Shown here: in pieces, positions 1 to 64,000 of the stretch
Position numbering within the stretch: position 1 is the first letter of the stretch
How the letters are laid out: the number at the start of each line of letters is the position of its first letter
Source: a virus
Lineage: Duplodnaviria > Heunggongvirae > Uroviricota > Caudoviricetes
DNA: 64,000 nucleotides
IMG/VR virus record: IMGVR_UViG_3300020576_002769
Coordinates: 17,985 to 81,984 of that record
Direction: 5' to 3' (one strand)
Position numbers and translations under genes: made by a program
Notes under the pieces: generated by a model
Database searches by the model: none
Told to the model about the DNA's origin: nothing
Seen by the model: only the letters and a program-made list of their open reading frames with translations

Positions 1-683
1 AACATCATTCCACATAGTCCATCCTTTATTTTTATAAAACATATGAGGTTTTTTTGGTATATTTTCAGGTACCTCACCCATTTTAACTCTATTAAAAAAT
101 TCTTTCGATGTTTTTATTTGGTTATCATTAATCCATTCTTTAAATTTTTCAAAAGGCACATTATTCTCAATATAATAATTAGGACTTTTATTCCCAGTAT
201 TCAAAAAATCACCCCAAGAAACCCAACCTCTATTAGAATATACTTTATTAGGATTTACAGGTATTTGTTCGTACTTACCACTATTAATAAAATCTCTCCA
301 TTTTTTTTGGTTAGTACAATTTTCAGGTAAATTAGTGTTTTTCCATTTAACTAACTCATCATAAGACAAATTAAAAGACCTAGGAGACCCTCCAATACCA
401 CCTTTTGACGTATTTGTTAAATTATCATATAAACTCATATATTTACATTCAAATTCTTCCCATTTATCAATCTCACATTCATCAAGAACAATATATTTTA
501 TGTTTTCACCTTTATTTAAAACATTTCTAATCCAACAACACTTATGAGTTTTATTTTCGTTATTATTTTTACGACACTCATATAAATGTTTTCTTAACCT
601 ATCTTTTGGGTCATTCGCCTTTCCCACATATCTAATTTCGTTATCATCCGATGAATATAACCCATATATAAATGTTGTTACCA
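1..683 (-). CDS. GIY-YIG homing endonuclease, 3'-truncated by window edge
   Basis: Minus-strand ATG at 681-683. N-terminus is MVTTFIYGLYSSDDNEIRYVGKANDPKDRLRKH (GIY..YVG..R..H). Downstream ~35-aa repeats end in GW.SWGDFL. Absent from the ORF track because there is no stop inside the window. The track ORF 43-330(+) is antisense to it. Confidence 0.75.
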
Positions 684-809
684 TAATTCTTTTATTTATA
701 AATATCTCTAAAAATGTAAAAGTTAGGTTATTTATAGTATTTGTGGTAATGTTCCTGTTGTTTTTATTTATTTTTTTATCTATTTTTAAATAAAAAAATA
801 AATAAAAAT

Positions 810-1136
810 ATGTTTACACGAATTTACGGAGCGTCCGACGATTTAATCGAGATTGACGGACAAATTAGTGATGAAGTTGATGCGTATTCAGCTTCAGATG
901 AACCGGTGAAGTTTAAAACTTCATTAGGAACCAAGGGAACTATTACATATGATGGTGAATGGAAAATCACAATTAAAGAAGAAGGTTCTGATTTTGTTAG
1001 AGTTGTTGAATCGGTTGGTGATGATAATGACCATACCGAAGATGATACAAAAAACATTCCATCATATAGTGATGTCCTAATTTTAGACGGAGACCTTGAT
1101 TGGATTAAAGTTAAAGGTAAGAAATATAAAAAATAA
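810..1136 (+). CDS. hypothetical acidic protein (108 aa)
   Basis: Clean ORF, followed directly by a terminator hairpin. Confidence 0.4.
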   Translation: MFTRIYGASDDLIEIDGQISDEVDAYSASDEPVKFKTSLGTKGTITYDGEWKITIKEEGSDFVRVVESVGDDNDHTEDDTKNIPSYSDVLILDGDLDWIKVKGKKYKK

Positions 1137-1140
1137 TACA

Positions 1141-1170
1141 AAAAACCCCCAATTATTGTTGGGGGTTTTT
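1141..1170. terminator. bidirectional rho-independent terminator
   Basis: AAAAACCCCCAATTATTGTTGGGGGTTTTT lies between convergent genes. Confidence 0.6.
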
Positions 1171-2268
1171 ATCTTGTAATAATGAATAAATTTTGGATAT
1201 TTTTTTTAACATTTTTGATGAAATATAATTAATCTGTTTTAATTCGTATCTAAAAAATCGTTCATAATCTTCACCAAATCTATTAAGTTTATTAATATAT
1301 TTTATAAAATATTTTTTCTTTTTACCCTCAAACCCAAGTAATGTTTCAATAAAATTATCTGTTAATAATTGGTGCATTAAACCGCCTTTCCAATTAATCA
1401 TTGTTTCATAAAACTCTTTTAACGTAAAATCAACAATCTCTTCGTCTGACCCATTTTCCGGATACTGAATATTATTATCATCAAAAGTTGATTTTATCTC
1501 AGAGATATCATCCAATAATTGTTCTCTTAATTTTTCATAGGTTAATTGAGACGCGTCTTTATATGTTTGATAGGTTTTGTTATTAAGAATGAAATTATAA
1601 AATTCTTGTTTAGTAATCCCAAGTTCTTCCAATGATGAATATATTTCTGTTGGTCTAACTAAATTTTCCGTAATATGTGAAAAATACATATAATGGATAA
1701 ATTTATTTAAAGGTTCTATACCTCCAAAAGAACGTTTTGAACCGGTTTCATAATCAACACGTTTTGATGTGTTAATATTAGGGTTCATCACATCGTCGTA
1801 CGCGTGTTTAATTTCGTGAACCAAACTAGAAACTATCGTCACTCTATCTTTTCTAAATGTGTCGATTAAATCTTGAGTGGTTGTTTGAGAATTTACCGCC
1901 AACTTTATAAATAAATTAATCGTAGTTGGATTTGTTGTTGAGATATAATTAAAATTTTTAGCCATTTCTATAGTACCTCGTTGGGTCATTCCTAAAACAA
2001 TCAACTTAATATCATTATCGTTTAAATCATAATCATCCAAGTCCTGAAGTTTAAAATCAAGTATGATTCTATTAAAAGTAGTATTATTAATCACAAATGA
2101 ACCATTTAATTCTATCTCATTTGTTAAAAAATCTTGAATGTCTATATTTGGATGTAATATCGACATCATATTTTCATAAACTTGTCTTGCAATATCAACA
2201 ATGTTGGTAGGTACACCAACCGCTTCTGTTAATGTTTTATATTGATTTTCTTTAATTCTAATTTTCAT
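1153..2268 (-). CDS. putative HExxH zinc-metallopeptidase-like protein, member of the MKI.I.E N-terminal family
   Basis: HEIKH motif (LVHEIKHAYDD). N-terminus MKIRIKEN. Upstream ATATTTATAGAT-ATG motif. Confidence 0.5.
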   Translation of the reverse strand: MKIRIKENQYKTLTEAVGVPTNIVDIARQVYENMMSILHPNIDIQDFLTNEIELNGSFVINNTTFNRIILDFKLQDLDDYDLNDNDIKLIVLGMTQRGTIEMAKNFNYISTTNPTTINLFIKLAVNSQTTTQDLIDTFRKDRVTIVSSLVHEIKHAYDDVMNPNINTSKRVDYETGSKRSFGGIEPLNKFIHYMYFSHITENLVRPTEIYSSLEELGITKQEFYNFILNNKTYQTYKDASQLTYEKLREQLLDDISEIKSTFDDNNIQYPENGSDEEIVDFTLKEFYETMINWKGGLMHQLLTDNFIETLLGFEGKKKKYFIKYINKLNRFGEDYERFFRYELKQINYISSKMLKKISKIYSLLQDKNPQQ

Positions 2269-2350
2269 ATCTATAAATATATTTTAATAACTAGTGCTAG
2301 AAACTAGGCTACTAGTAATAATAAATATCTATAAAAATGCAAAAATTTGA

Positions 2351-2572
2351 TTATCTTCGTCTTCCACCGTAATAATGATGGTGATGAGGATTTGAAGGAT
2401 AAACATAAACCGGGGTAATAATTGGTTGATAAGTATATGGGGTGTAAAAATGATATACACGTCTTGGTCTTGGTTCCGGTCTTTGACGAATACCGTAAGA
2501 ATATACTACGGCCTGATAACCTTCACAAGAAGTTAAAACGACCAACATTAAAAGTAATAAAAATTTTTTCAT
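2351..2572 (-). CDS. small lipoprotein with His-rich C-terminus
   Basis: MKKFLLLLMLVVLTSC lipobox. Start taken at the internal Met of the track ORF. The overlapping plus ORF 2422-2625 is treated as spurious. Confidence 0.45.
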   Translation of the reverse strand: MKKFLLLLMLVVLTSCEGYQAVVYSYGIRQRPEPRPRRVYHFYTPYTYQPIITPVYVYPSNPHHHHYYGGRRR

Positions 2573-2652
2573 ATTTTCCAATAAAATCAAATATTATACC
2601 AATTCAGGTAATTATTTTCCATTAAAATCACATTTCTAACAAAAATTTTCCA

Positions 2653-2898
2653 CTATTTACGTTCATTGATAATTTGTTCAACATATTTATCTCTTTGTTC
2701 CAACAAATATTCGGTACGTTCAATTAATCTTTGTCTTTCACCGTCAGTTAATTTAAGTATTAAATCTTCCTTTTCCTTAATCATTTGTTTATATTCGTTC
2801 ATCTGAGATGTGAATACCATATTTTGATAATACATTATTCCGACTAATAAAATAATCGTAAATGATTGTTCTTTTAATTTTGATAAAAATTCATTCAT
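2653..2898 (-). CDS. hypothetical coiled-coil protein
   Basis: ORF that abuts the next gene. Confidence 0.4.
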   Translation of the reverse strand: MNEFLSKLKEQSFTIILLVGIMYYQNMVFTSQMNEYKQMIKEKEDLILKLTDGERQRLIERTEYLLEQRDKYVEQIINERK

Positions 2899-3287
2899 TA
2901 TTTTTTAATTGTTTTTACCGGGAATCCGAAATTATCCTCAAACCATTCAGCTAAAATAGGTTTCCATCTATTACCAAATAAATTTTCAAAGGTATCATAA
3001 TCGTCATCAGAATAAATCATAAGTATAGGAGATTCTTCAACTAATCTTTTAATTTTTTCTTCATTTTCATTACCAAAATCATCAGTTAACCAATAATCTT
3101 TTGAGTACCATCTAAACAAGTCTCCGTCATCACTAAAATTACCGGCATAAAATACTGCACCAATATCTGTTTCATTACCATCATCATCGAAGGCATAAGA
3201 CCAATTGATTTTATCAGGTTCATATTTGGAATTGATATATTTTAAAATATAATCATAAACCCTGTTTTCAGATATAATAAATTTCAT
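2898..3287 (-). CDS. hypothetical protein, MKFIISEN N-terminal family
   Basis: N-terminus MKFIISENRVYDYILKYINS. Upstream ATATTTATAGAT-ATG. Confidence 0.5.
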   Translation of the reverse strand: MKFIISENRVYDYILKYINSKYEPDKINWSYAFDDDGNETDIGAVFYAGNFSDDGDLFRWYSKDYWLTDDFGNENEEKIKRLVEESPILMIYSDDDYDTFENLFGNRWKPILAEWFEDNFGFPVKTIKK

Positions 3288-3289
3288 AT

Positions 3290-3796
3290 CTATAAATATA
3301 ACAATGAATCAATTTCATTTCCAATCTTCTTATAGACCGGACAATCCCGGTGAGGTTCTCTTTTCCCTATCGGAGTCTTAATAATTTTAACACCTAAGGA
3401 TTCAAATTTTTTGTAGTAGTTTTTAACTTTTGTATAAGTAATTCGTTTAACATTACCCCATCCCCAAGAACCCTGAACAACGTAAAGTTCGGCGTTTGGA
3501 AATGTCCTCCGGATTGTATTAATTAATGTTGAGATTCCCAAATCTAAATATCGGTCATTTGTCCCAATTGATATTACAATATTACAGATATCCGGGGAAA
3601 TTCGGTGGTTTTTAACCATTTTTGTTAGTTTTGGGACATTTATTCCTTTTTTCCATAGTCCAACACCTTTTTTAATTTTTGTTGAATGTAAATCAATATA
3701 TGGAGTTTGAGAGTCACCAATAATAAGATTGGGGTATGTTTGAGCATACCCCAAAGTTGAAAGTAATATTAAAAAATAAAAAAAATATCTAACCAT
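3290..3796 (-). CDS. secreted SGNH/GDSL-family hydrolase (esterase)
   Basis: Signal peptide MVRYFFYFLILLSTLGYAQ. Block I IIGDSQT (GDS). Block III GTND. A D..H-like block EPHRD. Confidence 0.65.
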   Translation of the reverse strand: MVRYFFYFLILLSTLGYAQTYPNLIIGDSQTPYIDLHSTKIKKGVGLWKKGINVPKLTKMVKNHRISPDICNIVISIGTNDRYLDLGISTLINTIRRTFPNAELYVVQGSWGWGNVKRITYTKVKNYYKKFESLGVKIIKTPIGKREPHRDCPVYKKIGNEIDSLLYL

Positions 3797-4082
3797 TTAA
3801 TTTAACAATTTTACCATTCTTCATCATAATTTTTATTACACTATTTTCTTTCGTAAAGAAAGGAAAAAAACCCTGAATGGTGTGTGCGAAGGTATCGACT
3901 GGTATTAATTTATTATCCATTAACCTTATTGAAGCTCTACCCTCATTTTCAAGGAAAACATTATAATCTTTAATGTTTTTAAATATGATTTCATATTTTC
4001 CTTTTTTCGTGATTCTGATTACGAATGATACATCCGGATATAATTTTTTTACTATTATTCGTAAAGATTCTAATTTATCCAT
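3789..4082 (-). CDS. hypothetical protein
   Basis: ORF of 97 aa. Confidence 0.4.
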   Translation of the reverse strand: MDKLESLRIIVKKLYPDVSFVIRITKKGKYEIIFKNIKDYNVFLENEGRASIRLMDNKLIPVDTFAHTIQGFFPFFTKENSVIKIMMKNGKIVKLNG

Positions 4083-4083
4083 T

Positions 4084-4281
4084 TTATTTTTCTCTACCCC
4101 AAGTATAATGAATTATTTCACCATTAACAAATTCTTTCCAATATTTTTTCCAAGGACCGGAAAATAATATCGTCATACATCCGTTGCTATTAGCGATTCT
4201 GTGATATGAATCCCGGGGAAAAAACATTAAAGTTTTTTCTCGTCTAACGATATGATACTCACCGGTGGTCTCATCATCCAA
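4084..4281 (-). CDS. hypothetical protein
   Basis: ORF of 65 aa. Confidence 0.35.
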   Translation of the reverse strand: MDDETTGEYHIVRREKTLMFFPRDSYHRIANSNGCMTILFSGPWKKYWKEFVNGEIIHYTWGREK

Positions 4282-4310
4282 GATGTGTTCGTCATACTCA
4301 CCAAATAGTT

Positions 4311-4469
4311 TTACCGACCAAGCATTAAATGAGTAATACCTTCATAATCGCACGGATACATAGTTTCCATTAATTTGTCAAGAAAAAATTCAACTTTACT
4401 CAATCTTCTTTTTATTGAAGAATCCATCTCCAATAATTTGTATTGTCTTTCTGTTATAATAAGTTTCAT
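4311..4469 (-). CDS. small protein (52 aa), MKLIITE N-terminal family
   Basis: Not in the track (<60 aa). Translates as MKLIITERQYKLLEMDSS... Preceded by ATATTTATTTAT-ATG. Confidence 0.4.
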   Translation of the reverse strand: MKLIITERQYKLLEMDSSIKRRLSKVEFFLDKLMETMYPCDYEGITHLMLGR

Positions 4470-4652
4470 ATAAATAAATATCCCCCCACTCTAAAAAAAA
4501 AATGACGAAATTTTTAATTAAACTATCAGACTTGATATGGTTACTAACAAACTAATCTTAATTTGTGTTTTACCCAACCTAAAATTTTTAATACATTAAT
4601 GTTAGGTATTTATATTAAAGTCATAACATGACATAACATTAAATTTAAAATT

Positions 4653-6158
4653 ATGAAAAAATTATTATCAATTTTATTTTTGTTAATTACATTAACATTA
4701 ATGTCTCAGACCGTAACTTATCAAACAAATAATTCGGTTATTTCTAACCCGGAAAAAGGGTTTTATCACTACACATCAACAGGTTCCGGCGGTGGGTATA
4801 ATTTACTAAACCAAACTACATTATCAGGGTATAGAACAAACGAAAATATCACCGTAATACAAAGACAATTCTTTTTACGAGATTTTATTACAGGAATTCC
4901 AATTACATCAACATATCTTACAAATATGCAAACCGATTTTAATAGAATCAGAAATGCCGGAGCTAAAGTAATTGTTAGATTTACATACACATCTTCAAGT
5001 TCTTATACAGTATTCCAACCAACAAAGGCTCAAATACTTGCCCATATTCAACAACTAACTCCGGTGGTAAATGCTAATAAAGATATTATAGTTGCTATTC
5101 AGGCAGGTTTCATTGGTAAGTATGGAGAATGGTATTATACCGGTTCTTCAGAATTTGGTAATGGGAACTACACCATATTAACTACGACACAATGGAACAA
5201 CAGAAAAGAAGTAATGGATAGGATGATTAATTCATTTGACATTTCAATCCCGTTACAATTAAGGTATCTATATGCTAAACAAAAAATGTATGGTAATACT
5301 TATGTTGGTCGAATAGGTTTTTATAATGATTCTTTCTTAGGAACATATGGGGATAGTGGGACATTTCTTGTTAGTGGTTCTCAAGGACAACCAAGTACGG
5401 CTGACGTAACCTATTGGCAAAATAACACCATAAATAACCCTGTAAGTGGTGAGAGTAATATGGTTAATTCTCCAAGAACAGATTGTCCAAATGCTATGAT
5501 TGAAATGGACAGATTTAATTGGAGTCTTATTAACAAAGATTATTTCCCTACGGTCATTTCTAACTGGCAAACAAATGGTTGTTTTACAACTATGCAAAGA
5601 AGTTTAGGATATGATTTTAGATTAAACAGTTCAAATATTACAAATGGTATTTTAACTATTAATATTGGTAACTATGGATATGCTAATTTGTTTAAAGATA
5701 GAAAAGCGTTTCTTGTATGTAAAAACACGACCACCAATGTTAATTACTCTTTCTTGATTGATTCGAATATCAAAAATTGTTCTACCACAAGTTATAACAT
5801 AGTGACGAATTTAACAACTTTAGGCTTACCGGTGGGTTCTTATAAACTATATCTTAATTTACCTGACCCTTTGTTAAATAATATCAATTATTCTATTAGA
5901 ACATCCAATTTAAATTTATGGACCACTGAAGGTTTTAATGATTTACAACAAACATACAGAGTATCAACCCTTACAATAAAAAACAACCGAGTTGATATTG
6001 AGGATGATAAAATTGTTAAAGTTAGAATATACAATTTATATGGTCAATTAATTTCAGAAGATTTGGATTTGTCTGTTTTAAATGAAGGTCTTTATATTAT
6101 GGTTGGTCAAACAATGACAAATAGAACTATCACTAAAAAATTCTATAACAACAAATAA
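4653..6158 (+). CDS. secreted glycoside-hydrolase-like protein with T9SS (Por) C-terminal sorting domain
   Basis: N-terminal signal peptide. The C-terminal ~70 aa (KIVKVRIYNLYGQLI...LNEGLYIMVGQ...TKKF) match the type IX secretion C-terminal-domain pattern. The NPEKGFYHY start resembles the Bacteroidota DUF4874/DUF4832 glycoside-hydrolase-like family (from memory). It is one of the few plus-strand genes. Confidence 0.7.
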   Translation: MKKLLSILFLLITLTLMSQTVTYQTNNSVISNPEKGFYHYTSTGSGGGYNLLNQTTLSGYRTNENITVIQRQFFLRDFITGIPITSTYLTNMQTDFNRIRNAGAKVIVRFTYTSSSSYTVFQPTKAQILAHIQQLTPVVNANKDIIVAIQAGFIGKYGEWYYTGSSEFGNGNYTILTTTQWNNRKEVMDRMINSFDISIPLQLRYLYAKQKMYGNTYVGRIGFYNDSFLGTYGDSGTFLVSGSQGQPSTADVTYWQNNTINNPVSGESNMVNSPRTDCPNAMIEMDRFNWSLINKDYFPTVISNWQTNGCFTTMQRSLGYDFRLNSSNITNGILTINIGNYGYANLFKDRKAFLVCKNTTTNVNYSFLIDSNIKNCSTTSYNIVTNLTTLGLPVGSYKLYLNLPDPLLNNINYSIRTSNLNLWTTEGFNDLQQTYRVSTLTIKNNRVDIEDDKIVKVRIYNLYGQLISEDLDLSVLNEGLYIMVGQTMTNRTITKKFYNNK

Positions 6159-6172
6159 TCTATTATAAAAAA

Positions 6173-6199
6173 TCCCCCAATCTAATTAAAGATGGGGGA
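6173..6199. terminator. bidirectional terminator hairpin
   Basis: TCCCCCAATCTAATTAAAGATGGGGGA flanked by A/T runs, between convergent genes. Confidence 0.5.
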
Positions 6200-6204
6200 T
6201 AATT

Positions 6205-6486
6205 TTATTTTTCCTTTAAGGTTCCGGGATGTATGTAAGAATCTTCAAAGGAGTCCGTTGAAACAAATTCACTCCTCATATATTCTATCACTTTTTCGAG
6301 TAATTCATAATCTTTTACATCACCTCGTTTATGACCGGCCTTAATTAGTAATGAAATTCCGGCCGATAAAATCATAGTAGAATCTTCAACACCTAATCCT
6401 CGTTGGTCTTTAGGGACTTGGATATCAAAATACGCTCTACCATCATTACCTCGTTTATGCTTAATAGTGATTGACGCTTCATCCAT
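6205..6486 (-). CDS. hypothetical protein
   Basis: ORF of 93 aa. Confidence 0.4.
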   Translation of the reverse strand: MDEASITIKHKRGNDGRAYFDIQVPKDQRGLGVEDSTMILSAGISLLIKAGHKRGDVKDYELLEKVIEYMRSEFVSTDSFEDSYIHPGTLKEK

Positions 6487-6487
6487 C

Positions 6488-6703
6488 TTACATCATTTCA
6501 ATATAATACATAGAATTTTTATTGGAATAACAACTTCCGTCCCGGGAGTCGTACCATTCACCACTTACTTTATAAATGTCGAATTTTTCACCGGTAATCT
6601 CATCAAATCGAGATTCAATTTTTTTAATGGTGTCTTCACCTGAATTTTGTTGTGCCATCGAGGTATAACCATCGATATATACTTTATCACCTACTTTTGC
6701 CAT
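6488..6703 (-). CDS. hypothetical protein
   Basis: ORF of 71 aa. Confidence 0.4.
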   Translation of the reverse strand: MAKVGDKVYIDGYTSMAQQNSGEDTIKKIESRFDEITGEKFDIYKVSGEWYDSRDGSCYSNKNSMYYIEMM

Positions 6704-6704
6704 A

Positions 6705-6905
6705 TTATAATAATGTTACAGATTCTTCCGGACACTGATATAATTGATTATCGTCGTCCGCTCTAACTATATAATCAATACCTTTTCTTTTCACTATGGA
6801 AAATGGATTCTCCCATTTCCTAATTTGTTCCACAACACCGGTGAATGGATTTTCTTCGTGAGGTACCTTAACCTTTACTTTTGAATTAACTTTAATTTTA
6901 CTCAT
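6705..6905 (-). CDS. hypothetical protein
   Basis: ORF of 66 aa. Confidence 0.4.
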   Translation of the reverse strand: MSKIKVNSKVKVKVPHEENPFTGVVEQIRKWENPFSIVKRKGIDYIVRADDDNQLYQCPEESVTLL

Positions 6906-6910
6906 AACGT

Positions 6911-7339
6911 TTACAATTGTATTGGTAATAATTTCTCAGGTAGATATTGTTCCGGACATACGATGGTAACACTATCAAGGTAACCGGTATATTCTAATAA
7001 ATTATCAGTTTCTATAATATCTCTATCAGTATAGTTTAAAACTATATATGGCGTTTTAACACTATTATCGATTTTGATTCTGGCTAATTCAAAATCAAAT
7101 TGAATGAATCGATATTCTCCTTTCACATTACCCATTAATTTAATAACAGTTTCAGTTGTTGTTTGACTTCGGTATGAACCGGCAATCAAGAAATAAGAAC
7201 CATAGGAATTCGTTTCTGTTACATCACGATTTACTAATTGTCTTAAATAAATTTTTTCACTATGTTGTTGTTTTTCAGGTGGAAGAGGTTGACATCCAAT
7301 CATAAATAACACAACAAATAATCCCAATAATTTTTTCAT
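6911..7339 (-). CDS. lipoprotein
   Basis: MKKLLGLFVVLFMIGC lipobox. A host-type -7 box lies upstream. Confidence 0.5.
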   Translation of the reverse strand: MKKLLGLFVVLFMIGCQPLPPEKQQHSEKIYLRQLVNRDVTETNSYGSYFLIAGSYRSQTTTETVIKLMGNVKGEYRFIQFDFELARIKIDNSVKTPYIVLNYTDRDIIETDNLLEYTGYLDSVTIVCPEQYLPEKLLPIQL

Positions 7340-7365
7340 ACAATTATGTTTTAAATTTTACGGGA

Positions 7366-7373
7366 CAAAGATA
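7366..7373 (-). promoter_or_regulatory. Bacteroidota-type -7 promoter box (TATCTTTG) for 6911-7339
   Basis: The coding strand reads TTTTATCTTTGTCCCG about 30 nt upstream of the ATG. Confidence 0.4.
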
Positions 7374-7382
7374 AAACAAAAA

Positions 7383-7406
7383 TCCCGATAAAAAAAATTA
7401 TCGGGA
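7383..7406 (-). terminator. terminator hairpin after 7414-7683
   Basis: TCCCGAT-AAAAAAAATT-ATCGGGA stem, then a U-run on the minus-strand RNA. Confidence 0.5.
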
Positions 7407-7413
7407 CATTTTT

Positions 7414-7683
7414 TTATAAGAGTGTTTTAACATTTAGTTTATGATGGGATTCGAACCATTCTTTTAAGTATATTTTAAATTCATCAATATCAACATTAAA
7501 CATTGGTCCAATATCAGTTTCAGCCCATATTGTATCAAAATACAATATGCTATTATTAATATCAAACATTATTTTTGATGAATCACCACCGGGAGAATAC
7601 CCATCGTTAATATTATCAAATTTAAGTTCTTCCCCTTGAAATCGTGTGAAATATTTAAATAATAATTCTTTTTTCTTATCCAT
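7414..7683 (-). CDS. hypothetical protein
   Basis: ORF of 89 aa. Confidence 0.45.
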   Translation of the reverse strand: MDKKKELLFKYFTRFQGEELKFDNINDGYSPGGDSSKIMFDINNSILYFDTIWAETDIGPMFNVDIDEFKIYLKEWFESHHKLNVKTLL

Positions 7684-7714
7684 AATATAAAATTAATAAT
7701 TTTCTTAAAAAGAA

Positions 7715-8230
7715 TCAAGAAATTTTAACACCCAAATTAGGATACCCTTTTTCTATTTTGAAATCTTCAAGAATATTTTTTATAACACTCCAACTATCTA
7801 TATGATATCCACCACGTCTCAACACCACAAAAACTTCTGGGTCATCATTAAGTGTTTTTTCGTCATAACGGACTGAATGGATAACATTACCGGCAGATGA
7901 TTCTCTTAATCTTTTTTTTAATTCCGGAAGAAACTTTTTACCGAATTGTTGTTTGTTTTTATAATGAACTGAAATACTTAAATATCCAATATTAAACATA
8001 TTTTTAGTAGAACCGTGATTTAATTTAGATTGGATGGTACCTCTATAAGGAATTACACCTTTAACAACTTCTTCCGCATCAATCCAAACTTTACATCCAA
8101 AGGATTCTGCACCATAATATCTACAAGGATACTCGTAACTTCTAACATCTTTATAACCCTGTTCTAAAATAGAATCCACAAAATATTGAATTCTTTTCGG
8201 TAATTCTTCGTAAGTTTTATATTCTATCAT
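7715..8230 (-). CDS. hypothetical protein
   Basis: ORF of 171 aa. Confidence 0.45.
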   Translation of the reverse strand: MIEYKTYEELPKRIQYFVDSILEQGYKDVRSYEYPCRYYGAESFGCKVWIDAEEVVKGVIPYRGTIQSKLNHGSTKNMFNIGYLSISVHYKNKQQFGKKFLPELKKRLRESSAGNVIHSVRYDEKTLNDDPEVFVVLRRGGYHIDSWSVIKNILEDFKIEKGYPNLGVKIS

Positions 8231-8232
8231 AA

Positions 8233-8592
8233 TTAATTCCAGGAACTCGGTATTGCAATATGGTTAATTTCATTAATAATTCCTAACTTAATTAAGATAG
8301 GGATTGCTTCAGTACCACCCTCAAATTGTAAAAAAGGTAATATCATCTGTAATGGTAATATATCATCACCGGTTTTTTCCCAAGGTAATGAAAACACTCC
8401 CATAAATGAATAAAATTCTTTTGGTGATAGTTTTAATCTACCCGGATATTCTTTATCGACACGGGCAACTGATTTACTATTTTTTACCCAAGTAACTGTA
8501 TTTTTTTCAATAACACATTCTAAATCACAATAAATGGTTGATAAATATTGTTTCATTAAAATTTCTAAATTTTCATTTATAAGAACACTCAT
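8233..8592 (-). CDS. hypothetical protein
   Basis: Start taken at the internal Met (MSVLINEN..) of the track ORF. Confidence 0.4.
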   Translation of the reverse strand: MSVLINENLEILMKQYLSTIYCDLECVIEKNTVTWVKNSKSVARVDKEYPGRLKLSPKEFYSFMGVFSLPWEKTGDDILPLQMILPFLQFEGGTEAIPILIKLGIINEINHIAIPSSWN

Positions 8593-8665
8593 ATAGTAAA
8601 ATTTCAGCAAATATACAATATTTTTTTAACACACAAAAAAAAATCCCATAAAATGATGAGATTAT

Positions 8666-9043
8666 TTATATTTCTTCTTCAACAAAGTTATCAATAATAA
8701 ATTTTAGAGAAATACCAAACATACTAAGTCCCATAAGAGATAATAGTTCGTAGTCCTCAATACGTACACCATAAGTATCATTATAATATCCACTATAAAT
8801 GTGCCACTCCCTGTTTTCACGTTGTTGAGCCAACCATATACCGTTTTCCGGAGTACGAAACCAATACATAGGTCCCCATTCATTCAATAATTTATTAAAT
8901 CTTTCTTTACTCGGAAACATATAACGACAATCAACCGGGGCTCCCTCCCAACTTGTTATCATTTCAATTCTATCCGACAAGTTATACCCCAACGTTTTGT
9001 TGATTAAATTTAATAATCTGTCCTCAGTTATTGTAATTTTCAT
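8666..9043 (-). CDS. hypothetical protein, MKITITED N-terminal family
   Basis: N-terminus MKITITEDRLLNLINKTLGYNLSD. Upstream GTATTTATTATT-ATG. Confidence 0.5.
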   Translation of the reverse strand: MKITITEDRLLNLINKTLGYNLSDRIEMITSWEGAPVDCRYMFPSKERFNKLLNEWGPMYWFRTPENGIWLAQQRENREWHIYSGYYNDTYGVRIEDYELLSLMGLSMFGISLKFIIDNFVEEEI

Positions 9044-9058
9044 AATAATAAATACCCG

Positions 9059-9370
9059 TTAGGACTGAATATACTTAATATCAACACCAAAATAGGTTTC
9101 AAACCAATTTTTGATTACCGATTCGGCTTGAGATTCATCCGGAAAATAAAGGGTTGCAAAATTTCGAATAAAATCATTATCAACATATAATCGTCCGTCC
9201 TCATAATCATATTCCATTAAAACTTCAGACAAATCATAATCATCCATATTTTCCGATGGATAATATATAATAATAAAATTATCAAACGAAGATACGTTAT
9301 ACCCAATGAGTTTATTCAGATAATTTATCTGCAAGTCCAAAAGTTTATTTTCAGAAATTATAATTTTCAT
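9059..9370 (-). CDS. hypothetical protein, MKIIISEN N-terminal family
   Basis: N-terminus MKIIISENKLLDLQINYLNKLIGYNVSS. Upstream ATATTTATTGTT-ATG. Confidence 0.5.
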   Translation of the reverse strand: MKIIISENKLLDLQINYLNKLIGYNVSSFDNFIIIYYPSENMDDYDLSEVLMEYDYEDGRLYVDNDFIRNFATLYFPDESQAESVIKNWFETYFGVDIKYIQS

Positions 9371-9408
9371 AACAATAAATATCCGGACAATTCAAAACGT
9401 GGGGATAA

Positions 9409-9783
9409 TTATAATTCAATAAGTCGTAATCCTTCCAACAATCCGACTTCTAAGGCTTCTTCCCAAGAATTATATCTATAATTTTTAACAGGTATCTCAC
9501 CCATTACAGAATAAGTATAATAACCGATTTCAATGTAACCGGTAAATCTAACCGGTTGAACATACACGTCGATGTTATGAACTTCTCTCAACCATTTCTG
9601 TAATAAGGATTGGGTAGGTCTTGCAATACTATCATCACTTGAATTATTACATTTTACGGCACCTTGTTTGGAAAACTTCCAACTCGACGCCGGTTCAATC
9701 CACCATCTACCATCACAAGGAATATTAAAACCTTTTTCTTTTGCCAACTTGGCAGTTTCAAACTCAATTAATTGTTCGTTCAT
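9409..9783 (-). CDS. hypothetical protein
   Basis: ORF of 124 aa. Confidence 0.45.
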   Translation of the reverse strand: MNEQLIEFETAKLAKEKGFNIPCDGRWWIEPASSWKFSKQGAVKCNNSSDDSIARPTQSLLQKWLREVHNIDVYVQPVRFTGYIEIGYYTYSVMGEIPVKNYRYNSWEEALEVGLLEGLRLIEL

Positions 9784-9785
9784 AA

Positions 9786-10142
9786 TTAAAAATAAATCAA
9801 ATCCTTACCAATCGTTCTTTTGAATTCCAATTCAATCTCGGGAACCGGATTATCTTTATGTAAATGACCATCCTCACCGGACCACCCCATATCTCCGGAA
9901 TAATACTCAACCAATTCATTACCATCTCGACTTCTCCAATCAATAAAATGTAAATCAATTAAATTATCAGGTTCGCTTTCCCAAGCATAAGATTTTAATG
10001 ATAAAGTTTCTTCTCTAACATATTCGTTACCCTTATAAACAATCCAATCTTTATATTCAACTCTCCTTGTCGGAGTTCTTGTTACATTCATTTCCATAAT
10101 CAAGACCAAATTGTAAATAAAGCAATACCCAAAACCATACAC
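9786..10142 (-). CDS. hypothetical protein
   Basis: ORF. The true start may be an internal Met. Confidence 0.4.
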   Translation of the reverse strand: MYGFGYCFIYNLVLIMEMNVTRTPTRRVEYKDWIVYKGNEYVREETLSLKSYAWESEPDNLIDLHFIDWRSRDGNELVEYYSGDMGWSGEDGHLHKDNPVPEIELEFKRTIGKDLIYF

Positions 10143-10291
10143 AACAAAACGATTCCACTAATAATTGAAACCTTAAACCAAGTGTCCTCGCGTTTTTCAT
10201 CAAGATTAAATAAAAACCAACTTCCCGAAAATAGAAGGGCAATCACAATCATTGTTGTGAAATAAATTTTTAACCAAATCAAATTATCCAT
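10100..10291 (-). CDS. small membrane protein
   Basis: Two TM helices. ATG at 10291, downstream of the promoter at 10306-10337. Confidence 0.4.
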   Translation of the reverse strand: MDNLIWLKIYFTTMIVIALLFSGSWFLFNLDEKREDTWFKVSIISGIVLLCMVLGIALFTIWS

Positions 10292-10305
10292 ATATAAAAT
10301 TTTCC

Positions 10306-10337
10306 ACAAAGATACAACAATATTTTAATCCACCAAA
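10306..10337 (-). promoter_or_regulatory. Bacteroidota sigma-A-type promoter (TTTG-N20-TATCTTTG)
   Basis: The coding strand reads ATTTATTTGgtggattaaaatattgttgTATCTTTGtgg. The -33 part overlaps the GC-rich repeat copy 1. Confidence 0.5.
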
Positions 10338-10398
10338 TAAATCTTCAAAAAAAAGGGGCGGGGGGATTGAGAACCGACCGGAGGGAGTTCGGTCCGGG
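10327..10398. repeat. GC-rich ~70-bp element, copy 1 (direct repeat of 13058-13127)
   Basis: TAATCCACCAAATAAATCTTCAAAAAAAAGGGGCGGGGGGATTGAGAACCGACCGGAGGGAGTTCGGTCCGGG is about 85-90% identical to copy 2. It has a G-run plus a CCGGA..TCCGG stem, and on the minus-strand RNA a U8 tract follows. Confidence 0.6.
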
Positions 10399-10409
10399 AA
10401 AGAATCAAA

Positions 10410-12449
10410 TTATTTCGGGAAAAACTCATCAATGTATCCTAATTTTTTTGCCACTTTATATGCACCACTATATTTAATCCTAAACTCTGACACATTTTTA
10501 CACTCAGATGATTTTTCTTTCATTAATTCATACGACCAAATTGATTTTCTAACCGGTCTATTTTCAACAGGAAAAAGTTCATTTAATATACCATATTTTT
10601 TCGCGACTTTGTATCCACCACTATATTTTATTTCAAATTCAGACCTATTCCTACACTCAGACGATTTCTCTATTATTAATTCGTAAGTCCATTTAGATGG
10701 TTTAGGAGTTCTTATTGGTTTTATCATATGAGAACATATTTCATCAATCCATCCATTTTTAACAGCAGAACGATAAAAAGGTCTGGAATTTACGGTAAAA
10801 TCTTTTTTATAATTGTATTTTAACGCTTCTTTTCGACATTCTTCTTTATCATTATATTTTTCAAGTAATAGTTCATTTAATGTTTTTGGGAAAACAACTT
10901 TCAATAAATTATTTCTATCTAAAAATTTAAGAAGACCCGGTTTACTCTTTTGTAAATGACTAATACAGTCATAATTTTTTGCCTCTTCTAACGCATTTTC
11001 CATATTCCATTCCCCCGGCATTTTTTTAGTTTTAACTAAATCAGATATTAAGTCTTCCCACCATCCATTTTCAATCGCAATGTTTCTAACCCAACTATTC
11101 ATTTTTTTTGAATATTCTTCTCTATTCTCACATCCTTCTTTCATTTTCACAAAATAATCATAAGTATATTTTGACTTCATAGCACCTAATGAACCGGCTT
11201 TAGCCTTATTTAATAGAATGTAACCCATATCACTATATTCCTTAACCCACATCGCCTCCATTTCAGGTGCATCTTCTTCTTTTATTGGTGTAGAAGTCAG
11301 AAGTTTGAATTCAGGTATTACGTTAATTTCTTTAATTTTTTCAAAAACGGGAGATTTACCTTTTTCAGTTCCATATAAATGAGCATTTTTCCTTCTTTTA
11401 ATTTGACAAGTTAATCCAACATAAGCATATTTAGGTATTGTTGTATTAAATTCAAACACATAAATAACTCTTTCTTTAAGAGTCATCTGTCTTTTCATAT
11501 GAGCAAAACAAATTTTATCCCAACTATTTTTAAGAATAATTCTATAAGCATAATTTGAATTTTCACACATATCACTTCTTGTCTGATATTTTAATGATTC
11601 TTCAGTACATTTTTCAATAGTATCAAAATCTTCAAAAACTTTCCTAACATTACCACTTTTAGTTATGTGTTGTATATGGTCAAGTAATTCTGTCCAATTA
11701 TTTTTATGAATAACATCATAAATGTTTGGGTAGTCTTTATAGAATTCAGAATGTACGGTATAGTTTTTAGTAATTTCTTTACATTTATCATAAGTCCAAT
11801 AACCATTAGGCTTAAAAATATAATCCATATGACTAACACAAGACAACCAAAATTCTTTATCTTCATCACTCGATGATAATTTCCTATAAGTTCTTGCGGT
11901 ATTGAATACTGAGCGGTCGTTTATTTCCCAATCTCTTTGATTATTATATTTAAGTGCAGATTCTAATATTTCTTCTTTGGTATATTGTTTAACAATTTTA
12001 GATTTACCCATATGTTTAACCGCCTCATCCATAATACCTAATCTTTTCGCAGCACCATATTGTCCGGGTGAATTAATTCTAAAATCATTTCTAGTTTTAT
12101 ACTTCAAAGACTCAGTTAACACTTCTTCATTAGTATATGGTTCCGATACTTGTCTTATTAAATGTTTTGTCAATTCATCCCACCAACCATCACGTTTAAT
12201 TGCGTTGATAACACTTGTCCCTTGTAAATCATTAAAATATTTGAACTTTAAGACCTCCTCTTTACATTTTTCATATGTCCATTTTGGATTTTTAGGAGAA
12301 TGTGGTGTCTCCCAATGAGATAACAAATCAAACCATCCTTTACTTCTTATCTTCATAATAATTGAAGGGTCGGTTTGATTTAATTCCGTATAACTGTTGT
12401 ATTTAGAAACCTCTTCTTGACATTTTTCATATGTTAAACTTCTTCTCAT
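10410..12449 (-). CDS. large GIY-YIG-type endonuclease with ~10 degenerate ~40-aa flanking repeats
   Basis: The core is ERVIYVFEF..KYAYVGLTCQIKRRKNAH. The repeats have the form W.YEKCKEE..KY....F.....Y..A.K.GW.DE...HM. DNA-level repeats are visible at 10420-10700. Confidence 0.65.
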   Translation of the reverse strand: MRRSLTYEKCQEEVSKYNSYTELNQTDPSIIMKIRSKGWFDLLSHWETPHSPKNPKWTYEKCKEEVLKFKYFNDLQGTSVINAIKRDGWWDELTKHLIRQVSEPYTNEEVLTESLKYKTRNDFRINSPGQYGAAKRLGIMDEAVKHMGKSKIVKQYTKEEILESALKYNNQRDWEINDRSVFNTARTYRKLSSSDEDKEFWLSCVSHMDYIFKPNGYWTYDKCKEITKNYTVHSEFYKDYPNIYDVIHKNNWTELLDHIQHITKSGNVRKVFEDFDTIEKCTEESLKYQTRSDMCENSNYAYRIILKNSWDKICFAHMKRQMTLKERVIYVFEFNTTIPKYAYVGLTCQIKRRKNAHLYGTEKGKSPVFEKIKEINVIPEFKLLTSTPIKEEDAPEMEAMWVKEYSDMGYILLNKAKAGSLGAMKSKYTYDYFVKMKEGCENREEYSKKMNSWVRNIAIENGWWEDLISDLVKTKKMPGEWNMENALEEAKNYDCISHLQKSKPGLLKFLDRNNLLKVVFPKTLNELLLEKYNDKEECRKEALKYNYKKDFTVNSRPFYRSAVKNGWIDEICSHMIKPIRTPKPSKWTYELIIEKSSECRNRSEFEIKYSGGYKVAKKYGILNELFPVENRPVRKSIWSYELMKEKSSECKNVSEFRIKYSGAYKVAKKLGYIDEFFPK

Positions 12450-12457
12450 ATAATTTA

Positions 12458-13012
12458 TTAAAAAATATTTGGTATTGAATAAACTAAATCACAAGGCTCT
12501 CCCTTAATTCTTAATTCATAATTAACAACAAATTCATCATAAGACATATTTTTTAATCGGATTAATTTGTCATAATACTTTTTGTAATAGTTTGGTGTTT
12601 TTAATTCATCAAGATATATAAGTGTTGAATTAATTCGTGATTGATGTGATGAAAACAATCCTAATAAATTATCACTTTTTCTAAATGACCTTGGACTATT
12701 ATATCTTGTTGGTATATTAACCAATAATGAGAATTCAATTGATTTAGCCAAACGTTTATTATTAACTATAATACATTTAGCAAAATCCCAATTTTTTACT
12801 TTTGAGGTTTCTGGGTATGAATGAGATTTTAATCTTTGAATTAAATCACCACTATATCCGATATACACAATATCATCACCCGACATAAGCCAATAAACAC
12901 CAATGTATTTACCGGAACGTTTATATATAATTCTGCCACTATCATCACGTTTAATTTTGTTAACAATTAATTGTTCCTCTTTTAAGTGTTTACGAATAAT
13001 ATCCAATATCAT
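12458..13012 (-). CDS. GIY-YIG homing endonuclease
   Basis: KYIGVYWLMSGDDIVYIGYSGDLIQRLKSH. Confidence 0.8.
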   Translation of the reverse strand: MILDIIRKHLKEEQLIVNKIKRDDSGRIIYKRSGKYIGVYWLMSGDDIVYIGYSGDLIQRLKSHSYPETSKVKNWDFAKCIIVNNKRLAKSIEFSLLVNIPTRYNSPRSFRKSDNLLGLFSSHQSRINSTLIYLDELKTPNYYKKYYDKLIRLKNMSYDEFVVNYELRIKGEPCDLVYSIPNIF

Positions 13013-13037
13013 ATTATTAGTTTTTTAATGATTGGTG

Positions 13038-13069
13038 CAAAGATAAGTATATTTTTTTAATCCACCAAA
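13038..13069 (-). promoter_or_regulatory. Bacteroidota sigma-A-type promoter for 12458-13012
   Basis: The coding strand reads TTATTTGgtggattaaaaaaatatactTATCTTTGcacc. The -33 region lies in repeat copy 2. Confidence 0.5.
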
Positions 13070-13127
13070 TAAATCATCAAAAAAAGGGGGCGGGGGGATT
13101 GGACAACGACCGGAGGGAGTCCGGTTT
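13058..13127. repeat. GC-rich ~70-bp element, copy 2
   Basis: TAATCCACCAAATAAATCATCAAAAAAAGGGGGCGGGGGGATTGGACAACGACCGGAGGGAGTCCGGTTT. Confidence 0.6.
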
Positions 13128-13659
13128 ATGTGAGACATCGATTGATTCCCCCAATATAATTCATTATAATTCCCATATGAATTTATATGAACAATACGAA
13201 AACTCAAAAATCGGGGGTGAAAACGATAAGATAAAAACAATCAATGATATCATAACCCAATACCCAAAAATAATCGACTACTTATATAACCGAATAGACA
13301 CCTGTTTCGGAAAACATATTGTATATGTTGTTCATATGAGGGTAGATAATATTGATATGATTAAAATAGGTTACACCAAAAATTCTGTAACCGGAAGATT
13401 CTCAGAAAAAAGATGGACAGACCATCATAAAATAGATATTGTGGAAATATTAAGAGAAAACACCCTTCAAGCAAAAGGAGCGGTGGATTTCGAAAAAGAA
13501 TTAAAATCACAATGTTCTCAATATACTATTAATTCAAACCTAAAACTCCCGGGAAAAAATGAATTTATGGATTTTAATAATAAAAATAACATACTATCAA
13601 AATACGACAACCTATTTCCAATTTACGAATCCATTATAGGATTAAAATCCCCCAACTAA
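13099..13659 (+). CDS. GIY-YIG-like (T5orf172-type) domain protein
   Basis: HIVYVVHMRVDNIDMIKIGYTKNSVTGRFSEKR. The true start may be the internal Met near 13177. Confidence 0.5.
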   Translation: MDNDRRESGLCETSIDSPNIIHYNSHMNLYEQYENSKIGGENDKIKTINDIITQYPKIIDYLYNRIDTCFGKHIVYVVHMRVDNIDMIKIGYTKNSVTGRFSEKRWTDHHKIDIVEILRENTLQAKGAVDFEKELKSQCSQYTINSNLKLPGKNEFMDFNNKNNILSKYDNLFPIYESIIGLKSPN

Positions 13660-13673
13660 CAAAAGAGGGAGAA

Positions 13674-14288
13674 TCAATCAAATCGAATTATTCTATATTC
13701 CTCAGTATTGGGATAAAATTCAACATTCTCATCATACTCCTCTTGTGATAAACTACGACACTTATCCAAAATATCCTTAATACCTCCATTACAAATGGTA
13801 TATCCTCGTTGAACATATTTCTGAACTCTCCTTAATGAATCAAATACATACAAAGGTTCCAAATGATTTATAACAATCCTCTTATGATGAACATCCAATA
13901 ATCCCGATGGACTACATAACACCTTCTCACCATCATACATAAACTGACATACCGTAAAATCAAACGAATCCAAAATACTCTCAAAAGTTTCATACTCCCG
14001 ATATATAATCTGAACCTTAATCTTCCCCTTCTTATAGGTCCTCAAGTTATCGTTGAAATAAACCAACCGATACCCCTTACCCTTAGTCAAATTCAAATTA
14101 ACAAATTCATCCAAGTCAGACTTACTCAATCCAAAGATATCAATATCATTGTACTTCTCACCAAATAAACTATCCCGAACACTCCCACCGGCAATAACAA
14201 CATTCAACTTCTTACCATCAACATCCTCAAACTTGAAGTCAGGTAGTTTAACCAACAACCCCTCCTTAGGTAATTCACAATATTTCAT
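13674..14288 (-). CDS. minimal class-II (Pol-beta superfamily) nucleotidyltransferase, CCA/poly(A)-polymerase head-like
   Basis: VVIAGGSVRDSLFGEKYNDIDIFG (GGxVRD..D.D) plus a degenerate RRDFTxNA-like SFDFTVCQF. Confidence 0.55.
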   Translation of the reverse strand: MKYCELPKEGLLVKLPDFKFEDVDGKKLNVVIAGGSVRDSLFGEKYNDIDIFGLSKSDLDEFVNLNLTKGKGYRLVYFNDNLRTYKKGKIKVQIIYREYETFESILDSFDFTVCQFMYDGEKVLCSPSGLLDVHHKRIVINHLEPLYVFDSLRRVQKYVQRGYTICNGGIKDILDKCRSLSQEEYDENVEFYPNTEEYRIIRFD

Positions 14289-14290
14289 AA

Positions 14291-14596
14291 TTAGAATTTT
14301 AAATCTGAAACATAAGTCTCTAACGATACCAATGGAATTATCTCTTTCATCCTATCAAGATTTCCAATACCATCAACAGCATCCCATCCATATCTTTCCC
14401 CCGCATTGAATGACTTTACAATCTCAGGAATAAGTGGAGTTGTTTGTGTTAAAATTTCTTTTAACCCTTCTAACACCCCCAAACATTTATGAGCATCAAT
14501 CATATTATTTTCCTTTTGATAAAACCTAACATCTTTCTCTAATGTCTCAATTCTTCCCTCAATAAACTCTCGGTCTATAATAACGTATTTATCCAT
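14291..14596 (-). CDS. hypothetical protein
   Basis: ORF of 101 aa. A TATCTTTG -7 box lies upstream (plus-strand ccacaaagata at about 14612-14622). Confidence 0.4.
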   Translation of the reverse strand: MDKYVIIDREFIEGRIETLEKDVRFYQKENNMIDAHKCLGVLEGLKEILTQTTPLIPEIVKSFNAGERYGWDAVDGIGNLDRMKEIIPLVSLETYVSDLKF

Positions 14597-14682
14597 ATCT
14601 TTTTATTTAGACCACAAAGATATAACAACCCCCCGGATTTACCAAATTTTTTTCCAAAAATTTTTTTTTGAGATTTGACCTT

Positions 14683-14955
14683 TTATTTAGATGGGGGGTC
14701 AATACCCGGAGGTAATCCATACGGATAATTATCATCATAATAATAACCCTGTTCCTTAATCCATTTATGAGCCAATCTTGGAGAATCAAATAACTTTACA
14801 TTATCCCCCTTCTTAATCGCCCATATTACATCACCACCATAATAATAATTCTCATTTATCACAATAACATAATACTCCTGACCCTCATCAATAATATCAC
14901 CAACATTATCAAGATAATAACCACGACTCCTAAAAACACAAAATCTTTTTTCCAT
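14683..14955 (-). CDS. hypothetical protein
   Basis: ORF of 90 aa. The overlapping track ORF 14607-14789 is treated as spurious. Confidence 0.4.
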   Translation of the reverse strand: MEKRFCVFRSRGYYLDNVGDIIDEGQEYYVIVINENYYYGGDVIWAIKKGDNVKLFDSPRLAHKWIKEQGYYYDDNYPYGLPPGIDPPSK

Positions 14956-14993
14956 AATTTATATTTTATAAAAAAATAAACAATTTTCCATAA

Positions 14994-15028
14994 ATAAAAA
15001 ACCCCACTTAATCAAATGTGGGGATAGG
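14994..15028 (-). terminator. rho-independent terminator after the HNH gene
   Basis: On the minus RNA: CCCCAC-AUUUGAUUAA-GUGGGG followed by UUUUUU. Confidence 0.6.
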
Positions 15029-16093
15029 TTTAACTTTTATATCAACATTATCTTTATAATCAATTGATATCTCATAATACGGAAACTTCTCTTTAAGGTA
15101 ACTCTTAAATGTCATTTGATTACCCTTCTTCAAATTGTCCTCAGCCCATAAAGGTTGAAAATTTGTATAATGACATAACTTCTTGATTTCTTCTAAAGTC
15201 TTAGCAGACGATATTGGAATGATGTGGTCAATATGCCAACCATAAAACCCATAGTTCTCCCAAGACATACCTTCCAAAAAATTAATCTCCAAATATTTTC
15301 TGAACTCCTCAGGTGTACATCCAATCATCTTAAACATTGGACTATCCTTTTTAGCCCCAATCTGTTTTATATATTGTTTAGTTCTATTACGAAGGTTACA
15401 TATCGCACGATAAAAAGGGTCTTTCTGTTTTCTTGATTTATGATACTCTTTTTTCTTAGTTGGATTATTTTCACGATATATCTTTCTACTCACCTTAATC
15501 TTATTCGTGTTGTTTTCACGATATTTTTTCTTAGTATTCTTAACCTTAGTTGGATGCTCAAGTCTATAAATCCTAATCCTTTCTTTTTCACATTCCCCAC
15601 ACTTTGTAACAGAACCTTTATAAAATTCAGATATAGGTTTGGTTAATCCACATTTATTACAAGTACTTTCAATCAAACTCTCCTGAATCATATCAATCTT
15701 TTCCTTACGAGTTAATTTAACTTTTACTGAATTGATTAATATAAAAGGTTTATTTGGATAATACCATATAATCTTAGAATATTTATCATTAATCTTTTTA
15801 GTCTTAGAATATTTATCATTAATCTTTTTAGTCTTAGAATATTTATTATTAATCTTTTTAGTCTTAAGAATATTTTTATCATATGTTTTTTCAGTTTTTC
15901 CTACCTTATTCTTCTCTCTATATCTCCTCTTAGATTCTTTTACCTTATCCGGATTATTCTTACGATATCTTTTTTTATCAATATTACAACACTCCCGACA
16001 TTGATAATGCAAACCATCAGAAGAACTCTTACGATTATTGAATTCTGACAATCCCTTCTCAATACCACATTTTGAACATCTCTTTAATTCCAT
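15008..16093 (-). CDS. HNH homing endonuclease with N-terminal zinc ribbons and an internal K-rich tandem repeat
   Basis: C-terminal WHIDHIIPISSAKTLEEIKKLCHYTNFQPLWAEDNLKKGN. N-terminal CSKCG..C..C motifs. It is a paralog of 59272-59991. Confidence 0.75.
   Translation of the reverse strand: MELKRCSKCGIEKGLSEFNNRKSSSDGLHYQCRECCNIDKKRYRKNNPDKVKESKRRYREKNKVGKTEKTYDKNILKTKKINNKYSKTKKINDKYSKTKKINDKYSKIIWYYPNKPFILINSVKVKLTRKEKIDMIQESLIESTCNKCGLTKPISEFYKGSVTKCGECEKERIRIYRLEHPTKVKNTKKKYRENNTNKIKVSRKIYRENNPTKKKEYHKSRKQKDPFYRAICNLRNRTKQYIKQIGAKKDSPMFKMIGCTPEEFRKYLEINFLEGMSWENYGFYGWHIDHIIPISSAKTLEEIKKLCHYTNFQPLWAEDNLKKGNQMTFKSYLKEKFPYYEISIDYKDNVDIKVKPIPTFD
15773..15872 (-). repeat. 33-bp in-frame tandem repeat (about 3 copies) inside the HNH gene
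   Basis: CTTAGAATATTTATCATTAATCTTTTTAGT repeated three times. It encodes the KTKKIN[ND]KYSK repeats. Confidence 0.7.
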
Positions 16094-16126
16094 AAAGGCA
16101 AAAATAATAAATTATTTATTTTTGTA

Positions 16127-16150
16127 AATTTTTTCCAGAATTTTTTTTAC
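16127..16150. repeat. direct repeat TTTTTTCCAGAATTTTTTT, copy A
   Basis: Same ~19-mer recurs at 16244-16268. A variant TTTTTTTCCAAAAATTTTTTTTT occurs at about 14648-14670. Confidence 0.4.
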
Positions 16151-16243
16151 TATTTGAGTAATTACCAACACTAAAGAATATTCCCCCAAATAACTTTAGT
16201 AATTCCCCACATATATAATAACCGGATACTAATTAACCGGGGG

Positions 16244-16268
16244 ATTTTTCCCCCAATTTTTTTCCAGA
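16244..16268. repeat. direct repeat TTTTTTCCAGAATTTTTTT, copy B
   Basis: See copy A. Confidence 0.4.
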
Positions 16269-16350
16269 ATTTTTTTAAGAATACTTCGTCTACGGGATTA
16301 TACCCCTATTTTGGGTATAAAAGGGGGGAGGAAGGGAGGTAGGATACGTC

Positions 16351-16417
16351 CCCCACCCATAGGGGAGCCCCCCTATGGGGTCTAATGGGGGTGGGATATA
16401 AATAACCCCCCATTAGG
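16351..16417. other. GC-rich nested-palindrome structure
   Basis: CCCATAGGGG-AGC-CCCCTATGGG is a 10-bp perfect stem. CTAATGGGGG ... CCCCCCATTAG is a second stem enclosing GGGATATAAATAA. Confidence 0.5.
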
Positions 16418-16862
16418 TGGAGGGTTTATAATCGACAATGAAGTTATTGATTTTAAACGATGATTCCATTATGGCTTGGTCACCTGTGAATTGACTAACG
16501 AAGAGATAAGTCCTTTGATATTCTCGGGGGATTTGTTTATAGAAGAACTCGCACCACTTCTCCATATCTTTCTTTGTGTTGTATGGTACCTTCCAACCTA
16601 TTGGTGATGTTAGGTACGCATCCAATGAGTAAGCAGTACTACCGATATACTCAGGGTCTCTCTCTATGAATCTTTGTTTGGCGTATGGTCTTATTGGTAC
16701 CCCGAAGTAATCAGATACCTTATCATAATCAACAATGATATCGATGAATGAGACTCTATACTCATCAAAGTTACGGGAAGGTTTCCATCCTATTACGAAG
16801 TTATATTTCCTCTTTAATGATTTGACTGTCATATCAAATCCTTTTTTTACATTATTATCCAT
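16413..16862 (-). CDS. hypothetical protein (GC-richer than the surroundings)
   Basis: ORF of 149 aa. Upstream ATATTTATTGTT-ATG. Confidence 0.4.
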   Translation of the reverse strand: MDNNVKKGFDMTVKSLKRKYNFVIGWKPSRNFDEYRVSFIDIIVDYDKVSDYFGVPIRPYAKQRFIERDPEYIGSTAYSLDAYLTSPIGWKVPYNTKKDMEKWCEFFYKQIPREYQRTYLFVSQFTGDQAIMESSFKINNFIVDYKPST

Positions 16863-17065
16863 AACAATAAATATTCTTATCTTTTTATTTGGCCAATTGA
16901 AATATTCTTTATACCTTTGTGTCGATAGACCGACTCGTTAGAGGAGTAGGACATTACCGGGGGAACCTTCATCGACAGATGAAGAACCAATCCGGATGGG
17001 GGCGTACCTTTTTAATCGGGGGTGGAAGAGTAGACGGATGGGTGCTCCATATTTTTATATATAAA

Positions 17066-17482
17066 TCAATCGTCTTCTCGGTAGTAGATGTCTGTCCGGT
17101 GTTCGTATATCTTTAAGTCCCCCACTATCCACTTGTTCTTTTCATCCACCTCACACACTACGTTCTTGTTGAAGTTATCTTTCCACCACAACATTCGTAG
17201 ATTATCTATGTGTGCAATATGTTTTGGGGGAATGTTATTATCAAATCCCCACTTTATACTAATCTTATGGTCTATGTGATATTTATGCCACCCCCGATTC
17301 TCAATCCCTTCTATAAGATGTTTAACCTTCTCGGTTAGTTCCATTACTTTCTCTTTATATAAATCAAACTTAGTTAGTGGTTTCTTCTTTTTACCTTTAG
17401 TCTTAGGTTTAATCGTTCTCTTCGGTTTTGGTTTCTCAGACCAAATAGGGGTTAAATCAATTTTCTTACGTAGTAGTCCCAT
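17066..17482 (-). CDS. HNH endonuclease
   Basis: WHKYHIDHKISIKWGFDNNIPPKHIAHIDNLRMLWWKDNFNKN. Composition is GC-richer than the window average. Confidence 0.65.
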   Translation of the reverse strand: MGLLRKKIDLTPIWSEKPKPKRTIKPKTKGKKKKPLTKFDLYKEKVMELTEKVKHLIEGIENRGWHKYHIDHKISIKWGFDNNIPPKHIAHIDNLRMLWWKDNFNKNVVCEVDEKNKWIVGDLKIYEHRTDIYYREDD

Positions 17483-17582
17483 AGTATTTAATGTTTTATC
17501 AATATAAATATCTATTCTTTGATAAAAACATAATCTAAACCGGACATTAATTTACAAATCAATAATTAAAACCGGAGATTTT

Positions 17583-17613
17583 TTTGTGAATTCCATAATT
17601 TGTATTATCTTTG
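17583..17613 (+). promoter_or_regulatory. Bacteroidota sigma-A-type promoter (TTTG-N19-TATCTTTG)
   Basis: TTTGtgaattccataatttgtatTATCTTTGtggg, followed 19 nt later by the ATG at 17633. Confidence 0.45.
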
Positions 17614-17632
17614 TGGGCTAAAATAGATTTGT

Positions 17633-17776
17633 ATGATTGTATTAGTTATTCTTGCTGTCTTGGTGATAGGGATGTTCCTTATTGATATACACGTAATCCC
17701 CCACCTTTCTTCGGATAATAAGTTCCGGAAGTGGTTTAAGACTTATCTTATTGATGATGACCCCGACCACGAATAA
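17633..17776 (+). CDS. small hydrophobic protein (47 aa)
   Basis: MIVLVILAVLVIGMFLIDIHV... Below the track threshold. It has its own promoter and overlaps the 3' end of 17748-18131. Confidence 0.35.
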   Translation: MIVLVILAVLVIGMFLIDIHVIPHLSSDNKFRKWFKTYLIDDDPDHE

Positions 17777-18131
17777 ACATCTCCACCTGATGTAGGGAAT
17801 GTTCCCTTATCTCCATATTGACCTTATTTAAATCCCCCTCGTTAAGTGGGGATTTTTTGTTTATCTCATCTATCACCCCGGACATATCACAATGGGTCAT
17901 AATTAATACCTCCTGTTTTATTCTGTTCCCCACTCTTGTTAGGACATAATGACAGGTTCCCATTCCATAATCTACCACATAGGTTTCTCCGGATTGTATA
18001 ACTGAAGGTTTTTCGTTGTTTAGGTACCCCGTCGGAAACGTGTTTTCGTACATATAATTTCTTTTATTATAAGTATATAAAATTGGGTTCTCGATGTAAA
18101 GAGGGGGAATTGTCTGTGTCAGATTTTCCAT
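17748..18131 (-). CDS. hypothetical protein
   Basis: ORF of 127 aa. A palindrome lies immediately upstream of its ATG. Confidence 0.4.
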   Translation of the reverse strand: MENLTQTIPPLYIENPILYTYNKRNYMYENTFPTGYLNNEKPSVIQSGETYVVDYGMGTCHYVLTRVGNRIKQEVLIMTHCDMSGVIDEINKKSPLNEGDLNKVNMEIREHSLHQVEMFIRGRGHHQ

Positions 18132-18134
18132 TTT

Positions 18135-18149
18135 CTGACAAAATGTCAG
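18135..18149. promoter_or_regulatory. operator-like perfect palindrome CTGACA-AAA-TGTCAG
   Basis: Located 3-17 nt upstream of the ATG of 17748-18131. Confidence 0.35.
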
Positions 18150-18692
18150 TCTGATTCATAATGGGGATAATCCCTTTCCCCACTTTTAACCCCCACCGGT
18201 AATACATTCCTTACCACTTTTTACCACCCATTATGGTCGTGCCGATAGTGTGAAGACCAATTTTTTCCCCCTGAGAGTATCAGGAAGACCAATTATTTTG
18301 ATAGTAGTGTTTCCCAGTAAAAAATGTTTATTATGAATGGTAACGCGGTGGAACACGTAGTGTGTTAGAGAAGTATCTTCAACGACCCCGAATAGGGGAT
18401 AAATTTAACCACTAATGGACGATTTAATGATTTATAATATGGGACACCATACAGACACAAAACACCATTAAAAGTATCGATAGACCGACCGAAGGAAGTT
18501 ATCATTTGTATCCGGATTGTGAGTTTTAAACTGACTACACTGATACAAAACATAACTTACCATAACAAGAACTCATCCGGATTATATTCATTTACATATA
18601 ATTAACCACTTGTGGTTCCCTTTATATGTATTTGCGTATAATCCACCATAACAATAATGTTAGTGTCCCTTAATCGTCCCCTTCTTTAGAGG

Positions 18693-18709
18693 GGGGAACT
18701 TCGTTCCCC
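18693..18709. other. perfect GC hairpin GGGGAAC-TTC-GTTCCCC
   Basis: 7-bp stem with a 3-nt loop, in a 730-bp noncoding stretch. Confidence 0.4.
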
Positions 18710-18728
18710 GTCTTCAAATGGGGGGAAA

Positions 18729-26248: not shown

Positions 26249-26604
26249 AACTCCCCCATCATACCTGCTAAACCCATACCTTCCCAATCTAATGAACCGG
26301 GTGACACAAAATAAACAGCATCCGGTTCTATATTGAGTCTGTTTTTAACCCACCAAGATACTAACATATTCTCCTCAATATCTTCAAATGAGAAAAGTCT
26401 TATAGAACTTATAAATCGTTCAGATACATAAAGATTATTTTGTTTTTTTGACCATCTCATAACAATATCACCATCATCATCAATTAATAATGTCTGTGGA
26501 TGGCCATCTAAGTCAAAATCTTTTCTTGTCAATTCACTTAATTTATCATCCAAGATACGATAAGCTAATTGTTTTCTCTTATCTTCAGTTATTAATATTT
26601 TCAT
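26245..26604 (-). CDS. hypothetical protein, MKILITED N-terminal family
   Basis: N-terminus MKILITEDKRKQLAYRILDDKLSELT. Confidence 0.5.
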   Translation of the reverse strand: MKILITEDKRKQLAYRILDDKLSELTRKDFDLDGHPQTLLIDDDGDIVMRWSKKQNNLYVSERFISSIRLFSFEDIEENMLVSWWVKNRLNIEPDAVYFVSPGSLDWEGMGLAGMMGEF

Positions 26605-26933
26605 TAATTCAATACAGATTTATTCACGTGATGGATTATTTTAACCGGTAATTCAAATTTTTGTGAAAACCACTTACCTACAACATCTTTAGCTTCTTTC
26701 GGAGTATAACCAAAAAACACAATTGGTCTAACAACATCCTCACAAATATATAGAACAGATATTCTATCACCATAAATCATAATAACACCATCACCATTAC
26801 GATAATTAATAATCTTCTGTTCCCCGAATGAATCTGTTTGGTAATTAACATCTTCATACATATTTGAAAACTCTTTATCTAATTCTCGGAAAGCTAATTG
26901 GTCTCTTTTGTTTTCTGTTAAAATAAATTTCAT
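26604..26933 (-). CDS. hypothetical protein, MKFILTEN N-terminal family
   Basis: Start at the internal Met MKFILTENKRDQLAFRELDKEFS. Upstream ATATTTATTAAT-ATG. Confidence 0.5.
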   Translation of the reverse strand: MKFILTENKRDQLAFRELDKEFSNMYEDVNYQTDSFGEQKIINYRNGDGVIMIYGDRISVLYICEDVVRPIVFFGYTPKEAKDVVGKWFSQKFELPVKIIHHVNKSVLN

Positions 26934-26967
26934 ATTAATAAATATCTTTAAAAATAAAAACCCCCAA

Positions 26968-27177
26968 TTAATCTTGGAGGTTTTCATCATCATTATTAAA
27001 TACTAAAAAATTATGTCCGTAATAAGGTAAATCCGGATTTTCACCAAAACCCATTCCCTCAACAATCTCTTCAAGTTCCTGATTTGTCATACGGTGAAGT
27101 ATGTCATATTGTAATCTTGATTGTATTAACGTAATAGCTTCATCACGACTAATATTTCTTGTTGATTTCCACCCCAT
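26968..27177 (-). CDS. hypothetical protein
   Basis: ORF of 69 aa. Confidence 0.4.
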   Translation of the reverse strand: MGWKSTRNISRDEAITLIQSRLQYDILHRMTNQELEEIVEGMGFGENPDLPYYGHNFLVFNNDDENLQD

Positions 27178-27178
27178 T

Positions 27179-27514
27179 TTACAATACTTCCGTTAGTATT
27201 CTCCATTCTTTTAATGTATTACCATCAAAAGTAACCTCAACCGGTTTCCCTTTTAACTTATCAACTGAATCCACCTTAGCATCTTTCAATAACTTTGAAA
27301 CATACCTCATAATTTCAGCATACCACACATCTCTATCTGATTCAGTCCATTTAGCGTGCTCTGAACAACTTATCATTTCAGCATCCCACTGAGCTCTTGA
27401 ATCACCAACACCCCAACCATTAGCACCTAATGTGAAGTGAATACCTAACATTACTCCTTGATAACCACCAAGACCGAAACTAACATCCTCGATTTTTCCT
27501 AATCTTTTTTCCAT
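27179..27514 (-). CDS. hypothetical protein
   Basis: ORF of 111 aa. Confidence 0.45.
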   Translation of the reverse strand: MEKRLGKIEDVSFGLGGYQGVMLGIHFTLGANGWGVGDSRAQWDAEMISCSEHAKWTESDRDVWYAEIMRYVSKLLKDAKVDSVDKLKGKPVEVTFDGNTLKEWRILTEVL

Positions 27515-27520
27515 ATATAT

Positions 27521-27862
27521 TTATTTACTATTAATCCACTCATTAAATCTACCAATAGTTTTCTCATACCCTTTAATCATAATATAAATCAACGCACCAA
27601 GACAAAGTAAACACCAAACTGACGGAGTTAACCATAACCACAAATGGTTTTCTAACTTTTCAGATTCACCAATACTATCAATTAATATCGCTAAAGCAAA
27701 AATAGACATCAACGTCAACACACACAATAGTGCTTCAAGAGAAATTGTACCTGTAATAATTAACCCAAGTAATAATAATCCATTCCAAAATTTAACACTA
27801 TTTGGAATATTTTTCCAATTCTCTTGAATAGTCTCCTTTAAAGTTTTTTTAGTTTCTTCCAT
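27521..27862 (-). CDS. membrane protein
   Basis: Three predicted TM helices. Confidence 0.45.
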   Translation of the reverse strand: MEETKKTLKETIQENWKNIPNSVKFWNGLLLLGLIITGTISLEALLCVLTLMSIFALAILIDSIGESEKLENHLWLWLTPSVWCLLCLGALIYIMIKGYEKTIGRFNEWINSK

Positions 27863-28266
27863 TATTCAATAGTTTTTTTAAAACTTTTCAATCTCTTTTG
27901 AGTTTCCTTTTCAATCAAATACAATCTCATTTCAGACATTGCTTTACGTAATTTTGAAGCCCGGTCACTAAATGGATTGTAGTAATCCCAAAAACTAATA
28001 CTCCAAGCAAAGATACCATTAATGTGAGCACCTGCCAATTCTTTATCAGAAAAAGTTATTTTTTCACCACTATTATTAATATATTCAGGACTATAATAAT
28101 CCACAAAACATCCGTCCATTCCACACATAACCTCTCTTGTCCACTTCTCTTTATCTTCAGTTAGAGATTGGATAATTCGGTCAATATACATTCTATTAAC
28201 TTCTTTAATAGTTAAATCTTTTGGTTTTTCACCCATTTCATTTTTAGTATATGAATACTCACTCAT
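27862..28266 (-). CDS. hypothetical protein
   Basis: ORF of 134 aa. Confidence 0.45.
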   Translation of the reverse strand: MSEYSYTKNEMGEKPKDLTIKEVNRMYIDRIIQSLTEDKEKWTREVMCGMDGCFVDYYSPEYINNSGEKITFSDKELAGAHINGIFAWSISFWDYYNPFSDRASKLRKAMSEMRLYLIEKETQKRLKSFKKTIE

Positions 28267-28768
28267 AATCTTCGTATTTTTTTATTGATACCGGTTCTTC
28301 ATATGTCCATTCAAGTAATTCCAATTCATTTCTCCACCCAAGAATATCTTCCTCAGTATATATTGGGGCGAAGCTTGGTCTAATATTAAATGATACATTA
28401 TTTCTGTTATTCCAACGTTCAATTTCTTTTTCTGCGGAATTAATTAAATTATGTAATTTTTCAGAATTTTTCCACTTTTCGTAATCTTCTTTTGAAAACA
28501 CATAATTAACCTCACCATCGTTTTCAATCTTAGCATTAGGATTAGTTGTATAAACATCAACAATCCCGTGTTCCCCATCATATTGATTACACAAATCATT
28601 CACCGATAATTCATTGGTTAAAATTTGTTCCCAAACACTACCATACAACCTAACACGGCAAATGTAAATGAACCCGTCTTCACGGGTAAAAATGTAATGA
28701 GAAATCTTATTTTCAAGCTCTCTTAACTCCTCAATAGAGTATTTTGTAAAGTCAATATCTAAATTCAT
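28259..28768 (-). CDS. hypothetical protein
   Basis: ORF of 169 aa. Confidence 0.45.
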   Translation of the reverse strand: MNLDIDFTKYSIEELRELENKISHYIFTREDGFIYICRVRLYGSVWEQILTNELSVNDLCNQYDGEHGIVDVYTTNPNAKIENDGEVNYVFSKEDYEKWKNSEKLHNLINSAEKEIERWNNRNNVSFNIRPSFAPIYTEEDILGWRNELELLEWTYEEPVSIKKYEDYE

Positions 28769-28821
28769 ACCGCAAATATAAGAATAAAAAAAAGAACCAC
28801 AAAATGATTCTTTATATTTTT

Positions 28822-29202
28822 TTACTTTTTATTGAATTGTTCGTCATCCATATGTTTCACAGTCCGGATTTCAACATCACATAATCTTCTATAATGATTA
28901 GTATATTTTTTATAAATTCGTTTAATAACTTCATTTTTAATAGTATCATATATTTTAGGAGACCCAACCCATACACTAACTAAATTATATAATTTTTCGT
29001 CATTTAAAACAATTAAACTTAAATCAGGATACATTCTAGCAATTACGTTGGCTCTTGAACCGGGAGTTAAGAATTGAATATATTCAAATTTACTACCTGA
29101 CCTACTTTGAAATGTGGTAAATATATCATCACTAATCCCAATACCATTAACTATAGTATCAATTATCTTTTCTAACTTATCCTCACTAATTCTAAAATCC
29201 AT
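28822..29202 (-). CDS. hypothetical protein, MDFRISED N-terminal family
   Basis: N-terminus MDFRISEDKLEKIIDTIVNGIG. Upstream CTATTTATTATT-ATG. Confidence 0.5.
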   Translation of the reverse strand: MDFRISEDKLEKIIDTIVNGIGISDDIFTTFQSRSGSKFEYIQFLTPGSRANVIARMYPDLSLIVLNDEKLYNLVSVWVGSPKIYDTIKNEVIKRIYKKYTNHYRRLCDVEIRTVKHMDDEQFNKK

Positions 29203-29221
29203 AATAATAAATAGTCATTAA

Positions 29222-29250
29222 ATAAAAAAACCCCACAAAAAGAGGGGTTA
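29222..29250 (-). terminator. terminator hairpin
   Basis: On the minus RNA: AACCCCUC-loop-GGGGUU followed by UUUUUUUAUU. Confidence 0.45.
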
Positions 29251-29825
29251 AGTTTCATTTCATTTTCATCAATTCAAGAATTTCTTTTTGAAGTTCCAAC
29301 ATTTCAGGGTCTGTCTCCATAATGTAACGAGTTTTCATATCGTGATAGTTCTCTTGGATATCTGAAAAACACCATCCAAGGAACACAAACCATAATTTAA
29401 CTCTTATTTTTATTTTCTTTAACCACATCTTTAATTAAATCAATAATAACTATTAAACACATAACCCCAACAAGGGAAATCATAAAATATCCCGGACCAA
29501 CAGGGTCAGAAGGTACCATCAATATTAAGTTTTAATTTTTATTTGCTATAAATATATTACTCACCTAATTTATTTCGATACTCTATAATTAATTTTCTAA
29601 TTTCTTGCCCTAATTCCATATCGTTAGGTATTTTTTTCTCTAACGAATCCGAATCTTCATAAAAATCAACGAAAATCAGTACATCATTTACTTCTTCCAT
29701 ATTACTTATTTAAATATTCTTGTTTTATGCGTCGAATAACTCTTGAGAATAACATTATCATAATGTAAAACCAAGAGAATAGTCCAATAATTATTACACC
29801 TAATAATATATATTTATACCACATA

Positions 29826-30227
29826 TTAACTGAAAACCCAAATTACTCGGGCGATTATTGATGTTATAACTATACCAACCGCCAATCCGTGGATAAAATA
29901 ATTTTTTGATTTAACCGGTTCCTGAATGACCTCAACAGGTTTTGGTTTGTTGTATTTTTTTCTATAATAAGGTCTCTTTTTCTTAACCGGGTCTTTACCT
30001 TCAGTTATTATTTGACTTTCAGGTTTTTTAGGTTGTTCTCCTTCCTTCATCACTTTTGGTTTTAAGTAATTAAGTTCAGCTCTCATTCTACCATCCATAC
30101 CGAGATGTTGATGATAATTAGATTCCGCAGTAACACTAATACTTATTTTACCATATAATTCAGGATAACTTTTTTGTAATATTCTTTGAAAATATTTAAC
30201 TTCTGTCGTCATTACCAACCCAATCAA
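29826..30227 (-). CDS. C-terminally membrane-anchored protein
   Basis: K/P-rich middle region and a C-terminal TM helix. Confidence 0.45.
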   Translation of the reverse strand: MIGLVMTTEVKYFQRILQKSYPELYGKISISVTAESNYHQHLGMDGRMRAELNYLKPKVMKEGEQPKKPESQIITEGKDPVKKKRPYYRKKYNKPKPVEVIQEPVKSKNYFIHGLAVGIVITSIIARVIWVFS

Positions 30228-30753
30228 TCTTTGGACAATACTTGTTGTATTTTGCTTTGATAAATTCTGATGTCATATTAACCTTTGTTTTCTTAACAAC
30301 CCATTTATCTTGTTGTTCATCATAATAAGAATCATTTGTGGTTGTATATTCTCTCAAATGTTTAACACCTTCAATGATTCCAATCACAATCAATCCCACC
30401 CAAATTAAAACTCCTCCCGCAACCAAAAATTCAAACCAACTACCTTTATCAACTTTGATGAACAAAGCAACTATTGCAGAGATTAATGCGGATATTGCAA
30501 ATAACGCAATATAAACACCAACACTAATACCTAATCTTTCACCGGTCTTTCTATCCCCATTTCTATATTGTTTATCAAACAAATCATAAACAACCACCGG
30601 AATTGAAAACAACACGTATGGAATAAATGTTAAATACATCAACACAACTTTCCAAAAGTATGGGCATAAGTTGTTTGGTAATCCTTCCCATTCACTCACA
30701 CCATAAAACCATTTATATAACCTTGAAGTAACCGAATTTTTATTTAATTTCAT
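30196..30753 (-). CDS. polytopic membrane protein
   Basis: At least four TM helices. Confidence 0.45.
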   Translation of the reverse strand: MKLNKNSVTSRLYKWFYGVSEWEGLPNNLCPYFWKVVLMYLTFIPYVLFSIPVVVYDLFDKQYRNGDRKTGERLGISVGVYIALFAISALISAIVALFIKVDKGSWFEFLVAGGVLIWVGLIVIGIIEGVKHLREYTTTNDSYYDEQQDKWVVKKTKVNMTSEFIKAKYNKYCPKIDWVGNDDRS

Positions 30754-30754
30754 A

Positions 30755-31063
30755 TTATTGTTCTTTTAATTCGTTATACATTTTTTGAATCTTGGAGTAT
30801 GATTTATACCATCTTGGAACCATACCCACACCTTCGATATAACACCCTAAAAGTATTCCTTTAATTGAATCTGAGATAAATCCCGGAACTTTATAGTTAG
30901 ATATAATTCGAGTTCCTCTAATTATGTAAGGGTCGTTTTCTCGTAATTTTTCGATAAAGTCTAAACATTCTTTATCAGATTTTGGGAATCCACATACCAT
31001 TATCCCGATAATATCACCAAGGAATATAAGGACTAGTATTGGAATAATTAAAAGTAATATCAT
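30755..31063 (-). CDS. small membrane protein, tandem paralog A
   Basis: N-terminal TM helix, GFPKSDK, and C-terminal PRWYKSYSKIQKMYNELKEQ. Paralog of 31065-31430. Confidence 0.5.
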   Translation of the reverse strand: MILLLIIPILVLIFLGDIIGIMVCGFPKSDKECLDFIEKLRENDPYIIRGTRIISNYKVPGFISDSIKGILLGCYIEGVGMVPRWYKSYSKIQKMYNELKEQ

Positions 31064-31064
31064 A

Positions 31065-31430
31065 TTATTTATTTTTTAATTCGTTATACAATTTACTAAT
31101 TTCTGAATGAGATTTATACCATCTCGGTACCGCACCCATACCATCTACATACCAACCAAATGTAAGACCTTTAATTCCCTTTGAGATAAATGGTTTCTGA
31201 AATGTATATATCAAAGTTTCGTCAAGAATTTTAGTATTATACATATTCTTAATTTGATTTCTAAAACTTTCATCAGGATACTCAATTTCACTTGGTTGAT
31301 TATTTTTTAACGTCTCAAGTAATTCTAAAATTTTCTTATCCGAAGTAGGGAATCCTACAACTGACATTACAACAATATCCCAAATTAGGATAAACCCCAG
31401 TACTACTAATCCAATAATAATTCCTATCAT
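31065..31430 (-). CDS. small membrane protein, tandem paralog B
   Basis: N-terminal TM helix, GFPTSDK, and C-terminal PRWYKSHSEISKLYNELKNK. Confidence 0.5.
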   Translation of the reverse strand: MIGIIIGLVVLGFILIWDIVVMSVVGFPTSDKKILELLETLKNNQPSEIEYPDESFRNQIKNMYNTKILDETLIYTFQKPFISKGIKGLTFGWYVDGMGAVPRWYKSHSEISKLYNELKNK

Positions 31431-31570
31431 AATTTTTGTTTGTTAAATCGTTGTGCTAAGTTCTCCTTTCTCAATACCGTGTCCAATCTTAATGTGTAGT
31501 GCAGCAGCCCACTGCAGTTCTCTCATCACCTGACCCCGATATACGTCAATCAACGATTATGATTTTATAA

Positions 31571-32416
31571 TTACTTTACGTTCATCAAGAACTTTTCACC
31601 TCCGTTGGCCATATAAGTCGGAACTTGCGCTCCACCTGATTTCCAAGCTTCAATCCATTGTTGTTGAAGTAACATAGGTGTTAAGGTTTGTTGTCTTAAT
31701 CTATTAGATTCGGCTTCAGCTCTAGCATTTGTTAATAATGCCTCAGCGTTACCATTAGCTGTCGCTACCTTAATTTTTGCTTCAGCTTCAGCCTGTTTAA
31801 CTTTATTCTCAGCCATTAATGCCGCTTGGACTGCATTATTCTTAGCGTTAATCGCTTTCTTAAATGAATCCGGATACACCAAATTAGAGGTGAACTGATT
31901 AATTATGAACCCTTCTTTAAGTAATTGTGTTTCTAACAATCGTCTAACTTCAACTTCGAATTGTTCTCGATTTCCAATCAAACCATCTGCGGTATATTTG
32001 TTAGTCGCCAAACGGAATGCGTCATATACTGCGGTTTTTAAGAATCCTTCCTCAATTTCACTCAAACTTCTTCTGTATTTAGCAAAGATTGTAGGAACTT
32101 TTTCCCTTTGAACCGAATAGTTCATAATTGGCGAAACACTAAATTCAGAACCATCTTTACTATTTACCACAAAAGAATTGTCTCCAGTATATTCTTTGTG
32201 TTGAATAAATGTTGGGAATTCATAAATTTTGGATGTGAATGGATTATAAAATGCCCATCCCGTTACTTCTGTAACATCATTTACCCCTTTACCACTTCCG
32301 TACATATCAACTTTGACACCCACGTGACCCGCGTCGATTCTTTCACAAGAATTCATCAAAAATAAACTAGCGAATACTAAAACAATCGCCCCTAAAATAA
32401 AACTACCTCTACTCAT
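31571..32416 (-). CDS. SPFH/band-7 (stomatin/prohibitin/HflC-like) lipoprotein
   Basis: Lipobox LFLMNSC. SPFH-like core. C-terminal Ala/Glu-rich helix AQAALMAENKVKQAEAEAKIKVATANGNAEALLTNARAEAE. Confidence 0.65.
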   Translation of the reverse strand: MSRGSFILGAIVLVFASLFLMNSCERIDAGHVGVKVDMYGSGKGVNDVTEVTGWAFYNPFTSKIYEFPTFIQHKEYTGDNSFVVNSKDGSEFSVSPIMNYSVQREKVPTIFAKYRRSLSEIEEGFLKTAVYDAFRLATNKYTADGLIGNREQFEVEVRRLLETQLLKEGFIINQFTSNLVYPDSFKKAINAKNNAVQAALMAENKVKQAEAEAKIKVATANGNAEALLTNARAEAESNRLRQQTLTPMLLQQQWIEAWKSGGAQVPTYMANGGEKFLMNVK

Positions 32417-32485
32417 TTTTTTCTTTTTTTAATTAATACTTTTTAAATTGGGTACAAAGATACAACTATTTTTTATACCACCAAA

Positions 32486-32734
32486 TTATTTTTCACTTTT
32501 TTTTTCATCATTTGAAAAAACACCCTTCATATTGGTTAAAAACATTATGATATTTTTTCTAAAATAAAAGATAGGACCTATTGTTATTGAAATTAACAAT
32601 AAAACCCCAAGATAAAACACGTAGGTATCACGATAATTCATTAACTCAAATGACACCCCTATTAATTCAAACCAAACAAAACCGATTAGTAATACACCCA
32701 AAAACTTCAATAAACTTTTCATATTTTTAATCAT
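32486..32734 (-). CDS. small membrane protein
   Basis: Two TM helices. A TATCTTTG -7 box lies nearby at about 32448-32460 (plus-strand gtacaaagata). Confidence 0.4.
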   Translation of the reverse strand: MIKNMKSLLKFLGVLLIGFVWFELIGVSFELMNYRDTYVFYLGVLLLISITIGPIFYFRKNIIMFLTNMKGVFSNDEKKSEK

Positions 32735-32829
32735 TAAATAAATTATTCAAATATCTAAACATCTCAGTATATGGATGTAAATTAATACATACCATATCAT
32801 TAACGTCATAACCCAACTGACGAATAAAT

Positions 32830-33306
32830 TCATCGGCACATATCTTGAAATCTTGGATGAGTTTCATCTACTCTATCTCTATGTCCATATGAACCTCTTG
32901 AAGTATAAGAATCCCACATAATTTCATAATAATTACGTATAATACCTCTTCTTCCTCTAGTATTTAATTCAATATCTAATCCTCCTCTGTCAGTTAAATC
33001 ACACCAATCTAAAATTTTATCAGTGGTGTTTAATAAAATTGAAATTAAGATATCTTGACTATTGTAATCACCATCTATTTCAAAGACCAAGGTATAATCT
33101 CTATAATATGGTGAGTACCTAACTAAGTATAATCTTCGAAGATTTGAATTACTAGACAATATATCTTTTCTAAACAAACAATAAATTAAATTGTTTATCA
33201 CATCAGTTTTTTTATCATAAGGAGTATCACAATAACTCCAATGTGAAGGATAATATACACTCATAGTAATTATTACTTTCGTTATTTGGGAGCAAAGATA
33301 AAACAA
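32830..33306 (-). CDS. hypothetical protein
   Basis: ORF of 158 aa. A TATCTTTG box lies upstream (plus-strand gagcaaagata at about 33285). Confidence 0.4.
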   Translation of the reverse strand: MFYLCSQITKVIITMSVYYPSHWSYCDTPYDKKTDVINNLIYCLFRKDILSSNSNLRRLYLVRYSPYYRDYTLVFEIDGDYNSQDILISILLNTTDKILDWCDLTDRGGLDIELNTRGRRGIIRNYYEIMWDSYTSRGSYGHRDRVDETHPRFQDMCR

Positions 33307-33343
33307 ATAATTTAAATAAACTATTTATTGTAAAATATTTTTT

Positions 33344-34159
33344 ATGGAAAAACATAAATTGATTAGATTGGTAGAAAGAAGTGGTAAAACATTTAAAAAT
33401 ATGAACCCAACTCGGGTATATCGTGAAATATTAGATAATAAATTCTACGAAGCCTTATCTCACGTATTGAAAGCGAAAGATTTAGTTATATTCTCTTTAT
33501 TAGTTCCAAGATTTAATATGGGTTCTGATATTGATGAAGACTACGATAGAATAGAATATAATATGTTCACAATTGAACTTGTTGAAATTTACAACTCTAA
33601 CCCTGACGTTAAATGCCCAAATTGTGATAATGGTGTGGTTAATTGTGATATGTGTGATGCTAATGGAGAAACTGAATGTGGTCGATGTGATGGTACCGGT
33701 GAAGAAGATTGTGACTATTGTGACGGTTCAGGGGTATATGAAGATGGTGAAGAATGTGATATGTGTGAAGGTTCCGGAAGAATGACTTGTGGAAAATGTA
33801 ACGGTTACGGTACCTCGTCTTGTGAATATTGTGGTGGTGATGGTGAAGATAAATGTTTAGAATGTTCCGGTAGTGGAACCATTGAGTCCGACACACAATC
33901 AGAAGTCACTTATACCGATTTTGTTTCTTGGAGTGGTCGTTGGAAAATGTATTTTTCAGGGATAAAACACGGAAAACAGATAGATATTCAAGATGCCGAT
34001 AATTTTTACAACAATAGTCAAACTTTGGTATTGAGAACTTATGACGAATTATCCGAAGAATATGAAGGATATGATGAAGGTGATACCTTTTTGTTCAGAA
34101 TGAATGAAAAACCGGATATTACTCAAAGAGATAACGGAAAAGGTGTTATTATTATCTAA
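33344..34159 (+). CDS. DnaJ-type zinc-finger (8 x CxxCxGxG) protein without a J domain
   Basis: CPNCDNG, CDMCDANG, CGRCDGTG, CDYCDGSG, CDMCEGSG, CGKCNGYG, CEYCGGDG, CLECSGSG. The internal track ORFs 33573-33785(+) and 33660-33896(-) are spurious. Confidence 0.65.
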   Translation: MEKHKLIRLVERSGKTFKNMNPTRVYREILDNKFYEALSHVLKAKDLVIFSLLVPRFNMGSDIDEDYDRIEYNMFTIELVEIYNSNPDVKCPNCDNGVVNCDMCDANGETECGRCDGTGEEDCDYCDGSGVYEDGEECDMCEGSGRMTCGKCNGYGTSSCEYCGGDGEDKCLECSGSGTIESDTQSEVTYTDFVSWSGRWKMYFSGIKHGKQIDIQDADNFYNNSQTLVLRTYDELSEEYEGYDEGDTFLFRMNEKPDITQRDNGKGVIII

Positions 34160-34667
34160 GATTACGATAATCCTCTAAATGTAATGAAATCACATTATAA
34201 ACTTGTGGTAAATAAAATCTTCGTATCCATTGACTATATAACGCTAGACTTTCAAAACCATCTTTCCATTTAATAAAGGTAAAACCATCATTTTCTAAAT
34301 CACCTTCAGTAAATTCAACATCTGAATCATCAGACGCTTTAACAATGTACGAAGTAGTATTAACGGGAACTCCATCACTTATATCCCAAAATGGTGTTGC
34401 GTGAGAATATGTTGTTTCACCATCCCAATCACAATACCAATCTACCGTACCTGCAAAACTATCATAACCTATTTGACAATTTTTATATTTTTTTGGAAAC
34501 AATTTTTCTTTAAATAAATCAAATATAATATCATTAGCCATACTTAAGTCAATATAACAATCACTTCTATTAATTAACTCAAGTTTAGATAAACCGGTAA
34601 TATTTTCCGCCTTTTGCAAACCAAGGTCCGAAATTAAATCATTTAATATTTTTTTTCTATCTTTCAT
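34152..34667 (-). CDS. hypothetical protein
   Basis: ORF of 171 aa. Confidence 0.4.
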   Translation of the reverse strand: MKDRKKILNDLISDLGLQKAENITGLSKLELINRSDCYIDLSMANDIIFDLFKEKLFPKKYKNCQIGYDSFAGTVDWYCDWDGETTYSHATPFWDISDGVPVNTTSYIVKASDDSDVEFTEGDLENDGFTFIKWKDGFESLALYSQWIRRFYLPQVYNVISLHLEDYRNLR

Positions 34668-34707
34668 ATTGTTGTAATCTATTTAATAAATATGTATATT
34701 TATAGTT

Positions 34708-35355
34708 ATGGTATCAGAAAAACTAATTAATATTTATTACAAAAATTTAAAAAAACCTACTATTATTAATGGATTGGTTTTACACCCATTTATGGTTGAT
34801 AAAAAAATAATTTGGGAAATAGATAATGTTAATGATGTATCATATAGTTCTTATGTGGTAGAGGGTCGTCTCGAACATCTATTATCCGATTTCTTAGATT
34901 TAGCAGGAGTTAAACCGGATGATTGGAACCAACTTTCTGTTGATTATTGTAGAGTAACAGAACCTGATGTATATGTTAATGATGAAGTTAGAAATAAAAT
35001 TAATAAATCATTAGAAACGTTTAATAATATTACATTAAATGATAGTGGTGAAATTTTAAAATCCGAATGTTTTGTTAAAGATTGGTCAATAGAATATAGA
35101 GATGAAGAGTTATTATTCCATTTAGATTTAGAATTATTTAATCCCAAATTAGATGATGTCGATATTGATGACGACCAATTACAGGATTTCATACAATCTT
35201 TCATTTACGATGAAACCTCAATAGAACAAGAGTGGGACTTAATACAAAATCAAATTAATATTATTTATTCAGAAAAAAATTTATTTGACAATATCTATAT
35301 GTTTTCAACTGCCGTTATAGGTTATTATGACACTTTCGGTAATGGATTAACTTAA
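34708..35355 (+). CDS. hypothetical acidic protein
   Basis: ORF of 215 aa. Confidence 0.4.
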   Translation: MVSEKLINIYYKNLKKPTIINGLVLHPFMVDKKIIWEIDNVNDVSYSSYVVEGRLEHLLSDFLDLAGVKPDDWNQLSVDYCRVTEPDVYVNDEVRNKINKSLETFNNITLNDSGEILKSECFVKDWSIEYRDEELLFHLDLELFNPKLDDVDIDDDQLQDFIQSFIYDETSIEQEWDLIQNQINIIYSEKNLFDNIYMFSTAVIGYYDTFGNGLT

Positions 35356-35714
35356 TTATAAGTTAAATCAACACAAACCATTGGTAAAAACTTTTCAATA
35401 TTATCTAATATTTTATCTGAAATATCGTCTTCAACCCAACTTGGTAAATCCCATATACTACATTTATCCCAATCCCCTTGAAATCCAACTCTAACATCAA
35501 TATCTAAATAAATAGTACCACTATACTTACATTGATTGTATTTTTCAGTTTCCCATAAACTTACCTTATCAACTTTAAATTCAACATTCCAATCAGCATA
35601 TTCATCATTTGACGTTGAATAGGGCATATTATATTGACCTTCCATTTTATTATCACTATTAATAATTCTACGGATAAGTTTGTCTAATTTTTCTATTTTT
35701 TCTTCCTGTATCAT
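35352..35714 (-). CDS. hypothetical protein
   Basis: ORF of 120 aa. Confidence 0.4.
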   Translation of the reverse strand: MIQEEKIEKLDKLIRRIINSDNKMEGQYNMPYSTSNDEYADWNVEFKVDKVSLWETEKYNQCKYSGTIYLDIDVRVGFQGDWDKCSIWDLPSWVEDDISDKILDNIEKFLPMVCVDLTYN

Positions 35715-36748
35715 TATATATAATCACCAAACATTTCGTTAATATATTTTTGAGTTAAACTCCAATCAGCATAATCCGGGATTCTAAAATCCAACCAAGG
35801 TTCTTCACCTTCTTGCATTAAATTTTCCATCATATCAACCCATTTCCCCCAATTCTCAAAACAGTTATCAGTATAACCCCATAAAGACCTATCACTAACG
35901 TATTTTAATATTGAGTTTTTTAATTCATTTGGGTTAAATTTAAGAACATAATGTTCTATAAGTTTTTCCTGGTTGTATCTTGATGGTATTGCCTCCCATT
36001 TAGCGGAAGAAGTATCAAAAAAAGTACTTAACTCACTCATAACATCATCATAAACTTCACTCTCATACGCACTATTATAAGCATTGTCGTGAATACTATA
36101 TAATTCACTTCTCAATTCATCTAAATAACCCTCATCCATAAGATAATTCATTGATTCTTCATCGCTAATAACATCACCAACATTTTCCGGTGTTAGATAA
36201 AAAATATCATCTTCAGAATAATTGTTAAATAAATCAGGAGAACTATCATCAACTTCAACTTTCCAATTGGTTAATATGTCCAACATATATTTTTTAAGTC
36301 GTTCAATATTCTCATTATCTAAAACATCTATCACATCACGATAAACGTCATCAGTTGTATCCCAATAACGTTCCATCGATTCTTCACCCAACACATATTT
36401 AACAGCATTTCTTGTTGAGCCATCTCGTCCTTCTCTTGGGTCAAATAAATCTGCCAAAGATTCTCTGTCAGATAGTTTTAAATAATACTCATTATTTTCA
36501 AATACAACGTCGTTAAACTGATTTATACATTTAAGTAACGTATCTTTATCATTGACAACATTTAATAAAAAATATAATATTTCATTTTGATAATCTGATA
36601 AATCACTACTAAATGGGTCAATAAGGTTAATAACACCTTTTTTATTGAAAAATTTTAAGATATTTTCAACATTATCAAAAAATGGGAGTAATTCCTCTAT
36701 TTCACCATTGTTAAATTCATTTACGTATTTTAAGTATTTTTCTTCCAT
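35714..36748 (-). CDS. hypothetical acidic protein
   Basis: ORF of 344 aa. Confidence 0.45.
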   Translation of the reverse strand: MEEKYLKYVNEFNNGEIEELLPFFDNVENILKFFNKKGVINLIDPFSSDLSDYQNEILYFLLNVVNDKDTLLKCINQFNDVVFENNEYYLKLSDRESLADLFDPREGRDGSTRNAVKYVLGEESMERYWDTTDDVYRDVIDVLDNENIERLKKYMLDILTNWKVEVDDSSPDLFNNYSEDDIFYLTPENVGDVISDEESMNYLMDEGYLDELRSELYSIHDNAYNSAYESEVYDDVMSELSTFFDTSSAKWEAIPSRYNQEKLIEHYVLKFNPNELKNSILKYVSDRSLWGYTDNCFENWGKWVDMMENLMQEGEEPWLDFRIPDYADWSLTQKYINEMFGDYI

Positions 36749-37269
36749 TATTGTTTACTTGTATATTCAGGTCTAAAAAAGATTACTTTAATTCCGGTTT
36801 TTGATGTTACAACTTCTTTGAAGTAATCATTCACACCCAGATTAACTTCATCTTCAATTTCCCATCCGTAATCTTCATTTTTTAATGCTTCTGATAATTT
36901 ATATGTATTACCATCAAATATTGTAACTTCACCACTTAAATCATCAACCTTAACTTTAACTGTGACAAATGGTTCATCATCATCAACACCCCACTTCTTA
37001 ATATCAGTTACCTCAAAAAAGAAATCATATCCACCAAAATCATCTATGTGATGTGGGTTCTGAAGTAATATGGTATTTGCAAGGTTTTTTGATTCCTCAA
37101 TACCTCTCCACTCAATAAGATATTTGTAGGCTTGTTCGTAAGTAATATCATTGTTTTCGTTATCCAATCCAAAATTAAGAATAAATTGTCTATTAATATC
37201 ACCCCCAAACTTATCAAAGTATCGGAATATTATGTTTTTGTATTTAGATTCGGTTATAATGAATTTCAT
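36748..37269 (-). CDS. hypothetical protein, MKFIITES N-terminal family
   Basis: N-terminus MKFIITESKYKNIIFRYFDKFGG. Confidence 0.5.
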   Translation of the reverse strand: MKFIITESKYKNIIFRYFDKFGGDINRQFILNFGLDNENNDITYEQAYKYLIEWRGIEESKNLANTILLQNPHHIDDFGGYDFFFEVTDIKKWGVDDDEPFVTVKVKVDDLSGEVTIFDGNTYKLSEALKNEDYGWEIEDEVNLGVNDYFKEVVTSKTGIKVIFFRPEYTSKQ

Positions 37270-37332
37270 TTATTTTAATGGATATTAAATTATAATTATA
37301 AATAGTTAATAAACTAATAAAATATTCAAAAT

Positions 37333-37683
37333 TTGGCCCATTCAGTAATTCACGCAAAATCATCCGCAAAAAAATATGGCGGATTATACACCGACTATTT
37401 ATTCCTTCACGAATGGATGGACGCTTCAAAAAATTGGTTACCACATTCATTACATAGAATGTTTCGCCATCATTGTATGGGGATTCAAGAAGCCGAAGAA
37501 CGATTTGGAACTCATTTTACAAACTCAGATGGTAAAGTTGTTTATACAAGATATATTTTAACTGACCATATTAAAGAAGATTGTTATAATTATGTCCCAA
37601 CACCTCGTGAATGGTTACAAGCCATAGAATCCAAAGAAAAACCTATTTGGATGCTTCGCACTTTAGACATTAACGTCGATTAA
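37333..37683 (+). CDS. hypothetical protein
   Basis: ORF of 116 aa. Confidence 0.4.
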   Translation: MAHSVIHAKSSAKKYGGLYTDYLFLHEWMDASKNWLPHSLHRMFRHHCMGIQEAEERFGTHFTNSDGKVVYTRYILTDHIKEDCYNYVPTPREWLQAIESKEKPIWMLRTLDINVD

Positions 37684-37705
37684 TATATTTATAACTAAAA
37701 AGATT

Positions 37706-38410
37706 ATGAGATTTACACCACCACAATTAACACCTGAAGAATTAAAAACATTACAAGTATTTGCGTATTATTGTCGTTCTCACGGAGCTGATAGTGTTTA
37801 TAAAACATATTATTTATCGGCTTGCGATATTGATTGGGAAGATGATTATTGGGGTTCAGTTTCTATCCGGGGTTCAATAGAAGGTTATGATAAAATTGAC
37901 GAATTAATTGATAAATTAGTACGTGAGGAATCAATTACCGACCATTTTGAAAATTGTGACGGTTCTCAAAGAATTGAAGTTGAAATCGATTGTGTTAAAA
38001 GAACATTAGAACTCCAATTATATGAAACAGTGTACGGGTCAGAACCTCACGGATTGTCTTACGATTTAGATGAGATTAAAAATGAATATGGTGAAGAAAC
38101 TAGAAAAGAGGTAGAATCTTTATTTGAACGATTAGGTAATAGCGAAGGTCGTGTTGATTTTAGCGGAGGTGGTGATGATGGTTATATCGAAGATAAAATG
38201 ATTATTGACAATGAACAAGTAGATATACCAAACTTGATTGAGAGTATGTTATATAGTATGATATCAAGTAATTTCGCCGGATGGGAAAATAATGAAGGTG
38301 CCCAAGGTAGTTGGCTTTTTGACCCGGTCGATAAATCAGTAATATTTGATTTCAATTATAACACCGAAGAAGAGGTTAGTGTTGATTTTAATTATGAATT
38401 AACTTTTTAA
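37706..38410 (+). CDS. hypothetical acidic protein
   Basis: ORF of 234 aa. Confidence 0.45.
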   Translation: MRFTPPQLTPEELKTLQVFAYYCRSHGADSVYKTYYLSACDIDWEDDYWGSVSIRGSIEGYDKIDELIDKLVREESITDHFENCDGSQRIEVEIDCVKRTLELQLYETVYGSEPHGLSYDLDEIKNEYGEETRKEVESLFERLGNSEGRVDFSGGGDDGYIEDKMIIDNEQVDIPNLIESMLYSMISSNFAGWENNEGAQGSWLFDPVDKSVIFDFNYNTEEEVSVDFNYELTF

Positions 38411-38416
38411 AAATAC

Positions 38417-38447
38417 AAAACCCCCGATTTCTCGAGGGTTTTTTTAT
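38417..38447 (+). terminator. rho-independent terminator
   Basis: AAAACCCCCGATTTCTCGAGGGTTTTTTT. Confidence 0.55.
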
Positions 38448-38636
38448 AGCCAGGTTGGAAGTTCAATAATAAAAATCTAAAAGAGGTTTAAGTTTTGACC
38501 GTTTAGGTTTGAAAATTTGAATCTTGAGTGTTAAACATCCGTCTTTATCACAATCAATTATCTTCGCTCTGTAAATATTTGTAGGGATATGGTAGTTACC
38601 ATATGTCTTATTATATCCCCTCCGAACACTAAACTA

Positions 38637-39074
38637 TTATATCTCGGTATTCTGATTATGGTTATCCAAAATATCCTGAAGGTCTTCAATTTGTCCTTCC
38701 ATATGTTTAATCATACTATCTCTTTCAACCACTGTTACCTCAGCAGTTTTTACCGGTGGATTCTCTCTATTTCGTGAGTAATAATCTGTACTCACACCTT
38801 CTGTACAATCTAAAGATTTTAATCTCGCAATTGTAGATTTTAATTCAGACAATCTGAAAATTTTATCATACACCGGAGTGTTCGCCTTGTGGATTTTGGT
38901 TTTAAGTTCCACCAACTCATTACTTTTTTCATTGATTTGCTCCAACATCTCTTTTGGAGAATAGGGTCTAACATTTCCAACCTCTACCGAATTGTACTGA
39001 GCCAATCTAGCATAAAGTTCTTGGATTTCTTTAACCAATCGGTTTTTTTCTTTAAGAGCTTTCTTAACGTTCAT
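38637..39074 (-). CDS. hypothetical coiled-coil protein
   Basis: ORF of 145 aa. Confidence 0.45.
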   Translation of the reverse strand: MNVKKALKEKNRLVKEIQELYARLAQYNSVEVGNVRPYSPKEMLEQINEKSNELVELKTKIHKANTPVYDKIFRLSELKSTIARLKSLDCTEGVSTDYYSRNRENPPVKTAEVTVVERDSMIKHMEGQIEDLQDILDNHNQNTEI

Positions 39075-39130
39075 AAATTTTTATTTGTTTTCTGTTTGTA
39101 TAATATAATCAATTTTTTTGAAAAGTCAAA

Positions 39131-39466
39131 TCACCATACCTCATATCCGAATACTTTGAATTCACTACCACGTAAATCTTTCGCTGATTCTATCATAACA
39201 TCCTCTTTAAGTTTTTTGAAATCCTCAGGTTTCATCAATACCCCTTCTCTAAATCCAAATAACTGCGAGGTTACATTAATGAAAACTAAAAATTCATCCC
39301 TATCTGAAAAAGGAATATTTTCTGTTAAAACAATAAAATATTCTTCAACCTTCGGGTAACCCCAATGCAAATAAAAAAACCGATATTCCGGGTGCCTCCT
39401 CATATGAGGAAACTCCTTGTATATTTCTAATAACAAGGAGTTTAACCTTTTACTATATTGTGACAT
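39131..39466 (-). CDS. hypothetical protein
   Basis: ORF of 111 aa. Confidence 0.4.
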   Translation of the reverse strand: MSQYSKRLNSLLLEIYKEFPHMRRHPEYRFFYLHWGYPKVEEYFIVLTENIPFSDRDEFLVFINVTSQLFGFREGVLMKPEDFKKLKEDVMIESAKDLRGSEFKVFGYEVW

Positions 39467-40233
39467 TAAATCATCTTTAAAACTATTTCAGTTTTACCTT
39501 CCCACTTCTTAACTTGAGATTTAGGAACCCAAAACTCAAACTCACCAATCTCATCAACTCTACGTAAATAATCTTCACGGAATCTATCAGCTTGACTTCT
39601 GTCTGTGATATATGGAACCCCCATATGCTCCGCACAGGTCTTCCCAACTCCGGTTAACATTGAAAATTCATCCGTCAATGTCCTTGCACAACATCTACAA
39701 ACTTTTCCTCTACTTTTTGTTAATTTACCCGAAAACTTTATAGCTTTTGGTGAAACACCTAATAACTTGGTAATATCAACAATCATTGGATTAAATTCTA
39801 ATCCGTATGTTTCTTTGATTTGTTGAGCAGTTCTACGACCAAGTGTTACTGTCTCACCCGGAGTTGGGATTCTCATTTTATGTGTGTTCGCCTTGTCAAT
39901 ATCTTTTTGTATCTGATTCAACGCGGCGAATACTTGTTTATCTGACAAAGTACCATACTTCATCAATTTACTTTTAATATCATTAACGAAGACATTATCA
40001 CCATCATATTTTGCTATCTTTTGTAAATCTTCCGACATTTGTTCAACATTTACATTTTGAACACTTTTCAACGCTTTTTCAGCAAATTCTAATTGTTTTG
40101 GTGTTAACCCTCCCCATCTTTGTAAAGATGATTTAAGATTTAACAAAAATTGGTTAGAACCTTCATAGTTTCTAACTCTTGAAATTGTAGTGGTAGTGGT
40201 AGTTGTCATATTATATCTGATTTGTGAGTACAA
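39466..40233 (-). CDS. hypothetical protein with Cys cluster (CRCC...C)
   Basis: ORF of 255 aa. A TATCTTTG box lies upstream (plus-strand gtacaaagata at about 40229). Confidence 0.45.
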   Translation of the reverse strand: MYSQIRYNMTTTTTTTISRVRNYEGSNQFLLNLKSSLQRWGGLTPKQLEFAEKALKSVQNVNVEQMSEDLQKIAKYDGDNVFVNDIKSKLMKYGTLSDKQVFAALNQIQKDIDKANTHKMRIPTPGETVTLGRRTAQQIKETYGLEFNPMIVDITKLLGVSPKAIKFSGKLTKSRGKVCRCCARTLTDEFSMLTGVGKTCAEHMGVPYITDRSQADRFREDYLRRVDEIGEFEFWVPKSQVKKWEGKTEIVLKMI

Positions 40234-40265
40234 AGATACTACTAATTTTCAAACTACCAAACTTT

Positions 40266-40300
40266 TTTATAAAAAAAAAGGAACTTTTTTCAAGTTCCTC
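40266..40300 (-). terminator. rho-independent terminator after 40305-41246
   Basis: On the minus RNA: GGAACUU-GAAAAA-AGUUCC followed by UUUUUUUUU. Confidence 0.6.
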
Positions 40301-40304
40301 TATA

Positions 40305-41246
40305 TTAGTGTATTACATCTATCTCAACATTATCATCCGTGAGATATTCCGGATTTGTTCTTATAATATTTTGTTTAATCGCCGTTTCAATATCATTGAC
40401 TAATCGTTCGTCATTTTGATAATCCGGATTCACAACCATTTTTCTACCTTCCATTCTTCCGGCTTTATTAACTCTTACAACAATTTTAATTTTACCATCA
40501 GCCTCAAATATGTCCGTAATTATATAACTTACTCTAACGGCATCATCACCCCATCCTGAACTAATTAGTTTTTTACTACTAACTAATTGATTTTTCATAT
40601 TTTTAACAAAGTTTGGAACCCTTGAAGATTTCATCCCTTCTAAGTCATACCTACCATTCATAAGATTACTCATTTCACTTCTAGTTACACCAACCACATT
40701 AGCTTTCAACCCACTATTCCAATGAATCGGATTAGCACCACTTAAATGTTTTCTTGTTGATGATGAATAAGAATCTAAAACTCTATACCATTGGTCATTA
40801 ATATATAAAAAAATTGGATACCAACCATATGATTCTACCACATAGTACCATTGATTATTATTATTCACCTTCCATTCACCTTCAAGATTAGACCCTTTGA
40901 ATGGTATTTTAGCCGAAGTATATTCATAAGCCTCATTATTTGGTGTCTTTTTAGCTTTGAATAATGTATAATCTCTAAACTCTTCCGGTGTTATATTTTC
41001 ATAATCACCATCAGGTCTATAATTAGCACTATAAACTTCATAATACAACTTATAGTCGTTTTCCGGTAACCCAAGAACACCCATCATAGTTTTAATGACT
41101 TTCATTAAACCTTCTTTGGTTTTAGCCTCTTTTTTGTGTTGATTAAGATACTTAAACAAAGTGACTTCTTTACGAGTCAAAGCACGTTTTTCAACCTCAG
41201 GACCAGGTATGGATTCTTTTAATATTTTAAGTATAAAATCTTTCAT
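40305..41246 (-). CDS. hypothetical protein
   Basis: ORF of 313 aa with N-terminus MKDFILKILKE. Confidence 0.45.
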   Translation of the reverse strand: MKDFILKILKESIPGPEVEKRALTRKEVTLFKYLNQHKKEAKTKEGLMKVIKTMMGVLGLPENDYKLYYEVYSANYRPDGDYENITPEEFRDYTLFKAKKTPNNEAYEYTSAKIPFKGSNLEGEWKVNNNNQWYYVVESYGWYPIFLYINDQWYRVLDSYSSSTRKHLSGANPIHWNSGLKANVVGVTRSEMSNLMNGRYDLEGMKSSRVPNFVKNMKNQLVSSKKLISSGWGDDAVRVSYIITDIFEADGKIKIVVRVNKAGRMEGRKMVVNPDYQNDERLVNDIETAIKQNIIRTNPEYLTDDNVEIDVIH

Positions 41247-41247
41247 C

Positions 41248-41724
41248 TTATTTTAAGAAACGTAACTTGTAAAGTGTTGAATATATTAATTCTTGTATGG
41301 TATCAATTTGATTTTGAATGAATGATTCTTTAATAGATTTTCTATTTTTTTCAATGTTATCATCTAAACCTTTGAAATAAGTAATTAATTGTTCCGTAGA
41401 CTTATAATCCTCAACATCAATTGTTTTATAACCGGTGATGATATCGTGTTTTCCTTGGTAACTCTCAACAAGACCATCTATTAAATCACCAATACCTTCA
41501 TAATAACCACCTAATACCATATGTTCAGCAAATGATGATTGTGACTTAGTTTGCCAATGGAAGATATGAACCTGACTTCTTGAATGTAGTAATGTTGATA
41601 CCATATCCTCAATTCCTCCTACCTCTTTCTTTACTTCAGGTTTAGTTTCAGGTTCTTCTTGTTCTCTTAAAAAGAAATCTTTTTTCTTAATTTCCATTAT
41701 TTTTTCTTTCATTTTATTTTCCAA
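41248..41724 (-). CDS. hypothetical protein
   Basis: ORF of 158 aa. Confidence 0.45.
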   Translation of the reverse strand: MENKMKEKIMEIKKKDFFLREQEEPETKPEVKKEVGGIEDMVSTLLHSRSQVHIFHWQTKSQSSFAEHMVLGGYYEGIGDLIDGLVESYQGKHDIITGYKTIDVEDYKSTEQLITYFKGLDDNIEKNRKSIKESFIQNQIDTIQELIYSTLYKLRFLK

Positions 41725-42040
41725 TTATTAGGTCGTTATACCCTAGTTTAGTCATACCACCAATTTCATTATCATCATCAGCAAATTCGTCATACATATA
41801 CGCTTTAACAACTGATGAAATACTTTCTTCTGCTTGAGCTATTTTTGATTCCATCCAATCGTCCAATTGAACATCTTCACCTTCTTCTTCCATTTTTTCC
41901 CACATAGTCTGAGCCATTTTAGCTATCACATATAATTGTTGACGTGCCATATATGAACCTTCTCTGTGGTCTTCTTTTAAGGTTTTCATTTTAGATACCA
42001 ACGCTTCAAATTGTTTTTCTGATAATATAATGTCTTTCAT
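41714..42040 (-). CDS. hypothetical acidic protein
   Basis: Start at the internal Met MKDIILSEK. Upstream ATATTTATAAATAAAAATACA-ATG. Confidence 0.4.
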   Translation of the reverse strand: MKDIILSEKQFEALVSKMKTLKEDHREGSYMARQQLYVIAKMAQTMWEKMEEEGEDVQLDDWMESKIAQAEESISSVVKAYMYDEFADDDNEIGGMTKLGYNDLIIGK

Positions 42041-42067
42041 TGTATTTTTATTTATAAATATCACATA

Positions 42068-42100
42068 AAACAAAAAACCCCCACGTTATGTGAGGGTTAA
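42068..42100 (-). terminator. terminator hairpin after 42152-42652
   Basis: On the minus RNA: an AACCCUCAC / GUGGGGGUU imperfect stem followed by a U-run. Confidence 0.45.
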
Positions 42101-42151
42101 TTTTAGGGCCGACTGAATCGTCGACGACTCCACCATCCTGTTTTGTGAGAA

Positions 42152-42652
42152 CTAGGAAAACTCTGTGTGTTTAGACACTCTAAGTCCATCAACTTCCTTA
42201 TCATAATAATCTTTCATACTAATCATAGGTCTGTAACGAGCTAATCTTTCTTGTTCATCAAAATAATCTTTGTTTAGAACTTTACCATCCGGTTGTCCCC
42301 ATTCTAAAGCCATCTTAATAAACTCTTCCGTATCTTGTAATTGACCATATTCATCAACCACTCTTCCGGAACGAATGAATTTCAAAAGTTGTTCTTTGTT
42401 TGAGTAAAACTTATCGTCATTAAAATTCCACAGGAATTTCCATCCGGAAGCTCTTTGCCCCAAATGAATTCTTATACCGTCAATGAATTCATCCCACGGA
42501 GACCATCTTTCAAAACCTTTTTCAATCGTTCTGAACTCATTATTAATGTTCTCCGGTGAGAATATATCCATATCCCCAATCTGTTCAACCAGGTCAAGAT
42601 ATTTATCTCTAACTTCTTTTTGTTTCGGTATCCTGTAGTAATTAGTAGACAT
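42152..42652 (-). CDS. hypothetical protein
   Basis: ORF of 166 aa. Confidence 0.45.
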   Translation of the reverse strand: MSTNYYRIPKQKEVRDKYLDLVEQIGDMDIFSPENINNEFRTIEKGFERWSPWDEFIDGIRIHLGQRASGWKFLWNFNDDKFYSNKEQLLKFIRSGRVVDEYGQLQDTEEFIKMALEWGQPDGKVLNKDYFDEQERLARYRPMISMKDYYDKEVDGLRVSKHTEFS

Positions 42653-42655
42653 AAT

Positions 42656-42871
42656 TTAATTTTTTAATTCATCAAATGTTGCAACACCATTTTTGATTGT
42701 TACAACTACTTTAATACCCATACCTTTAACACCATCTTCGGTTGTTAGTTCGTAGGTTTTACCTTTGTAATGTACTTCAATCACATAACCACCCCACGTT
42801 CCATTATATAAACCGTCCGGAAGTGTTGTAATTGTTGGTACTTTTTCTTTGATTTCTAAAATTTTACCCAT
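42656..42871 (-). CDS. hypothetical protein
   Basis: ORF of 71 aa. Confidence 0.4.
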   Translation of the reverse strand: MGKILEIKEKVPTITTLPDGLYNGTWGGYVIEVHYKGKTYELTTEDGVKGMGIKVVVTIKNGVATFDELKN

Positions 42872-42874
42872 AAC

Positions 42875-43111
42875 TTACCATTTTAACTTTAACCACTCAA
42901 TAGGATTTATTCCTTTGAAAATATTTATCCAATCCCAATCCATCACACCGAATAAGATAATATACACAATCGTAATAACACCGACCCCTAAAAGACCAAT
43001 GAGACCTCCAAGTTCATTAGTATATTCACCATCACTTAACTTATCAAGTAAAAACCAATATACACCAATTACCACGAAGTACATTACAATATCTAATATA
43101 TGTATAGTCAT
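42875..43111 (-). CDS. small membrane protein
   Basis: Two TM helices. The overlapping plus ORF 42849-43118 is spurious. Confidence 0.4.
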   Translation of the reverse strand: MTIHILDIVMYFVVIGVYWFLLDKLSDGEYTNELGGLIGLLGVGVITIVYIILFGVMDWDWINIFKGINPIEWLKLKW

Positions 43112-43114
43112 AAG

Positions 43115-43312
43115 TTAATCTTGTATAATTTCAATTCCTTGTTCTGTTACTCGATAACCAATCGGACTGTCTTTCAGTTCCATCAAACCATATTGTTGTC
43201 TAAACAATTGGATTGCCGCCTCAAAAGAAATAAATCTCACTGAATGACATCCGTTTTCAATTTCAAAATCAGTTTTATGACTTACTAATGACTTAGATTT
43301 AAATGTTCTCAT
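43115..43312 (-). CDS. hypothetical protein
   Basis: ORF of 65 aa. Confidence 0.4.
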   Translation of the reverse strand: MRTFKSKSLVSHKTDFEIENGCHSVRFISFEAAIQLFRQQYGLMELKDSPIGYRVTEQGIEIIQD

Positions 43313-43315
43313 AAT

Positions 43316-43507
43316 TTATTGTTTATAAATGTATAATGTATCAATTGTTTTTCCGTCAGTTGTAAGTTTCTTTTCCGGGATGATGATTTTATTACTTTGA
43401 ATAGTCGTTTCTCCGGAAAAAGACCAAAGAGCAACTAATATCGCGGTAATCATCCCACAAAACCAACCAAACATAAAAACGTCGTAAGAACTACTACCAC
43501 TACTCAT
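43316..43507 (-). CDS. small membrane protein
   Basis: One TM helix. Confidence 0.4.
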   Translation of the reverse strand: MSSGSSSYDVFMFGWFCGMITAILVALWSFSGETTIQSNKIIIPEKKLTTDGKTIDTLYIYKQ

Positions 43508-43916
43508 TACCGGTTATTTTAGTGAATACAAATTTTTGTGGAGCAACTCCTTCTTCTAAATAATCCGCGTTTAGATAGATATCTTCAGGTTTTAAACCTT
43601 TGAAGTAATTGTCCCTAACATTACGTTTTAACCCATCGAATAATCCGTCACTATTATCCCCAACCTCCAAAACACTAGTTAAGTTCTTATGGATAGTTTC
43701 CAATTGACCATACGGATTATCTCCAGAATATCTCTTACCTTCCAATCTGTTCTGTCCTACCTGACAAAAGGTTGATAAATGATAACCTAAAAGTGAATCA
43801 TCACTTACTTTTCTATATTCAACAACGTATTGGTTCTCACGTTCTTGATTCCGGTTGAATGTATCTTCTAATACTTTTGTTAGACCATCAACCACTTGAT
43901 TTACACTATTTTCCAT
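43500..43916 (-). CDS. hypothetical protein
   Basis: ORF of 138 aa. Confidence 0.45.
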   Translation of the reverse strand: MENSVNQVVDGLTKVLEDTFNRNQERENQYVVEYRKVSDDSLLGYHLSTFCQVGQNRLEGKRYSGDNPYGQLETIHKNLTSVLEVGDNSDGLFDGLKRNVRDNYFKGLKPEDIYLNADYLEEGVAPQKFVFTKITGNE

Positions 43917-44071
43917 ATCTTTGTTCTTCTTGTTTTTGTCTTAATTTTTTTCTCTCTCTTTTTTCAATGTCGTCGATAATGTAGGAATATATTTGATACC
44001 CCAAAAAGATTAACAACATTAATATAAACCCTAAAACTAAACTTATTAAAATTATTAAAAATATATTCATA

Positions 44072-44377
44072 TTACTCTGTTTCTTTAGTTACTAACGCCT
44101 CTACTTTACTTCTCATATGGTCAGCCAATGTCATATCAAATGTTGATGTAACAATAACCGAATCCACCAAATATTTAAATGGAACGTGAATCAAGAAATC
44201 AGTCCCGTTGAAGAACGTCAAATCGTTTTTCAATTCAAGACAACCTTGAACCATCTTCAAGAATAACTTGAATTGGATGGCATCCACGAATGTCTCGTGT
44301 AATAGTTTCCCGAACTTCTCGTTTTCAATTCTGATTGTATAATTTGATGTTTTCATATTATCTAATTTAGAGTACAA
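44072..44377 (-). CDS. hypothetical protein
   Basis: ORF of 101 aa. A TATCTTTG box lies upstream (plus-strand gtacaaagata at about 44374). Confidence 0.4.
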   Translation of the reverse strand: MYSKLDNMKTSNYTIRIENEKFGKLLHETFVDAIQFKLFLKMVQGCLELKNDLTFFNGTDFLIHVPFKYLVDSVIVTSTFDMTLADHMRSKVEALVTKETE

Positions 44378-44392
44378 AGATAGTACTATTTT

Positions 44393-44785
44393 TTAACTCT
44401 CCAAACTTTTTTTCACGATTGCCAATCTAATTTCTAAAAGTCTAATCTCTTCCTCTTTTTTCTTTCTTTCTTTGGTTTTACTATCCTCCAAATGTAACTT
44501 AACTTCATCATCGGTAGATTCGTTTATATGAAACCCATACAATTCCATTTCTCCGTGGTCACAATGCCATTCACATCCAACGTAGTTTGAACCTTTATCT
44601 TGTAACTTCAATAATTCTTGAATCAAGACATCAATTTTAACCAATCCGGAATCAGTATGATTCCAAACTTTATCACCTAATTCTTCACACTTTGAATGGG
44701 TTTCATAATCATAACCGAAATCTTCTTCAGGTCGTGAATAAATTTCAACTTTTTCTACAAATTTATAAGTAATATATTTATCCAT
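44393..44785 (-). CDS. hypothetical protein
   Basis: ORF of 130 aa. Confidence 0.4.
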   Translation of the reverse strand: MDKYITYKFVEKVEIYSRPEEDFGYDYETHSKCEELGDKVWNHTDSGLVKIDVLIQELLKLQDKGSNYVGCEWHCDHGEMELYGFHINESTDDEVKLHLEDSKTKERKKKEEEIRLLEIRLAIVKKSLES

Positions 44786-45122
44786 TTGTTACTTTTTTAG
44801 AGTTATTATAATCCGAATATGTCGGATAAATTGCTCGATGTTCGTCAATTAATTTTTTGTACTCATCAACAGTTTTTACCTCATCTCGATTAAATATAAA
44901 CATCGATTCTCCACCCATTCCCGGCTTTGCAAATAACTTATCCGGATTATCATTACACAACGGGTAACGTAAATCGTAACTATGTCCGTAACTATTAATG
45001 TAGGATAAGGAGATATCCGAAATCTCAGCAAATTTTTTCTTACTTGTTGTAACACAAACGTATTGTAATTCAATACCTCGATAATACTGAGTAATACTAA
45101 ATGTTTTATATTTTTTGTTCAT
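44778..45122 (-). CDS. hypothetical protein
   Basis: ORF of 114 aa. A TATCTTTG box lies upstream (plus-strand gcacaaagata at about 45137). Confidence 0.4.
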   Translation of the reverse strand: MNKKYKTFSITQYYRGIELQYVCVTTSKKKFAEISDISLSYINSYGHSYDLRYPLCNDNPDKLFAKPGMGGESMFIFNRDEVKTVDEYKKLIDEHRAIYPTYSDYNNSKKVTNG

Positions 45123-45157
45123 CTTTATAATTTAGAGCACAAAGATACAACTATTTT

Positions 45158-45517
45158 TTACTTCTCAAAATAAAATACAACTTTTTTTGGAAATTCTTGA
45201 ATTAATCCATAATCTAAAGACAATCTATATCCCGGTGAATCACGTTTTAACCTTTCCAATTGTAATTCAATTTCTTTTCTAAATTGTTCCAAGGAATGTG
45301 TTGATTTCCATTTGTTACATCTTGCACAAGTTGGAAGAAGATTATCATAATCATCTGTTCCCCTTGTTAAATTGTATCTCTCAATCTCTTCATCTTTCCA
45401 CCCCCTAAACACCGGGACGATGTGGTCTATTTGCATTTGTTTGAGTGTAATCTCATTCCCGCAATACCCACATCTTTTATTACATTTTAACCAAACATCT
45501 TCCCGTTTAATCTTCAT
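45158..45517 (-). CDS. small HNH endonuclease
   Basis: CNKRCGYCG...IDHIVPVFRGW...NLLPTCARCNKWK. Confidence 0.7.
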   Translation of the reverse strand: MKIKREDVWLKCNKRCGYCGNEITLKQMQIDHIVPVFRGWKDEEIERYNLTRGTDDYDNLLPTCARCNKWKSTHSLEQFRKEIELQLERLKRDSPGYRLSLDYGLIQEFPKKVVFYFEK

Positions 45518-46418
45518 TAATATAATTTAAAATTATTTCCTCAAAACATTCTTGATACCCATTAAATTTTAACAAAGGATTATATTTATGATTTTTGAAT
45601 TTATTTAATAAATCTCGTTCTTTATTATAAACAAACTCATAATCACCATTTATAATATTAAGTATATCATATTCATAACCTAAATGAGATAAAAATAACA
45701 TTCTTTCATTAATAGATTTGTAAGTTCTACCTATTTTAATAAAACTTTCATATTTATTATAAATTTTTATAATATAAACAACAGGATTACCATTATTTTT
45801 AATACCTACTGATTTCCATTTTTCTAATGTCCATCCAATATGATTTGTTGTTAAATTATTTATAGTGTTCTCAACACCGCATTTAGGACATCCACACCCA
45901 CGTAAATGATTAACAGGTTGTTGTGAAAAAATACCGTGAGTCGGACAAATAATATTAATTAATTTTCTAGTATCATAATACTTAACTAAAGAATAATCAT
46001 AAATCTCTCCGTGTATTTTTTTAGATTTTTTAATAAAACCATCAGTTTTATCTATTGCACTTTTTAAACTAGGTGTAGAAAAATCCTTTCTTAACAAATC
46101 TCCACACCAACATTTATAAATAATATCATCATTATCTTTAACTAAAATTTTATCATTAAAATTAGTGTATCCCGAAATATATGTTAAATTATTTTTTACT
46201 TTTAATATTGTCCTTATATATTCTTCAACATTATCAGAAGTTTTAATTGTTGGGTAACATCCTTTAAGTAAAGACCCCGGATATACATTATACTTTAACC
46301 CTAACTTATCTTCAACCAATATTTTATTTTTAGTCAAAGTGTATTCACCAATAATCTTAATGTCAGGTAAAATTTGTTTTATTTGTTTTACAAAATTTTC
46401 GTGTGTTATTTTTTTCAT
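45507..46418 (-). CDS. zinc-ribbon protein with C-terminal GIY-YIG-like (T5orf172-type) domain
   Basis: CPTHG...GCGCPKCG and NPVVYIIKIYNKYESFIKIGRTYKSINERMLF. Upstream ATATTTATATAAGT-ATG. Confidence 0.5.
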   Translation of the reverse strand: MKKITHENFVKQIKQILPDIKIIGEYTLTKNKILVEDKLGLKYNVYPGSLLKGCYPTIKTSDNVEEYIRTILKVKNNLTYISGYTNFNDKILVKDNDDIIYKCWCGDLLRKDFSTPSLKSAIDKTDGFIKKSKKIHGEIYDYSLVKYYDTRKLINIICPTHGIFSQQPVNHLRGCGCPKCGVENTINNLTTNHIGWTLEKWKSVGIKNNGNPVVYIIKIYNKYESFIKIGRTYKSINERMLFLSHLGYEYDILNIINGDYEFVYNKERDLLNKFKNHKYNPLLKFNGYQECFEEIILNYINED

Positions 46419-46489
46419 ACTTATATAAATATATTAAAAATATGGAAAATACACATCGTCCCGAACATTTTTGATATACTATTTCCCTA

Positions 46490-47380
46490 TCAATTTTCCC
46501 CACGTTCTCGTTCAATCTTAAAATAATCCAATAAGGAGTATTCGGAGAATGACTTACGATAATTACTTCTACTTGTTGGTGCGTAATGTTGTTTAACCGC
46601 ATCAATATACATTGTAAAAGTAAAATCATCACCCATATAAAATTTCTCCCATCCTTTATCAGTGAATAATCTACGAACATTTAATTGTTCGATTGCCAAG
46701 TTATCAAATGAAATAATAGATTTACCAAAATACTTTGGTAAATACATATACCAACGTCTAATATTTTGTTCCACTTTTGGGTTGTGATATTTAACACCAA
46801 ATCCAAAAGTTTTGTAACCAAGAACTAACACTTTACATTTACCCATTGAGATTAATTTATCCATAACCTCAACTTCATTTACACCAGCAATTAAATGATA
46901 AACAATATTATCCGTTAATTCCAACAATGGTTCAACATATTTGAAATTATTACTAGTGATTGAAATTCCAAGACCTTTTACCAAATCATCTTTAACCAAA
47001 TACTTAATTAAATCCTGATATGTTTTTAAGTGTCCTTGGTTTATAGTTAAGTTAGCATAAATCCCTCTTTCTTTTAACTTCACCAAGAAATCAACCAATC
47101 CGGGATGTGATAATGGATTACCTCCTCCGATTGCCAACTCAACACCTGAAGGTAATTCAGACAACACCTCAAATAATTTATCAAGGTCAGCGTGTTTTCC
47201 CTCTGTGGTTGAACTCTCGTGACAGTATGCACATCCTAAATCACAATAATTAGTAATTTTAACGTCAATACTCTCCGGATGAACAATGTTCGGAGTACCT
47301 TCATACTCACGAACTTTTGTTCCATCGTTATATAGGGTTACACTAGTGTTCCCGTTTTTATATGTATTAATGATTGTCAT
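46490..47380 (-). CDS. radical SAM enzyme of unknown specificity
   Basis: CDLGCAYC is the CxxxCxxC cluster. ELAIGGGNP matches the GGEP-like SAM-binding motif. The internal track ORF 46363-46680 is spurious. Confidence 0.7.
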   Translation of the reverse strand: MTIINTYKNGNTSVTLYNDGTKVREYEGTPNIVHPESIDVKITNYCDLGCAYCHESSTTEGKHADLDKLFEVLSELPSGVELAIGGGNPLSHPGLVDFLVKLKERGIYANLTINQGHLKTYQDLIKYLVKDDLVKGLGISITSNNFKYVEPLLELTDNIVYHLIAGVNEVEVMDKLISMGKCKVLVLGYKTFGFGVKYHNPKVEQNIRRWYMYLPKYFGKSIISFDNLAIEQLNVRRLFTDKGWEKFYMGDDFTFTMYIDAVKQHYAPTSRSNYRKSFSEYSLLDYFKIERERGEN

Positions 47381-47855
47381 TGTCTGTATGTAACCAAGAT
47401 TCTCTACTAAAAATAAAACGTCTCAAAATTTCTTTATCCTCAAAGATAAAATGATAATCATCATCCTCTATGGATTGGTGGTCAATATAACCAAAATCCG
47501 GCATCCCTCTCCATCCAATACCGTTAGCTTGGAACTCAACATCTATACATCCGGTTTGTTCCATAATTACGTCTTTCAACATTTGAGACATTTCCGATAA
47601 TCTATCACCACCACGAGCCATAAGATAAACCAACATATAGTTAGCTTTAGTATCAGCGTCGTAATAATCATCAACTTCCCATCCCCATTCACCACCGGTT
47701 AATACAACAACACCTTCTTCGTTAGGTGTGATTGTATCCATCATATCTTCTGTTAAGGTTTCCGCAACTGAAACCGAGTGTGTTGAAGAACTATTTGTCT
47801 CCCATACATTTTGTCTAATTTGTTTCATATTTTTTATATTTGAGTTTTCCACCAT
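47367..47855 (-). CDS. hypothetical protein
   Basis: ORF of 162 aa, overlapping the radical SAM gene by 14 nt (likely an operon). Confidence 0.45.
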   Translation of the reverse strand: MVENSNIKNMKQIRQNVWETNSSSTHSVSVAETLTEDMMDTITPNEEGVVVLTGGEWGWEVDDYYDADTKANYMLVYLMARGGDRLSEMSQMLKDVIMEQTGCIDVEFQANGIGWRGMPDFGYIDHQSIEDDDYHFIFEDKEILRRFIFSRESWLHTDNDNH

Positions 47856-48148
47856 TCTAAATCACCGTCGAGGGCATAATCAATTCTACCCACATCTAAT
47901 CCATAAATTTCTTTAAACCAATTTTTCAAGTTGTCCGTGAAATATTCAGACATCACGAACATCATTAAAAGAATATCCCATATCTTCTTTTTACTAACCC
48001 ATACATTACCATCACTTAGACTATGTTGGATTAATATTTCACCTTCACTATTTTTAAAGAAAACTAACTTTTGACCGTACTTAACAACATTAATCTGTTC
48101 TAAATCTCCAAATCGGTCACTCATTAATTTATTAAAATGTTTTCCCAT
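47834..48148 (-). CDS. hypothetical protein
   Basis: ORF of 104 aa. Confidence 0.4.
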   Translation of the reverse strand: MGKHFNKLMSDRFGDLEQINVVKYGQKLVFFKNSEGEILIQHSLSDGNVWVSKKKIWDILLMMFVMSEYFTDNLKNWFKEIYGLDVGRIDYALDGDLEWWKTQI

Positions 48149-48151
48149 TTT

Positions 48152-48985
48152 TTATAAGTTTTCAAATCTCTGAGCGTTTCTTCTCGCAGCATTTTTTAAA
48201 TATTCTAATACCTCCGGGACTTCATTTTCGTCAATGTTTTTGATATAAACACCACGAGAACATCCCTTTCTTGGATGTAACATCCATAATTGTAACCCAA
48301 CTCTTGCTTCAGGTTCGTCATAAATATTACCACCCTCACAATGTTCACACTCACCATAAACCCCTAAATGTTTTGCACGAGCTTTAACACAAATCCAACG
48401 ATTTATTGAGTCGTGACCCATACCAGGACCTCTATTCCAACTATTAACTTGTTCCGGAGTTGGGAATTCAGGTTGCTCACATTCCACCCATTGTCTCAAA
48501 CTAAATGGGGCTGTTCTATCCATAACCATCCAACTTTGTTTTTCCTCATCATAGTTATACCAATTATCACCGGTCAAATCAGTTAATCTACCACCTCGAA
48601 TTAATGCTTCGACTTCAACTTCAGTTAAATCATTACACCATCTACGTCCGGTACCCTCAAAATCATACCACTCATCAGATAATTTCTTAGTTTCCGGATT
48701 CAAATTTTCACCATCACAATGAGGACAAGTATGACTCTTACGATATACCTCAAAGTAGAAATTAACTAATTCATTATAATCATCTAATTCAAACGCTTCT
48801 TTGAATGATTCCAATTCAACAGGACTTCTCCACCCCGCGTCTTTGTCCGACATATAATCCTCATAATTACCCCAACAGGTATAACCCGGATTTTTCTTCA
48901 ACAATTCTAATTGCCATTGTTTCCCATTTAATAACTCAGCTTCTCTGATGTCGTACTCTTCTCTTAAATTTGGTGCGTTTCTCAT
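48152..48985 (-). CDS. hypothetical Cys/His-rich protein
   Basis: ORF of 277 aa with HTCPHC and CEHCEGG motifs. Somewhat GC-richer than the window average. Confidence 0.45.
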   Translation of the reverse strand: MRNAPNLREEYDIREAELLNGKQWQLELLKKNPGYTCWGNYEDYMSDKDAGWRSPVELESFKEAFELDDYNELVNFYFEVYRKSHTCPHCDGENLNPETKKLSDEWYDFEGTGRRWCNDLTEVEVEALIRGGRLTDLTGDNWYNYDEEKQSWMVMDRTAPFSLRQWVECEQPEFPTPEQVNSWNRGPGMGHDSINRWICVKARAKHLGVYGECEHCEGGNIYDEPEARVGLQLWMLHPRKGCSRGVYIKNIDENEVPEVLEYLKNAARRNAQRFENL

Positions 48986-49242
48986 AATGCAAAAGGTCTT
49001 TGTTTATCTCTACTGAACCACTCTTCTAACGTGAAAATATTATTTTCAATATCACTAATATCTTGGTCGTCTAACCACTCACCGAATAATTCGGCGTGAT
49101 GATGTTCTTTGAAGAATTTTTTATCAAATCTTTTTAGGACATCATAAACAAATTCATCTTTTCCTTTATACTCAAAAGGAATGATTGCTGTCCCTGAACA
49201 GGGTTCTCCACCCCAATGATATGTATAGATTAATTTTACCAT
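48982..49242 (-). CDS. hypothetical protein
   Basis: ORF of 86 aa. Confidence 0.4.
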   Translation of the reverse strand: MVKLIYTYHWGGEPCSGTAIIPFEYKGKDEFVYDVLKRFDKKFFKEHHHAELFGEWLDDQDISDIENNIFTLEEWFSRDKQRPFAL

Positions 49243-49886
49243 TATTTTATTTCATCAATTTTTGTTAATTCCAAAGTATTCTTATTCAACTTATAAACAC
49301 CTACCGGAAGTTTAACTTCGTAATAGTCGAAATTGTATCTGTTATCAAGATAAAGACATTCTTCACCAACTATCACCGATGATGGTCTGTAACAAATCTT
49401 TTCACCGGTAAGTAAATTATAGTAATAGTTACCCATAGAAGCTACGTTACCTCCCGTATGATACGGCCAATCAAGACCTATCATCGTTAAACAAATCTTA
49501 CCTTCAGTATTAACAATAACACTTTTACCAAAACTAAATCCGTTATCGTTTTTCTTAGGTTCGTTTGTTCTTGCGTAACGAATCAAAACACAATACCCGT
49601 CTTTAAATCCGTGACACAACCCACCTTTACGGAATATCTCATCAGATACCTTAACACCATCTTTGTAAAGGTGAGAGTATTTCATTTCAACAATTCTTGA
49701 ATTCTCGGATTCTTTGTTGGACAACTCAATTGGTCGTAATTCAAACCCATCATTCAAACTTTCATATGGATTAACCGGTTTTGGTTCTTTGGTTAAACCA
49801 CCAAAGATATTATACAAATCCCCATTAAAAGCCATCTGTGATGCTAACGTCATCACATCCAACATTTTTTTTGCGTCGTTATTCAT
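49242..49886 (-). CDS. hypothetical protein
   Basis: ORF of 214 aa. Confidence 0.45.
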   Translation of the reverse strand: MNNDAKKMLDVMTLASQMAFNGDLYNIFGGLTKEPKPVNPYESLNDGFELRPIELSNKESENSRIVEMKYSHLYKDGVKVSDEIFRKGGLCHGFKDGYCVLIRYARTNEPKKNDNGFSFGKSVIVNTEGKICLTMIGLDWPYHTGGNVASMGNYYYNLLTGEKICYRPSSVIVGEECLYLDNRYNFDYYEVKLPVGVYKLNKNTLELTKIDEIK

Positions 49887-49890
49887 ATTA

Positions 49891-50283
49891 TTAAATTACT
49901 TTACTTTTGTTTTTTGAAATAAAGTATGATTCACATTGTTTATAAATTCTTTCATACTCTTCTTGTTCTCTCTTAATAAAATCTTCCATTAACTTTGGAT
50001 TATTTTTATATTTTTCAGCATCTCTAACCGCCTCATCAAAATTACGATATAAAACCGGATGATACTTATTAGGATATGAACTTAATACCCCGATATGGAA
50101 TGTACGACATAACAAATTCCAAGGTATTAAAAAATTTAGAAATAACCAAAACCCGGTAATTTCTTTACGATATTCTATCGAGTAGTAGTCACCACCACTA
50201 CCATAAGGTTGAACTCTAAACTTTAATTCTGACATAATATTTAATTTTCGGTACAAAGATAAAAAAAAGTTTGGACTTGCCAA
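49891..50283 (-). CDS. hypothetical protein
   Basis: ORF of 130 aa. A TATCTTTG box lies upstream (plus-strand gtacaaagata at about 50254). Confidence 0.4.
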   Translation of the reverse strand: MASPNFFLSLYRKLNIMSELKFRVQPYGSGGDYYSIEYRKEITGFWLFLNFLIPWNLLCRTFHIGVLSSYPNKYHPVLYRNFDEAVRDAEKYKNNPKLMEDFIKREQEEYERIYKQCESYFISKNKSKVI

Positions 50284-50300
50284 ACTTTTTATAAATTATT

Positions 50301-51041
50301 TTATTGTTCCATTGTTGGTTTTAACCATAACCCACTATCTTTGAAGATGTATGTTTTTAATGTTGGAAATTCATTAAGAACTTTTAAGGTTTCCAAGGTG
50401 TCGTGTTTGAAACACTTAAATAATTCCTCCCTAATTCTTTCGGTTGACACCACACTCATCTTTTCATCGTAATTATAAGATTCGATTGTGAGTGCAATTG
50501 TTCCCGGAATCGTAAATCCTTTTGTAATTGAGAATCTGATTGCTCTTAAAATTCTAAGCGGGTCATCATTAAAAGTCACTTCAGTTGGCAACGGAGTTCT
50601 TAAAATTTTATCTCTTAAATCTTCAAGTCCATTGAAGAAGTCGATAATTTTACCATCCTCATCTTTAGCTAAAGCATTTAATGTAAAATCTCTTCTTTCC
50701 AAATCATCATATAATGTCCCTGGCTTAACGATTGGTGTTCTTGTTCCCGGAATGTATCCAACTTCTTTACGAGCCATTACGAAATCCGCAACCCCACTAT
50801 ACTTGTGGTCTTTTGGGAACATCGCTCTAATGGTAAAACAATCCGGAGTGATTAAGAAAATTTCAAATTTAGTTTCACGTAAGAATGTAACTAAAATTTC
50901 AAACATTTCCTCAGCTTCGGTATATTGAGATAATAATGAGTCATTAGGTACCGCAACGTAATCCACGTCTTTGGATTTAAGACCTAAAATCTCATCTCTA
51001 ACTTTTCCACCTACCTCGTAAAATCTAAATAAATTCTCCAT
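50301..51041 (-). CDS. truncated class-II tRNA nucleotidyltransferase (CCA-adding/poly(A)-polymerase head+neck)
   Basis: YEVGGKVRDEILGLKSKDVDYVAV, TIRAMF, ARKEVGY..GTRTP, DDLERRDFTLNALA, DFFNGLEDLRDKILRT, DDPLRILRAIRFSITKGF. At 246 aa it lacks the body and tail domains. Confidence 0.8.
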   Translation of the reverse strand: MENLFRFYEVGGKVRDEILGLKSKDVDYVAVPNDSLLSQYTEAEEMFEILVTFLRETKFEIFLITPDCFTIRAMFPKDHKYSGVADFVMARKEVGYIPGTRTPIVKPGTLYDDLERRDFTLNALAKDEDGKIIDFFNGLEDLRDKILRTPLPTEVTFNDDPLRILRAIRFSITKGFTIPGTIALTIESYNYDEKMSVVSTERIREELFKCFKHDTLETLKVLNEFPTLKTYIFKDSGLWLKPTMEQ

Positions 51042-51306
51042 CTCTTTTAATTATATAATGGTTTGATTGGTATGATACATTTTCTCTACCTGATTCACTA
51101 CCAAATAAGTTACATTCAATTATACATTTTTCACCAGTAACTTTGATGGTATTAGTGTCTTCATCAATCTCAACATTTACATTATAATGTTTCTCAAAAT
51201 TATAATAATTTGATGTCTCAATCGTTAAGGTTCCATTATGAATGGAAATACCACATTTTTCAAAAGTTAAATTTGTTTTTGACATATTTTCTAATTTACC
51301 GGACAA
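51025..51306 (-). CDS. hypothetical protein
   Basis: ORF of 93 aa between the Thg1-like and CCA-like genes. Confidence 0.4.
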   Translation of the reverse strand: MSGKLENMSKTNLTFEKCGISIHNGTLTIETSNYYNFEKHYNVNVEIDEDTNTIKVTGEKCIIECNLFGSESGRENVSYQSNHYIIKRDGEFI

Positions 51307-51327
51307 AGGTATAAAAAAAATCCCGAA

Positions 51328-52095
51328 CTAAAAATTATTCGGGATTAAATTTTCTAAAAATTCTCTATCTTGGGTAAATACAGGTGTTTCAACCAACTTC
51401 CACTTACTTCTTGGGAATGTTACGTCACCCTGGGTTATCTCAACTTGAACTTTCGTAATCACCCCACCACGTTTTTCCCGGAAATCATAATCATTCCAAT
51501 TAATTCCCTTTTGGAAAATCATTTCTTGTTGTTGATTACCATTCTTTCCGTTTAATTCCTTTGGAGAATATAAACTCTGAGCCACAGATGCAATTGAGTT
51601 TCTCACCGCGTCTTGTTGTCTCCAATATAAATAATTCAACACCTCAACCTTTTGTGGTATTTGGAAGACACGAGCATCAAACTCAGCCATTCTGAATTGT
51701 TTAATATCATAAACACTCATCGGTAATACCCCCCCCATTAATCTTAATCGGTTAAACTCTGATGTCGCCATTGACGCAGCAACACTACACATCTTCTGAA
51801 GGTTATTATCAAACCAAGCCTGAGTTGAGATGTCCTCAAAATCTGTAATCACAATCGATATTTCATCTGACTGAACGTAAGCCAACTTGGCACCCATAAT
51901 ATTTTTACACAGGTATGCCGCAGTTGCGTTCATATCCTCAATCAATCGTCTATCAAAAGGTCTATTCAACCCTTTTGTATATGTGTGGAACGCTTTACCA
52001 TCAATTCTAATTACGGTATAACTTCTCCTTGGTAACGAAATCCTTGTGCGGTTTTCGTAATTTTCTTTCATTCTATTTCCTAAATCGTCTCTCAT
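51328..52095 (-). CDS. Thg1-like protein (tRNA-His guanylyltransferase family, 3'-5' polymerase)
   Basis: Collinear with human THG1: YTVIRIDGKAFHTYT ~ VVVRLDGRNFHRF. PFDRRLIEDM ~ PNDSRALQLM. LAYVQSDEISIV ~ IAYGQSDEYSFV. FDARVFQIP ~ FDGRVVVYP. YLYWRQQDAVRNS ~ YLSWRQADCHINN. Confidence 0.85.
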   Translation of the reverse strand: MRDDLGNRMKENYENRTRISLPRRSYTVIRIDGKAFHTYTKGLNRPFDRRLIEDMNATAAYLCKNIMGAKLAYVQSDEISIVITDFEDISTQAWFDNNLQKMCSVAASMATSEFNRLRLMGGVLPMSVYDIKQFRMAEFDARVFQIPQKVEVLNYLYWRQQDAVRNSIASVAQSLYSPKELNGKNGNQQQEMIFQKGINWNDYDFREKRGGVITKVQVEITQGDVTFPRSKWKLVETPVFTQDREFLENLIPNNF

Positions 52096-52107
52096 CTTAT
52101 TAATACT

Positions 52108-52557
52108 TTATATATAATCGTGTAATTGTTCATCACCTGTTGGAAAAGCAAAATACCTACTTCCATCATCCCTATAACATTTAGTGAAACCTTCTAACTC
52201 TTCACTATGTGTATCATCACCAAATAACAGTCTAGACATTCTATCTCGTTCTTTGTCTGACATTGAACTTGTTCTGTAAACATACCTCCTAATAATCGTA
52301 GGATTAAATCTATAAGCCTTTGTTCTTTCATCCGTTGTACGAATATTAAGAATAGCGTTCGCTTGTTTCCAAGTTATAAACTCGTGGGTCACCGCAAAAT
52401 CTAATACACTTCTACAGAATATTTTAGTATCTTCAAAATATTCATCTGAATAAAGTACTAAACCTAATTTATTAATAATATACAAATATTCTCCAAATAA
52501 TTCATCCGGAGTAATATAAGATTTATTATTCAACCATTCTTTATTTTTCACCCACAT
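52108..52557 (-). CDS. hypothetical protein
   Basis: ORF of 149 aa. Confidence 0.45.
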   Translation of the reverse strand: MWVKNKEWLNNKSYITPDELFGEYLYIINKLGLVLYSDEYFEDTKIFCRSVLDFAVTHEFITWKQANAILNIRTTDERTKAYRFNPTIIRRYVYRTSSMSDKERDRMSRLLFGDDTHSEELEGFTKCYRDDGSRYFAFPTGDEQLHDYI

Positions 52558-52776
52558 TTACTCAACCACTTTTATAAATTCACTGTTAATTTCGTAAATC
52601 TCATACTCATCAGAGTGTTCACCCGCACGACTTCTAATGAAATCCCTTGTGTTAATAGCATCCTCTATAGTCCCATAAAAAACCGTTGCCCCGTAACTAT
52701 AACAACACAACGATGTTGAAGGTCCATTCGGATGCCAAGGTCGTGCAATAACATAATTAAACCGTTCCACTTCCAT
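52558..52776 (-). CDS. hypothetical protein
   Basis: ORF of 72 aa. Confidence 0.4.
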   Translation of the reverse strand: MEVERFNYVIARPWHPNGPSTSLCCYSYGATVFYGTIEDAINTRDFIRSRAGEHSDEYEIYEINSEFIKVVE

Positions 52777-53026
52777 TTTCTTTCATCGGTATTAAAAGTT
52801 TGTCTAACGTTGATTTGTATGCAGCAAACGCAAAAGGATTATCCTTTTCCGGGTTGGTGATACATTCGTTGTAAGCCCCCTCAAACAATTCAATCGCAAC
52901 ATCAATACCCTTATGTTCCACAATCATTTTTGCCGCCGCAGGAATCACGATTGGTTGTCCCAAATTATATTCATCACAAATACTATCTACCGTTTCCCTA
53001 ATCTTTTCTATGTAAGTTTTTTCCAT
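52757..53026 (-). CDS. hypothetical protein
   Basis: ORF of 89 aa. Confidence 0.4.
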   Translation of the reverse strand: MEKTYIEKIRETVDSICDEYNLGQPIVIPAAAKMIVEHKGIDVAIELFEGAYNECITNPEKDNPFAFAAYKSTLDKLLIPMKENGSGTV

Positions 53027-53340
53027 TATTTTTGTTCTTTAACAATTTCAATTAATTCCTTTAATACTAGCAGTTGAGATTCAGTATCTAAAGGCATTAT
53101 CCCTTTTTCAACTTCTAATTTTTGATATAACCATCTAAATGCTTGTGAGAATGTTGGTGCATTAGTGTCTGCGTCATTATTGTGATTTTTTATTAAATCA
53201 AATAAATTTCCGCCAGAATAAACATCAAATTCTATTGAAGTAAATTCTTTATTTTCATTCCAAAAACCAAAACAAGGTTCATCAAACCCTAATTCTTTCA
53301 AAGCTAAAGCTTCATTGTATAGTACAAATTCTTTTTCCAT
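53026..53340 (-). CDS. hypothetical protein
   Basis: Start at the internal Met MEKEFVLYNE so that it abuts the upstream gene. Confidence 0.4.
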   Translation of the reverse strand: MEKEFVLYNEALALKELGFDEPCFGFWNENKEFTSIEFDVYSGGNLFDLIKNHNNDADTNAPTFSQAFRWLYQKLEVEKGIMPLDTESQLLVLKELIEIVKEQK

Positions 53341-53341
53341 C

Positions 53342-53602
53342 TTAATACTCTGTAATGTTATACATACCACATACTCTATGTGACCTACCAAACTCATCCT
53401 TGAATGTTACACACCCATCTTTCTCCACATAACTATTGGTGTAGAAACTTGTCTCTTGACGTTTGTTACCCGGAATGGTGATTTCGTATAAATGTTTTCC
53501 ATCCTTGGTCATTGTTGTTACAAGATAAGCCTTATAACCAAAGATACAAATAACAATTAAAAACATTATCACAATCAAACCTTTTATTGTATTTCTTTCC
53601 AT
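53342..53602 (-). CDS. small secreted/membrane protein
   Basis: Start at the internal Met MERNTIKGLIVIMFLIVICIFG (signal or TM). Confidence 0.35.
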   Translation of the reverse strand: MERNTIKGLIVIMFLIVICIFGYKAYLVTTMTKDGKHLYEITIPGNKRQETSFYTNSYVEKDGCVTFKDEFGRSHRVCGMYNITEY

Positions 53603-53603
53603 C

Positions 53604-53786
53604 TTAATCAAATTCTTCGTTAATAATTCCGGCACCAATTCCCGAACAAACACCAATACCAATAAAGAAATAACCCGGTATTTTGTAAAAGTCACCACCA
53701 CATAATATAACCGTAAGAATTAATAAACCGGTTAACACACAATACAATAGGATTGAGAAAGCAATCCCTCTAAATAATTTATCCAT
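53604..53786 (-). CDS. small membrane protein
   Basis: Two TM helices. Confidence 0.35.
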   Translation of the reverse strand: MDKLFRGIAFSILLYCVLTGLLILTVILCGGDFYKIPGYFFIGIGVCSGIGAGIINEEFD

Positions 53787-53787
53787 T

Positions 53788-54213
53788 TTAATTGAATTTT
53801 TCTAATTGTTTTCTAATTTTTTCTGCTAATTCGTAATCTTCTTCTTCAAGAGCCTGTTTCAAATAAGCTTGACATTCTGTTTCATTCATTGATGAAATAT
53901 CTTTACCATTTGTGGTCCCACTATCTGATGGTTTATATGTGTATAATTCACCCCCTTTATGGTAAGCCAACCCTTCGTTTAACATTCTATAATATTTGAA
54001 TATTTCCGGATACATTGGATGACTTTCCGGTTTATGTCCTCTACATTCAAATTTATATTTTTTGGTAACATCATTAAATAGAATATCAAAATGACAATAT
54101 TCATTATAAAAATTCTTACCATAAGTAGTAATCTTCCAAGTACCCGACTTACTATAAACAACCTCAAAGGTTCCTTTGTCTTTGAATCCTAAAATTTTTT
54201 CTAACCAAGTCAT
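53788..54213 (-). CDS. hypothetical protein with C-terminal UVR-like motif
   Basis: ECQAYLKQALEEEDYELAEKIRKQLEKF at the C-terminus. Confidence 0.45.
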   Translation of the reverse strand: MTWLEKILGFKDKGTFEVVYSKSGTWKITTYGKNFYNEYCHFDILFNDVTKKYKFECRGHKPESHPMYPEIFKYYRMLNEGLAYHKGGELYTYKPSDSGTTNGKDISSMNETECQAYLKQALEEEDYELAEKIRKQLEKFN

Positions 54214-54216
54214 ATA

Positions 54217-54600
54217 TTATTTATTAAACCACATTACTTCATCAAAATCTTTTCGATATTTACCGGAGGTTATATCTGAAGGGTAAACATCAATATCTGA
54301 TTCTTCATTCCCCTTAATATACCTACCAAACCCATCATAATCAATAAACCCACCACCTTTACAACACGAGATAAATGTACCCATAGACATTCTATCACCA
54401 TAATCATAATCAATTGGGGTCATTACCGGAGGTTTAATTAATCTATACTCTCTACTAGCATTACTCAACTCTCGTTGATATGGTTCCAAATATTTTTGAC
54501 ATTCCTCCCAAGAATCTTTATCCAAAGATATTTGCCAATGTTTTGAATGTTCTTTACGAGCCTTTTCTAATCTATCAAGAGCTTCTTTTACTTTATCCAT
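54217..54600 (-). CDS. hypothetical protein
   Basis: ORF of 127 aa. Confidence 0.4.
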   Translation of the reverse strand: MDKVKEALDRLEKARKEHSKHWQISLDKDSWEECQKYLEPYQRELSNASREYRLIKPPVMTPIDYDYGDRMSMGTFISCCKGGGFIDYDGFGRYIKGNEESDIDVYPSDITSGKYRKDFDEVMWFNK

Positions 54601-54767
54601 TTTATTTATTTTTATAATAAAACACTTTATAATTAAACCAACCTAAACCGAGTATTTTAACTTTGATTCTACACCCAACTAATGGAAAATAATGACCCCA
54701 CTTTTCAAGGTGACAATCACCATACAAATATTCTTTACGAAAATCCGTTATAAGTAATTTAACCATC

Positions 54768-55277
54768 TTATCTAAATTTTTCCATTCTCTGTTTAATCAA
54801 CTCAGCAGTGTCGTAATCTTCCTCTTCCAAAGCTTTTTTCAAATAAACCTCACACTCAATCTCAGTCATTAAATCAATTGGTTTTCCACTATAAGTTTTA
54901 CCGGTAGATTCTGAACTATCACCAACACTTCCACTAAATGCCGGGTCACAACCCATAAAATTCTTAGCGTTCTCGTAGTTTTCTCTCCAAATCGCAGATT
55001 TGTTAAAATTCATTACCTGCCAATCCACTTGATATATCATATTATCACCACAATCAATATAAAGATTTTCCAAATCCCATCCTTTGAGTATTGCAAATTC
55101 TTTTTTCTTTCTATCTAAAATATCATAATACCGGTTACCTCGACACAAAGCCAATTTATCACCAACTTTCCAATTTTTACATTTTGCTTTCCTATTCTTA
55201 TCTTGAATAGAGCCACCAACACCTATTAGGGCAATTATCAATAAAATAACTCCACCTATAATTCCTAATACTATCAT
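54768..55277 (-). CDS. membrane-anchored protein with C-terminal UVR-like motif
   Basis: N-terminal TM helix. C-terminal IECEVYLKKALEEEDYDTAELIKQRMEKF. Paralogous to the tail of 53788-54213. Confidence 0.45.
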   Translation of the reverse strand: MIVLGIIGGVILLIIALIGVGGSIQDKNRKAKCKNWKVGDKLALCRGNRYYDILDRKKKEFAILKGWDLENLYIDCGDNMIYQVDWQVMNFNKSAIWRENYENAKNFMGCDPAFSGSVGDSSESTGKTYSGKPIDLMTEIECEVYLKKALEEEDYDTAELIKQRMEKFR

Positions 55278-55279
55278 AA

Positions 55280-55585
55280 TTAACTAATTATATTGAACAT
55301 CAAATAAGCAAATCCCCAAATAAAAAGAATCCCAAACAACTTAATAATAAGTTTTTCACCCCAACCATAATCACCTTCTTCACTTTTCTTGTTACCAACT
55401 TTGTACGTCAAAAGACCAACACAAATAGTAAGACCAAATATTTGCCCAAATTTTAACTTACTAAGAACCGGTACATTGTATAAAATACTAATGTCTTGGA
55501 GGATATGAGCTTCAAGTAACCCAAATAATCCACCCATAGTTAAAATACCCGCAATAACAAATAAACCTGCTAAAAAATTATTCAT
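55280..55585 (-). CDS. small three-TM membrane protein (holin-like topology)
   Basis: ORF of 101 aa with three hydrophobic helices. A TATCTTTG box lies upstream (plus-strand ggacaaagata at about 55613). Confidence 0.4.
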   Translation of the reverse strand: MNNFLAGLFVIAGILTMGGLFGLLEAHILQDISILYNVPVLSKLKFGQIFGLTICVGLLTYKVGNKKSEEGDYGWGEKLIIKLFGILFIWGFAYLMFNIIS

Positions 55586-55641
55586 AATAATATAGTTTTT
55601 TAAATTTCACGGGACAAAGATAATACTATTTTTGATATAAA

Positions 55642-55680
55642 CAAAAAAAACCTCAACAAATTTTACTCTGTTGAGGTTTC
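55642..55680 (-). terminator. rho-independent terminator after the Nudix gene
   Basis: On the minus RNA: AACCUCAACAGAGUAAAAUUUGUUGAGGUU followed by UUUUUUUU. Confidence 0.6.
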
Positions 55681-55771
55681 AATGTGTCCAACCGATAATT
55701 TCAGAAAGGAGGTTGTTGGCTATGAAACTATAAATATTATGAAAATTTAAAAAAGTTAATTTTTTTTATTG

Positions 55772-56191
55772 TTATTGTAAAATTCTTTTAATTAGACGAC
55801 ATAGTTGGTCATTTTTATCCTTAAATGGTAAGTTGTTAACATTAAAATAACCACACATAGTGTGCTCATCACCATCAATAGCATTTTCCAAATCCGGATT
55901 AATTTTTTCGTCAGTTTCCATCATAAACACATACATTAATCCTCTAACTTCAGAACCATCCCGATTATATCGTTTAACAAAACCAACCAATTTCAAACTA
56001 TTATCTAACGTATAATTGGTCTCTTCCTTAAATTCTCGTTTAACACCATCCATCGGATGTTCTGCTTTTTCTAAATGACCACAAGGAATACTCCACTGAC
56101 CAGGTAAGGTTCCTGTCGCAATTCTTTTACAAAGTAACACTTCATCACCACATTTAACTATTACCCCGGAATATCGTTTGGTTTCTTTCAT
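55772..56191 (-). CDS. Nudix hydrolase
   Basis: The Nudix box GHLEKAEHPMDGVKREFKEETNY fits G-x5-E-x7-R-E-U-x-E-E. Confidence 0.75.
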   Translation of the reverse strand: MKETKRYSGVIVKCGDEVLLCKRIATGTLPGQWSIPCGHLEKAEHPMDGVKREFKEETNYTLDNSLKLVGFVKRYNRDGSEVRGLMYVFMMETDEKINPDLENAIDGDEHTMCGYFNVNNLPFKDKNDQLCRLIKRILQ

Positions 56192-56202
56192 TTTATATTT
56201 TT

Positions 56203-56568
56203 TTGCGTATTTATATGTATATGGAACTAATAATAAATAAAAACAAATTCAAAGTCAAAACTGTAATATCATCAAAAGACACTAGTCGAGGTATGATGAA
56301 CAAAAAATTTGACGATACATTTAACGGTATGTTATTTATTATGTCTGAAGGACAACACTGCTTTTGGATGAAGAATTGTATTATACCACTCGATATTATT
56401 TTCATCGACAATGGTATTATAACAAAAATTCACCACAATTGTCCCCCTTGTAAAAGTAAGGAATGTAAGAACTACTGTGGTGAAGGTGATACTATCCTTG
56501 AAATTCAGGGAGGTACTTGTAAAGAGTTGAATATTAAGATTGGTGATTCAATTCATTCGTTAGATTAA
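56203..56568 (+). CDS. DUF192-family protein
   Basis: FWMKNCIIPLDIIFIDNGIITKI matches the DUF192 core (from memory). The true start may be an internal Met at 56215 or 56221. Confidence 0.5.
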   Translation: MRIYMYMELIINKNKFKVKTVISSKDTSRGMMNKKFDDTFNGMLFIMSEGQHCFWMKNCIIPLDIIFIDNGIITKIHHNCPPCKSKECKNYCGEGDTILEIQGGTCKELNIKIGDSIHSLD

Positions 56569-56993
56569 TCTAAACCGAAAAAGTGTAATCCTTTATCAAA
56601 AATATCCCCCTCGTCAGAAATACATTGTTTAAATATTTGAACGTCATTGTTTGGCATCTTATTTTGAGTTTCAGGACCCCAAACACCATCCGCTGTTACA
56701 CCAATCTTGGATTGATATTTACTTAATGCTTCGGCCGTTTTACCAGCTAACAATCCATCAACTTTTAATGGTTGGTTAGAATCGTCTTTGAACCCTTTTT
56801 TATTTAGAAAACATTGGATAGCTTTCTTCATTCTAACATCATCACTTTGTTCCATAACAAGTGGTTTAACATCCCCTAATTTAGTATTAACTAATTTTGA
56901 GAAATTTTCGTTCACAATCTTCATTCCTCCGGTATGTTGCTCACGGATTGCGTTTTTTTCCTCCTCCGTTAAATTATTTAATAAATGTTTCAT
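56565..56993 (-). CDS. peptidoglycan-binding-domain protein (possible lysis-associated)
   Basis: KVDGLLAGKTAEALSKYQSKIGVTADGVWGPETQNKM is PG_binding_1-like. Upstream ATATTTATAAATAAAAATATAATT-ATG. Confidence 0.5.
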   Translation of the reverse strand: MKHLLNNLTEEEKNAIREQHTGGMKIVNENFSKLVNTKLGDVKPLVMEQSDDVRMKKAIQCFLNKKGFKDDSNQPLKVDGLLAGKTAEALSKYQSKIGVTADGVWGPETQNKMPNNDVQIFKQCISDEGDIFDKGLHFFGLD

Positions 56994-57023
56994 AATTATA
57001 TTTTTATTTATAAATATCCGGGA

Positions 57024-57052
57024 AATAAAAAAAGAGGAAATTACTCCTCTTT
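57024..57052 (-). terminator. rho-independent terminator after the MTase gene
   Basis: On the minus RNA: AGAGGAG-UAAUU-UCCUCU followed by UUUUUUU. Confidence 0.55.
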
Positions 57053-57910
57053 TAATTCTAATTCTAGTTGTTTTCTTTCTTCAATAAACGCATTTACACG
57101 TTTTCTTGCAATATCAGTATAACTTGGTGATAGTTCAATTCCCAACCATTGTCTTTCCAAAATCTCCGCAGCCACCGCTGAGGTTCCACTACCCATAAAA
57201 GGGTCAAGGACTATATCATTTTTATATGATAATATCTTAATTGCCTTCATTGGAATATCCATTGAGAAGGTTGCTTTGGTTAATGATTTGGTATCCGCAA
57301 AATATTCCCATCGGCCAAACACCAATTTCATAAATTCTTTTTTATCTTCTTCTTGGTAGAGTACTTTATTTTTGATGGTTCCATCAGGTTGTTCAACATC
57401 AGTTACGATACCTTTCCATTGAGATTCCCCTTTTGTTAGTTTCTTATTTGTTTTTTTGTACGCCAATATCACACATTCTTTCGGATTGTAGATGTAAGGA
57501 CAACTAGCACTCATCCAACTCCCCCAAGCCGTTTGTCTAACTCGATGTGGTGAGTCTTCAGTTAAATCAACCATTCCAAAGAATTTGAATCCAACTTGTT
57601 TCATCATCATCCAAAACTCAGCATTGAATAGAATTCTTCCCCCTCTTTCTTGAACGTTTAATTCTATTGGAACATTTATTGCGACTCTACCATCGTCTTT
57701 TAATATTCTTAATGATTCCGATAACCACTCTCGGGTGAACCCCCAATAATCATCCATTGAACGTCCATCATCATATACATCATATTTAACATTAACATTA
57801 TAAGGACAGCTAGTAACCATTAAATCTATACATCCCTCAGGTAATGTTTTCATTACCTCAACACAATCTCCATTAATTATTGTATTTATAATATTCTCTA
57901 AATCTTTCAT
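57041..57910 (-). CDS. beta-class N6-adenine/N4-cytosine DNA methyltransferase
   Basis: Motif IV-like TSCPYNV (an S-C-P-Y variant of SPPY) is N-terminal. Motif I DPFMGSGTSAVAA is C-terminal. That order is the beta class. Confidence 0.8.
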   Translation of the reverse strand: MKDLENIINTIINGDCVEVMKTLPEGCIDLMVTSCPYNVNVKYDVYDDGRSMDDYWGFTREWLSESLRILKDDGRVAINVPIELNVQERGGRILFNAEFWMMMKQVGFKFFGMVDLTEDSPHRVRQTAWGSWMSASCPYIYNPKECVILAYKKTNKKLTKGESQWKGIVTDVEQPDGTIKNKVLYQEEDKKEFMKLVFGRWEYFADTKSLTKATFSMDIPMKAIKILSYKNDIVLDPFMGSGTSAVAAEILERQWLGIELSPSYTDIARKRVNAFIEERKQLELELKEE

Positions 57911-58670
57911 ATATTTCTTTTTTTCTTTCTAAATAAACAGTTGCGTTATTGTAAATGTAATTATAAAATTTGTTATTATCAATTTTATTTTGAATTAAAA
58001 GACTAATTCCTCCATAGTAATTAACTTTAATATCATTTTTTAACAATTCTTCAATCAAAAAACCTCTAAAACTTTCAGACGCACAGGCAATACCGGTTGT
58101 ATTATGTTTTTTCTCAACAAATCTAAAAGTCCCATCACCATCAAAGTATCCCCTAACAAAATGATTCATTAAAGAATCATTAATTTTAGGTTGTTCAATT
58201 GTAAATGTTTTTCTTGAATGGAACCCTTGAGTTTTAATTGATTTAACCAATTGTTGTGAATATATTGCCAATGATGACATATGTGATGACGAAACCCCAC
58301 CTTTATATTTAACAGTATTAAACCCATCCACAATTTTATGATTAGACTCTATAGATTCACGAAATCGTTCTAAATGGTGTTTATCTTTAATCGATAATTT
58401 CATTTCTAATGAGTTACCGGATTTTCTTTCTCTAATATAACCATCAGCATAAAGAAATCCTAACCAATAAGCCTTTTCTTCTGTATCTATTATGTCGAAA
58501 TAATTATGATTAACATAATATCTTCTGTTAGTTAATTCAAACCCATTTAATTTAAGAATCCTATTAATCGGTGATATTGATACATTAAAATATTCTGCAA
58601 CTTTATGAATACTTTTTAATTGTTTGTACTGATTTACAACATCAGTTTCATTTAATAATAACTTCTCCAT
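57873..58670 (-). CDS. LAGLIDADG homing endonuclease
   Basis: Two LAGLIDADG motifs: YWLGFLYADGYI and FVRGYFDGDGTF. Its 3' end overlaps the MTase 5' end by 38 nt. Upstream ATATTTATTAGT-ATG. Confidence 0.75.
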   Translation of the reverse strand: MEKLLLNETDVVNQYKQLKSIHKVAEYFNVSISPINRILKLNGFELTNRRYYVNHNYFDIIDTEEKAYWLGFLYADGYIRERKSGNSLEMKLSIKDKHHLERFRESIESNHKIVDGFNTVKYKGGVSSSHMSSLAIYSQQLVKSIKTQGFHSRKTFTIEQPKINDSLMNHFVRGYFDGDGTFRFVEKKHNTTGIACASESFRGFLIEELLKNDIKVNYYGGISLLIQNKIDNNKFYNYIYNNATVYLERKKEIYERFREYYKYNN

Positions 58671-58719
58671 ACTAATAAATATCAGTTAGTTAGGAGAAGT
58701 AACAATAAAGAATAATAAA

Positions 58720-59022
58720 TTATTCTTTGAGTTGGTATTCCCAACCATTTTCTTTTTTTATTGGTATTATCTCTAAATCCAAGAACACCGCATTTTGTTC
58801 GTTAGCATATAAACCCAAGATATTATAATCGTAGAATTCTTCCGCTTCACCTTCCGTCATTAAATCTCGTTCTTGTAGGATATTAAGTATTTTTCTCTTT
58901 GAATACAACATCTTTCTACCCGGAGAACCAAAGTCCTCAACAATCCCAACGATAGCACCTTCCAATCCGGTTAACATTACAGCCCCTTCTGCGTATTCAT
59001 CAATATCAACTAACATTTTCAT
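58720..59022 (-). CDS. hypothetical protein
   Basis: ORF of 100 aa. Confidence 0.4.
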   Translation of the reverse strand: MKMLVDIDEYAEGAVMLTGLEGAIVGIVEDFGSPGRKMLYSKRKILNILQERDLMTEGEAEEFYDYNILGLYANEQNAVFLDLEIIPIKKENGWEYQLKE

Positions 59023-59138
59023 ATTTTTTAATTTATAAAATTATAGTTATTTTATTTAATATTGTCTATTATTAAAAAATATTTTTTATAAAGTATAACT
59101 TTTCATACTTTTCGTGATATTTATATATAAAGACAATT

Positions 59139-59291
59139 ATGAAACCAAGAAAAAAAGAAGAAGATAAAAAAATTAAATTCGCAATTAGTTTAGACCCTAA
59201 ACTTTTTAAGAGAATGGATAAGGAAATGATAAACAAATCAAGATTGATTGAAAATTTAATTAGAGAATATTATGGAAACAAAGATTTGTAA
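59139..59291 (+). CDS. small ribbon-helix-helix-like protein (50 aa)
   Basis: MKPRKKEEDKKIKFAISLDPKLFKRMDKEMINKSRLIENLIREYY shows a beta-strand/helix/helix pattern. Below the track threshold. Overlaps the HNH start by 20 nt. Confidence 0.4.
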   Translation: MKPRKKEEDKKIKFAISLDPKLFKRMDKEMINKSRLIENLIREYYGNKDL

Positions 59292-59991
59292 TAAGTGTAA
59301 AGAAGAAAAAGAGATTTGTGAATTTGGTGTAAATAAATCAAACAAAGATAAACTTCAAAGTATCTGTAAATGTTGCGATAAATTAAAATCAAAAGAATAC
59401 AGAGAAAAGAATAGAGAAAAATACTTGTTATCCCAAAAAAAATCTTATTATGAAAATAAAGAAAAACGGTCTATATCTAGTAAACAATATTATAAAGATA
59501 ATAGGGATAATATTATTAATAGAAATAAAAAATATTATCGTAATAATATAGACAAATATAAAATTACAAAAAAAGAATGGCACGAAAAAAATAAAGAAAA
59601 AGTTTTAAAAAAATCAAAAGAATATAGTCAAAAAAATAGGAAATTATTATCAGAATACGAAAAAAATAGACGACATACTGACCCATTATTTAGAACCGTA
59701 AGATATGTCAGAAATAGAATTAACCAATACCTAAAATCTAAAAATTTTAAGAAAAACAGTCAATCATTTGAACTCGTTGGTTGTTCTCCTGAAATACTTA
59801 AAAACCATATTGAAAATCAATTCACCGAAGGAATGACTTGGGAATTAATGGGTAGATACATTCATATAGACCACATAATACCATTATCATCCGCAAAAAC
59901 CGAGGATGAAGTAAAAAAATTATGTCATTATACTAATCTACAACCTTTATGGGCTAAAGATAATTTAATAAAATCAAATAAAATAGAATAA
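59272..59991 (+). CDS. HNH homing endonuclease (paralog of 15008-16093)
   Basis: N-terminal CNKCK..C..C zinc ribbon. C-terminal YIHIDHIIPLSSAKTEDEVKKLCHYTNLQPLWAKDNLIKSN. Confidence 0.75.
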   Translation: METKICNKCKEEKEICEFGVNKSNKDKLQSICKCCDKLKSKEYREKNREKYLLSQKKSYYENKEKRSISSKQYYKDNRDNIINRNKKYYRNNIDKYKITKKEWHEKNKEKVLKKSKEYSQKNRKLLSEYEKNRRHTDPLFRTVRYVRNRINQYLKSKNFKKNSQSFELVGCSPEILKNHIENQFTEGMTWELMGRYIHIDHIIPLSSAKTEDEVKKLCHYTNLQPLWAKDNLIKSNKIE

Positions 59992-60017
59992 CGGGGTCAT
60001 ACCCCGTTATTTTTTTC
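59990..60017. terminator. terminator hairpin
   Basis: AACGGGGT-CATA-CCCCGTT followed by ATTTTTTT. Confidence 0.6.
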
Positions 60018-60236
60018 CAAGTTTTTTATTTTTCTATCCAAATAAAACATAGCTTTCTTCAAATCCTCAATTTCTTTAGATGGGTCTTTCTTACCGGCTC
60101 TTGAGATATACTTTACCGTATTACCCAAATGAAAATCTAAGTTCCAATTTTCTATCACCTTTATCGCTTCATACGGATTCGAAGCTCCCCCATAATGGTC
60201 AGGGTTTTTCACCATTTCTTTATTATTTTCCATCAT
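59997..60236 (-). CDS. hypothetical protein
   Basis: ORF of 79 aa. Confidence 0.4.
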   Translation of the reverse strand: MMENNKEMVKNPDHYGGASNPYEAIKVIENWNLDFHLGNTVKYISRAGKKDPSKEIEDLKKAMFYLDRKIKNLEKNNGV

Positions 60237-60615
60237 CTTCTTTTTTAATATCTTGACACAATAAATTTATATCCTCAGGTTTGATAACAAATCTAAATTT
60301 AACAACTAACAATTCACCACCACTATAATCACCAATCATTTCCATATTAGAACCTTTAACTAACATATGTAATCCACCAACTAAATCACCAACAGGTCCT
60401 AAAAATTTAAGAACAATTTCTGTAATATTAGTCAAGTCAGCAGGATTAAATGTATATTTAACTGTTTGGTAGATTTCTGTTGTGAAAATAAAATCTTCAC
60501 CAACATTCTCAATATGGAATTTACGGAACAAATATTCCGGAACATCAACTCCAACAAAATTTATAATGAACCTATTATCCATTAAAGGTTCTATTGCTTC
60601 AAAAATTTTATTCAT
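60223..60615 (-). CDS. hypothetical protein
   Basis: ORF of 130 aa. Confidence 0.4.
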   Translation of the reverse strand: MNKIFEAIEPLMDNRFIINFVGVDVPEYLFRKFHIENVGEDFIFTTEIYQTVKYTFNPADLTNITEIVLKFLGPVGDLVGGLHMLVKGSNMEMIGDYSGGELLVVKFRFVIKPEDINLLCQDIKKEDDGK

Positions 60616-60848
60616 AATTTTACTATATAATATTTTCCTAATTTAATACTTTTTACATACCCATTTCTCACCGAGAATAATGGTTTTGTTGTTACGTTCA
60701 TCCCAAATCCGGGAGAACCAAATCGTATAGACCATCCATCCGATGATTTGTTATATAAAATCGGGTAATTTAATATTCGTATTATGGTCTGACTAAGATT
60801 TGTTCCAATAGTGTAAGTTTTTTTAGACAGCCACATAATACCCTTCAC
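60612..60848 (-). CDS. hypothetical protein
   Basis: ORF of 78 aa. Confidence 0.4.
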   Translation of the reverse strand: MKGIMWLSKKTYTIGTNLSQTIIRILNYPILYNKSSDGWSIRFGSPGFGMNVTTKPLFSVRNGYVKSIKLGKYYIVKL

Positions 60849-61032
60849 TCAGATTACTCTCTTTAACATAACCTTCAGATATTAAAATGTCTAATTGTTG
60901 TTTCGTCTTATCCTCATCAAGTTTAAGGATGTACTTTGAAATGTAACTAATGTGGATTGGTTGTCTTAACTTATCCATTAACGCTTTGATTTGATTCTTG
61001 TCCATTTTTATATAAATTTGATTTAATTTCAT
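60823..61032 (-). CDS. hypothetical protein
   Basis: ORF of 69 aa. It overlaps the next ORF, so one of the two may be wrong. Confidence 0.35.
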   Translation of the reverse strand: MKLNQIYIKMDKNQIKALMDKLRQPIHISYISKYILKLDEDKTKQQLDILISEGYVKESNLSEGYYVAV

Positions 61033-61189
61033 CCTCTGTTAAACCTTCAACATACCAGTAATAAACTTTTGAAGAGATTTCATCTAAAAAAATAATGGCA
61101 TCAGCGTTAAATAATTTTTTTAACCCCAATCCATTATTTATATAAATTTCGATTGTTTCTTTATTTACGTATCTTTTATTAAAACTCAT
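60971..61189 (-). CDS. hypothetical protein
   Basis: ORF of 72 aa. Confidence 0.35.
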   Translation of the reverse strand: MSFNKRYVNKETIEIYINNGLGLKKLFNADAIIFLDEISSKVYYWYVEGLTEDEIKSNLYKNGQESNQSVNG

Positions 61190-61953
61190 TGTAATAATTT
61201 TCTAACAACTTTTTCGCTCTGATGAATATATGATAATATCTTTCGTTTAAATATCGGTAGTAGAGTTTGTTCTAATGGAAACACATCACTACAAAACACT
61301 TCAAACACAGGATAAGTACTCTCGTTATTCTTTTCGTATGTTTTAGAAAATTTAGAGATAATTTCTGAGATAGTCAAATTATTTTGCTCACCTTCATAAA
61401 TTAATTTTAATGAAGTTTTAGTTTGTCCATTTGTTTTATAAATTCTTCTTGTAGTGTATTGCCAAATATAGACTTTTTCAGGCGTTTTATAAGTGAAGAA
61501 CCCGGATTTGCTTTGGAGATTGTTTTTATTTTTCTTTACAACAACATCAATAGAATCATAAACTATACTCCATATTGATTTAGCAAAGTTAAAATAATCG
61601 TAAAGTTGTGGCTGACTATTCTTTAATATTTTGTGATATTCAACCACCTCTTCATCATCCAATACAGGAATATCCTTAACCTTCAAATCAGATAACACCA
61701 GTTCATCGTCATTGGAGGTTAATTTCCTGTCGGTATATAAAATTTTGTTTTGGGTTAATAATGTTTGCATATTCCCTAAGTGAAGGGAAAGCTCTATAAA
61801 CATAGGATATACTTCCATTCGTTCAAGATATTGATTCATCTTTTGGAAGTAATCTAATAAAACATATTGTTTTTGTTCCGCATCAAGAATACCATCGAAT
61901 AACCAATCGGTATTCATAATAAAATTGTTCTTATTTTTTCGTTTCTTTTCCAT
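61186..61953 (-). CDS. hypothetical protein
   Basis: ORF of 255 aa. Confidence 0.45.
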   Translation of the reverse strand: MEKKRKNKNNFIMNTDWLFDGILDAEQKQYVLLDYFQKMNQYLERMEVYPMFIELSLHLGNMQTLLTQNKILYTDRKLTSNDDELVLSDLKVKDIPVLDDEEVVEYHKILKNSQPQLYDYFNFAKSIWSIVYDSIDVVVKKNKNNLQSKSGFFTYKTPEKVYIWQYTTRRIYKTNGQTKTSLKLIYEGEQNNLTISEIISKFSKTYEKNNESTYPVFEVFCSDVFPLEQTLLPIFKRKILSYIHQSEKVVRKLLQ

Positions 61954-61999
61954 ATTCTATAAATAAAGATAAAATAAAAAATGGAAAAAATGAATAGTT

Positions 62000-63358
62000 T
62001 TAGTTAATTCTCATTACATAGTATGTTATACCATTAACATCTTCGTAGTCATAATTACCATCATAATCATTCATAACACCATAACCATCAGCATCAACTA
62101 ACCCTTGAGCTAAAGCATCCTCATCAATATAATTTTTAATATCTAATCCCATCTCTTTTAGATAATTTAAAGGGTCTCTTCTAACGTATCTAACATATTC
62201 TTCCACTTTATCCTCAATCATTTCTTCCGTTGGTTCAGTTTCAGGTTCGATACTGTCTAATTCTTCTTGAAGAGCGTCGATATGGTTTTGAAAGTCCTCA
62301 TAAAAGTCATCATAATTTTCATCATCAGGGTCTAAGTCCGATTGTTGTTGTTCAAAGTCAGCAATTTCAGATTCAAGTTCCTCAATTCTTCTTTCTTGTT
62401 CCGGAGTTAATTCAAAGTCACTATCATCAAAGTAACCTTCAGGATAATCTCTAATTTGAGAATCATAATCTTCCTCAGCCATTCTAACAATTTCGTCTTC
62501 ATCTAAATAATCATCAATAAATCCGGCTCTAAACCCATCAAGTCCCACATCATCAATAAAACTTTTAGCATACTCTAAAGCACCACTCTCCATTTCTTCC
62601 TCGGTACCCACGGTATATTCTCTATCTTTAAACCCGTCAATTAAAACTTCAAATGTTGTTAATCCATAATGAGTGTACTTTCTTGGGTACATCATATATA
62701 CATCCACATTATTTTCTTCTAACTCTTCAATTTCTTCTTTTGTTTCTTCAATAGCATCAAACAAATCAGACACTCTATCACTATCTTCGATTTCTTCATA
62801 CTCTCTTTCTAAATCTTGAAGTTTTCTTTTTAGAATAATAAGTTTTTCTTTATCATCATCTGATAAAGGTTCAATATCACCGTTATTTTCCAAATAATCA
62901 AATAATGCGTGAGCCTTTTCACCTAATTCGTCCGTATTTTCAAGGTTCCATTCATCATCTTCTCGAAGTGATTCTTGTTCGGATAATTTTGCGTTTAATT
63001 CTTGTCTTTCTCTAATTTTCGCTCTTTTACTATCATAATCACTAACATACCCTTTAACATTCGTCCCTTCAATTGATGAAATATTAGTTCTTGAAATGTT
63101 TAAGTTTCCTTCAACATACCCAACGTTACCCAAACTGTCTGTTGGTGTACCATCAAGATTTAAATCCCCGGTAATCCATAATGGTTTCCCTTGGAATTTT
63201 TTCATTTTAGTTACCGCTTTACCGTGATAACTACCGTAACTCATTAGTTCCAAATATTCTTCCGGACTAATTTTATAATATTCATCCTCAACTTGTTCAG
63301 CAAGTCTTCTAATATATTGAGATAACTCTTCCCTATTTAATTGTATTTTTCTACTCAT
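62000..63358 (-). CDS. hypothetical acidic coiled-coil protein
   Basis: ORF of 452 aa, very Glu/Asp-rich. Upstream ATATTTATAGGT-ATG. Confidence 0.45.
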   Translation of the reverse strand: MSRKIQLNREELSQYIRRLAEQVEDEYYKISPEEYLELMSYGSYHGKAVTKMKKFQGKPLWITGDLNLDGTPTDSLGNVGYVEGNLNISRTNISSIEGTNVKGYVSDYDSKRAKIRERQELNAKLSEQESLREDDEWNLENTDELGEKAHALFDYLENNGDIEPLSDDDKEKLIILKRKLQDLEREYEEIEDSDRVSDLFDAIEETKEEIEELEENNVDVYMMYPRKYTHYGLTTFEVLIDGFKDREYTVGTEEEMESGALEYAKSFIDDVGLDGFRAGFIDDYLDEDEIVRMAEEDYDSQIRDYPEGYFDDSDFELTPEQERRIEELESEIADFEQQQSDLDPDDENYDDFYEDFQNHIDALQEELDSIEPETEPTEEMIEDKVEEYVRYVRRDPLNYLKEMGLDIKNYIDEDALAQGLVDADGYGVMNDYDGNYDYEDVNGITYYVMRIN

Positions 63359-63428
63359 ACCTATAAATATTCACAAAGATATAAAATATATTTACAAATT
63401 ACCATTATGTTTGATATTTATTAGTAAT

Positions 63429-64000
63429 ATGAATTGTGGTATATATAAAATTCAAAACATTAAAAATAATAAAATCTATATTGGTAGTTCAGTAAATATT
63501 ACTAATAGAGAATATAAACATTTTTGGATGTTAAATAAAAATGTTCACGACAATAGTTATTTACAAAATTCATTCAATAAATTTGGTAAAGATTCTTTTT
63601 TATTTGAAATAATAGAACTTTGTTCTTATGAAGAATTAATAATTAAAGAAAATTACTACATTAGTAAATATAATTCAAACAACCCTGAGTTTGGGTATAA
63701 TTTAGCAACCGTAAACGAATTCAGACGAAATACATTTAATAATGAAGTTAAAGTTAAATTATCAAAACATAATTTAGAAAAAAATGGTAATTTTAATAAG
63801 TTTTCATTAATAAACATACTAACCAATGAAGAATTCATTTTTGAATCCTTAGTTGATGGAGCTAATTATTTAATAAATAATGGATTCACAAATGGTAGCC
63901 CAAGAAATGTAAGGATGAAATTATCAAATTCACTGAGGAATAAAGAAGTTAATAATGGTGGTTCAGGAAGTATAAGAAAAACTTGTTATAAACATAAATT
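63429..64000 (+). CDS. GIY-YIG homing endonuclease (I-TevI/Seg-like), 3'-truncated by window edge
   Basis: MNCGIYKIQNIKNNKIYIGSSVNITNREYKHFWMLNKNVHDNSYLQNSFNKFG. Open to the window end. Absent from the track because there is no stop. The track ORF 63656-63838(-) is antisense to it. Confidence 0.85.
   Translation, partial: MNCGIYKIQNIKNNKIYIGSSVNITNREYKHFWMLNKNVHDNSYLQNSFNKFGKDSFLFEIIELCSYEELIIKENYYISKYNSNNPEFGYNLATVNEFRRNTFNNEVKVKLSKHNLEKNGNFNKFSLINILTNEEFIFESLVDGANYLINNGFTNGSPRNVRMKLSNSLRNKEVNNGGSGSIRKTCYKHK

Follow-up and report, generated by a model that had tools for sequence, protein, structure and literature searches.

Jumbo phages have been described as carrying an RNA-repair kit that consists of an RNA ligase, Pnk-HAD, RlaP, a CCA-adding enzyme, PTH2 and, sporadically, Thg1 (Iyer, Anantharaman, Krishnan, Burroughs & Aravind 2021, Viruses 13:63, PMC7824862 section 3.4.9). 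The kit was read there as the phage's answer to tRNA-targeting RNases of the host. The same inventory and rationale are also found in Anantharaman et al. 2010 (PMC2904730), and CCA-adding enzymes are also listed for huge phages (PMC7162821). Among Thg1-like proteins (TLPs), TLP-type activity has been demonstrated biochemically only for the Bacillus thuringiensis protein (BtTLP) and MaTLP. The preferred activity of BtTLP is the templated repair of tRNAs with a truncated 5' end, whatever their identity, and it favours such tRNAs 5-160 fold over -1 addition (PMC3061083). TLPs act independently of the tRNA-His anticodon, and one of them handles many mitochondrial tRNAs in 5'-editing (PMC6471195). 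At the other end of the tRNA, the long forms of class II CCA- and A-adding enzymes have a body and a tail for the T-arm and elbow. CCA enzymes add positions 74-76 only, without a template; restoring the stem's 3' strand is beyond them, and a TLP requires an intact 3' stem strand as its template. Literature searches turned up no activity measurements for phage TLPs or short phage CCA enzymes.

The window, by which we mean the whole analysed stretch of 64,000 nucleotides, comes from an uncultured low-GC phage. None of 50,697 phage records matched the locus in a Megablast search, and this phage has no close cultured relative. The following predicted genes are relevant here.

13674..14288, minus strand: second Pol-beta-type nucleotidyltransferase (PHROG 4400, 9e-21; PHROG 1614, 8e-17)
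21335..21766, plus strand: RNA ligase remnant, C-terminal part of the nucleotidyltransferase domain only (PF09414, profile positions 78-171 of 171)
21763..22680, plus strand: bifunctional polynucleotide kinase-phosphatase (Pnkp), 29 kb away from the two tRNA-end genes (HAD_PNKP, 1e-39; AAA_33, 8e-18; PHROG 505, 1e-82)
24028..24276, minus strand: 82-aa protein with a marginal PTH2-like N-terminal motif (PF01981, 5e-6 over 20 residues only; PHROG 31188, 4e-13)
50301..51041, minus strand: short class II tRNA nucleotidyltransferase (CCA-type), 246 aa, head and neck only, with a C-terminal WLKPT (PF01743, PHROG 24229)
51025..51306, minus strand: small ORF between the TLP and CCA genes, 93 aa from TTG, or 86 aa from the ATG at 51285 (the source contig call)
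51328..52095, minus strand: TLP, 255 aa, bacterial/archaeal-type 3'-5' nucleotidyltransferase (PF04446, PHROG 4717, PDB 4KGK)

The inventory is that of the jumbo-phage complement, with an RNA ligase, a PNK-HAD protein, an extra Pol-beta nucleotidyltransferase, a CCA enzyme, Thg1 and PTH2. It differs in that the ligase is truncated, the extra nucleotidyltransferase is not a member of PF10127 (RlaP), and the Thg1-like and CCA genes are nearly adjacent. Both of these last families are routinely annotated in phages and the idea of a repair toolkit is already published, so the case as it stands is an ordinary one, built from recognised phage gene families.

The protein encoded at 51328..52095 is a member of the Thg1/TLP superfamily. 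A Pfam search matched it to PF04446 with 100.8 bits, above the cutoff of 29.2 (7e-29; positions 3-130 of the 130 in the profile), and a profile search matched it to PHROG 4717 (3e-86). Its translation carries VIRIDG, QSDEIS, FDARV and YLYWRQQD. This bears out an earlier sequence-only reading, which had placed both this ORF and the CCA-type ORF from motifs that are all present in the two minus-strand translations, at the positions given above. The best PDB match was BtTLP (4KGK; phmmer 7e-63, query residues 3-251 to chain residues 2-237), and 5XOX, 3WBZ, 5AXK and 3OTB matched more weakly. BtTLP (4KGK/4KGM) is collinear with the phage protein over the full length, at ~50% identity, and has the same D/DE triad. 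The palm-domain catalytic carboxylates of TLPs correspond to D32, the Asp of RIDG, and to D77 and E78 of SDE, and all three are 100% conserved in 60 unique homologues and BtTLP. HINNLYN, the motif with which eukaryotic enzymes recognise the tRNA-His anticodon, is replaced by VRNSIAS in the phage protein, as it is in BtTLP (phage protein, WRQQDAVRNSIAS; 5XOX, WRYVDTHINNLYN; BtTLP, WRQQDASKNSISM). Judged by its sequence, the protein belongs to the TLP subclass rather than to bona fide eukaryotic Thg1. PHROG 4717 bears the name 'tRNA-His guanylyltransferase' and is annotated in 164 phage records, with carriers such as Bacillus Bastille-like phages, XacN1, GAP32, CcrColossus and Lak phages. The protein from the window is only 50.6% identical to its best homologue from a cultured phage, and its nearest IMG/VR relatives reach 72% identity.

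The second enzyme has the catalytic part of a class II CCA-type nucleotidyltransferase. It matched the PolyA_pol head domain (PF01743, 7e-18, profile positions 2-126 of 126) and the short subfamily PHROG 24229 (1e-60, 242 of 245 profile positions). Like those of the TLP, these profile matches are much stronger than chance would produce. The translation carries GGKVRD...DVD, RRDFTLNA and DPLRILRA, motifs A-E are intact, and residues 28-115 between motifs A and B, the flexible-loop region, are present. Comparison with members at 45-53% identity revealed invariant residues in motif A (G11, G12, R15, D16, with D25 and D27), motif B (R116, R117, D118), motif C (D134 to G138), motif D (D160 and R163, with D or E at position 159) and motif E (R202 to E206). 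L240 and T243 of the C-terminal WLKPT motif are also invariant in these members.

The protein ends where the neck of the long enzymes ends. PDB alignments stop at about residue 250 of enzymes of 390-500 aa, and in the T. maritima enzyme, which has 441 aa, the part that aligns (with query residues 7-233) is 37-247. In a Foldseek search with the AF2 model (pLDDT 89.5), the top 46 matches were all class II CCA- or A-adding enzymes or PAP, with TM-scores of 0.63-0.70 when normalised to the query against 0.35-0.49 when normalised to the target. The head and neck fold is common to the phage protein and the class II enzymes of A. aeolicus (1VFG/4WC2), T. maritima (3H37), P. halocryophilus (6QXN) and G. 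stearothermophilus (1MIV), with Foldseek E ~1e-14, ~29% identity and the common motifs GGxVRD..DxD, RRD and (E/D)DxxR. Those enzymes are 340-520 aa long, however, whereas the phage protein has 246 aa and lacks both body and tail, as the sequence-only reading had observed. Conversely, the WLKPT end peptide is not found in long-form class II homologues. Without body and tail the protein stands outside the canonical four-domain architecture, and within the catalytic superfamily it is a member of the short subfamily. Every one of its best 120 homologues is 240-248 aa long, and the short form has more than 7000 homologues in metagenomes. A contig of 114.8 kb is in the cluster of the identical CCA protein. 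The members from Cellulophaga phage phi17:2 (gp32), Microbacterium phage Big4 (gp255) and Synechococcus phage B23 (gp209) are 45-47% identical to it. The members of the subfamily are 243-248 aa long, have the same motifs and C-terminal motif, and are already annotated as tRNA nucleotidyltransferases. The protein from the window differs from them in nothing substantive and is best regarded as a new sequence within this existing subfamily.

A-adding and CCA-adding enzymes are both among the best PDB matches, with similar scores. In every class II enzyme whose structure is solved, the tRNA elbow is bound by the body and tail, so in the short form the substrate could differ or the affinity could be low. 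How a head-and-neck enzyme with so many relatives would hold a tRNA without the canonical binding domains is a question that the short form poses. C-terminal deletions of A-adding enzymes were reportedly described by Tretbar et al. in 2011. The ORF downstream of the CCA gene had no family match in Pfam or PHROG.

The sequence-only reading had proposed that the two genes form a module. We profiled the neighbourhoods of homologues of both enzymes. A CCA gene was within +-10 kb of the Thg1-like gene in 14 of 80 Thg1-homologue loci, at 1.9-9 kb and on either side. Around the closest 80 CCA homologues, a Thg1-like gene was within +-10 kb in four. The two genes were adjacent in none of these 160 loci, and both orders were seen. 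By a rough estimate, random placement in genomes of 100-370 kb would give about the observed linkage rate. The ORFs between and flanking the two genes are likewise unconserved across the 80 + 80 loci. The near-adjacency is a lineage-specific gene order and not a conserved two-gene system, and the proposed module fails on this point. The order itself is not an assembly artefact, since the same series (Thg1-like gene, 86-aa ORF, CCA gene) occurs in an independent Logan assembly (L084).

The small ORF has no Pfam or PHROG match, and its 17-nt overlap with the CCA gene takes in the CCA start codon. We rejected it as a conserved partner of the two enzymes because tblastn found it at 0 of 80 Thg1 loci and 2 of 80 CCA loci. 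A protein partner for the CCA enzyme that lacks body and tail was also sought among the neighbours orf93, orf130 and orf149 and rejected, as these are unconserved beside CCA and Thg1 homologues. Among cultured phages, GAP32 has an RlaP nucleotidyltransferase 3 kb from its Thg1-like gene, CcrColossus has a full-length CCA enzyme at 6 kb and Kalah2 has a Pnk at 0.6 kb. In Bc431v3, a Bacillus phage, the surroundings of the Thg1-like gene are free of annotated genes for tRNAs or RNA repair. Of the two enzymes, Bacillus Bastille-like phages have the TLP only, and Cellulophaga phage phi17:2 and Microbacterium phage Big4 have only the short CCA enzyme.

The remaining RNA-repair genes of the window had been taken, together with these two, as an unusually complete toolkit. 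The T4-type Pnk is clearly recognisable from its kinase and phosphatase matches, and the second nucleotidyltransferase is of the Pol-beta type, although its PolyA_pol match (0.0022) covers motif A only. We considered it as an RlaP protein but did not assign it to that family, as it has no match to PF10127. The RNA-ligase-like gene is indeed a fragment, as had been suspected. It lacks the N-terminal adenylyltransferase half, and the motif I signature K-x-(D/H)-G-x-N was absent near it in a six-frame search for K.DG.N and in a relaxed search. No intact ligase was recognised in the nine of ten window ORFs of at least 300 aa that had family-search or precomputed Pfam information. An unrelated small ORF in a syntenic contig (L088) begins with the same 25 residues as the remnant, which suggests a deletion or fusion. 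The supposed mini PTH2 does match PF01981, but the match is weak and short, and PHROG 31188 is a family of unknown function. With a ligase remnant that lacks motif I, and with a marginal PTH2 member, the set falls short of the completeness claimed for it. T4 Pnkp and Rnl1, which heal and seal tRNA-Lys cleaved by PrrC, offer a further comparison. The bifunctional Pnkp is common to both phages, but no functional ligase was detected in the window, and the TLP and CCA enzymes are predicted to act at tRNA termini, whereas the T4 pair acts at anticodon-loop breaks.

No tRNA genes were found in the window or in the ~9-kb flanks on each side, including with Rfam (~82 kb of the 106-kb contig inspected). 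Relatives do carry them. In 12 of the 80 CCA loci there are arrays of up to 20 tRNA genes at a distance of 3-10 kb from the CCA gene, and only 24 of 168 phage tRNA genes in related loci encode the CCA (86% do not), so that maturation of phage tRNAs is as plausible as counter-defence. For tRNA-His, all five genes within +-10 kb of relatives' TLP genes already encode G at -1. The two sets of loci together contain 12 tRNA-His genes whose acceptor stem is good, of which 11 have G at -1 and all 12 have C73. As G-1 is already encoded, its addition is not obviously needed. In one locus (L008) the TLP gene lies inside a tRNA array, and tRNA-His starts 18 nt past the TLP match and 11 nt past its stop codon. 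The TLP carriers XacN1, CBB, Bacillus phage G, phiCbK-like phages and Lak phages presumably have many tRNA genes.

We interpret the TLP and the CCA enzyme as two independent, predicted intact auxiliary enzymes, each maintaining one tRNA end, in a scattered set of RNA-end genes of a large phage (probability roughly 0.6). A role at tRNA termini can reasonably be inferred from the biochemistry of the closest characterised homologues. The TLP would activate the 5'-monophosphate end of a tRNA with ATP or GTP and would then add missing 5' nucleotides in the 3'-5' direction, with the intact 3' strand of the acceptor stem as template; alternatively, it may add G-1 opposite C73 of tRNA-His. Without a template, the short class II nucleotidyltransferase would add or restore C74, C75 and A76. 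With Pnkp and another nucleotidyltransferase, the two may be part of a loosely scattered RNA-end maintenance set of jumbo and large phages, which would keep the tRNA pool chargeable in infection by finishing CCA-less transcripts and repairing eroded or clipped ends. Three observations sit less easily with this interpretation: no tRNA gene that the phage might mature was found in the part of the contig inspected, the CCA enzyme has no elbow-binding body and tail, and G at -1 is already encoded by most of the relatives' tRNA-His genes. The first and third of these also count against the narrower proposal that both enzymes serve only the phage's own tRNA genes, with the CCA enzyme completing CCA-less phage transcripts at high flux and the TLP either adding G-1 to phage tRNA-His or correcting 5' ends that RNase P has cut imprecisely in clustered phage tRNA precursors. 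The many relatives' tRNA genes without an encoded CCA, the arrays near the CCA gene, the TLP gene beside tRNA-His inside an array and the presumably tRNA-rich cultured carriers all argue for it. However, CCA enzymes are already present in hosts, BtTLP prefers truncated tRNAs to -1 addition (PMC3061083), C73 and, with one exception, G at -1 are already in place in the 12 tRNA-His genes, and the Bc431v3 neighbourhood of the Thg1-like gene offers no annotated tRNA or repair gene. We consider pure maturation unlikely. More remote still is a function outside tRNA, in which the nucleotidyltransferase, and possibly the TLP, would act on other RNAs or nucleotides, for example in transcript tailing, small-RNA modification or interference with nucleotide immune signalling. 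The missing tRNA-elbow-binding domains are consistent with this, as is the conserved WLKPT peptide, which has low model confidence and suggests a partner interaction. The TLPs' independence of the tRNA-His anticodon (PMC6471195) points the same way. Against it, the motifs by which CCA enzymes select the nucleotide (motif D, D/E-D-x-x-R) and the ribose (motif B, RRD) are invariant, only tRNA-acting enzymes and PAP are among the best structural and sequence matches, and signalling or defence genes have no contextual link to the locus. We hold such a function to be very improbable. One Dictyostelium TLP reportedly also uses a non-tRNA substrate, a point in its favour.

The counter-defence proposal holds that the TLP and the minimal CCA enzyme jointly reverse tRNA-end clipping of the Cas12a3, HEPN-MNT or retron Eco2 type, with Pnkp supplying the end chemistry. 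Immune systems that cleave tRNAs in the tail or the acceptor stem have now been described (PMC12851939, PMC12916289), which makes the idea of a phage answer to tRNA-tail nucleases more plausible, and they are concrete opponents against which cultured carrier phages could be set. The two genes are co-directional with one small ORF between them that overlaps the CCA start, Pnkp can provide the 5'-phosphate that the TLP needs, a Thg1-PNK linkage was noted in PMC2904730 and is seen in Kalah2, and the absence of tRNA genes from the part of the contig inspected weakens own-tRNA maturation here. However, the adjacency is unconserved in the related loci. A nick of the Eco2 type, 6-7 nt upstream of the CCA, would be beyond repair by these two enzymes because a CCA enzyme cannot rebuild the 3' stem strand, and the RNA ligase able to seal such nicks is a remnant. 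For the same reason, the suggestion that the two enzymes together rebuild both strands of a damaged acceptor stem cannot stand. We know of no defence nuclease that attacks 5' ends. On balance we hold a joint counter-defence module to be improbable, to the same degree as pure maturation. Its more specific form is more doubtful again, although less so than a non-tRNA function: the TLP and the CCA enzyme without body and tail would be a dedicated acceptor-end repair pair, perhaps brought together through WLKPT or the small ORF, that escapes tail-clipping or end-eroding effectors such as Cas12a3, HEPN-MNT or toxSAS-like enzymes. If such a pair were real, it would give the first physiological role of a TLP outside eukaryotes and a new class of phage counter-defence, acting at tRNA ends and not at the anticodon loop. 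Independent maintenance of the two tRNA ends is the interpretation that we favour.

The window also has a probable phage-borne mini-CRISPR array.

21111-21331: probable mini-CRISPR array, 36-nt repeat in three exact copies and one degenerate copy, 30-nt spacers

No cas genes were found in the window, where no ORF exceeds 679 aa. The repeat had no Rfam CRISPR-DR match and no stable hairpin; it may resemble type VI-B (Cas13b) repeats, and we treat this as a lead only. The array pattern had 0 matches in 185k genomes, a relaxed pattern gave 46 single matches in the genome collection, near a rough chance estimate, and the repeat core had 0 matches in the metagenome collection. Two of the spacers had no protospacers in IMG/VR. 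The syntenic contig that helped to interpret the ligase remnant carries five repeats, and its array has the two trailer-side spacers in common with that of the window and differs at the other end.

The window has a low GC content (~30%) and is part of a 106,033-bp JGI metagenome contig (sample 3300033069), matching approximately positions 17985-81984 of the record. Most of its genes lie on the minus strand, and for the majority no function is known. The two ORFs that a sequence-only reading had named as a Thg1-like protein (TLP) and a short class II CCA-adding enzyme are present as described, on the minus strand, with one small ORF between them:

51328-52095, minus strand: TLP, 255 aa, Pfam Thg1 and PHROG 4717
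51025-51306: small intervening ORF, 86 aa by the gene call of the source contig
50301-51041, minus strand: CCA enzyme, 246 aa, PolyA_pol head domain and PHROG 24229

The stop of the intervening ORF overlaps the start of the CCA enzyme by 17 nt. The three-gene order recurs in an independent Logan assembly (L084), ruling out an assembly artefact.

The TLP matched all 130 positions of the Pfam Thg1 profile (7e-29; 100.8 bits, cutoff 29.2) and PHROG 4717, annotated as tRNA-His guanylyltransferase (3e-86). Among sequences of solved structures, residues 3-251 aligned with the Bacillus thuringiensis homologue BtTLP (PDB 4KGK) at 7e-63, whereas eukaryotic Thg1 enzymes gave far weaker alignments. The Thg1 assignment thus held, and neither the profile nor the solved-structure alignments placed the protein outside this fold. 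It is predicted to be a bacterial/archaeal-type TLP, because VRNSIAS stands at the position of the eukaryotic anticodon-recognition motif HINNLYN, where BtTLP has SKNSISM. When 60 unique homologues from phages were aligned with BtTLP, the catalytic residues D32, D77, and E78 proved invariant, as did R30, S76, R159, Q160, D162, and N166. BtTLP acts preferentially on truncated tRNAs, whatever their identity: templated addition of their missing 5' nucleotides is favored 5-160 fold relative to -1 addition (PMC3061083). Phages of Alphaproteobacteria often carry Thg1-like genes (13 records for Caulobacter, 7 for Brevundimonas, and also Sinorhizobium and Agrobacterium). Some alphaproteobacterial hosts have tRNA-His without G-1. 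The Thg1-like genes of mycobacteriophages Kalah2 (gene 116, L217), Klein, and Bombitas are labelled "tRNA nucleotidyltransferase"; this label is misleading, and TLPs could escape annotation-based surveys.

The CCA enzyme matched the PolyA_pol head domain (7e-18) and the 245-position profile of PHROG 24229, annotated as tRNA nucleotidyltransferase (1e-60). Its PDB relatives are exclusively class II CCA-adding enzymes, A-adding enzymes, or poly(A) polymerases (PAP). Using its AlphaFold2 model (pLDDT 89.5, pTM 0.83), Foldseek retrieved 46 class II/PAP structures (E ~1e-14 to 1e-9). The protein consists of head and neck without body or tail, as previously proposed, because the PDB alignments stop at the neck of these 390-500 aa enzymes and the TM-score drops from 0.63-0.70 when query-normalised to just 0.35-0.49 when target-normalised. 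Accidental truncation was rejected, as the protein has over 7,100 homologues, and each of the best 120 has a length of 240-248 aa. Members of equal length from Cellulophaga, Microbacterium, and Synechococcus phages (45-47% identity) are annotated as tRNA nucleotidyltransferases and share the invariant key residues of motifs A-E. We also found a new detail of the short family, a conserved C-terminal peptide, (M/L)WLKPT.E (window 50301-50330; L219, L220, L221, L003, and L004), which is not present in long-form homologues. Its L240 and T243 are invariant among short members at 45-53% identity. The peptide, which falls in a low-confidence region of the model, may bind a partner or RNA in place of the body and tail, the canonical tRNA-binding domains that this enzyme lacks.

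We profiled gene neighborhoods in IMG/VR using two sets of 80 loci, one centered on Thg1-like homologues (42-72% identity, with many of the contigs spanning 120-446 kb) and the other on the closest homologues of the CCA enzyme (66-86% identity). Of the 80 Thg1 loci, 14 had a CCA gene no more than 10 kb from Thg1 (gaps of 1.9-9 kb, on either side); of the 80 CCA loci, 4 had a Thg1 gene at most 10 kb from CCA (gaps of 1.3-8.4 kb). The two genes were adjacent in no locus of either set, and no conservation of the small intervening ORF or the flanking ORFs was found in them. By a rough estimate, genes placed at random in genomes of 100-370 kb, or held in loose synteny, would be linked at about these rates. 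The pair therefore does not behave as the two-gene repair module that had been proposed. The company of TLP genes also varies in cultured phages: in GAP32 the neighbor is a PF10127 (RlaP) nucleotidyltransferase at a distance of 3 kb, in CcrColossus a full-length CCA enzyme at 6 kb, and in Kalah2 a polynucleotide kinase at 0.6 kb, and the neighborhood in Bacillus phage Bc431v3 contains no related gene. This fits a general theme of RNA-end maintenance rather than a specific two-gene system.

The suggestion that the pair rebuilds both strands of a damaged acceptor stem is overstated, because CCA enzymes add positions 74-76 only and a TLP requires an intact 3' strand as template. We interpret the TLP and the CCA enzyme, with a probability of about 0.6, as two independent tRNA-end maintenance enzymes that are part of a large-phage RNA-repair and translation-support set. 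A role of the pair in counter-defence against tail-clipping effectors has become more plausible with the description of Cas12a3 and retron Eco2 and with a report that HEPN-MNT clips CCA tails (PMC12851939, PMC12916289), but conservation gives it no support and we consider it unlikely.

Maturation of the phage's own tRNAs is an equally doubtful explanation. In relatives, tRNA arrays occur at 12 of the 80 CCA loci, and CCA is encoded in merely 24 of 168 tRNA genes (14%; arrays in loci L006-L044 and L152-L212), as this reading would predict. In a related jumbo-phage contig (L008, 9184-11845), the Thg1-like gene lies within an array of 11 tRNA genes, directly upstream of a tRNA-His gene that starts 11 nt past the Thg1 stop codon and encodes G-1, C73, and CCA. 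The tRNA-His genes of these loci differ from the rest in mostly encoding both G-1 and CCA. Against maturation, G at -1 is already present in 11 of the 12 tRNA-His genes that have good acceptor stems, and no tRNA gene was found in the ~82 kb of the source contig inspected. A non-tRNA role is highly improbable, because the nucleotide-selecting motifs are invariant.

Both the repair inventory and the counter-defence idea are already published. The jumbo-phage RNA repair set comprises RNA ligases, PNK-HAD, RlaP nucleotidyltransferases, CCA-adding enzymes, sporadic Thg1, and PTH2, with an identical counter-defence rationale (Iyer et al. 2021, PMC7824862, section 3.4.9). Phage Thg1 and its linkage to PNK were noted earlier (Anantharaman et al. 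2010, PMC2904730), and huge phages are known to carry CCA-adding enzymes (Al-Shayeb et al. 2020, PMC7162821). Phages go unmentioned in a 2019 TLP review, and our literature search uncovered no experimental work on any phage TLP or short phage CCA enzyme.

The wider repair kit of the window had been called unusually complete. Its relevant region contains:

20842-21240, plus strand: ORF upstream of the array
21111-21331, plus strand: probable mini-CRISPR array, directly upstream of the ligase remnant
21335-21766, plus strand: RNA ligase remnant, limited to positions 78-171 of the PF09414 profile (its C-terminal part)
21763-22680: Pnkp

The Pnkp identification is solid. The kit within the window is less complete than claimed, because the ligase is a remnant, the match of the PTH2-like ORF covers just a 20-residue stretch, and the RlaP identity of the second nucleotidyltransferase was not supported by Pfam. 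No ORF with the motif I lysine was found near the remnant, and the nine of the ten window ORFs of at least 300 aa for which family-search or precomputed Pfam information was available included no recognisable intact ligase. The first 25 residues of the remnant are identical to the start of a non-ligase small ORF after the array in a syntenic IMG/VR contig (L088), and this small ORF is in turn paralogous to the one that precedes the array. The match suggests that the ligase was destroyed by deletion, fusion, or recombination.

The array has a 36-nt repeat, GGTGGAGGAACATTATAAATTAAGGGTAACAACAAC, present in three exact copies and, at the terminus, in one degenerate copy, with a period of exactly 66 nt and three unique 30-nt spacers. 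Its counterpart in L088 (9698-10047) has five full repeats and the identical degenerate copy. Next to the degenerate repeat, two spacers are common to both arrays, which differ at the opposite end (three spacers in L088 versus one in the window). Because the difference is confined to one end, this polarised spacer turnover indicates a genuine CRISPR array. We detected no cas genes within the window, no host array with this repeat in 185k genomes or a metagenome collection, no protospacers of two of the spacers in IMG/VR, and no match of the repeat to Rfam repeat families. It is probably an orphan phage-borne mini-CRISPR array. In its 36/30 geometry and its repeat end ...GGGTAACAACAAC, the array may resemble those with type VI-B (Cas13b) repeats.

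Homing-endonuclease-like genes are dense in the window (12458-13012, 13099-13659, and 15008-16093) and its flanks (L085, L086). They include GIY-YIG, T5orf172, endonuclease VII/HNH, and LAGLIDADG types and an I-TevI-like gene adjoining thymidylate synthase. Such a density fits frequent disruption and shuffling of genes in this phage.
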